A stretch of 24,000 nt of DNA from an uncultured bacterium (GTDB taxonomy: Bacteria; Patescibacteriota; Patescibacteriia; Patescibacteriales; SZUA-104): assembly GCA_913009695.1 (NCBI GenBank), contig CAJVWV010000011.1, positions 1 through 24,000 on the forward strand, written 5' to 3'. The position numbers and the translations under genes are program-made. The notes beneath the pieces are model-generated. The model saw only the letters and a program-made list of their open reading frames with translations, did not search any database and was not told the origin of the DNA. Positions 1-24,000 of this stretch are shown in pieces (positions within the stretch are counted from its first letter, which is position 1; each line of letters starts with the position of its first letter).

Positions 1-98
1 TTGTGCTGATGTGGACCTGGTTGGTATGTGTGTCATGTACATGACCTTCTTTGTCTTTTTTTTTTTTTTTTGTTTTTTTTGTGTTTTATTTTTTTTTT
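1..98. other. Non-genomic low-complexity / poly-T sequence upstream of the adapter (read-through junk at contig end)
   Basis: Long T homopolymer runs (about 55-98) lie directly 5' of a complete P5 adapter. This is the expected reverse complement of a read that ran through the adapter into poly-A. Confidence 0.6.
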
Positions 99-156
99 AA
101 TGATACGGCGACCACCGAGATCTACACTCTTTCCCTACACGACGCTCTTCCGATCT
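99..156 (+). other. Illumina TruSeq universal (P5) adapter, 58 nt, assembly contamination
   Basis: Exact string AATGATACGGCGACCACCGAGATCTACACTCTTTCCCTACACGACGCTCTTCCGATCT. Confidence 0.97.
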
Positions 157-501
157 CCTATTATTAATAGGCGTAAAGTCAAAATTGAGTTTCAGGAAGG
201 AAAAATATTTCCTGTAGTAACAGTATGGGAGCTCATGGTCATAACCGTTATAGAAGAAAATGATTTTACATTTTTCTTTTTTATAGCAGGCGATGATGAT
301 CCGATCGCTTACGCAAATACAGTAAAAGAAGTTGAAGAATGGCTTATAAACCATGTTCCGTTGAAAAGAATAATAATTAAAAACGAGGATGTCAGAAAAG
401 AGACCATAGAAGAACGCTTTGCAGGACTTCCGATTGATCTGGAATACGAAGAAGCAAGATTAAAAATGGAAAAAAATTACTCAAAAATAAAAATGAATTA
501 G
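157..501 (+). CDS. Hypothetical protein, 5'-truncated at the true start of the contig
   Basis: The frame is open from the adapter junction to TAG 499-501. The ORF-track version (28..501) starts inside junk and adapter; the peptide RRPPRSTLFPYTTLFRS is translated adapter. No family recognised. Confidence 0.4.
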   Translation, partial: PIINRRKVKIEFQEGKIFPVVTVWELMVITVIEENDFTFFFFIAGDDDPIAYANTVKEVEEWLINHVPLKRIIIKNEDVRKETIEERFAGLPIDLEYEEARLKMEKNYSKIKMN

Positions 502-509
502 GAGGGAAA

Positions 510-1208
510 ATGACTAAAAGACAAGACACAAATATCGCTATTGTTGCTTCCGGAGGCGGAAGCACGGGAAACGTAGTTATGGAGGCTGACAAAAATGGTT
601 TTTTAATCGATGGTAGCGTTATGCTTTTAATAAGCACCAAAAAAGACGCTGGATGTATAGACAAGGCACGCAGAAACAATGTCAAAAGCATCGTTATTGA
701 GGTGGACAAAACCATAGATGATAAACGCGTCAGAGTGGTTGATTGGAACTGCAGATTGCACAATGCTATTAGGGAAAACAAAATAGATGTTCTTGTTCTT
801 GCCGGTTGTGTAATAGAAGTTTATCCCCTGCTTAATGTCTACATTGTTAATACCCATCCGGCCAACAAAAAAAGGCACGGCGGCAGAGGTATGTACGGCA
901 CTAAAGTTCACAGAAGCGTGCTTATGTGCATAAAGGACCAGATCAAAAGAGAAATGTTGAGCGTAAAAAATGATATTTTTACTGAAATTCATTTTCACGA
1001 AGTAGATGAAAACATGGACACAGGCGAGTCTATTCTTATCACTCGCGTAAAGATTCCAAAAGACATCATCAAAGACTTAATGGAGGGCAAAATAAGAATA
1101 GGCATGTTGGCAGAGCGCTTACAGAAGTATGTACTTCAGTATGAATACGCTATGTTGCCTTCAGCCATAAACATTGCAATTGAAAATGCTTTAAGCATGA
1201 GGAGGTGA
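510..1208 (+). CDS. purN: Phosphoribosylglycinamide formyltransferase (PurN-type formyl transferase)
   Basis: AGGAGGG SD at 501-507. N-terminal IAIVASGGGS, VLVLAGC, catalytic N-T-H-P motif (IVNTHPA) and DENMDTGE match the PurN N106/H108/D144 pattern. The protein has a roughly 10-20 aa extra segment after the HP motif. It sits directly upstream of purL. Confidence 0.75.
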   Translation: MTKRQDTNIAIVASGGGSTGNVVMEADKNGFLIDGSVMLLISTKKDAGCIDKARRNNVKSIVIEVDKTIDDKRVRVVDWNCRLHNAIRENKIDVLVLAGCVIEVYPLLNVYIVNTHPANKKRHGGRGMYGTKVHRSVLMCIKDQIKREMLSVKNDIFTEIHFHEVDENMDTGESILITRVKIPKDIIKDLMEGKIRIGMLAERLQKYVLQYEYAMLPSAINIAIENALSMRR

Positions 1209-4200
1209 ACAAATTGAAAAAGATCATACATTTTTTTCGGACACCAGCTCTTACTGAAAATCAAATCAAGCAAATTATGATTTTACAGCCAAGGTCTTCC
1301 CCTGATATTAAGATAGTTAAAACGGAATACTGTTTTAACGTTGAGATAACAGAGGAGTTAAACGACGAGGAATTAACAAGGCTTGGTTGGCTACTTTCTG
1401 AAACGTTTGAGCCGGATAAATTCTCCAGCGACAGTTTTCTTTTACCTGAGCTGTTTGCTGATAAATATCAGCAAACTTTTGAGGTAGGGCCCCGCCTAAA
1501 CTTCACAACTGCTTGGTCAACTAACGCGGTAGAGGTTTGCCGGAATTGTAGAGTCAACAAAATAACCCGCATAGAACGTTCACGCAGATTTCTTGTTGAA
1601 ACCCCCGGTAAACTTTCGGACACAGAAAAAGAGGCGTTTTTGACGGTGATTCATGACCGCATGACAGAATGCGAATATCATGAACCGCTTCAAACATTCG
1701 AAACCAACAAAAAACCTGAACCTGTACGCGAAATACAAATTATTGAAAAGGGGCAGCAGGCGCTTGTTGACTTGAATGATAAACTTGGGCTTGGACTTGA
1801 TGATTGGGACATTAACTATTACTACGGACTGTTCACAAAAGATATCGGACGAAATCCCACAGATGTTGAATGTTTTGATCTGTCACAGTCTAACAGCGAG
1901 CATTCCCGCCATTGGTTTTTTCAAGGCAAACTGATTATTGATGGCAAAGAAACACCACACACACTTATGGAAATCATCAGCAAACCCCGTAGGGATAATC
2001 CCGGAAACAGTATCATTGCTTTTCGTGACAACTCCAGCTCAATCAGAGGATACGAAATTGAAACAATTCTTCCCGAAAAACCCGGCCAGCCTTCTCGCTT
2101 TGTTGTTGCTCGTCTTCGCTACGACATAATTTTCACAGCTGAAACACACAACTTCCCGAGCGGAGTCGCTCCGTTTCCAGGAGCTCAAACCGGCACAGGC
2201 GGAAGGATAAGAGACATACAGGCGACGGGCAGAGGCGGATTGGTTGTCGCAGGAACAGCGGCGTATTGCGTAGGCAACCTTCAAATTCCCGGATACGAAC
2301 TTCCGTGGGAAGACAATTCGTTCCCGTACCCCAGTAACCTTGCTTCTCCGCTTGACATTGAAATTCAAGCGAGCAATGGAGCGTCCGATTACGGAAACAA
2401 ATTCGGTGAGCCAGTTGTTCAAGGCTATACCCGCTCATTCGGCATGAGAATACCCAATGGCGAACGCTACGAATGGCTAAAACCGATTATGTTTACGGCA
2501 GGTGTAGGTCAGATGAATTCAGACCACGCTAAAAAAGAAAAGCCTGAAAAAGGTATGGTTGTCATGCAGGTTGGCGGTCCCGCTTATCGCATTGGCGTAG
2601 GTGGCGGCGCGGCTTCAAGCATGATCCAAGGAGAAAACGTAGCTAAACTTGATTTTAACGCAGTCCAGCGCGGTGATGCTGAGATGGAACAGAAGATGAA
2701 CCGTGTTTTTAGAACATGCATTGAAATGGGAGACAACAACCCCATAGCAAGCGCCCATGATCAAGGTGCTGGCGGACCATGCAACGTAATAACCGAACTT
2801 GTTGAGCCTGCTGGAGGTAGAATAGAAATAAGAAACATCCAGATTGGCGATCACACACTTTCAGTCCTTGAAATTTGGGGAGCTGAATTTCAAGAACGTA
2901 ATGGCTTGCTTATTCACGCTAACAGAGTTGATGAGTTTGTCGCTATTTGCGAAAGAGAAAAAGTGGGTTGTGAAAATCTTGGTATCATAACAGGCGACGG
3001 ACACATTGTCGTGCACGACTCTAACGATGATTCAACTCCTGTTAATCTTGATTTAAATCAGATACTCGCTGAGATGCCGCAAAAAACTTTCAAGCTTGAC
3101 AGGATTCCCATGAAACTTGAACCGCTTGAACTGCCTGACGACTTAACGGTAATGGACGCGCTTGAAAAAGTGCTCCGTTTATTGTCAGTTGGCTCAAAGC
3201 GTTTCTTAACTAACAAAGCTGATCGTTCAGTTACGGGACTCGTTGCGCAACAGCAGTGTGCAGGACCATTACAGCTTACGGTTTCTGACGTTGCGGTTGT
3301 TGCTCAAAGTCATTTTCCTAATGACGATGGTAAACATACTGGTTCTGCTATCTCAATCGGCGAACGACCAATCTTAACACTTCTTGATCCCGCTAAAATG
3401 GCGCGAATGGCTAACGGTGAGATGCTTACTAACCTTGTCTGGGCATTAATTTCTTCTTTTGAAGATATAAAATGTTCAGGCAACTGGATGTGGGCGGGAA
3501 AACTTCCCGGCGAAGGTGCTAAGCTTTACGACGCGGCAGTAGCTTTAAGCGACATTTTAACCATTCTGGGTATAGCAATTGACGGTGGAAAAGACAGTAT
3601 GTCAATGGCTACAAAGGTTGACGGCGAAGACGAACCAGTCAAATCTCCCGGAGCATTAGTTATGTCGGCTTATGCAACATGCCCAGATATCACAAAAGTA
3701 ATTACACCGGACATCAAGAGACAGGGTAAGAGTTCATTAATTTTCATTGATCTTGCAAAAGGGAAAAATCGTTTAGGTGGTTCAGCGCTAGCGCAGGTAC
3801 ACAGCCAAATCGGCGATGAATCTCCTGATGTTGACGATCCTGATTACCTCAAACACGTATTCAATGCCATTCAGACGATGATCAGCGAGAATATGATCTT
3901 ATCAGGCCACGACAGAAGCGACGGCGGACTGATTACGACCTTGCTTGAGATGACGTTTGCCGGCAACTGCGGAATTGACATTGATTTTCATTCGGAATGC
4001 AGAGATCCGCTTAAAGTTCTTTTTTCAGAAGAGCTTGGGCTGGTTGTTGAAATAGCTGATGAACACCTTGAAGATGTTTATCAGTTTTTGCAAGACAATT
4101 TTATAGAAGCTTGGGAGATCGGAAGAACCACCAAAGAAAAAACAATTTCTATAAAGTTAAACGGCAAAAATGTTCTTAACGAAGACATGCGGAAACTTCG

Positions 4201-5161
4201 CCAAATCTGGGAAGAAACAAGCTACCGGCTTGAACTACTTCAAACAAACCCTGAATGTGCTAAAGCAGAAAAGAAAAACATTTACGACAGACCTGAGCCA
4301 CACTACCACATACCGTTTAATCTTGTACTTACTGAAAAGAGTATTCTGACAGCTAAAAACAAACCAAAAGTGGCGATCATACGCGAAGAAGGCAGTAACA
4401 GTGATCGCGAGATGACTTCGGCATTTTTCCAAGCAGGGTTTGATACATGGGACGTTACCATGACTGATCTTATTGAGGGCAGAGTGACCTTAAAAGGTTT
4501 TCGCGGAATCGCTTTTGTCGGCGGATTCAGCTATGCGGACGTTCTTGACGCCGCGAAAGGCTGGGCCGGAGTCATAAAGTTCAACGAAAAAGCACGTAAA
4601 GAGTTGCAGGATTTCAAAGACAGAAAAGATACGTTCAGTCTCGGAGTCTGCAACGGCTGCCAGCTCATGACATTACTCGGTTGGATTCCATGGCAGGGCA
4701 TACCCGATACTAAACAGCCAAGGTTTATTCAGAACACTTCCGGAAAATTTGAATCCCGCTGGTCAACAGTAACGATTCTCGACGATAGCCCGTCAATTAT
4801 GCTTAAAGGTATGGGCGACCTGACTTTCGGAATTCCCGTAGCTCATGGCGAAGGAAGATTCTTTTTGCCAGACCACTCAATACTTGACGACGGCAGAATG
4901 GGCAAACTCATGCCGGTACGCTACGTTGATGACACCAACGACATTACTCAGGAATACCCATTTAATCCAAATGGGTCGCGGATGGGCGTAGCCGGAATAT
5001 GTTCAGAAGATGGTCGTCATTTAGCTATGATGCCGCATCCGGAAAGAGCATTTCTCCCATGGCAGTGTCATTGGATACCCGAAGATATGAAAAAAGATCT
5101 TGTGGTGTCTCCATGGATTAAGATGTTCCAAAACGCACGTGAATGGTGCGAAAAAAACTAA
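1205..5161 (+). CDS. purL: Phosphoribosylformylglycinamidine (FGAM) synthase, large single-chain type
   Basis: 1318 aa. It has FGAM-synthase/AIR-synthase-like repeats (GAQTGTGGRIRD, DQGAGGPCN) and a C-terminal class I glutaminase domain (GVCNGCQLM nucleophile elbow, MMPHPER). GTG 1205 overlaps the purN stop (GTGA). In-frame TTG 1214 is 9 nt after AGGAGG (1199-1204) and may be the real start. Confidence 0.95.
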   Translation: MNKLKKIIHFFRTPALTENQIKQIMILQPRSSPDIKIVKTEYCFNVEITEELNDEELTRLGWLLSETFEPDKFSSDSFLLPELFADKYQQTFEVGPRLNFTTAWSTNAVEVCRNCRVNKITRIERSRRFLVETPGKLSDTEKEAFLTVIHDRMTECEYHEPLQTFETNKKPEPVREIQIIEKGQQALVDLNDKLGLGLDDWDINYYYGLFTKDIGRNPTDVECFDLSQSNSEHSRHWFFQGKLIIDGKETPHTLMEIISKPRRDNPGNSIIAFRDNSSSIRGYEIETILPEKPGQPSRFVVARLRYDIIFTAETHNFPSGVAPFPGAQTGTGGRIRDIQATGRGGLVVAGTAAYCVGNLQIPGYELPWEDNSFPYPSNLASPLDIEIQASNGASDYGNKFGEPVVQGYTRSFGMRIPNGERYEWLKPIMFTAGVGQMNSDHAKKEKPEKGMVVMQVGGPAYRIGVGGGAASSMIQGENVAKLDFNAVQRGDAEMEQKMNRVFRTCIEMGDNNPIASAHDQGAGGPCNVITELVEPAGGRIEIRNIQIGDHTLSVLEIWGAEFQERNGLLIHANRVDEFVAICEREKVGCENLGIITGDGHIVVHDSNDDSTPVNLDLNQILAEMPQKTFKLDRIPMKLEPLELPDDLTVMDALEKVLRLLSVGSKRFLTNKADRSVTGLVAQQQCAGPLQLTVSDVAVVAQSHFPNDDGKHTGSAISIGERPILTLLDPAKMARMANGEMLTNLVWALISSFEDIKCSGNWMWAGKLPGEGAKLYDAAVALSDILTILGIAIDGGKDSMSMATKVDGEDEPVKSPGALVMSAYATCPDITKVITPDIKRQGKSSLIFIDLAKGKNRLGGSALAQVHSQIGDESPDVDDPDYLKHVFNAIQTMISENMILSGHDRSDGGLITTLLEMTFAGNCGIDIDFHSECRDPLKVLFSEELGLVVEIADEHLEDVYQFLQDNFIEAWEIGRTTKEKTISIKLNGKNVLNEDMRKLRQIWEETSYRLELLQTNPECAKAEKKNIYDRPEPHYHIPFNLVLTEKSILTAKNKPKVAIIREEGSNSDREMTSAFFQAGFDTWDVTMTDLIEGRVTLKGFRGIAFVGGFSYADVLDAAKGWAGVIKFNEKARKELQDFKDRKDTFSLGVCNGCQLMTLLGWIPWQGIPDTKQPRFIQNTSGKFESRWSTVTILDDSPSIMLKGMGDLTFGIPVAHGEGRFFLPDHSILDDGRMGKLMPVRYVDDTNDITQEYPFNPNGSRMGVAGICSEDGRHLAMMPHPERAFLPWQCHWIPEDMKKDLVVSPWIKMFQNAREWCEKN

Positions 5162-5187
5162 AAGGAGGCAAATACTTAATACAACAC

Positions 5188-5221
5188 CCCGCTAGTCAGC
5201 AAAGACTAGCGGGATTTTTTT
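5188..5221 (+). terminator. Rho-independent terminator after purL
   Basis: 10-bp stem CCCGCTAGTC/GACTAGCGGG, 6-nt loop, then a T7 run. Confidence 0.75.
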
Positions 5222-5258
5222 ACCTCACCCCCTCCCTCTTCTTGGCAAGGAGAGGGGG
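5222..5258. repeat. GC-rich palindromic element, family B (ACCTCACCCC..CCCTCT..GGAGAGGG)
   Basis: Imperfect hairpin CCCCCTCCCTCTT/AAGGAGAGGGGG. It is about 75-80% identical by hand alignment to the reverse complement of 17435-17468, which lies inside a CDS. Confidence 0.7.
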
Positions 5259-5265
5259 CATTAGA

Positions 5266-5293
5266 TTGACTTTTTTTATTTTTATGATAATAT
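5266..5293 (+). promoter_or_regulatory. Candidate sigma70-type promoter for purM
   Basis: TTGACT, 16 nt, TAATAT, with TG one base upstream of the -10 (TGATAATAT). AT-rich background, so weak evidence. Confidence 0.3.
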
Positions 5294-5380
5294 ATAAAAA
5301 ACATAGGGGGAAGCATACATATGCATCGCTCTTTTTATTTTGAATAAAATTTAAACCTAAAGAAAGAGAGGAAAAAGAAA

Positions 5381-6436
5381 ATGGAGAAAAAAGGAATGGA
5401 CTATAAAAAAGCAGGCGTTGATATTGATGCGGGCAATTCATTTGCAGACACAATAAAAATGCTTGTGAAGGAAGCTTGGCCAGGTAGAGAAGATGAAATC
5501 GGTGGTTTTGCAGGCGGCGGAAACATCCCAAGAAATGCAAAAATAGTAAAAGGGTCAACTGACGGAACAGGCACTAAGGCAAAAGTTGCGGCATTAGTAG
5601 AAAATTTTGTAGGACTGGGGCAGGACGGAGTGGCGATGAGTGCTGTAGATATGTATGTATCTGGCGCTATGCCAACATACTTGCTAGACACGCTTTGCGT
5701 GGGCAAGTTAAAGCCTGACTTACATATCGAAATAATAAAAAGCATAATTCGAGCATGTAAACTTTCGTTCTGTAAAATAATCGGCGGAGAGACCGCTGAA
5801 CTTCCTGGAATGTTTAAACATCCATGGATAGTTAATTTGGATGTAGCCGTCATTGGCTTTCCTCGCCCATTTTTAAGTTATGCCCCCGTAAAACCCGGCC
5901 AATTAATATATGGTTGGCCTTCGTTCGGACCTGGTTCAAACGGATTTTCTCTTTTAAGAAAAGTACATGAAATAGAGAGCGGTGTCATAAAGGGAAGAAA
6001 AATTCTTGAGAAAAAGTATAAAGAACTTGGAGGAGATAGTCTTGCGGCCGCCTTGCTTGAACCAACACCCATATGGATCAATCTCATTGAAGAGCAAAGA
6101 AAAATGGGTGTTAAATTTTCAGGACATGCGCACATAACTGGTGGAGGTATGGTTGAGAACATCCCGCGCATATTACCATCCACGTGCAAAGCTGTTATTA
6201 ACAAAAGCTCCTGGTTAAGACCGCCCATTTTTGGGTTTACCCAAAAAAAAGGTAAAATCAAAGAAGAAGAGATGAATAGGACATTTAACCAGGGAATTAT
6301 GGTTGTCTCAATTGTAGATCCCGAAAAAGGTCCTGTCATGAATTCCGATAAAGCTATTTTAATCGGAGAAGTTGTTCGTAAAACAGAAGATGGTCCGCAA
6401 GTAGAGTTTAGAGAAAAGTACAGAGACTATCTATAA
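5381..6436 (+). CDS. purM: Phosphoribosylformylglycinamidine cyclo-ligase (AIR synthetase)
   Basis: MDYKKAGVDIDAGN, DGTGTK, GGETAELPG and HITGGG motifs. GAGAGG SD lies 9 nt upstream. Confidence 0.93.
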   Translation: MEKKGMDYKKAGVDIDAGNSFADTIKMLVKEAWPGREDEIGGFAGGGNIPRNAKIVKGSTDGTGTKAKVAALVENFVGLGQDGVAMSAVDMYVSGAMPTYLLDTLCVGKLKPDLHIEIIKSIIRACKLSFCKIIGGETAELPGMFKHPWIVNLDVAVIGFPRPFLSYAPVKPGQLIYGWPSFGPGSNGFSLLRKVHEIESGVIKGRKILEKKYKELGGDSLAAALLEPTPIWINLIEEQRKMGVKFSGHAHITGGGMVENIPRILPSTCKAVINKSSWLRPPIFGFTQKKGKIKEEEMNRTFNQGIMVVSIVDPEKGPVMNSDKAILIGEVVRKTEDGPQVEFREKYRDYL

Positions 6437-6449
6437 AGTATCATTTACG

Positions 6450-6480
6450 GGACGAGCCAATAGCTCGTCCTTTTCTTTTT
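6450..6480 (+). terminator. Rho-independent terminator after purM
   Basis: 8-bp stem GGACGAGC/GCTCGTCC, loop CAATA, then TTTTCTTTTT. Confidence 0.8.
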
Positions 6481-6516
6481 GCCTAAAAAATGGTAAAAGT
6501 ATTATATAATAATAAG

Positions 6517-6545
6517 TCCCCCTAACCCCCTTTATTAAAGGGGGA
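6517..6545. repeat. GC-rich palindromic element, family A (TCCCCCTAACCCCCTTTATTAAAGGGGGA)
   Basis: Hairpin CCCCCTTT/AAAGGGGG. It is about 85% identical to the reverse complement of 22691-22727 inside murD. Its 3' arm GGGGGA lies 7 nt upstream of the methyltransferase ATG. Confidence 0.7.
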
Positions 6546-6552
6546 AGAAAGT

Positions 6553-7242
6553 ATGAACAAAGATACTCAAAAAGAATTATTGAATATTGTTAAACGCAAT
6601 TATGATGAAATTGCGGAGGAATTTAGTGAAACAAGAAAAAAATATTTATGGCCGGAATTAATTAAATTAAGTGAAGGAATTAAGGATGGAGGCAGTATTC
6701 TTGACGTTGGTTGTGGTAACGGCCGACTGCTTAGAGCTTTTAAGTATAAGGATATTAATTATATCGGAGTGGACAACAGCGAAAAATTAATTAAAATAGC
6801 GCAAAATGATTTTAAAGAAACCGGATATAATTTTTTAGTCGGTGATATTTTAGAACTTGGAAAAATATCGCAAACAAACTTTGACTGCGTTTATTCTATA
6901 GCCGTACTGCAACACATCCCCGGACACGATTTACAAATCGCCGCACTGAAACAGCTAAAAAATAAAGTTAGCGAAGAAGGAAAAATTGTTTTAACTGTTT
7001 GGAATTTATGGAGCCAAAAAAAATTCAGAAAGTTAATTTTTAAATTCTTTTTATTAAAACTGATTAAAAAAAACAAAATGGATTTTGGCGATATTGTATT
7101 TGAAGGTTTTAATCAAAAGTCTAAAAGATATTATCACGGCTTTAGAAAAAGAGAGTTAAAAAAAATAATAAAAAAAGCGGGCTTAAAAATTAAAAAAATC
7201 TATAAAGACAAATATAACTATTACGCTATTTTAAAGAGATAA
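6553..7242 (+). CDS. Class I SAM-dependent methyltransferase
   Basis: Motif I ILDVGCGNGR, then VDNSEKLI and acidic-loop/post-I motifs. Lys-rich C-terminus. Confidence 0.8.
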   Translation: MNKDTQKELLNIVKRNYDEIAEEFSETRKKYLWPELIKLSEGIKDGGSILDVGCGNGRLLRAFKYKDINYIGVDNSEKLIKIAQNDFKETGYNFLVGDILELGKISQTNFDCVYSIAVLQHIPGHDLQIAALKQLKNKVSEEGKIVLTVWNLWSQKKFRKLIFKFFLLKLIKKNKMDFGDIVFEGFNQKSKRYYHGFRKRELKKIIKKAGLKIKKIYKDKYNYYAILKR

Positions 7243-7281
7243 TACTTGATTTATTTATAATTTCGTGTTAGTATAATTTTG

Positions 7282-7302
7282 AACTCCGAAAAGGAGTTTT
7301 TT
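7282..7302 (+). terminator. Weak hairpin plus T-run after the methyltransferase
   Basis: AACTCC-GAAAA-GGAGTT followed by T6. The stem is only 6 bp. Confidence 0.4.
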
Positions 7303-7318
7303 GTAATAAAACTTATTT

Positions 7319-7392
7319 GCACCCGTAGCTCAATTGGATAGAGTGTCTGGCTTCGGACCAGAAGGTTGTAGGTTCGAGTCCTACCGGGTGCA
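7319..7392 (+). tRNA. tRNA-Arg (anticodon TCG)
   Basis: Cloverleaf folded by hand: acceptor GCACCCG/CGGGTGC, anticodon stem TCTGG/CCAGA, loop CTTCGGA, T arm GTAGG-TTCGAGT-CCTAC. No encoded CCA. Confidence 0.93.
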
Positions 7393-7396
7393 CTAA

Positions 7397-7467
7397 AATC
7401 AATCTACAATTTTCAATGATCAATTTACAATAATTTATAATTGTACATTGAAAATTGTTAATTGATT
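7397..7467 (+). repeat. Inter-tRNA spacer hairpin 1
   Basis: AATCAATCTACAATTTTCAATG (7397-7418) pairs with CATTGAAAATTGTTAATTGATT (7446-7467) at 20/22. There is an inner stem TACAAT/ATTGTA. The structure fills almost the whole 76-nt spacer. Confidence 0.7.
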
Positions 7468-7468
7468 A

Positions 7469-7545
7469 GGCTGGGTAGCTCAGTTGGTTAGAGCGTAGCA
7501 CTCATAACGCTAAGGTCGAGAGTTCAAGCCTCTCCCCAGCCACCA
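7469..7545 (+). tRNA. tRNA with CAT anticodon (elongator Met, or Ile2 if lysidine-modified), not initiator-like
   Basis: Acceptor GGCTGGG/CCCAGCC (G1-C72 paired), anticodon loop CTCATAA, no GGG/CCC in the anticodon stem, T arm GAGAG-TTCAAGC-CTCTC. CCA is encoded. Confidence 0.9.
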
Positions 7546-7548
7546 TTC

Positions 7549-7601
7549 AATTAACAATGATCAATTACGAATTTCAAATATTTAATTGATAATTGTTAAT
7601 T
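7549..7601 (+). repeat. Inter-tRNA spacer hairpin 2
   Basis: AATTAACAATGATCAATTA (7549-7567) pairs with TAATTGATAATTGTTAATT (7583-7601) at 18/19, with a 15-nt loop. It shares CAATGATCAATT and AATTGTTAATT words with spacer 1. Confidence 0.7.
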
Positions 7602-7620
7602 TTTAATTGCAAATTGATTT

Positions 7621-7693
7621 GCGCCCTTAGCTCAGTTGGTAGAGCAGTTGCCTCTTAAGCAAACGGTCACAGGTTCAAATCCTGTAGGGCGCA
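7621..7693 (+). tRNA. tRNA-Lys (anticodon CTT)
   Basis: Acceptor GCGCCCT/AGGGCGC, anticodon loop CTCTTAA, T arm ACAGG-TTCAAAT-CCTGT. Confidence 0.93.
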
Positions 7694-7700
7694 CAAAAAT

Positions 7701-7740
7701 AAAAACAATCCCGAAGCTTCGGGATTGTTTTTATTTTTTA
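7701..7740. terminator. Bidirectional terminator shared by the tRNA cluster (+) and hup (-)
   Basis: Perfect palindrome AACAATCCCGAAG/CTTCGGGATTGTT, flanked by an A-run on the 5' side and a T-run on the 3' side. Confidence 0.8.
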
Positions 7741-7760
7741 TTATTTTACTTCAATAAATT

Positions 7761-8039
7761 TTAACTCTTTAAAGCGTCTTTTAGTGTCTTACCGGTTTTA
7801 AATTTAGCTACACGTACCTCTGGAATTTGAATTCTTTCTGACGGTTTTTGCGGATTTACGCCACCTCGGGCATGCCTAATTCTTGACAAAAATGTGCCAA
7901 AACCAGTTATAGATACCTCATTACCGGCCTTTAATTCATTGATTGTGATTTTTACAAAAGAATCAATCATCTTTTCGGCATCTTTTTTTGATACCTCTGC
8001 TTCTGCGGCGATTCTCTCAATTAAACTTGCTTTATTCAT
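7761..8039 (-). CDS. hup: HU family DNA-binding protein
   Basis: 92 aa. MNKASLIERIA, GFGTF, RHARGGVNPQKPSERIQIP and KFKTGKTLKDA match the HU/IHF fold signature. Confidence 0.93.
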   Translation of the reverse strand: MNKASLIERIAAEAEVSKKDAEKMIDSFVKITINELKAGNEVSITGFGTFLSRIRHARGGVNPQKPSERIQIPEVRVAKFKTGKTLKDALKS

Positions 8040-8072
8040 AATATTTTAATTTAAATTATTAATCTTATATAA

Positions 8073-8101
8073 ATTATATTATAAAATTTATTTTATTGCA
8101 A
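8073..8101 (-). promoter_or_regulatory. Candidate promoter for hup
   Basis: On the minus strand: TTGCAA (8101-8096), 17 nt, TATAAT (8078-8073). It overlaps the last codons of ymdB. AT-rich background. Confidence 0.4.
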
Positions 8102-8888
8102 CAAATTTTATTATTGGCTTAATATCTGTGGCTTTTCTTGTTTTTGGATTGATTGTTAATAAAACCGCGTTAAAAATCGCTTTACCTTTTTCAGGAAGAA
8201 TATGTTTGTGTTTTATCTGCGTTAAAAATGTTTTTATAATATTTTCTTTATCTACTCCTATACATCCGTCCGCAAATCCAACCATTCCCGCGTCTGTTAT
8301 ATATGCCATTCCTTCTTCTGTAATCTTATGGTCGGCTGTCATAATATGCGTGTGCGTTCCAAGGACAGCGCTCGCTCTTTCGTTAACGTAATGGCCTAAA
8401 GCAACTTTTTCAGCGGTAGCCTCCGCGTGTATATCAACAATTATAGCAGATAAATTTTTTTTGTCCAGGCCATCAATTATTTCATCAAATTTCTTAAATG
8501 GACAATCATAATCCATTTTCATGAAAACCCTGCCGATTAAATTAATCAAAAGAATTTTTTCTTTCCCAACTTTAATAACAATATGACCTTGCCCGGGCGC
8601 GTCTTTAGAAAAGTTAGCCGGTCTTATAATAGGAAAATTATTATCGTTATATGTGTCTCTGTATTTTTCTCTAACAAAAGCATGGTCGCCGGCGGTAAAC
8701 CAATCAACGCCCGCGTCCATCATTTCCTTTAAAGTATTTTCGCTTATGCCGGTGCCATGAGCAATATTTTCCGCGTTAGCAATAACTAAATCGGGTTTTA
8801 TCTTTTTCTTAAGTCCGGGAAGAATCTTAGCTACAGCCTTTCTTCCTACCTTTCCGGATATATCGCCAATGAATAATATGTTTAACAT
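8088..8888 (-). CDS. ymdB: YmdB-family metallophosphoesterase (2',3'-cyclic-nucleotide 2'-phosphodiesterase-like)
   Basis: LFIGDISGKVGR, ANAENIAHGTG and GTHTHIMTAD motifs. It lies immediately downstream of rny, the same arrangement as the Bacillus subtilis rny-ymdB pair. Confidence 0.88.
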   Translation of the reverse strand: MLNILFIGDISGKVGRKAVAKILPGLKKKIKPDLVIANAENIAHGTGISENTLKEMMDAGVDWFTAGDHAFVREKYRDTYNDNNFPIIRPANFSKDAPGQGHIVIKVGKEKILLINLIGRVFMKMDYDCPFKKFDEIIDGLDKKNLSAIIVDIHAEATAEKVALGHYVNERASAVLGTHTHIMTADHKITEEGMAYITDAGMVGFADGCIGVDKENIIKTFLTQIKHKHILPEKGKAIFNAVLLTINPKTRKATDIKPIIKFVAIK

Positions 8889-8898
8889 AAATTAGTAA

Positions 8899-9000
8899 AA
8901 AGTTTATAAAGTTTAAAGTCTATAAAGTCATTAATATTAAAAGTAAATATAGACTATTCTACTCTACAACTTTTGACTTTATGGACTTTTGACTTGTGAC
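8899..9000. repeat. Symmetric array of AAAGTY / RACTTT hexamers (4 + 4) with an embedded 15-nt inverted repeat
   Basis: AAAGT starts at 8899, 8908, 8915 and 8924. GACTT starts at 8975, 8984, 8991 and 8997. AAGTCTATAAAGTCA (8916-8930) matches the reverse complement of TGACTTTATGGACTT (8974-8988) at 14/15. Confidence 0.55.
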
Positions 9001-10515
9001 TTACCTCGCGTATTCCGTTACTCTCATTTCCCTAATAACGTTAACTTTAACTTCACCAGGGTATTTTAATTCATCTTCAATTTTTTTAGCAATATCACGG
9101 GCTAAGTTATGGGCCTTTAAGTCATCAACTTCTTCAGGGGTTACAAAAACTCTAACCTCACGGCCGGCTTGAATAGCGTAAGATTTTTCAATTCCTTCAA
9201 AAGAGCTAGCAATTTTTTCCAGCTCTTCAAGGCGTTGAATATATCTTTCATAGGTGTCGTGCCTTGCGCCCGGTCTAGCGGACGAAATAGCGTCAGCCGT
9301 TTTTACAATAACCGAAATAAGTCCTCGCGGTTTATCGTCATGATGAGTTTCAATCGGAGCGATTATTTCCTCAGGTAAACCAAATTTCTTAGCGATATTT
9401 CGACCGATTTCCGGATGAGTTCCCTGTACTTCATGGTCAACCGCTTTTCCTATATCATGAAGAAGTCCGCCTTTTTTAGCAAGCGTAACGTCGGCTCCCA
9501 ATTCTTCGGCTAACAAAGCCGAAAGATGGGCTACCTCCATTGAATGCTGCAAGGCGTTCTGCCCATAGCTTGTTCTATATTTAAGCCGTCCAATAATCTG
9601 CACCAATTTAGGATCAAAACCGGTAATGCCTATTTCATACAAAGACTCCTCACCGGCCTTTTTAATATCAAGCGCCAGCTCTTTTCTTGCTTCTTCAATC
9701 GCTTCTTCAATTTTTGTGGGATGAATACGTCCGTCAAGAATAAGGCGGTCTAGCGCCCTTTTGGCGACATGCCTTCTTATTAAAGAATAACCGGAAATAG
9801 TTATGGCGTTAGGCGTATCATCAACGATAATTTCAGTTCCTGTTAGCTGTTCAATAACCTTAATATTCCTGCCCTCGCGCCCGATAATGCGGCCCTTCAT
9901 TTCGTCATTGGGAATATCAACGTTAGTAGTAGTAAGTTCAGCCGTGCAAGAAGAGGCCAGCCTTTGGATGGCCTGCGATATTAAATCACGGCCCTTTTCC
10001 TCTAAAACTTCAGCAGATTCCTTTTCCAGCTTATTAATGCGGGACATTAAATCGTCTTTGGTTTGCTCTTCAACGTTCCGCATTAGCACCTCCCTTGCTT
10101 CATCTTTTGTCATTTTAGCGATCTTGCCCAGTTTTTCCAGCTGTTCTTCTTTAATTTTATTAATTTTTTCTTTAACTTCTTCAACTTTACCGACTTTATC
10201 GTAAAGTTGTTGTTGCTTTTCCTGCAATTCCAATAACTTTTGCGAAAAAACATTTTCCCTTTTTTCCAGCCTGGCTTGCAGGTTATTAATATCCTGTCTG
10301 CGCTTTTCTTCTTCCTGTTTGGCTTCTTTAATTGTAACTAAAGCCTTTTCTTCGGCATGTAATAAAATTTCAGCCTGTTTTGCTTTAGCTTCTGAAATCA
10401 ATTTTTCCGCTTTAGCTTCAGAAGATTTTATTCTTGATTTAGTTGTTTTCTTACGAATCCAATAGCCAACAAAAAAACCAACTATAGCTAATACAACTCC
10501 AATAATATATTCCAT
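9001..10515 (-). CDS. rny: Ribonuclease Y
   Basis: N-terminal TM helix, long K/E-rich coiled coil, KH domain (GRIIGREGRNIK) and HD domain (LLHDIGKAVDHE). Confidence 0.95.
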   Translation of the reverse strand: MEYIIGVVLAIVGFFVGYWIRKKTTKSRIKSSEAKAEKLISEAKAKQAEILLHAEEKALVTIKEAKQEEEKRRQDINNLQARLEKRENVFSQKLLELQEKQQQLYDKVGKVEEVKEKINKIKEEQLEKLGKIAKMTKDEAREVLMRNVEEQTKDDLMSRINKLEKESAEVLEEKGRDLISQAIQRLASSCTAELTTTNVDIPNDEMKGRIIGREGRNIKVIEQLTGTEIIVDDTPNAITISGYSLIRRHVAKRALDRLILDGRIHPTKIEEAIEEARKELALDIKKAGEESLYEIGITGFDPKLVQIIGRLKYRTSYGQNALQHSMEVAHLSALLAEELGADVTLAKKGGLLHDIGKAVDHEVQGTHPEIGRNIAKKFGLPEEIIAPIETHHDDKPRGLISVIVKTADAISSARPGARHDTYERYIQRLEELEKIASSFEGIEKSYAIQAGREVRVFVTPEEVDDLKAHNLARDIAKKIEDELKYPGEVKVNVIREMRVTEYAR

Positions 10516-10776
10516 ATTATTATGCTTTTACAAACTGAAAAGGTTGTGAGACAAAAGAAAAATTAGCCAATTTTATGTTGGTTCTTAATACTAAATGAAA
10601 TGTGAGAGAAATGATTAGTTTGATTATAAATAAAGTTCATTTTTTTCTCAATTTAGTTTAATCCTGTCTTGGATTTTCCGCTAATTTTAGTTAATATCCG
10701 ACATGTCCATTTCCTTCATAATTTTCGTGTCTATATTTTTTCAGCTGTAAATTATTATTTATTATTTACAAGATTT

Positions 10777-10805
10777 ATACTATCATAAGCCTTTATTTTT
10801 TGCAA
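10777..10805 (-). promoter_or_regulatory. Candidate promoter for rny (implies a leader of about 255 nt)
   Basis: On the minus strand: TTGCAA (10805-10800), 17 nt, TAGTAT (10782-10777), with an extended -10 TG (TGATAGTAT). Confidence 0.45.
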
Positions 10806-10817
10806 CCCCGCTCCTTT

Positions 10818-10900
10818 GTCATCCTGAACTTGATTCAGAATCCAGGAGTAAACAATCCGTACGGCTCTCCACTGGATTCCGGCTCTGCGGCCGGAATGAC
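10818..10900. repeat. 83-nt double-hairpin palindromic element (GTCAT...ATGAC type), MITE/REP-like
   Basis: The left arm is GTCATCCTGAACTTGATTCAGAATCCAG. The reverse complement of the right arm is GTCATTCCGGCCGCAGAGCCGGAATCCAG. The flanks are shared, and the inner stems differ but both still pair (CTGAA/TTCAG versus TTCCGGC/GCCGGAA). Confidence 0.75.
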
Positions 10901-10943
10901 AAAAAAAATAAAAAAAACGCCACAATCGTTATAAAATTGCGGC
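10901..10943 (-). terminator. Rho-independent terminator of the clpP operon
   Basis: Minus-strand RNA forms GCCGCAAU-(9 nt)-AUUGUGGC, followed by GUUUUUUUUAUUUUUUUU. Confidence 0.7.
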
Positions 10944-10955
10944 ATAAATTTGAAA

Positions 10956-11141
10956 TTAATTTTTTCCTTCAGTGTATTGTGGAATGTAGACGCATAACTC
11001 TGTTACTACATTATCTTTCTCGATGAATGTATTAAAACGATTATCTTCTACCATTTTACGTAACAGCTTTTTGTTTGCGTCGTTCTCAGGCTTAAAGGTA
11101 AGCATAAAATTAGCTGTTGTTTCATCCTCTGTTACAATCAT
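10956..11141 (-). CDS. Hypothetical small protein (61 aa)
   Basis: ORF with an AAGGA-like SD upstream. Co-oriented with clpP and followed by the terminator. No family recognised. Confidence 0.5.
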   Translation of the reverse strand: MIVTEDETTANFMLTFKPENDANKKLLRKMVEDNRFNTFIEKDNVVTELCVYIPQYTEGKN

Positions 11142-11161
11142 TTTCCATCCTTTAATTTCAA

Positions 11162-11473
11162 TTATAATTCTGAAAGCGTTATTTCAAGGTTCATCGGTTC
11201 TATTAGCTCAAACCACAGATCATGATTAAGAAAAAAAAGCTCTTCTCTTAATTTTTTCATTTTTTCTTCAAGCTTTTTAAGTTGAGCCGTATACTCTTCA
11301 TTTAATTCGCCTAAAACTTTTTTTGATTTTTTCAATTTTTGTTTTGTCTCTTTAATGTCTTTCTCAAAAGAGTTAAAAATATCTTCAATAGCTTTAGCTC
11401 TCTTGCCAAATTCAGTATCTACGTCAAATCCAGCATTACTTTTATAAGTAGACCGTTTTTTCTTATCAGTCAT
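11162..11473 (-). CDS. Hypothetical K/E-rich coiled-coil protein (103 aa)
   Basis: Strong SD AAGGAGGG lies 5 nt upstream of the ATG, 24 nt after the clpP stop. No family recognised. Confidence 0.6.
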   Translation of the reverse strand: MTDKKKRSTYKSNAGFDVDTEFGKRAKAIEDIFNSFEKDIKETKQKLKKSKKVLGELNEEYTAQLKKLEEKMKKLREELFFLNHDLWFELIEPMNLEITLSEL

Positions 11474-11497
11474 GGCACCCTCCTTTTATATTTTAAA

Positions 11498-12079
11498 TTA
11501 TTGTTTCGTAATAATCTTATCTATAATTCCATACTTCTTCGCTTCGTCCGCGCCCATGAATCTATCACGATCAGTGTCTTTTTCAATTTTAGAAATCGGC
11601 TGGCCTGTATGTTCAGCTAAAATTTTATTTAATTTGTCTTTGATTTTTAAAATATGTTCAGACCTTATTTTAATGTCAGAAGCTTGACCTTCAAAACCGC
11701 CCATAACTTGATGGATCATAATTTCTGAATTAGGCAAAGACAATCTTTTGCCCTTAGCTCCGGCGGAAAGAAGTACCGCGCCCATACTAGCGGCCATACC
11801 AACGCAGATAGTAGAAACGTCTGACTTAATATATTGCATTGTATCGTAAATCGCCATACCGGCGGTTACCGAACCTCCGGGAGTATTAATATAGAACTTA
11901 ATATCCTTATTTTTGTTTTCCGCGTCTAAAAAAAGAAACTGGGCAATAACAATATTAGCGACGTGATCCGAAATCGGTTCGCCTAAAAATATAATGCGAT
12001 CTTTTAAAAGGCGCGAATAAATATCATAAGCGCGTTCGCCATGTGTTGATTTTTCTATAACTGTTGGTATAAGTGGCAT
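11498..12079 (-). CDS. clpP: ATP-dependent Clp protease proteolytic subunit
   Basis: [21 protein letters not shown], catalytic Ser in GMAASMGA, and IMIHQ. The ORF track extends to a TTG at 12097. Homology of the N-terminus favours ATG 12079. Confidence 0.93.
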
Positions 12080-12157
12080 AATGTTGGAAATTTTCAATTT
12101 TCAATTTTCAAACAATTAATAAATTGAATAATTTTTAATTTAGTAAAATCTGAGTTT

Positions 12158-12186
12158 ATTGTATAGATAAAATTGATTATTGTCAA
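12158..12186 (-). promoter_or_regulatory. Candidate promoter for the clpP operon
   Basis: On the minus strand: TTGACA (12186-12181), 17 nt, TACAAT (12163-12158). Confidence 0.55.
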
Positions 12187-12259
12187 TAAAATAAAACTTT
12201 AATTAAAATATTTAATAATTTAAATTTCATTTTAAATTTAGACTTTAAAATTTAAAATT

Positions 12260-13249
12260 TTATATAACCTTCCATCCTTTATCCGTTAATTTCAATTTTC
12301 CTTCAATAGTAAATCCCGCCGCTTTAATATGCCCGCCTCCGCCCAAATTCTGGGCAAGTATTGCTACGTTTGCCGTAGGATGCACTGATCTAAAACTTCC
12401 TTTTACTGTACCGTTATTTTGCTCCCTTATAACCATAACCGCCTTAACGTCATGCAAATTACCTAAAAAATTAGGGATACCCTCTAAATCTTCTTCGTCT
12501 AAATCGCCGACATCTTCAATTGTTAAAGCAGTAAAAGCAATATTGTATTTTTTATTAATTTGTACGCGCGACATAGCCTTACCCCAAATTTTTAAAGCAT
12601 TTAGTTTTTTGTTGCGTAAAGTATTGTCCATAATCCGCGGCAGATTCGCGCCAAGAGAAAGCATTTCGCTTGATATTTTAATCGTTTTGTCCGTAGTAGT
12701 CTGATAAATAAAGTTTCCAGAGTCGGTTAGAATCCCGGCTAAAATACAATTAGCCATATTTTTATTTATTTTAATTTTATTGGCTTTAAAAAAATTATAA
12801 ATTAAAATAGTTGTGGAAGCGGCCTCAGAATCTCTTAATTCAAGATTCGCGTAATCTTCAGTTTTGATATGATGATCTATTTCAATTAAAAACTGTTTTT
12901 CACTTCTATTAGATATTTCATCAGCCAGCTTTGTCCTGTCCGGACTGCCGCAATCAAAAACAATAATTAAATCAAAATCCTCAAAATTAAAAGCAGGCTT
13001 AGCTCCATCTCCTCTGGATGAGGCAATCTTTTCTATATGTGGTATAAAATCAAATTGATGCGAGGGCGCGTCATTGCAAAAAGCAAAATATGATTTATTC
13101 ATACTTTCTAATAATTCAATCATAGAGCAAACCGAAGAAACCGCGTCAATGTCCGGCTTTTCATGCGTAAGCAGCAAAACATTGTCCGCTTTCTTTATCT
13201 TATTATATATTTTATTGTACATTACTTCATTACTCACCCCGTTAAACAT
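12260..13249 (-). CDS. DHH/DHHA1 family phosphoesterase (NrnA-like oligoribonuclease / pAp phosphatase)
   Basis: Motifs HEKPDIDAVSS, FDCG, EIDHH and the DHHA1 motif GGGGHIKAAG. The start is uncertain, with an alternative ATG at 13222. Confidence 0.85.
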   Translation of the reverse strand: MFNGVSNEVMYNKIYNKIKKADNVLLLTHEKPDIDAVSSVCSMIELLESMNKSYFAFCNDAPSHQFDFIPHIEKIASSRGDGAKPAFNFEDFDLIIVFDCGSPDRTKLADEISNRSEKQFLIEIDHHIKTEDYANLELRDSEAASTTILIYNFFKANKIKINKNMANCILAGILTDSGNFIYQTTTDKTIKISSEMLSLGANLPRIMDNTLRNKKLNALKIWGKAMSRVQINKKYNIAFTALTIEDVGDLDEEDLEGIPNFLGNLHDVKAVMVIREQNNGTVKGSFRSVHPTANVAILAQNLGGGGHIKAAGFTIEGKLKLTDKGWKVI

Positions 13250-13299
13250 ATGGTTTGTTTAATAATTAACCCTGCTAAACATAAAAATGTCTAACGGGG
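13237..13299 (-). promoter_or_regulatory. 13-bp helix pairing the nrnA-like start region with its leader
   Basis: In the minus-strand RNA, CCCCGUUAGACAU (13299-13287) pairs with AUGUUUAACGGGG (13249-13237). That is 12 Watson-Crick pairs plus 1 G-U, with a 37-nt loop. The helix includes the annotated AUG. Confidence 0.4.
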
Positions 13300-13331
13300 T
13301 TCAACTTGATGTCTAATATAGACCATCATAC

Positions 13332-13360
13332 ATCATATATGTTTTTATGATTAATGTCAA
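13332..13360 (-). promoter_or_regulatory. Candidate promoter for the nrnA-like gene
   Basis: On the minus strand: TTGACA (13360-13355), 17 nt, TATGAT (13337-13332). Confidence 0.45.
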
Positions 13361-13383
13361 TATATGCCATATAAAAAAAGACC

Positions 13384-13428
13384 AAAAATCGTTCAAGGCA
13401 TAAATTATAAACCTTGAACGATTTTTTT
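13384..13428. terminator. Hairpin terminator downstream of tRNA-Leu (symmetric A/T flanks)
   Basis: AAAAATCGTTCAAGG (13384-13398) pairs with CCTTGAACGATTTTT (13412-13426), with a 13-nt loop. Confidence 0.7.
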
Positions 13429-13433
13429 ATTTG

Positions 13434-13515
13434 TGCAGGTGGTGGGACTCGAACCCACACGGATTGCTCCACTTGGTCCTAAGCCAAGCGTGTATACCAG
13501 TTTCACCACACCTGC
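13434..13515 (-). tRNA. tRNA-Leu (anticodon TAG), class II with long variable arm
   Basis: The reverse complement folds as acceptor GCAGGTG/CACCTGC, anticodon stem CTTGG/CCAAG, loop CTTAGGA, variable arm TGGAGCAATCCGT, and T arm GTGGG-TTCGAGT-CCCAC. Confidence 0.93.
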
Positions 13516-13520
13516 ATTGT

Positions 13521-13550
13521 CACGTTGTAGCTTTAGCGAAAGCGGACGTG
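13521..13550. repeat. GC-rich imperfect hairpin in the tRNA-Leu leader
   Basis: CACGT..GCTTT-AGCG-AAAGC..ACGTG. It shares the AGCTTTAGCG core with 17365-17392, but the relationship is uncertain. Confidence 0.45.
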
Positions 13551-13560
13551 TACAATATGT

Positions 13561-13589
13561 ATTCTTATAAAAATAAAGCTTTTTGTCAA
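13561..13589 (-). promoter_or_regulatory. Candidate promoter for tRNA-Leu
   Basis: On the minus strand: TTGACA (13589-13584), 17 nt, AAGAAT (13566-13561). Confidence 0.35.
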
Positions 13590-13702
13590 ACCTATTTTAA
13601 TTATACCAGAAAATATGGTATTATAATAATAGTTAATTTAATAAAATAATATAAAAAACATAAAACATGTTATGTGTTACGTGTTTTATGTTACGTGAAA
13701 AT

Positions 13703-14029
13703 ATGTCAGACAAAAAAACAACAACACCAAAAGACCAAGACGTTGAAGCTAATAAAACCGTCGCGGCTTTGTCTTATTTTTGGATTTTATGCTTAGTGCC
13801 GCTTCTTGGGAAAAAAGATTCTAAATTCGCGCAATTTCACGCTAAGCAAGGTTTAGTGCTTTTTATTATTGAGGTAATCGGAGGGTTGGTATTTTGGTTT
13901 CCATTATTCGGACAACTCTTAATGCTTGCCTTGGTTGTGATATCTGTTATGGGTATTGTTAAAGCTTTAAACGGCGAATGGTGGGAAATTCCATTTATTT
14001 ATGAATGGAGTAAAAAAATTAATTTATAA
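13703..14029 (+). CDS. Small multi-pass membrane protein, DUF4870-like
   Basis: The pattern AALSYFWILCLVPLL..KDSKFAQFHAKQGLVL followed by two more hydrophobic helices. The ORF is open from ATG 13667, but that N-terminus (MLCVTCFML) overlaps a repeat, so ATG 13703 (MSDKKTT) is preferred. Confidence 0.72.
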   Translation: MSDKKTTTPKDQDVEANKTVAALSYFWILCLVPLLGKKDSKFAQFHAKQGLVLFIIEVIGGLVFWFPLFGQLLMLALVVISVMGIVKALNGEWWEIPFIYEWSKKINL

Positions 14030-14145
14030 CATACTCTCGGCGAATCAACGAATTTTACCACAAATGCAACGAATATCCATAAATAATATTTAAAATTATT
14101 CGCGGCATTCGTTATTAAATTTGTAGATTTGCTGGGAAACAATTT

Positions 14146-16536
14146 ATGAAATACATAAAATTTTTCAATCAACTTGGCATTAAAGACGTTCCGCAGGTCG
14201 GCGGAAAAAACGCGTCGCTTGGAGAGATGTATCGGAAGCTCGCCAGTAAAAAAGTTAAAGTGCCCAACGGCTTTGCCACTACTTCCGGAGCTTATAATTA
14301 TTTCTTAAAAAAGGCGGGCGTTAAAAAAGAAATAAAAAGAATTTTAAAAGGACTTAATACGCATAATGTGCGCGACTTAATGAAACGCGGCGCCGCAGTA
14401 AGGAAGGTAATCTTAAATACTCCTCTTCCTAAAGATTTTGAAGATGAAATTATTGAAGCTTATAAAAAACTATCTAAACAATACGGCGTTGCTAACGTTG
14501 ACGTTGCGGTTCGTTCTAGCGCGACCGCCGAAGATTTACCGGACGCTTCATTCGCCGGCCAGCAGGATACTTATTTAAATATTCATGGTGAAGCGGAATT
14601 ATTAGACGCGGTTAGACGATGCATATCTTCTTTATTTACAAATAGGGCAATTTCCTATCGCGTAGATAAAAAGTTTGACCATTTTTCAATCGCTTTATCA
14701 GTCGGCGTGCAAAAAATGGCAAGAAGCGATATGGGATCTTCCGGAGTTATGTTTTCAATTGATACTGAATCCGGATTTGAAAATGTTGTACTAATAAATT
14801 CAATTTATGGTTTGGGCGAAAATATTGTTCAGGGAAAAGTTAATCCTGATGAATTCTATGTCTTTAAACCGACTGGCGCTATTATTTCAAAAAAAATCGG
14901 AAAGAAAAGATTAAGAATGATTTATAATAAAGATCCGAAAAAACCCGTTAAAGACGTTAGAGTTAAGCCCGCTGAACAAAATAAACAATCTATTACCGAC
15001 AAGCAGATTAAAAAACTCGCTGAGTGGGCAATGATAATTCATAAACATTACGGGCGGCCGATGGATATGGAATGGGCTTTGGACGGAAAAGACAATGAGT
15101 TATATATTATTCAAGCGCGGCCGGAAACAATCCATAGTATAAGAAATCATAACGTCTTAGAAGAATATAAAATAGAAAAAAGAAGTAAAGTGCTCGTAAC
15201 CGGACAAAGCGTTGGAAATAAAATCGGCGTCGGAGTCGCTAATAAAATAATGGACATTAAAGATATTCATAAATTTAAACCTGGACAAGTATTAGTAACC
15301 GATATGACTGATCCTGATTGGGAACCAATTATGAAAATCGCTGCGGCAATCGTAACCGATAAAGGCGGGAGAACTTGTCACGCCGCTATTGTTTCGCGCG
15401 AACTGGGAATTCCATGTATTGTCGGGACCGAAAACGTTAGTAAAAAAATTAAGAGCGGACAAAAAATAACCGTAAGTTGCGCGGAGGGCGAAACCGGATT
15501 TATCTATCAAGGCATTCTTCCATTTAAAGTTGTAACGACCGACATCGGCAAGCTAAAGAAACCAAAAACAAAAGTAATGATGAATATTGGCGCGCCTGAT
15601 ATGGCTATGGCGGCTTCATTTATTCCTAACGAAGGCGTAGGATTAGCGCGTGAAGAATTTATTATTAACAATTCAATTAAAATCCATCCGCTTGCTTTAA
15701 TAAATTATAGACAACAGACAACAGACGACAGACGACAGATTGATAAATTAACAATTGGATATGATAATAAAAAGCAATTTTATATTGATAAGCTATCCGA
15801 GGGAGTCGGCATGATTGCGGCCTCCTTTTATCCGAAAGACGTGATCATAAGATTATCAGATTTTAAATCTAACGAATACGCTAACTTAATTGGCGGACGC
15901 GATTATGAGCCCGTTGAAGCAAATCCAATGATCGGCTGGCGGGGCGCTTCAAGATATTACGATCCTAAATATAAGCCGGCTTTTGAACTTGAATGCAAAG
16001 CACTCAAAAAAGTTAGAGATGAGATGGGGCTAACTAATTTAAAAATCATGGTTCCATTCTGCCGAACCGTTGAAGAGGGACGAGAAGTTAAAAAGATAAT
16101 GGCGAAACAGGGGCTTAAGCGAGGAAAAAACGGATTAGATATTTATGTCATGGCGGAAATACCTTCTAATATTGTTCTTGCGCGCGATTTCGCGAAAGAG
16201 TTTGACGGCTTCTCAATCGGTTCTAACGACTTAACTCAATTAACCTTAGGGCTGGATCGCGATTCAGGATTAATGGCTCAGGTTGCGGGAACAGCCAACG
16301 AAAAAAATGAAGCGGTTAAATCTTTAATCAGATATTTAATAGAAGCCGGTAAAGCCACAAAAACTAAAGTTGGCATCTGCGGACAAGCTCCATCCGACTT
16401 CCCTGACTTCGCCCAATTCTTAGTTGAGTTGGGAATAGATAGTATTTCTTTAACACCAGATACAATAATTAAAAATACGATTGCGATTAACAAGAAAGAG
16501 GAGATGATGAAGAGGAAGAGAAAAAATAAAAAATAA
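14146..16536 (+). CDS. ppsA: Phosphoenolpyruvate synthase (pyruvate, water dikinase)
   Basis: 796 aa. N-terminal VGGKNASLGEM, phosphohistidine swivel GGRTCHAAIVSRELGIP, and C-terminal PEP-utilising barrel SIGSNDLTQL. Confidence 0.95.
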   Translation: MKYIKFFNQLGIKDVPQVGGKNASLGEMYRKLASKKVKVPNGFATTSGAYNYFLKKAGVKKEIKRILKGLNTHNVRDLMKRGAAVRKVILNTPLPKDFEDEIIEAYKKLSKQYGVANVDVAVRSSATAEDLPDASFAGQQDTYLNIHGEAELLDAVRRCISSLFTNRAISYRVDKKFDHFSIALSVGVQKMARSDMGSSGVMFSIDTESGFENVVLINSIYGLGENIVQGKVNPDEFYVFKPTGAIISKKIGKKRLRMIYNKDPKKPVKDVRVKPAEQNKQSITDKQIKKLAEWAMIIHKHYGRPMDMEWALDGKDNELYIIQARPETIHSIRNHNVLEEYKIEKRSKVLVTGQSVGNKIGVGVANKIMDIKDIHKFKPGQVLVTDMTDPDWEPIMKIAAAIVTDKGGRTCHAAIVSRELGIPCIVGTENVSKKIKSGQKITVSCAEGETGFIYQGILPFKVVTTDIGKLKKPKTKVMMNIGAPDMAMAASFIPNEGVGLAREEFIINNSIKIHPLALINYRQQTTDDRRQIDKLTIGYDNKKQFYIDKLSEGVGMIAASFYPKDVIIRLSDFKSNEYANLIGGRDYEPVEANPMIGWRGASRYYDPKYKPAFELECKALKKVRDEMGLTNLKIMVPFCRTVEEGREVKKIMAKQGLKRGKNGLDIYVMAEIPSNIVLARDFAKEFDGFSIGSNDLTQLTLGLDRDSGLMAQVAGTANEKNEAVKSLIRYLIEAGKATKTKVGICGQAPSDFPDFAQFLVELGIDSISLTPDTIIKNTIAINKKEEMMKRKRKNKK

Positions 16537-16550
16537 ATTAAACTAAAATA

Positions 16551-16586
16551 AAAAACCGTCTCTATTGCACTGAGACGGTTTTTGTT
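16551..16586 (+). terminator. Rho-independent terminator after ppsA
   Basis: CCGTCTC-(9 nt)-GAGACGG, flanked by A5 upstream and TTTTTGTTT downstream. Confidence 0.8.
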
Positions 16587-16646
16587 TAATTATTTTTAAC
16601 CGTTTTCAGTAACTAATTGGGGATACGCCATGCGCATTTAACGGGG

Positions 16647-16675
16647 TTGACAAATTATTACTTTTGCCTTATTAT
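16647..16675 (+). promoter_or_regulatory. Candidate promoter for the small membrane protein gene
   Basis: TTGACA (16647-16652), 17 nt, TATTAT (16670-16675). Confidence 0.5.
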
Positions 16676-16715
16676 ATAAAGTTGTACAAACATAAAACCC
16701 TTTAATTGGAGGAAA

Positions 16716-16952
16716 ATGAAAAAAAGAACGTTCTTTTTAAATGTACTGGCATATATTTCTATTGCTATTGGTGTTCTTATCGGCATTGGAAATGAAAAAT
16801 TACAAATGGAAGAATTTTATTCTTCTATAAAGCTTTCGGGGGCATTAATAGCGATTGGGTTTGTTATTATTGCAACCAATAGCTTCTTAAGGGGCATAAA
16901 AAACAAGTCCCCAGAACTTCTTTACCCCATGCATAAAAATGGGAGGCGCTAA
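16716..16952 (+). CDS. Hypothetical small membrane protein (78 aa, 2 TM helices)
   Basis: GGAGG SD a few nt upstream of the ATG, two hydrophobic helices, with its own promoter and terminator candidates. Confidence 0.65.
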   Translation: MKKRTFFLNVLAYISIAIGVLIGIGNEKLQMEEFYSSIKLSGALIAIGFVIIATNSFLRGIKNKSPELLYPMHKNGRR

Positions 16953-16968
16953 ACAAAGCTTAAGGCAA

Positions 16969-16997
16969 AGGTCGAACTTTACGTTCGGCCTTTTTTA
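16969..16997 (+). terminator. Rho-independent terminator
   Basis: AGGTCGAAC-TTTAC-GTTCGGCCT (9 bp including one G-U), followed by T6. Confidence 0.7.
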
Positions 16998-17030
16998 TTT
17001 GAGCAATTTGCTCCAAAATGCACAAGCCAA

Positions 17031-17744
17031 TTACTTAACGGGTTTATAAAAAGTATTGCTTTTTGACCCGAATTTCATCAATTTTTTATCTTTTACAAGA
17101 GTGTTTAAATAGTTTACCGCTTGCCTGTGCTTTACCCCCGTCAGCCGTTCAACATCATCGTTCGTAACTTTCTGCGTCTTATTGGCATACTCCATAACCT
17201 TTTCAAGATTCTCTTCTACGTGTTCATGCCTGACAGTATTCGCCCGACCCCTAAGTTCTTTAAGTTTGTCCAAAAAACTCATAATGGGTCGAGCGATTGA
17301 ATTAATTTCTGGGGCGCTGACAATAGTTTGCCCCGTAGGCTTGCTTGCCCCGTCATTTGCGGGGTCCGCCACAGCTTTAGCGTCGGAGGAAGTTTTATCT
17401 TCCTTCGAGGTAGACGCTGGAGCATGCTCAGACTCCCTCTCCTGACTAAGAGAGGGTTGGGGTGAGGTTTTGGGGAGAGACGTTGCCTCGGATTCAGTTT
17501 TAATTTTTTCAACAGGTTTATCCGCCACAGCGTTAGCGTCAGCGGAAGGAACTTCAACTACTTCCGCAACTTCAAGAGACTCCACAACTTCTTCTTTTTC
17601 TTCTTCCATCACCGGTTCAGGCTTTTCTTTTATTTCTACAACGGGTTCCACGGGAGTTGGAGTAGGTGTAGATTGTGGAGCCTGCCCCGCAGAGGCATCA
17701 GCCTTCTTCGGGGTAGACGATAAAATTTTTGTATCTTCAGCCAT
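17031..17744 (-). CDS. Hypothetical protein: low-complexity acidic/Pro-rich N-terminal region plus a C-terminal winged-helix DNA-binding-like domain
   Basis: The C-terminal roughly 80 aa (KVMEYANKTQKVTNDDVERLTGVKHRQAVNYLNTLVKDKKL) look like a wHTH domain. The N-terminal roughly 150 aa are GC-rich and repeat-derived, and other frames are open across them too. An internal ATG at 17282 is a possible alternative start. Confidence 0.6.
   Translation of the reverse strand: MAEDTKILSSTPKKADASAGQAPQSTPTPTPVEPVVEIKEKPEPVMEEEKEEVVESLEVAEVVEVPSADANAVADKPVEKIKTESEATSLPKTSPQPSLSQERESEHAPASTSKEDKTSSDAKAVADPANDGASKPTGQTIVSAPEINSIARPIMSFLDKLKELRGRANTVRHEHVEENLEKVMEYANKTQKVTNDDVERLTGVKHRQAVNYLNTLVKDKKLMKFGSKSNTFYKPVK
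17365..17392. repeat. Direct repeat copy 1 inside the wHTH-protein ORF
   Basis: TCCGCCACAGCTTTAGCGTCGGAGGAAGT matches 17521-17550 at 25/29. The offset is 156 nt (52 codons). It encodes ..SDAKAVAD.. Confidence 0.65.
17435..17468. repeat. Family B palindromic element, in frame inside the wHTH-protein ORF
   Basis: The reverse complement ACCTCACCCCAACCCTCTCTTAGTCAGGAGAGGG matches intergenic 5222-5258. It is translated as TSPQPSLSQERE. Confidence 0.65.
17521..17550. repeat. Direct repeat copy 2 inside the wHTH-protein ORF
   Basis: TCCGCCACAGCGTTAGCGTCAGCGGAAGG. It encodes PSADANAVAD. Confidence 0.65.
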
Positions 17745-17750
17745 GTTTTA

Positions 17751-17759
17751 ATTATAGCA
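17751..17759 (-). promoter_or_regulatory. Extended -10 (TGCTATAAT) placed for a leaderless transcript of the wHTH-protein gene
   Basis: The minus strand reads TGCTATAAT-TAAAAC-ATG. The -10 ends 6 nt before ATG 17744, so the expected transcription start falls on or next to the A of the ATG. No SD is present. Confidence 0.4.
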
Positions 17760-17828
17760 TATTTTTAGATTTTACCTCCTTGCTATGAATAATTTAAAAT
17801 GTTAATATATACATACTAAATTCTACTG

Positions 17829-17942
17829 CGACGGCTCCATGCTGTGCATGGAGTCATAGTGCAAGTCGCGGATAATAAATAAAACTTTTTTATTTCTAAC
17901 CAACGCTTGCAACTTGGCTCCACGCAAAGCATGGAGCCGTCG
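17829..17942. repeat. 114-nt MITE-like element with hairpin-forming terminal inverted repeats
   Basis: CGACGGCTCCATGCTGTGCATGGAGTCA matches the reverse complement of the right end, CGACGGCTCCATGCTTTGCGTGGAGCCA, at 25/28. Each arm contains the palindrome CTCCATGC/GCATGGAG. The centre is AT-rich. Confidence 0.8.
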
Positions 17943-17963
17943 GGGGATAAATAAAATTTTAAC

Positions 17964-18830
17964 ATGATTAACTTTTTACATACATTCAATCCAGACCCAA
18001 TTCTAATATCCCTCGGTCCCATAAATATCTACTGGTACGGTTTTTTTATTTTACTGGGGAGTATTTCGGCGCTTTTAATAACTTTAAAATTGGCGTCTTA
18101 TTATAATATAAAAAAAGACACAATTATTAATCTGGCTTTCTATTTAATTATCGGCGGAATTATCGGCGCGAGAATTTATCATGTTTTTTTGGAGTTTCCA
18201 TATTACCTAAGCCATCCGCTTAATATTTTTAAAATCTGGCAGGGCGGACTGGCAATCCACGGCGGAATAATCGCCGGAGTTATAATACTTTTCTTTTTTG
18301 CCAAATCAATATCAAAGAGATCCAATCTCCAAAAGGGAGATTGGATCTCTGCTCGAAAAAACTTTTGGTTGCTATCCGCCATTCTTGTTCCCGGCCTTGC
18401 CTTGGCGCAGGCAATAGGCCGATGGGGCAATTATTTTAATCAGGAACTGTTTGGACTTCCTACCGATAAAGCATGGGGAATTCCAATTAATTTTTTAAAT
18501 AGGCCGGCTGAATTTTTAAATTTTCAATATTTTCACCCTACTTTTATCTATGAATCAATGGGAAACTTTTTAATATTTTTAATTTTAATATTAATCAATG
18601 TTTGGATAATAAAAAACCATAAAAATCCTAACAGCTATAAGCTAACAGCTATAAGCTATTTAATCCTATATTCCATTCTCCGTTTTTCCCTTGAATTCAT
18701 CCGCATAGATACTACTCCAGAACTTTTAGGTCTTAGATTTCCGCAAATCGTCAGTCTGCTAATCATATTTTTAACGCCTATAATAATATTGCTATTGCCA
18801 AAAAATAAAAAAAATGTTAGCATCAAATAA
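17964..18830 (+). CDS. lgt: Prolipoprotein diacylglyceryl transferase
   Basis: GPINIYWYGFF, GARIYHV, WQGGLAIHGG and GRWGNYFNQELFG motifs. Multi-pass membrane protein. Confidence 0.92.
   Translation: MINFLHTFNPDPILISLGPINIYWYGFFILLGSISALLITLKLASYYNIKKDTIINLAFYLIIGGIIGARIYHVFLEFPYYLSHPLNIFKIWQGGLAIHGGIIAGVIILFFFAKSISKRSNLQKGDWISARKNFWLLSAILVPGLALAQAIGRWGNYFNQELFGLPTDKAWGIPINFLNRPAEFLNFQYFHPTFIYESMGNFLIFLILILINVWIIKNHKNPNSYKLTAISYLILYSILRFSLEFIRIDTTPELLGLRFPQIVSLLIIFLTPIIILLLPKNKKNVSIK
18316..18350. repeat. Perfect 15-bp stem hairpin embedded in frame in lgt
   Basis: AGAGATCCAATCTCC (18316-18330), loop AAAAG, GGAGATTGGATCTCT (18336-18350). It encodes KRSNLQKGDWIS. Confidence 0.8.
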
Positions 18831-18883
18831 GTAACTCTCACGCCCTAATCACTAATTAACTAAGCCCTAATCAATTAACATTT

Positions 18884-19156
18884 ATGCCAAACACAAAATC
18901 AGCTAAAAAAGAACTAAGAAAAGGCTCAAAAAGACAAGTTCACAACAAAAAAATTAAAGATAACGTAAAAGATTTAATTAAAAAAAGCCGAAAGGCAATT
19001 GTTGCGGGAGACGGGAAGGCCAAAGAATTGGTGAATAAAACCCTAAAAGCTTTAGATAAGGCGGCGCAAAAAGGAATTATAAAGAAAAATACAAGAGATA
19101 GAAAAAAATCACGGCTTCATAGTAAGTTAAACGATTCAGCTAAAGCAAAAAAATAA
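18884..19156 (+). CDS. rpsT: 30S ribosomal protein S20
   Basis: MPNTKSAKKELRK. 90 aa, highly basic, typical bS20. Confidence 0.93.
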   Translation: MPNTKSAKKELRKGSKRQVHNKKIKDNVKDLIKKSRKAIVAGDGKAKELVNKTLKALDKAAQKGIIKKNTRDRKKSRLHSKLNDSAKAKK

Positions 19157-19171
19157 TTGTAAATAAAAAAA

Positions 19172-19199
19172 GACGAGGAATTAATCCTCGTTTTTTTTA
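19172..19199 (+). terminator. Rho-independent terminator after rpsT
   Basis: ACGAGGA-ATTAA-TCCTCGT, followed by T8. Confidence 0.8.
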
Positions 19200-19223
19200 T
19201 TTACTAACTTTATGCTACTCAAC

Positions 19224-19360
19224 CGCCCAGGCATAAATGCCCGAGCTACCCTTTAACTTTAAAACCATATAAAAGGCTCTATATAAAACGTTTTTAACAA
19301 TATTCCCCTTCAGGGGGATTAAAAAATTAAAACCTTAGCCCAGTCATTTATGGCTGGGCG
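19224..19360. repeat. 137-nt MITE-like element with 25-nt terminal inverted repeats
   Basis: CGCCCAGGCATAAATGCCCGAGCTA matches the reverse complement of 19336-19360, CGCCCAGCCATAAATGACTGGGCTA, at 21/25. There is an internal mini-hairpin TCCCC-TTCA-GGGGGA at about 19304-19318. Confidence 0.75.
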
Positions 19361-19422
19361 ACGGCGTGACACAAGCTTGGTTATATAAAATTATTATTTG
19401 CTGAATTATGTATAACCACTAT

Positions 19423-20415
19423 TTATATCTTAGCAATCAATAAACTCAGTGCCGGCTTAACATCCGCTTTCCCGCTTTTCATTAAATAATCAATTTCAAC
19501 AAGTTTAGAAAAAATACTTTTTAAAGTATTAAGATTAAAATTTCGCGCCTGTCCAATGCCTTTTTGTACGATAAACGGATGAAGCTTTAAAAGAGTAATT
19601 ATTTTTCGCGATGTTAATCCTGAATCTAGCGCCTGTCTTATTTGCATAAGTATTTTAAACTGCCTTACTATCATAGTTAATAAATAGCTGTCGGTTAAAC
19701 CCGCTTCAACTTGTTCCTCTAATAATTTCGCGGCTTGCGTTTTATTTCTCGCGCTTATAGCGTCGGTTAAAGCAAAAATATTTTCATCAAACTGACCCCT
19801 TACTAAACCTTTTACGTCTTCAATATTTATTTCCGTACCTTTTTCGTCGTCGCCTAAATGCAATTTTTGGCTGGCTTTATAATTTATTAACTTATTTATT
19901 TCATTATTAATCTGCCATAAATCGCTTCCTAAAAGTGAAGTTAGCTCCATTGCCGCGGACGTGCTAATTTTTCCTCCCCGCGCTTCCACTTCTTTTTTGG
20001 ACCAATTTGTCGCCTCTGTATTAGACAAAGTTTTAAATTCCTGCGCGTATTTTTCTTTTGACAAAGTTTTAAATAATTCGCTTTTATATTTTGGTAATTT
20101 GTCAGTCCCGCTTATACTATCTAAAAATATTATAATATTATCCTCGTTTTTTCTTTTTTTAAAATAATCGTTAAGTTGATTAAAAATCGCTTGGCTTTTA
20201 TTTAAAAATAAATTTTCAATTACGACCATTCGTTTTTTTGTTAAAAGAGACGAAGAGCTGATTGACTCATTAATTTCTTCCATAGTAGAGATAGATCCAT
20301 CAAGCACAACCAAGCTATTCCCGCTCTTATCAACTTCGCGTAAAAACCTCTTCTTAAATTCATCTAATTTTCTTCTGGCGCGGAATGTATCATCGCCGTA
20401 TAAAAATATAATCAT
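19423..20415 (-). CDS. holA: DNA polymerase III subunit delta
   Basis: 330 aa. N-terminal IFLYGDDTF and an overall helical C-terminal half resemble HolA. The assignment rests on pattern recognition only. Confidence 0.8.
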   Translation of the reverse strand: MIIFLYGDDTFRARRKLDEFKKRFLREVDKSGNSLVVLDGSISTMEEINESISSSSLLTKKRMVVIENLFLNKSQAIFNQLNDYFKKRKNEDNIIIFLDSISGTDKLPKYKSELFKTLSKEKYAQEFKTLSNTEATNWSKKEVEARGGKISTSAAMELTSLLGSDLWQINNEINKLINYKASQKLHLGDDEKGTEINIEDVKGLVRGQFDENIFALTDAISARNKTQAAKLLEEQVEAGLTDSYLLTMIVRQFKILMQIRQALDSGLTSRKIITLLKLHPFIVQKGIGQARNFNLNTLKSIFSKLVEIDYLMKSGKADVKPALSLLIAKI

Positions 20416-20416
20416 A

Positions 20417-21685
20417 TTATTTTTTTCCTCCTGCCAGACGCCTTAAGCCATCAGGCGATTGGCGGGCAGACTTTTTATTAAGCACCGCAACCTCTTCTTC
20501 ACATAAATTATCAACTAGTTTATAGGCGGGATAAAGACCGGTAAATAACATAACGGAAAGTAAAATAAAAATATACTTTAATGGGAAAAATAAAAGAAGA
20601 ATCGCGGAAGCTATTGAAGCCGTTAAAAAACCAACCGGACGTGAAGTTTTAAAAAAACCAATAACGTCAACGTCGCAACCGTCAATTCTTTTATAAAAAT
20701 AAGAATCACGCAAAATCTCAATTAATGACGCGCCAATCCTTGTAATAAAAAGAACAACAGCCCAAACAACAAGACTCGTTGTATCAACAAAAAATATACT
20801 TAATGACGATATACTTATAATAAATATACCAAAAATTATGAGCTCTTTTTCTCCCGTCTTTTTATCAGCCAGCATGCCAACAGGATATTCAAAAAGTATA
20901 AAGGGAAGAAGCATAAAAATAAAAATTATTCCAATCTGACTCCACTCTAGCCCAAGATTTCTTAAATATATCGGAATATATACTATTGCGATAAAATAAA
21001 AAAACTCAAGCAGAAATGAAACATAATAAATTTTCAATATATTTTTTCTTTTCAATATTTTTTTTAATAATACGTTTATTGTCACAACAGGCTTGAATCT
21101 ATGATTAACTCTCCTTAAGTGTTTAAAGGCTATAATAAAGATTATCATTGATAATATAAACTGTAAAAAAAATACTCCTTGAAAATTAAATTTATCTATT
21201 ATTCTTGTTGCTATAAATGGGCCAATCACAAAACCAATATTCATAAGCGTAAGATTGGCGCCCCTGATTCTGCCTGACATCTTGTCTACGGAATAAGATT
21301 CTAAAATTATATCTTTGCCTACAAAACATAAATTATAAAAAATAATATTGATTATAATGACAAAAACTCCTACTTTTGAAATCGGAAGTAAAAATATTAA
21401 TAAAGATGAAATAGCCATCAAAAATGTTGAGACCAAATACGTATTAGACTTCCCAAATCTTTTTATTATTTTGTGAAAATTAAATAAAATAATCAAAACA
21501 AAAATATAAGCGATTGAATAAAAAATACTTATATTATCCGTTCCTCTTACTTCTTTAAAATAAGAAGAAATAATATAAGCGACAATTGCCGAGGCAAAGC
21601 CCAAAATAAAAGAAATAAGGTTTATTGTCCTTACTTTTTTTCTATTTAGTCTTTCATCGTGTTTTAATTTATTTACTTTTGGCAT
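20417..21685 (-). CDS. MFS-type transporter
   Basis: 422 aa with about 12 hydrophobic segments in a 6+6 arrangement around a basic central loop (HLRRVNHRFK). Confidence 0.82.
   Translation of the reverse strand: MPKVNKLKHDERLNRKKVRTINLISFILGFASAIVAYIISSYFKEVRGTDNISIFYSIAYIFVLIILFNFHKIIKRFGKSNTYLVSTFLMAISSLLIFLLPISKVGVFVIIINIIFYNLCFVGKDIILESYSVDKMSGRIRGANLTLMNIGFVIGPFIATRIIDKFNFQGVFFLQFILSMIIFIIAFKHLRRVNHRFKPVVTINVLLKKILKRKNILKIYYVSFLLEFFYFIAIVYIPIYLRNLGLEWSQIGIIFIFMLLPFILFEYPVGMLADKKTGEKELIIFGIFIISISSLSIFFVDTTSLVVWAVVLFITRIGASLIEILRDSYFYKRIDGCDVDVIGFFKTSRPVGFLTASIASAILLLFFPLKYIFILLSVMLFTGLYPAYKLVDNLCEEEVAVLNKKSARQSPDGLRRLAGGKK
20431..20469. repeat. GC-rich imperfect palindrome forming the MFS C-terminal tail
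   Basis: CTGCCAGACGCC..GGCGATTGGCGGGCAG. It encodes SARQSPDGLRRLAGG. The adjacent GGAGG serves as the SD for holA. Confidence 0.45.
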
Positions 21686-21686
21686 T

Positions 21687-23099
21687 TTATTTTAATTTAT
21701 TTATTTCTTTTTTAAACATACATCCTCTTTCTTTATAATTCTTAAACATTCCAAAACTTGCGCAGGCGGGTGAAAGTAAAACTATGTCGCCGGAAATGGC
21801 TTCTCTTTTCGCGATTCTAACCGCTTCCTTCATATTGTACACCAGTTTTATATTTTTTCCAAAAAACCCCGCTTTTTTTATTTCTTTTTTAAGCCTCGGT
21901 GTCGCTTTTCCGTTTAATAATATAACAAACACGGCTTTCTTTTTTATTACTTTAGCTAATTTTTTAAAATCAGATTTCTTTTCCGCTCCGCCCGCTATTA
22001 AAATTATCGGCGCGTTAAAAGAATTTAACGCAATCATAGTAGATTCCGGCGTTGTCGCGAAAGTATCATTGTAATATTTAACGCCTTGAATTGTTTTTAT
22101 AGGTTCTAATCTATGTTCTAATCCTTTAAAATTTTTAACTGCTTTTTCTATTGCGCTTTTTTTAACTCCTACTATTTTCGCTACTTCAACCGCCGCCGCG
22201 ATATTCTCTTTATTATGTTCACCGACTAATTTTGACGGCAATTTAGATTTATTAAATAAAATAACTTTACTCTTTGAATTAATTTTTTTGTTCACCACGG
22301 CATAATCACCACGCTTCTGATATTTCACAATATTCATCTTTGCGTTTTTGTATTCCTTCAATGACCGATGGTAATTCGGGTTATTAGGATCAGCCGCGAA
22401 TAAATGCTCTTTATAGAAATTTGTTATGACCGCGATTTTAGGGCTCGTTTCCATGTCTTCCAGTTGAAAACTGGATAACTCTAAAACAACCCAATCATTC
22501 TTTTTAATCTTACTAATAAATTCAAAAGGCGCTACCCCGATATTTCCACCAAGCCATACGCGCTTACCAGATTTTTTTATAATATTATAGATTAAACTTG
22601 CGGTCGTTCCTTTTCCTTTTGTTCCTGTGACGCCAATAATATTTTTAGAGGGACTAAGGTCAAAAAATAATTTCATTGGACTGGAAATAATAGCCCCCCC
22701 TTTAGTAAAGGGGGCTGAGGGGGATTTAATTTTACGAAGTGCAGAAGAGAACAATGGATATCCGGGCGACCTAAAAATAATATCATATTTCTCTAAATTT
22801 TTATCATAATTTTTTCCCAGCTTCCATTCAATTATTTTGTCATTGCGAGGAGGAACGAAGCGACGACGTGGCAATCCCGTTTGTTGCAACACCAGAGATT
22901 GCTTCGCTGCGCTCGCAATGACAGAGTATCTCTCCCCTAATTCCTTTTTGCTTCTTTTGTCGCAAATTGTAATTTCACAATCTACCTTTTTAGATAGCAA
23001 AAACTTAACTAAGGCACAATTCTCAATACCCAAACCTAAAATACAAATTTTTTTATTTTGTAAATCCTTTAAACTTGGCATAAATTCTAAAATTACCAT
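21687..23099 (-). CDS. murD: UDP-N-acetylmuramoylalanine--D-glutamate ligase
   Basis: N-terminal Rossmann motif ICILGLGIENCALVKFLL, P-loop GVTGTKGKGTT, and Mur ligase central and C-terminal domains. The start overlaps the upstream stop (TAATG). The gene contains two in-frame repeat elements. Confidence 0.92.
   Translation of the reverse strand: MVILEFMPSLKDLQNKKICILGLGIENCALVKFLLSKKVDCEITICDKRSKKELGERYSVIASAAKQSLVLQQTGLPRRRFVPPRNDKIIEWKLGKNYDKNLEKYDIIFRSPGYPLFSSALRKIKSPSAPFTKGGAIISSPMKLFFDLSPSKNIIGVTGTKGKGTTASLIYNIIKKSGKRVWLGGNIGVAPFEFISKIKKNDWVVLELSSFQLEDMETSPKIAVITNFYKEHLFAADPNNPNYHRSLKEYKNAKMNIVKYQKRGDYAVVNKKINSKSKVILFNKSKLPSKLVGEHNKENIAAAVEVAKIVGVKKSAIEKAVKNFKGLEHRLEPIKTIQGVKYYNDTFATTPESTMIALNSFNAPIILIAGGAEKKSDFKKLAKVIKKKAVFVILLNGKATPRLKKEIKKAGFFGKNIKLVYNMKEAVRIAKREAISGDIVLLSPACASFGMFKNYKERGCMFKKEINKLK
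22691..22727. repeat. Family A palindromic element in frame in murD
   Basis: AGCCCCCCCTTTAGTAAAGGGGGCT hairpin. Its reverse complement is about 85% identical to intergenic 6517-6545. It encodes SPSAPFTKGG. Confidence 0.7.
22839..22922. repeat. 84-nt (28-codon) double-hairpin palindromic element in frame in murD
   Basis: 11-nt perfect termini GTCATTGCGAG / CTCGCAATGAC. Both arms are hairpins closed by ATTGC/GCAAT, and the centre contains GTTGCAAC. It is translated as VIASAAKQSLVLQQTGLPRRRFVPPRND. Confidence 0.85.
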
Positions 23100-23992
23100 T
23101 ATTTATCAACTTGATAATCAATCAGATTATTATAATAGCTGTAATTAATATGTTTCACTAGCTCACTAACATATTTGACTGGCCCTACACCCTCACAAAA
23201 AACAATTTCATTTTTAGAGCCAGAACTTCCTCTTAAATCATATATATAAGATGAAAAACAGTTTGTGAGTTTTTTATTAATATTATAATCATCTACCTTC
23301 TTTCGCTTCCACACTAAAGCCTCAGAACCATATTCAGACTCCCAATGTTCATTCCCCAATTTATTAAGATCAATTATAATTCCCTCTTTCAAGGGAAAAC
23401 TATCAATATAACCTGGATACGCAGGAGATAAATATTTTGCCGAGACATCAGATATTTCTAAAACTGCGGTTGTATTAAAAATAAGCTCCTCGTTTTTTGG
23501 TAACGGTAAATTTCGTATAACTTTTCCTGACTCCTCATCAACCTCTTTTAAGTCTACAATCCTTGACACTCTATTCAGCTCCACATACTCCACCCCCTCT
23601 TCTTCATAAATTTTATCAACCTTGACCGTTAATTCAGATATTTCTTTAACTAAAATAGCTTCACCCAGAAAATTATCATATTCATAAGTTAAGCTTTCAT
23701 AAACCCATTTATTACCCACTGCTAAAGGATAGTATTGATAAAGATTATCGTTAACGCGTAATTTGAATTTAGCAGTCGGTCCAGGTTTATGCAATAACAT
23801 AGATATAGATGATTCTTCATCCAAACTATCGGGAATTTCTAATATTAAAGCTGAATTAGTTCCTGCAATGGTTGATTTATTTATAGTAGCAACATCTATA
23901 ATATTATCACGACAGACTTTAATAAAAAACAAAACAACCAAAATTAATACTACTATTAATATCTTTAATCTATTTTTCTTTAACCAATTCAT
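23099..23992 (-). CDS. Hypothetical membrane-anchored / secreted protein (297 aa)
   Basis: N-terminal basic stretch plus one hydrophobic helix (ILIVVLILVVLFFI), then a beta-rich-looking soluble part (YPLAVGNKWVY). Its stop overlaps the murD start by 1 nt. Confidence 0.7.
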   Translation of the reverse strand: MNWLKKNRLKILIVVLILVVLFFIKVCRDNIIDVATINKSTIAGTNSALILEIPDSLDEESSISMLLHKPGPTAKFKLRVNDNLYQYYPLAVGNKWVYESLTYEYDNFLGEAILVKEISELTVKVDKIYEEEGVEYVELNRVSRIVDLKEVDEESGKVIRNLPLPKNEELIFNTTAVLEISDVSAKYLSPAYPGYIDSFPLKEGIIIDLNKLGNEHWESEYGSEALVWKRKKVDDYNINKKLTNCFSSYIYDLRGSSGSKNEIVFCEGVGPVKYVSELVKHINYSYYNNLIDYQVDK

Positions 23993-24000
23993 ATATTTAA

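Follow-up and report, generated by a model that had tools for sequence, protein, structure and literature searches.

A perfect hairpin inside a patescibacterial lgt gene is likely a short copy of a REPIN-like element, with a RAYT-like Y1/HUH transposase as its probable mobilizer

The lgt gene of an uncultured member of the Patescibacteria contains a perfect inverted repeat within its reading frame, raising the question of what this sequence is and how a membrane enzyme came to accommodate it. The window, the whole stretch of 24,000 nucleotides analyzed here, belongs to contig C11 of a 939 kb (0.94 Mb) assembly with 35% GC and a completeness of 79.7%. A preliminary description of the window had reported a perfect 15-bp stem with a 5-nt loop, in frame in lgt. 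Both the structure (18316-18330 versus 18336-18350, 15/15 nt or 100% complementary, loop of 5 nt) and the intact ORF were confirmed. The host gene and the parts of the hairpin are as follows:

17964..18830, plus strand: host gene lgt, intact, with all conserved motifs present (288-aa ORF; Pfam LGT, 2.7e-64)
18316..18350, unstranded: the whole 35-nt element, a REPIN-like doublet of the short form that folds into a perfect 15-bp hairpin, with arms present at 16 loci of the genome
18316..18330, unstranded: left arm (REP-like unit), the self-palindrome GAGAT-CCA-ATCTC, read directly from the sequence
18331..18335, unstranded: spacer or hairpin loop AAAAG, the variable part of the family
18336..18350, unstranded: right arm, the left arm inverted (GAGAT-TGG-ATCTC), read directly from the sequence

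At the base composition of the window, a perfect stem of at least 15 bp with a loop of 3-10 nt is expected 5e-4 times per 24 kb, in line with the earlier estimate of well below 0.01. When the window was simulated 40 times with a first-order Markov model, the longest stems measured 8-11 bp. The hairpin has a folding energy of -25.3 kcal/mol as RNA (z -6.3) and of -15.7 kcal/mol as single-stranded DNA. Each arm of the family is itself a mini-hairpin with a stem of 5-6 bp and a 3-nt loop (6-3-6 design), as are the arms of sister families. Direct reading of the 35-mer revealed no stop codon in any of the six frames, and a minus-strand ORF (18203-18430) also traverses it. No T-run follows the lgt copy on its 3′ side, and an Rfam search returned no match at any hairpin.

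The hairpin is translated as KRSNLQKGDWIS, residues 118-129 (K118-S129) of Lgt. Between the HGG and GRWGN motifs this protein has 50 residues versus 36 in E. coli Lgt (5AZB sequence), so that the excess of ~14 residues given in the preliminary description proved exact. An alignment of 28 Lgt sequences showed that the enlarged loop is atypical: basal relatives have a short, positively charged loop (FAKKNK-INFW) of the same length as that of E. coli, and in several relatives the identical point has received different palindromic insertions of unrelated sequence. The 14 extra residues are also present in a 99%-identical Lgt fragment from another assembly. In the orthologue L109 (71% identity), the loop contains a different perfect palindrome of 36 nt, which is identical to a hairpin inside the Y1 transposase gene of L075. 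This suggests that sister families struck the same Lgt loop independently. In an AlphaFold model of Lgt (pLDDT 78), K118-S129 form the tip of the helical hairpin made by TM3 and TM4, and confidence is lowest at residues 122-124. E. coli Lgt reportedly has seven helices with the N-terminus outside. Based on this topology and on the Lys/Arg-rich flanks, the TM3-TM4 loop should be cytoplasmic. The lgt copy is most likely a harmless passenger, translated as ~11-12 extra residues without a function of their own. Note that the database homologues of both Lgt and Pth of this genome are from Patescibacteria.

A search of the whole genome for the 35-mer revealed that it is not unique, its arms being present at 16 loci. 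Together with the length of the loop relative to basal relatives and E. coli, this dispersal supports the proposal that lgt carries an inserted element in a loop between transmembrane helices. Fourteen of the loci are doublets of 34-82 nt, in which 26 of the 28 arms have an identical core of 13 nt. The doublet spacers (4-52 nt, at least 8 types) pair with themselves, forming inner perfect stems of 8-15 bp. Thus, the doublets combine inverted arms and conserved ends with a variable spacer and compensatory changes, matching the description of REPINs as having invariant inverted ends and a less conserved spacer with compensatory changes (Bertels & Rainey 2011, PMC3116915). Some interior types are represented by three copies, and one is shared with a metagenome contig whose GC content differs, indicating that whole elements multiply and not the arms alone. 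Neither a GTAG nor a CGTC tag is found beside either arm at any of the 16 loci, and nowhere in the assembly does an arm pair enclose a gene. Intergenic copies are located 4-66 nt from gene ends, some of them followed by T-runs. As claimed earlier, the sequence is unrelated to the other families of the window; comparison with the GC-rich ones detected no relation.

At the remaining 2 loci the arms are swapped, with the TGG-loop arm first, and surround a conserved AT-rich core of 65 nt in elements of 95-97 nt:

C7:39659-39753 (L004:3001-3095): swapped-arm element between ribE and ribH
C17:7671-7767 (L012:3001-3097): swapped-arm element between the genes for the hydrogenase small and large subunits

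The 65-nt core contains a TTGACA-like box. These elements might represent a form of the family that carries a promoter.

The family has a narrow distribution. One of 40 relatives, a family-level relative, has the arms, and the same doublet design was found on 12 metagenome contigs. A 17-mer scan of 185k species genomes gave mostly single chance matches, with genuine copies only in a Candidatus Falkowbacteria MAG of the same family. On viral contigs single arms were detected and no doublet. On metagenome contig L049 the short hairpin occurs twice (100-260 and 745-905), each time followed by a conserved module of ~65 nt that closes with a GC-rich terminator hairpin; the arrangement may represent a gene for a small RNA or else a composite element of greater length. 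The two L049 copies, 645 nt apart, were considered as a REPtron and rejected, as the intervening ORF is no transposase. A CRISPR repeat was dismissed for lack of an array, and a tyrosine-recombinase core site or integron attC because the copies are dispersed and single, with spacers of up to 52 nt.

The family is not confined to extragenic DNA. Six of the 16 loci lie within ORFs, namely in lgt, murG, pth, comEC, a 525-aa ORF that holds a diverged copy, and a Y1 gene. The following copies in housekeeping genes are in frame, as in lgt:

MurG: encoded peptide GDPISKSEIGSP, phase 0
Pth: encoded peptide KRSNLQIGKSQFGDWIS, phase 1
ComEC: encoded peptide of 28 aa, phase 2

The preliminary description had likened the lgt hairpin to insertions in murD, and the copies in murG, pth and comEC agree with such behavior. 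In relatives, the loops that receive the element in Lgt, MurG, Pth and ComEC either are shorter or contain other insertions. Note that the insertion in MurG was judged from an orthologue alignment, Pfam coordinates being uninformative. In relatives (L142, L147, L132) the ComEC and MurG loops contain different peptides of repeat-like character (for example VETRSNASL and VETHDNASL), suggesting that these loops have been colonized repeatedly.

The closest Pth orthologue (L110, 77% identity) has an empty site, differing by one clean gap of 48 nt in the DNA. In this one empty-site comparison, no direct repeat or target duplication was found at the pth junction. The size of the gap indicates that the inserted unit is the 50-nt element minus ~1 base per end, equivalent to 16 codons. 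By analogy, the inserted unit in lgt is probably 33 nt or 11 codons:

18317..18349, unstranded: probable inserted unit of 33 nt (11 codons) by analogy with the pth 48-nt indel; ends ambiguous by 1-2 nt

The comEC copy, at 82 nt, falls outside a simple multiple-of-three rule. In the flanks of the copies, which are A/C-rich 5′ and G/T-rich 3′ and partly prolong the stem, neither a target-site duplication nor a target motif was found. Copies are depleted in ORFs (6/16 observed versus at least 75% expected, P = 0.0016), the expectation being that at least 75% of the genome is in ORFs of at least 150 aa. This suggests that most coding insertions are purged and that only in-frame insertions in permissive loops survive, helped by the absence of stop codons from the element in any frame. 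Annotators should be aware that hypervariable loops in housekeeping proteins of the CPR are often translated repeats.

A physical link to a transposase emerged from a tblastn search with the Y1 proteins of this genome against the hairpin-bearing metagenome contigs. The hairpin is located inside a Y1 gene on L051, L059, L063 and L055, and 8 nt past the stop codon on L052. In the genome under study, the copy at C16:23688-23737 likewise lies within the reading frame of a Y1 gene, in its 5′ portion, and the gene is cut short by the contig end:

C16:23493-23763 (5′ part) and C13:27527-27650 (3′ part): Y1 gene carrying the element, split over the ends of these two contigs; the break falls 26 nt past the hairpin, and ~280 nt of the gene are missing

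The in-gene hairpin is always just upstream of the strand that bears the HUH motif. In-gene copies differ in frame and spacer, indicating that the DNA is conserved and not the peptide. A C1 copy for which tblastn had suggested flanking transposase sequence was rejected, as the alignment matches the element only.

The C16-type Y1 clade comprises 2,425 database proteins at E < 1e-10, nearly all from Patescibacteria. It matches Pfam Y1_Tnp above the cut-off, and the HUH histidines H89 and H91 as well as Tyr149 are invariant. The best NCBIfam match is REP_Tyr_transpos (NF047646), although its scores of 23-46 bits stay under the cut-off of 80. With an AF2 model (pLDDT 81.5), the best Foldseek match was 4ER8 (TnpA-REP; E 3.5e-7), IS608 and ISDra2 following at ~5e-4 in the same search. 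The residues encoded by the hairpin form the least confident internal loop of this model. A profile search of the clade against PDB sequences gave no significant match (E about 0.5). The clade is present in 34 of 121 genomes of the order, with 1-4 matches per genome, and its gene neighbors recur, with recQ downstream and either folD or DHODH upstream, a recurrence that points to vertical inheritance.

In the protein alignment of this clade the loop is hypervariable and reads like a translated palindrome in most members. Of 26 orthologues representing many genera of the order, 22-23 have a perfect hairpin of at least 14 bp at the same in-gene site. The hairpin sequence is lineage-specific, usually with 6-3-6 arms in a doublet. 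The density of perfect hairpins is 3.5 per kb inside the site versus 0.27 per kb in the surrounding 80 kb, and many of the hairpins outside the site adjoin the Y1 gene 3′ or 5′, the classical REPtron position. In 4 of 6 tested genomes, including the present one, the in-gene hairpin is also the dispersed one. The other genomes and genes gave the following results:

G069: 104 arms in its own genome, 0 in the others tested
G087: 19 arms in its own genome, 0 in the others tested
G032, second paralogue: 5 loci in its own genome; other genomes unscored, since the arm is one base from that of G029 and the same search matched both
G047, G029 and G032-C43: in-gene copy only; elsewhere only in-gene copies of near-identical arms and one near-match

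The in-gene copy of G087 is one loop base off the dispersed majority. The in-gene copy of the genome studied here equals the dispersed copies C1 and C21 apart from the orientation of the loop, and is common to orthologues of 74-80% identity, indicating that it is older than the species split. Its age and its match to two dispersed copies favor the in-gene copy as a source copy. The family is also present in the relative G002, yet the in-gene hairpin of the single Y1 orthologue assembled there is a different one. About 8 of 19 sampled dispersed copies of G069 are in long open frames. The sister family of G069 (L111-L130) falls into two sub-types distinguished by their closing base pair: the G...C copies are mostly in long open frames, and the A...T copies are mostly intergenic, with A- and T-runs alongside that resemble a bidirectional terminator.

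The genome contains up to seven Pfam Y1_Tnp matches (C6:13590-14192, C4:43742-44119, C13:15038-15601, C27:6613-7302, C10:10135-10851, C8:2112-2744 and C4:19162-19533), five of them above the cut-off. Each is flanked and/or interrupted by its own hairpin family, with families at 2 to ~21 loci. The Y1 copy on C6 has an in-frame TAG. Other Y1 clades of the genome have hairpins at other in-gene positions, and other families carry GTAG. With up to seven Y1 genes present, the assignment of the lgt family to the C16-type enzyme has co-location as its only basis; this co-location suggests that the C16-type enzyme mobilizes the family.

In the window at 17829-17942, 21 nt upstream of the lgt start, there are two hairpin units of the GGCTCCATGC..GCATGGAG type ~60 nt apart. 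They belong to the family that flanks the Y1 gene C13:15038-15601, which ties what was earlier called a '114-nt MITE-like element' to a second REP/RAYT-like pair. On C10, perfect palindromes of 74 and 78 nt (C10:10392-10465 and C10:10803-10880) lie inside a Y1 gene or at its start. They have a common 28-nt GTAG-tagged center, and their outer arms are locus-specific and perfectly paired, the reverse of the pattern in the lgt family, where the ends are conserved.

Taken together, we consider it likely that the hairpin in lgt represents a non-autonomous, REPIN-like element in short form, probably moved by a RAYT-like Y1/HUH transposase. Two inverted 15-nt REP-like units around a short spacer would constitute the mobile unit. 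A RAYT-like Y1/HUH tyrosine transposase would recognize the mini-hairpins, and the element would be moved as single-stranded DNA and inserted without target duplication. The lgt copy would be tolerated because it has no stop in any frame and because the inserted unit is a multiple of three. The copy inside the transposase gene, in a surface loop before the HUH motif, is probably a long-lived source copy. Recognition by the enzyme would keep the arms constant, and the spacers may drift yet stay paired, probably via template switching between the palindrome halves. More tentatively, and with somewhat less than even confidence, we suggest that in the RAYT-like clade of Patescibacteria the gene carries the mobile doublet as a built-in source, forming an 'inside-out' transposon in which the gene is static and the hairpin spreads. 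If true, pairs of enzyme and substrate could be read from single genes in thousands of lineages and their co-evolution followed directly.

The family could also be mobile and REPIN-like with the copy in the Y1 gene merely a tolerated local insertion, in which case the mobilizer may be a different Y1. Local hopping of REPINs and a permissive loop ahead of HUH, near where the enzyme is made, would account for such an insertion. The number of Y1 genes and hairpin families in this genome would allow for this, and the hairpins at other in-gene positions in other Y1 clades mean that the in-gene copy could be a hot-spot insertion, much as the lgt, comEC and murG loops have been struck repeatedly by different families. 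The one-base deviation of the G087 in-gene copy from its dispersed majority points the same way. However, an incidental insertion fits poorly with a site that is filled in most orthologues across many genera, each with its own sequence, with the genes of G047, G029 and G032-C43 that keep their in-gene hairpin without dispersed copies in their genomes, and with a copy common to orthologues of 74-80% identity. We therefore regard this alternative as unlikely.

Two explanations without a Y1 enzyme were weighed as well. A signal in lgt or in its transcript that the host selects for (a site of pausing or of RNase action, a terminator, or an operator bound by a dimeric protein) would account for the very stable RNA hairpin (-25 kcal/mol), for the operator-like 6-3-6 palindrome in each arm, and for those intergenic copies near gene ends that precede T-runs and could terminate transcription. 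Yet Lgt orthologues lack the hairpin or have unrelated palindromes at that loop, the same sequence is read in three frames in unrelated genes, and the lgt copy has neither a T-run after it nor, like the other hairpins, an Rfam match, making a host signal in place of selfish DNA highly improbable. We give hardly any credence to a classical MITE, with terminal inverted repeats moved by the DDE transposase of an IS that is missing from the 80%-complete assembly. Conserved inverted ends, a variable interior and the incompleteness of the genome are compatible with it, but the pth insertion lacks a target-site duplication, the assembly has no gene bracketed by a pair of arms, each arm is a mini-hairpin within a REP doublet, and the physical link to the Y1 gene is strong.

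The preferred reading, a REPIN-like element with a RAYT-like partner, can be compared with several known systems. The GTAG/CGTC REP superfamilies (Di Nocera et al. 2013, PMC3733652) are also short palindromes often found beside Y1 genes, but neither tag is present at the foot of the hairpins of this family. In IS200/IS605 elements and their gene-less derivatives, a Y1/HUH enzyme recognizes small hairpins and insertion creates no duplication; single-stranded movement is established for IS608 and ISDra2 (structures 2VJV and 2XM3) and has been proposed for REPINs. The present system shares with IS200/IS605 the small hairpins, the Y1/HUH enzyme (a candidate here) and insertion without duplication. 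In IS200/IS605, however, the hairpins flank the transposase gene, which moves along with them, whereas in the present system the gene seems stationary, with one copy per clade, the adjacent hairpins are in the ORF, and the doublet alone spreads. In addition, the fold match to these enzymes is ~1000-fold weaker than that to TnpA-REP.

In-frame insertion into intact protein genes has a parallel in the Rickettsia palindromic elements (RPEs), palindromic selfish repeats that reportedly lie in frame in Rickettsia housekeeping genes and are translated as surface loops. RPEs are about 100-150 bp long, and we know of no identified transposase partner for them. The elements described here are shorter (34-82 nt), occur in a different phylum and come with a candidate Y1 enzyme as partner; note that the two are set apart by length and description. 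The lgt hairpin indicates that a membrane-enzyme loop of an ultra-small genome can tolerate translated selfish DNA.

The closest resemblance is to the REPIN-RAYT system (Nunvar 2010, PMC2817692; PMC3116915; 4ER8). Common features are inverted palindromic units with a less conserved pairing spacer, tens of copies per genome, no target duplication, and a partner Y1/HUH enzyme (best fold match TnpA-REP) whose gene is in a conserved neighborhood and often flanked by hairpins. Unlike in REPIN-RAYT, the present family has no GTAG/CGTC tag, its units measure only 15 nt and the element goes down to 34-35 nt, a third of the copies are in frame inside genes rather than intergenic, one copy is at a fixed site inside the transposase ORF, and the hosts are Patescibacteria. 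No account of a REPIN at a fixed site inside a RAYT ORF was found in the papers searched; the RAYT surveys among them examine extragenic flanks only. REPIN-type repeats in Patescibacteria gain a concrete candidate enzyme, from a clade in which enzyme gene and hairpin are physically nested and the hairpin shifts in sequence by lineage while keeping its place and shape. Hundreds to thousands of natural pairs of enzyme gene and hairpin would make the specificity of RAYTs for their repeats testable in vitro and by comparison. In conclusion, we rate the lgt copy as belonging to a known sort of element, and the nested system of gene and hairpin as a variant of REPIN-RAYT.

Follow-up and report, generated by a model that had tools for sequence, protein, structure and literature searches.

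The 24-kb window considered here, i.e. the whole stretch of DNA that was analysed (24,000 nt, GC content of 36.5%), comes from an uncultured member of the Patescibacteria (CPR) and includes an intact murD gene that carries two extra GC-rich segments, referred to below as element 1 and element 2. The gene, its two inserts and the related repeats elsewhere in the window are located as follows.

21687–23099, minus strand: murD, UDP-N-acetylmuramoyl-L-alanine--D-glutamate ligase; an intact ORF of 470 aa that carries both inserts
22838–22923 (core 22839–22922, extended by a T/A closing pair), minus strand: element 1, a TGTC-tagged palindromic element, assigned from sequence and fold
22839–22849, unstranded: outer box GTCATTGCGAG, one arm of the 11-bp terminal stem of element 1
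22912–22922, unstranded: outer box CTCGCAATGAC, the second arm of the terminal stem
22868–22876, unstranded: inner box GTGGCAATC, a variant of the family box GAAGCAATC, read from the sequence and the family architecture
22897–22905, unstranded: inner box GATTGCTTC, partner of the GTGGCAATC box, assigned from the sequence and the family architecture
22694–22727, minus strand: element 2, a 'half' copy of a C-run/G-run palindromic family, assigned from sequence and family consensus
6514–6544, plus strand: intergenic sibling of element 2, AAGTCCCCCTAACCCCCTTTATTAAAGGGGG; 8 nt separate it from the ATG (6553) of a methyltransferase-like ORF
10817–10901, unstranded: intergenic head-to-head pair of canonical TGTC-tagged REP units, assigned from sequence and DNA fold

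That an intact murD contains two extra GC-rich segments is a real observation. The ORF, which had been described in a first-pass annotation as an intact murD with two in-frame inserts, matches the TIGR01087 murD profile over its full length with a score of 344 bits (cut-off 212), is also recognized by the Pfam domains Mur_ligase_M (PF08245) and Mur_ligase_C (PF02875), and retains the P-loop GVTGTKGKGTT. An AlphaFold model of the protein has a mean pLDDT of 81.3 and compares with Escherichia coli MurD (5a5f) at TM 0.74/0.80. An exact look-up of this protein sequence found no record. The GC content of both inserts is well above that of the surrounding murD.

The core of element 1 is 84 nt long, which corresponds to exactly 28 codons in phase (86 nt with the closing pair T22838/A22923, which extends the palindrome by one further pair). 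Its ends are perfect 11-nt inverted repeats, with GTCATTGCGAG found at 22839–22849 on the plus strand and at 22912–22922 on the minus strand, and its peptide VIASAAKQSLVLQQTGLPRRRFVPPRND (VIAS...PRND) occupies MurD residues 60–87, between ..GERYS and KIIEW; these features had been read correctly from the start. No third match to GTCATTGCGAG was found in the 24-kb window with one mismatch allowed (0.27 chance matches expected). The earlier description of two internally hairpinned arms was not borne out by folding: the arms folded alone reach only −2.7 and −1.2 kcal/mol, not better than shuffled sequences, and element 1 forms a single long imperfect hairpin (−33.4 kcal/mol, z = −3.4, as RNA; −19.2 kcal/mol, z = −3.3, as DNA). 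A protein database search with a 61-residue concatenation of the insert peptide gave no scored match.

Element 2, which reads AAATCCCCCTCAGCCCCCTTTACTAAAGGGGGGG in the murD sense strand, codes for SPSAPFTKGG (MurD residues 126–135). It had been taken to add all ten of these residues; the insert itself stands, with a net gain of seven residues (SPSAPFT), as relatives have native K-A-G-V codons aligned with its AAAGGGGG end. At this site, MurD has 26 residues here versus 19 in most relatives. The core of element 2, CCCCCTTTAGTAAAGGGGG (22696–22714), has a single other match in the window, at 6526–6544, with one mismatch (0.00 matches expected by chance). The dispersed sibling proposed in the first-pass annotation exists, as the copy at 6514–6544, and its identity to element 2, with one indel, is by reading of the sequences closer to 90% than to 85%. 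At least 120 metagenome stretches, with GC contents from 0.3 to 0.7, match the family of element 2.

Comparison with profile models and 120 homologues showed both segments to be insert-only, in agreement with the original suggestion. Profile alignments break at element 1 (the Pfam MurD-like_N match ends at residue 53, and that of TIGR01087 restarts at residue 89), and at the same site (site 1) the relatives P0004, P0005, P0006 and P0009 have an empty loop of 21 residues. The expected placement of the inserts in loops is consistent with the AlphaFold model, in which they are predicted to form low-confidence loops on a normal MurD fold (pLDDT <50 at residues 74–86 within element 1 and at residues 126–133 at element 2). 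The two segments could, in principle, be native lineage-specific loops of MurD that look like repeats by chance or through compositional convergence, and clade-specific loops do exist, as there is an invariant lineage-specific insert, ADPNNPNYH, at residues 236–244 (30 of 30 sequences). Unlike ADPNNPNYH, however, both segments are variable or absent in close relatives and have a GC content far above that of the gene; the 11-nt ends and inner boxes of element 1 are common to at least 120 loci in unrelated phyla, and element 2 fits its family consensus, the AAATC lead-in included. We consider a native origin very improbable.

The junctions could also be an artefact of assembly or sequencing. The window starts with an Illumina adapter and low-complexity junk, so the assembly is not clean everywhere, and the differences between P0001 and P0002 follow a mosaic pattern. 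A separate, independent ENA assembly (L001), however, agrees at 100% identity with the opening 500 nt of murD, both elements included, which removes the concern about a chimeric join; in addition, four other lineages have an element at the same codon, an element-bearing MurD of a relative (P0015) is present on at least 24 contigs, and the reading frame is preserved. An artefact at these junctions is hardly conceivable.

Copies of element 1 share the ends (C/T)GTCATTGCGAG...CTCGCAATGAC(G/A), which were matched in at least 120 genome stretches spanning at least seven phyla among the matches listed; the hosts include Proteobacteria, Bacteroidota, Chloroflexota, Planctomycetota, Cyanobacteria and Patescibacteria. 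Both elements are dispersed repeats, each belonging to a large family, as had been claimed for element 2. The architecture common to the family of element 1 consists of two inverted halves, in which outer box, variable mini-stem and inner box lead up to a variable centre. In 129 copies, retrieved with a pattern that held the outer box constant, 87 have C and 36 have T at position −1, giving CGTC or TGTC tags. The three pairs adjoining the inner box covary, being Watson–Crick in 90, 93 and 73 of 103 copies (shuffled maxima 67, 60 and 51). The flanks of the 129 copies show the palindromic pair of Y (−1) and R (+1), with no signal further out than ∼2 nt, i.e. no target-site duplication, and no transposase-like ORF was seen in the window (ORFs of at least 90 aa, translations read by eye), so that we infer mobility itself from the distribution. 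The family is sparse in related loci, and curated phage genomes are nearly devoid of it. None of the annotations on plasmid copies names the element, searching the text of the literature with the DNA boxes and typical peptides yielded nothing of relevance, and Rfam gave no matches on 10 loci with canonical copies. This very widespread hairpin element is missing from Rfam and, as far as found, from the searchable literature.

Members of the element 1 family also occur in frame in guaA (GMP synthase, 684 bits) and uvrA (UvrA, 1198 bits), where the phase is VIA..RND, as in murD. Intragenic copies are a minority: of 59 copies in low-GC loci, three fall within long spans free of stops. The guaA and uvrA copies are clearly genic, and the third (L063) probably lies shortly before a start codon. 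In murD, the four copies measure 84, 99, 99 and 96 nt. They are all multiples of 3 and stop-free, as compared with the family as a whole, whose lengths show no frame bias (46/46/37 copies in the three multiple-of-3 classes, n = 129), which suggests, at the level of sequence, that an open frame has been selected in murD. These observations bear on the possibility that element 1 is removed before or during protein synthesis, in the manner of an intron, as an intein or by translational bypass. Its strong hairpin resembles structures that promote bypass or processing. At 84 nt and 28 residues, however, element 1 falls short of the size of a self-splicing intron and of an intein, respectively. In the window, only tRNAs reach the Rfam gathering score, and a search at E values up to 10 over 22600–23000 found no intron or ribozyme and nothing relevant to either element. 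The copies in murD, guaA and uvrA are all stop-free multiples of 3, which would be unneeded if they were removed. Removal of the element is accordingly a highly implausible reading.

The intergenic pair at 10817–10901 reads TGTC-ATCCTGAA-loop-ATTCAGAAT-CCA ... TGG-ATTCCGGC-TCTGC-GCCGGAAT-GACA, folds as DNA with −17.6 kcal/mol (z = −4.2) and overlaps no ORF of more than 56 aa. It shows that the CGTC/TGTC-tagged REP superfamily is resident in this genome. A scan of related loci for canonical CGTC units (8-bp stem, 3–8 nt loop) found almost none outside 10817–10901. According to the 2013 catalogue, CGTC units have stems of 8–9 bp whose first pairs are A-T and T-A, loops of 4–5 nt, an unpaired terminal CGTC (TGTC or CCTC allowed) and a 3-nt tail with the consensus CCA; they are mostly arranged as head-to-head dimers, have no known transposase and are listed there in five phyla, with Patescibacteria, Chloroflexota and Cyanobacteria not among them (Di Nocera et al., 2013; PMC3733652). 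Element 1 shares the terminal tag, reading TGTC at both ends (T22838-GTC..., ...GAC-A22923), the organization into two inverted halves with tags pointing outward, head-to-head, the presence in several phyla and the lack of a transposase ORF with it in the window. The A-T and T-A pairs would open its stem (ATTGCGAG) as well if the whole element is one unit. A tail of the CCA type may also be present: across the family, the pairs most often seen behind the inner box GCAAT spell C-C-A (..GCAATCCAG), and the copy in the window has CTC and CCC instead. The geometry is different. Taken as one unit, element 1 has an 8-bp stem, ATTGCGAG/CTCGCAAT, that starts with A and T and encloses a loop of 62 nt; taken as a head-to-head pair, it has only 5 bp per half (ATTGC/GCAAT), a weak fold and a loop of ∼12 nt with a GCGAAGC-type mini-hairpin, whereas the published loops are 4–5 nt. 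This departure from the CGTC definition (a 5-bp stem or a very large loop) is a point that counts against our explanation of the inserts. Furthermore, the ATTGCGAG/GAAGCAAT family and the VIAS..PRND peptide are absent from the intragenic table of the catalogue (PMC3733652). On the whole, element 1 fits the CGTC/TGTC-tagged REP superfamily and is probably a member of it or closely related to it.

In the MurD proteins of relatives, the loop at site 1 contains some repeat-derived peptide in ∼45% of 120 homologues, many of them with eroded remnants or unrelated repeat families. Canonical units of the CGTC superfamily are found there (WIPAYAGMT, GLRVKPAMT), and other repeat families stack in the loop in the same orientation. 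The full element is present at exactly the same murD codon in four lineages, with interiors that vary by whole modules and lengths. The outer boxes of these diverged lineages are identical in 129 of 132 pairwise comparisons; third-codon positions within the boxes are identical in 42 of 42, as compared with 54% in the flanks, which have diverged by ∼30%, and the GC-rich codons GCG, CGC and GAC are kept. Such identity counts against simple neutral residence and calls for recent re-insertion, gene conversion or a constraint on the nucleic acid. As to the transfer of an N-terminal segment, a candidate that we rejected, near-site identity relative to the rest of the protein was higher for filled alleles (25/38) than for the nearest empty ones (18/37), a difference that is not significant.

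The identity of the boxes, with GC-rich codons kept in a window of low GC content, raises the question of whether element 1 is maintained or repeatedly restored in murD since its hairpin matters as nucleic acid. In the mRNA, it could signal pausing, processing or stability; in DNA, it could be a site that a factor encoded by the host or by the element binds or cuts; or the codon could be the target of homing or gene conversion. The same could be argued from the otherwise sparse occurrence of the family in these loci, from the stacking of other repeat families in the same orientation, from the covariation of stem pairs across the family and from a neighbour-joining tree in which the element-bearing lineages are not each other's nearest relatives. 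However, this tree has no support values, and covariation in a palindrome may stem from how the repeat is made and not from selection. The close relatives P0004, P0005, P0006 and P0009 are insert-free, so the element is not required for MurD, and the variable interiors and the many homologues with remnants or unrelated families at the site also speak against a role as nucleic acid, which we regard as distinctly improbable.

Taken together, we find it probable that both segments are copies of dispersed, non-autonomous GC-rich palindromic repeats that appear to have landed in permissive surface loops of MurD, where they would be read through by the ribosome and tolerated. Element 1 would add a loop of 28 residues, mostly disordered, between strands 2 and 3 of the N-terminal domain, and element 2 would lengthen MurD by 7 residues ahead of the strand leading into the ATP-binding domain. 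The inserts would be nearly neutral and would survive because they are in phase, stop-free and accommodated by the fold. Where intergenic space is scarce, as in a compact, AT-rich CPR genome, the few permissive protein loops may act as safe havens, and the same MurD loop would therefore hold different repeat families in different lineages.

With no second element 1 in the 24-kb window and a sparse family in related loci, repeated random hits on one codon are not the obvious expectation, which counts against this explanation. It is also conceivable, if unlikely, that the MurD loop between N-terminal strands 2 and 3 is an actively targeted or maintained landing site for CGTC-type hairpins across Patescibacteria. 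Elements would then home to the loop, be refreshed by gene conversion or have a hairpin with a role in DNA or mRNA, and the box ends would therefore be identical at synonymous sites despite the divergence of the flanks. If this and the linked claim of an unnamed family were true, ATTGCGAG/GAAGCAAT would represent an element without a name whose 11-nt ends are the same in at least seven phyla, and the identical ends would imply conserved trans-acting machinery or frequent inter-phylum transfer.

Whichever way they came to reside in MurD, dispersed palindromic repeats of this kind have several known counterparts. REPINs, as Bertels and Rainey reportedly described them in 2011, are REP doublets that form hairpins and are mobilised by RAYT (Y1) transposases, the genes of which are flanked by the repeats (for RAYTs, see PMC3733652). 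Like them, element 1 consists of two inverted units with a variable spacer, and one hairpin of 70–100 nt is the apparent unit of spread. REPINs differ in having a GTAG head and a RAYT gene, whereas the head here is CGTC/TGTC and no RAYT was seen in the window; moreover, REPIN families are usually lineage-specific, whereas the ends of the element 1 family are identical across phyla.

Rickettsia palindromic elements (RPEs; Ogata et al., 2000, as summarised in PMC10969869 and PMC3733652) are inserted in frame in housekeeping genes and add fold-compatible extra peptides (PMC10969869). Element 1 resembles them in lying in frame at a fold-compatible position in the housekeeping gene murD of a small-genome bacterium. 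The analogy drawn in the first-pass annotation is closer than was claimed, as element 1 bears the TGTC/CGTC tag of the superfamily whose groups CGTC-4 and CGTC-1 include RPE-4 and RPE-6, respectively (Di Nocera et al., 2013; PMC3733652). The same catalogue lists murB and PBP1C among the hosts of RPE-type CGTC repeats in Rickettsia and uvrA/uvrB, polA, dnaE and cell-wall genes among the frequent intragenic hosts, and it already describes in-frame intragenic CGTC units and dimers that encode 20–30 residues (PMC3733652), so that the novelty of such insertions had been overstated. The differences are in the host phylum, in length (RPE-1 is longer, ∼150 bp) and in the murD case being one loop hit recurrently across many lineages. 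The Rickettsia peptides (SFPRKRES..DSRFRGND, VIPAKAGI, VIPWLDHGI) also differ from VIAS..PRND in a comparison of peptides, and VIAS, VIAR, PRND, ARND and LAMT are absent from the supplements of PMC3733652.

In-frame gene fusions are also known for MITEs and similar repeats, such as the Coxiella QMITE, ERIC and the enterobacterial RU elements (PMC5896051; PMC2759123; PMC10969869). Element 1 resembles these small non-autonomous repeats in its terminal inverted repeats of 11–12 nt and in being sometimes intragenic and in frame. It differs in having no target-site duplication and no known parent insertion sequence, and in being a near-complete palindrome as opposed to terminal repeats around unrelated DNA.

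Three aspects look new: the occurrence of a known Rickettsia-type behaviour in a new host lineage, the Patescibacteria; the recurrent use of one MurD loop; and box ends that do not differ between diverged lineages even at synonymous positions. In the literature on palindromic, REP or in-frame repeats in CPR/Patescibacteria, we found no description of such repeats in CPR, and the 2013 catalogue, in its available text, includes neither Patescibacteria nor the sequence family of element 1 (PMC3733652). Annotators should be aware that peptides such as VIAS..PRND, WIPAxAGMT, RLLR..RND and PPLIKGG in CPR proteins would be repeat-derived loops; such GC-rich peptides and the accompanying length variation would be neither lineage-specific functional motifs nor frameshifts. 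The recurrently used MurD loop with its conserved ends offers a tractable case for studying how CGTC-tagged repeats move or stay. More generally, the reading through of selfish palindromes in essential enzymes, a Rickettsia-type phenomenon, would extend to the CPR, whose genomes are also tiny and gene-dense.

Both GC-rich segments of murD are inserts, and they lie in an otherwise intact gene, as the first-pass annotation had proposed when it described two repeat-derived segments in frame: the ORF scores well above the family cut-off, profile alignments break at the segments and relatives with empty sites exist. The features concerned are the following.

21687–23099, minus strand: murD, a 470-residue ORF (TIGR01087, 344 bits; cut-off 212)
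22839–22849 and, as its reverse complement, 22912–22922, in murD: outer box of element 1, GTCATTGCGAG
22727 down to 22694, minus strand (murD sense): element 2, reading AAATCCCCCTCAGCCCCCTTTACTAAAGGGGGGG
10817–10901, intergenic, flanked by the RNase Y gene and small ORFs: canonical TGTC-tagged REP pair, head-to-head

Element 1 (84 nt) has both ends on codon boundaries, encodes MurD residues 60–87 (VIASAAKQSLVLQQTGLPRRRFVPPRND) and has a GC content of about 50–60%, compared with 36.5% in the window. The palindrome gains one extra pair beyond its ends (T22838 and A22923), and GTCATTGCGAG has no further match in the 24-kb window with one mismatch allowed. The perfect 11-nt inverted ends reported earlier are present, whereas separate folding of the two halves is not convincing on its own; the element is predicted to fold as a single long imperfect hairpin (–33.4 kcal/mol, z = –3.4, as RNA; –19.2 kcal/mol, z = –3.3, as DNA).

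Profile alignment, structure prediction and a search for empty sites, all suggested at the first pass, agreed with the insert reading. Profile searches found the Mur ligase middle and C-terminal domains, and the P-loop GTKGKGTT is present. Both segments fall outside the profile alignment and are variable or empty in homologues: the Pfam MurD N-terminal model aligns with residues 16–53 and then ends, and TIGR01087 picks up at residue 89. The invariant residues D47 and W92 are separated by 14 to 54 residues in 120 MurD homologues, all from Patescibacteria-type metagenome bins (e.g. Candidatus Falkowbacteria), and by 21 in the closest relatives with an empty site (homologues P0004, P0005, P0006 and P0009). 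Alignment with solved MurD structures is confined to parts outside both insert stretches. The AlphaFold model (30 homologues as input; mean pLDDT 81.3) superposes on Escherichia coli MurD with TM scores of 0.74/0.80, and pLDDT drops below 50 within both inserts (residues 74–86 and 126–133). In contrast to elements 1 and 2, the segment ADPNNPNYH (residues 236–244, about 22368–22394) exemplifies a native insert and a genuine clade-specific trait of MurD in Patescibacteria: solved MurDs lack it and its pLDDT is under 50, but it is invariant in the alignment of 30 homologues.

The stretch P115–S140, which holds element 2, has 26 residues in the window MurD versus 19 in most homologues. Since the AAAGGGGG end of the element aligns with native K-A-G-V codons of relatives, the net gain is seven residues, not the ten first claimed. 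Its description as a dispersed repeat was borne out by a sibling of the core at 6526–6544, the only one in the window (0 expected by chance), and by a metagenome-wide family with the consensus AAATC-CCCCCT-nn-CCCCCC-TTT-nnn-AAA-GGGGGG, frequently with a further G-run and ATTT after it; both window copies are of a shorter form. A metagenome scan for this C-run/G-run plan matched at least 120 stretches, those listed being on contigs of 30–70% GC, and we found no name for the family. The intergenic sibling (6514–6544) ends 8 nt upstream of the start codon of the ORF at 6553, and its G-run plus AAGAAAG could serve also as the ribosome-binding region of this methyltransferase-like gene. Between purL and purM there is a different GC-rich hairpin, ACCTCACCCCCTCCCTCTTCTTGGCAAGGAGAGGGGGC (5222–5259); the peptide of its family, PPLLAKERAGVR, occurs in frame at this second MurD site in homologues P0030 and P0063.

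An assembly artefact is ruled out by a separate ENA assembly (L001), in which the first 500 nt of murD, both elements included, are identical to the window, and by the element-bearing MurD of one relative, recorded on at least 24 contigs. Downstream of holA, L001 and the window have different gene orders. The window MurD and the homologue P0002 are identical at residues 1–210 and 391–470 and diverged between (11/30 identical around residue 285); this mosaic makes recombination among strains plausible, although a chimeric assembly would give the same picture. Window positions 1–153 are non-genomic, with a full Illumina TruSeq universal adapter (AATGATACGGCGACCACCGAGATCTACACTCTTTCCCTACACGACGCTCTTCCGATCT) at 98–153 preceded by a poly-T low-complexity stretch, and the ORF called at 28–501 starts within this junk.

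Element 1 belongs to a very widespread, apparently unnamed family. The pattern GTCATTGCGAG-N(50–80)-CTCGCAATGAC matched at least 120 stretches, with one genome taken per species; the matches listed include Alphaproteobacteria (Bradyrhizobium, many Sphingomonadales), Gamma- and Deltaproteobacteria, Bacteroidota (Mucilaginibacter, Pedobacter, Flavobacterium), Chloroflexota, Planctomycetota, a Microcoleus and three Patescibacteria. It also occurs on Novosphingobium, Methylosinus and Methylocystis plasmids, with no annotation there, and among the matches listed for predicted viral contigs in IMG/VR (loci L248–L327), whereas hardly any copies occur in curated phage genomes. No Rfam family corresponds to it, either for 22600–23000 at E up to 10 or for 10 loci with canonical copies. 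Copies measure 73–102 nt. Each half runs inward from an outer box to an inner box, GAAGCAATC(C/T), across a variable stretch that often forms a mini-hairpin; a variable centre separates this half from its mirror image. The pairs directly inside the inner box covary, being Watson–Crick in 90, 93 and 73 of 103 copies, with several pair types, against maxima of 67, 60 and 51 over 500 partner shuffles. Of 129 copies, 87 are preceded by C and 36 by T, with the following base as its mirror image, so that the family ends are CGTC or TGTC; the flanks of these copies show no target duplication beyond these end bases.

According to Di Nocera et al. (2013; PMC3733652), CGTC-tagged repeats lack a dedicated transposase, frequently carry TGTC as the tag, include Rickettsia RPE-4 and RPE-6, and occur as units or dimers in frame within genes, encoding 20–30 residues. 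Element 1 shares with them the tag and the head-to-head arrangement. Its stem starts A-T/T-A and is 8 bp long if the whole element is taken as one unit, but 5 bp per half if it is taken as a pair; the commonest pairs after the inner box spell a CCA-like tail in the family, with CTC and CCC in the window copy. The fit to the superfamily is not complete, as the stem and loop sizes of the family unit differ from that paper's definition, and its intragenic-repeat table does not list the VIAS..PRND peptide. The pair at 10817–10901 has 8-bp stems, 5–6 nt loops and CCA tails (–17.6 kcal/mol, z = –4.2).

Other repeat types are present in the window. A third GC-rich palindromic repeat (20426–20472, minus strand) lies at the end of the MFS transporter ORF adjoining murD (20417–21685) and gives it a 17-residue C-terminal tail, SARQSPDGLRRLAGGKK; the 406-aa orthologue in the related locus L005 stops where this tail starts. 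Directly upstream of lgt (17964–18830) is a large imperfect palindrome of another type (17829–17942; 56-nt arms, 73% complementary, AT-rich centre, GC-rich ends CGACGGCTCCATGC...GCATGGAGCCGTCG). A hypothetical protein of 237 aa (17031–17744, minus strand; GC islands 17311–17550) has a low-complexity N-terminal half and several GC-rich, repeat-like segments (..TSPQPSLSQERESEH.., ..SADANAVADKP.., ..SSDAKAVADPAN..), and may be built largely from repeat elements.

Among the 59 element 1 family copies in low-GC loci of the genome and viral scans, three lie in long stop-free spans. Two are clearly intragenic, in GMP synthase (684 bits; locus L046, 4466–4543) and UvrA (1198 bits; locus L053, 2835–2921) of low-GC MAGs labelled Gammaproteobacteria; both are in frame, in the same VIA..RND phase as in MurD, and interrupt the profile alignments. 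The third, in locus L063, probably sits immediately before the true start codon of its gene. The UvrA copy agrees with the 2013 report (PMC3733652) that REPs favour repair genes. The four full copies in murD measure 84, 99, 99 and 96 nt, all multiples of three, whereas the family shows no such preference (46/46/37); this is the pattern expected from selection for an open frame and argues for read-through over removal.

About 45% of the homologues (120 in all) have a recognizable repeat-derived peptide in the MurD loop holding element 1. These peptides represent six or more families: full VIA..RND, half units RLLR..RND, WIPAxAGMT, GLRVKPAMT, ..TRHASS.. and ..QNFVSL... In the DNA of two relatives this loop holds a tandem stack, all in one orientation, of single canonical CGTC units with a half of the ATTGCGAG family after them, and some homologues have similar material at the element 2 site and at least five other MurD positions. 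Four lineages (the window, P0003, P0014 and P0015) carry the full element at the same codon. In a neighbour-joining tree without support values they do not pair with one another as closest relatives, and the sisters of each are empty or filled differently; synteny places the window together with L005, which has an empty site. The outer boxes of the four copies are 129/132 pairwise identical, and 42/42 at third codon positions, versus 54% at flanking third positions, which excludes an ancient insert drifting neutrally; the interiors differ by whole modules. Independent insertions at this codon, gene conversion from other copies and constraint on the hairpin ends are candidate explanations for the identical boxes; the family is sparse in these related loci.

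We hold it most likely, with considerable confidence, that selfish palindromic repeats inserted into permissive MurD loops, where the palindromes would be translated with the enzyme and tolerated. Such in-frame insertion is known behaviour of RPEs and CGTC-tagged REPs, here in a CPR genome; no description of such elements in CPR was found in the literature searched, with most subscription journals outside its reach. To this behaviour the present case would add a hot-spot MurD loop, synonymous-site conservation of the element ends and a widespread element family.
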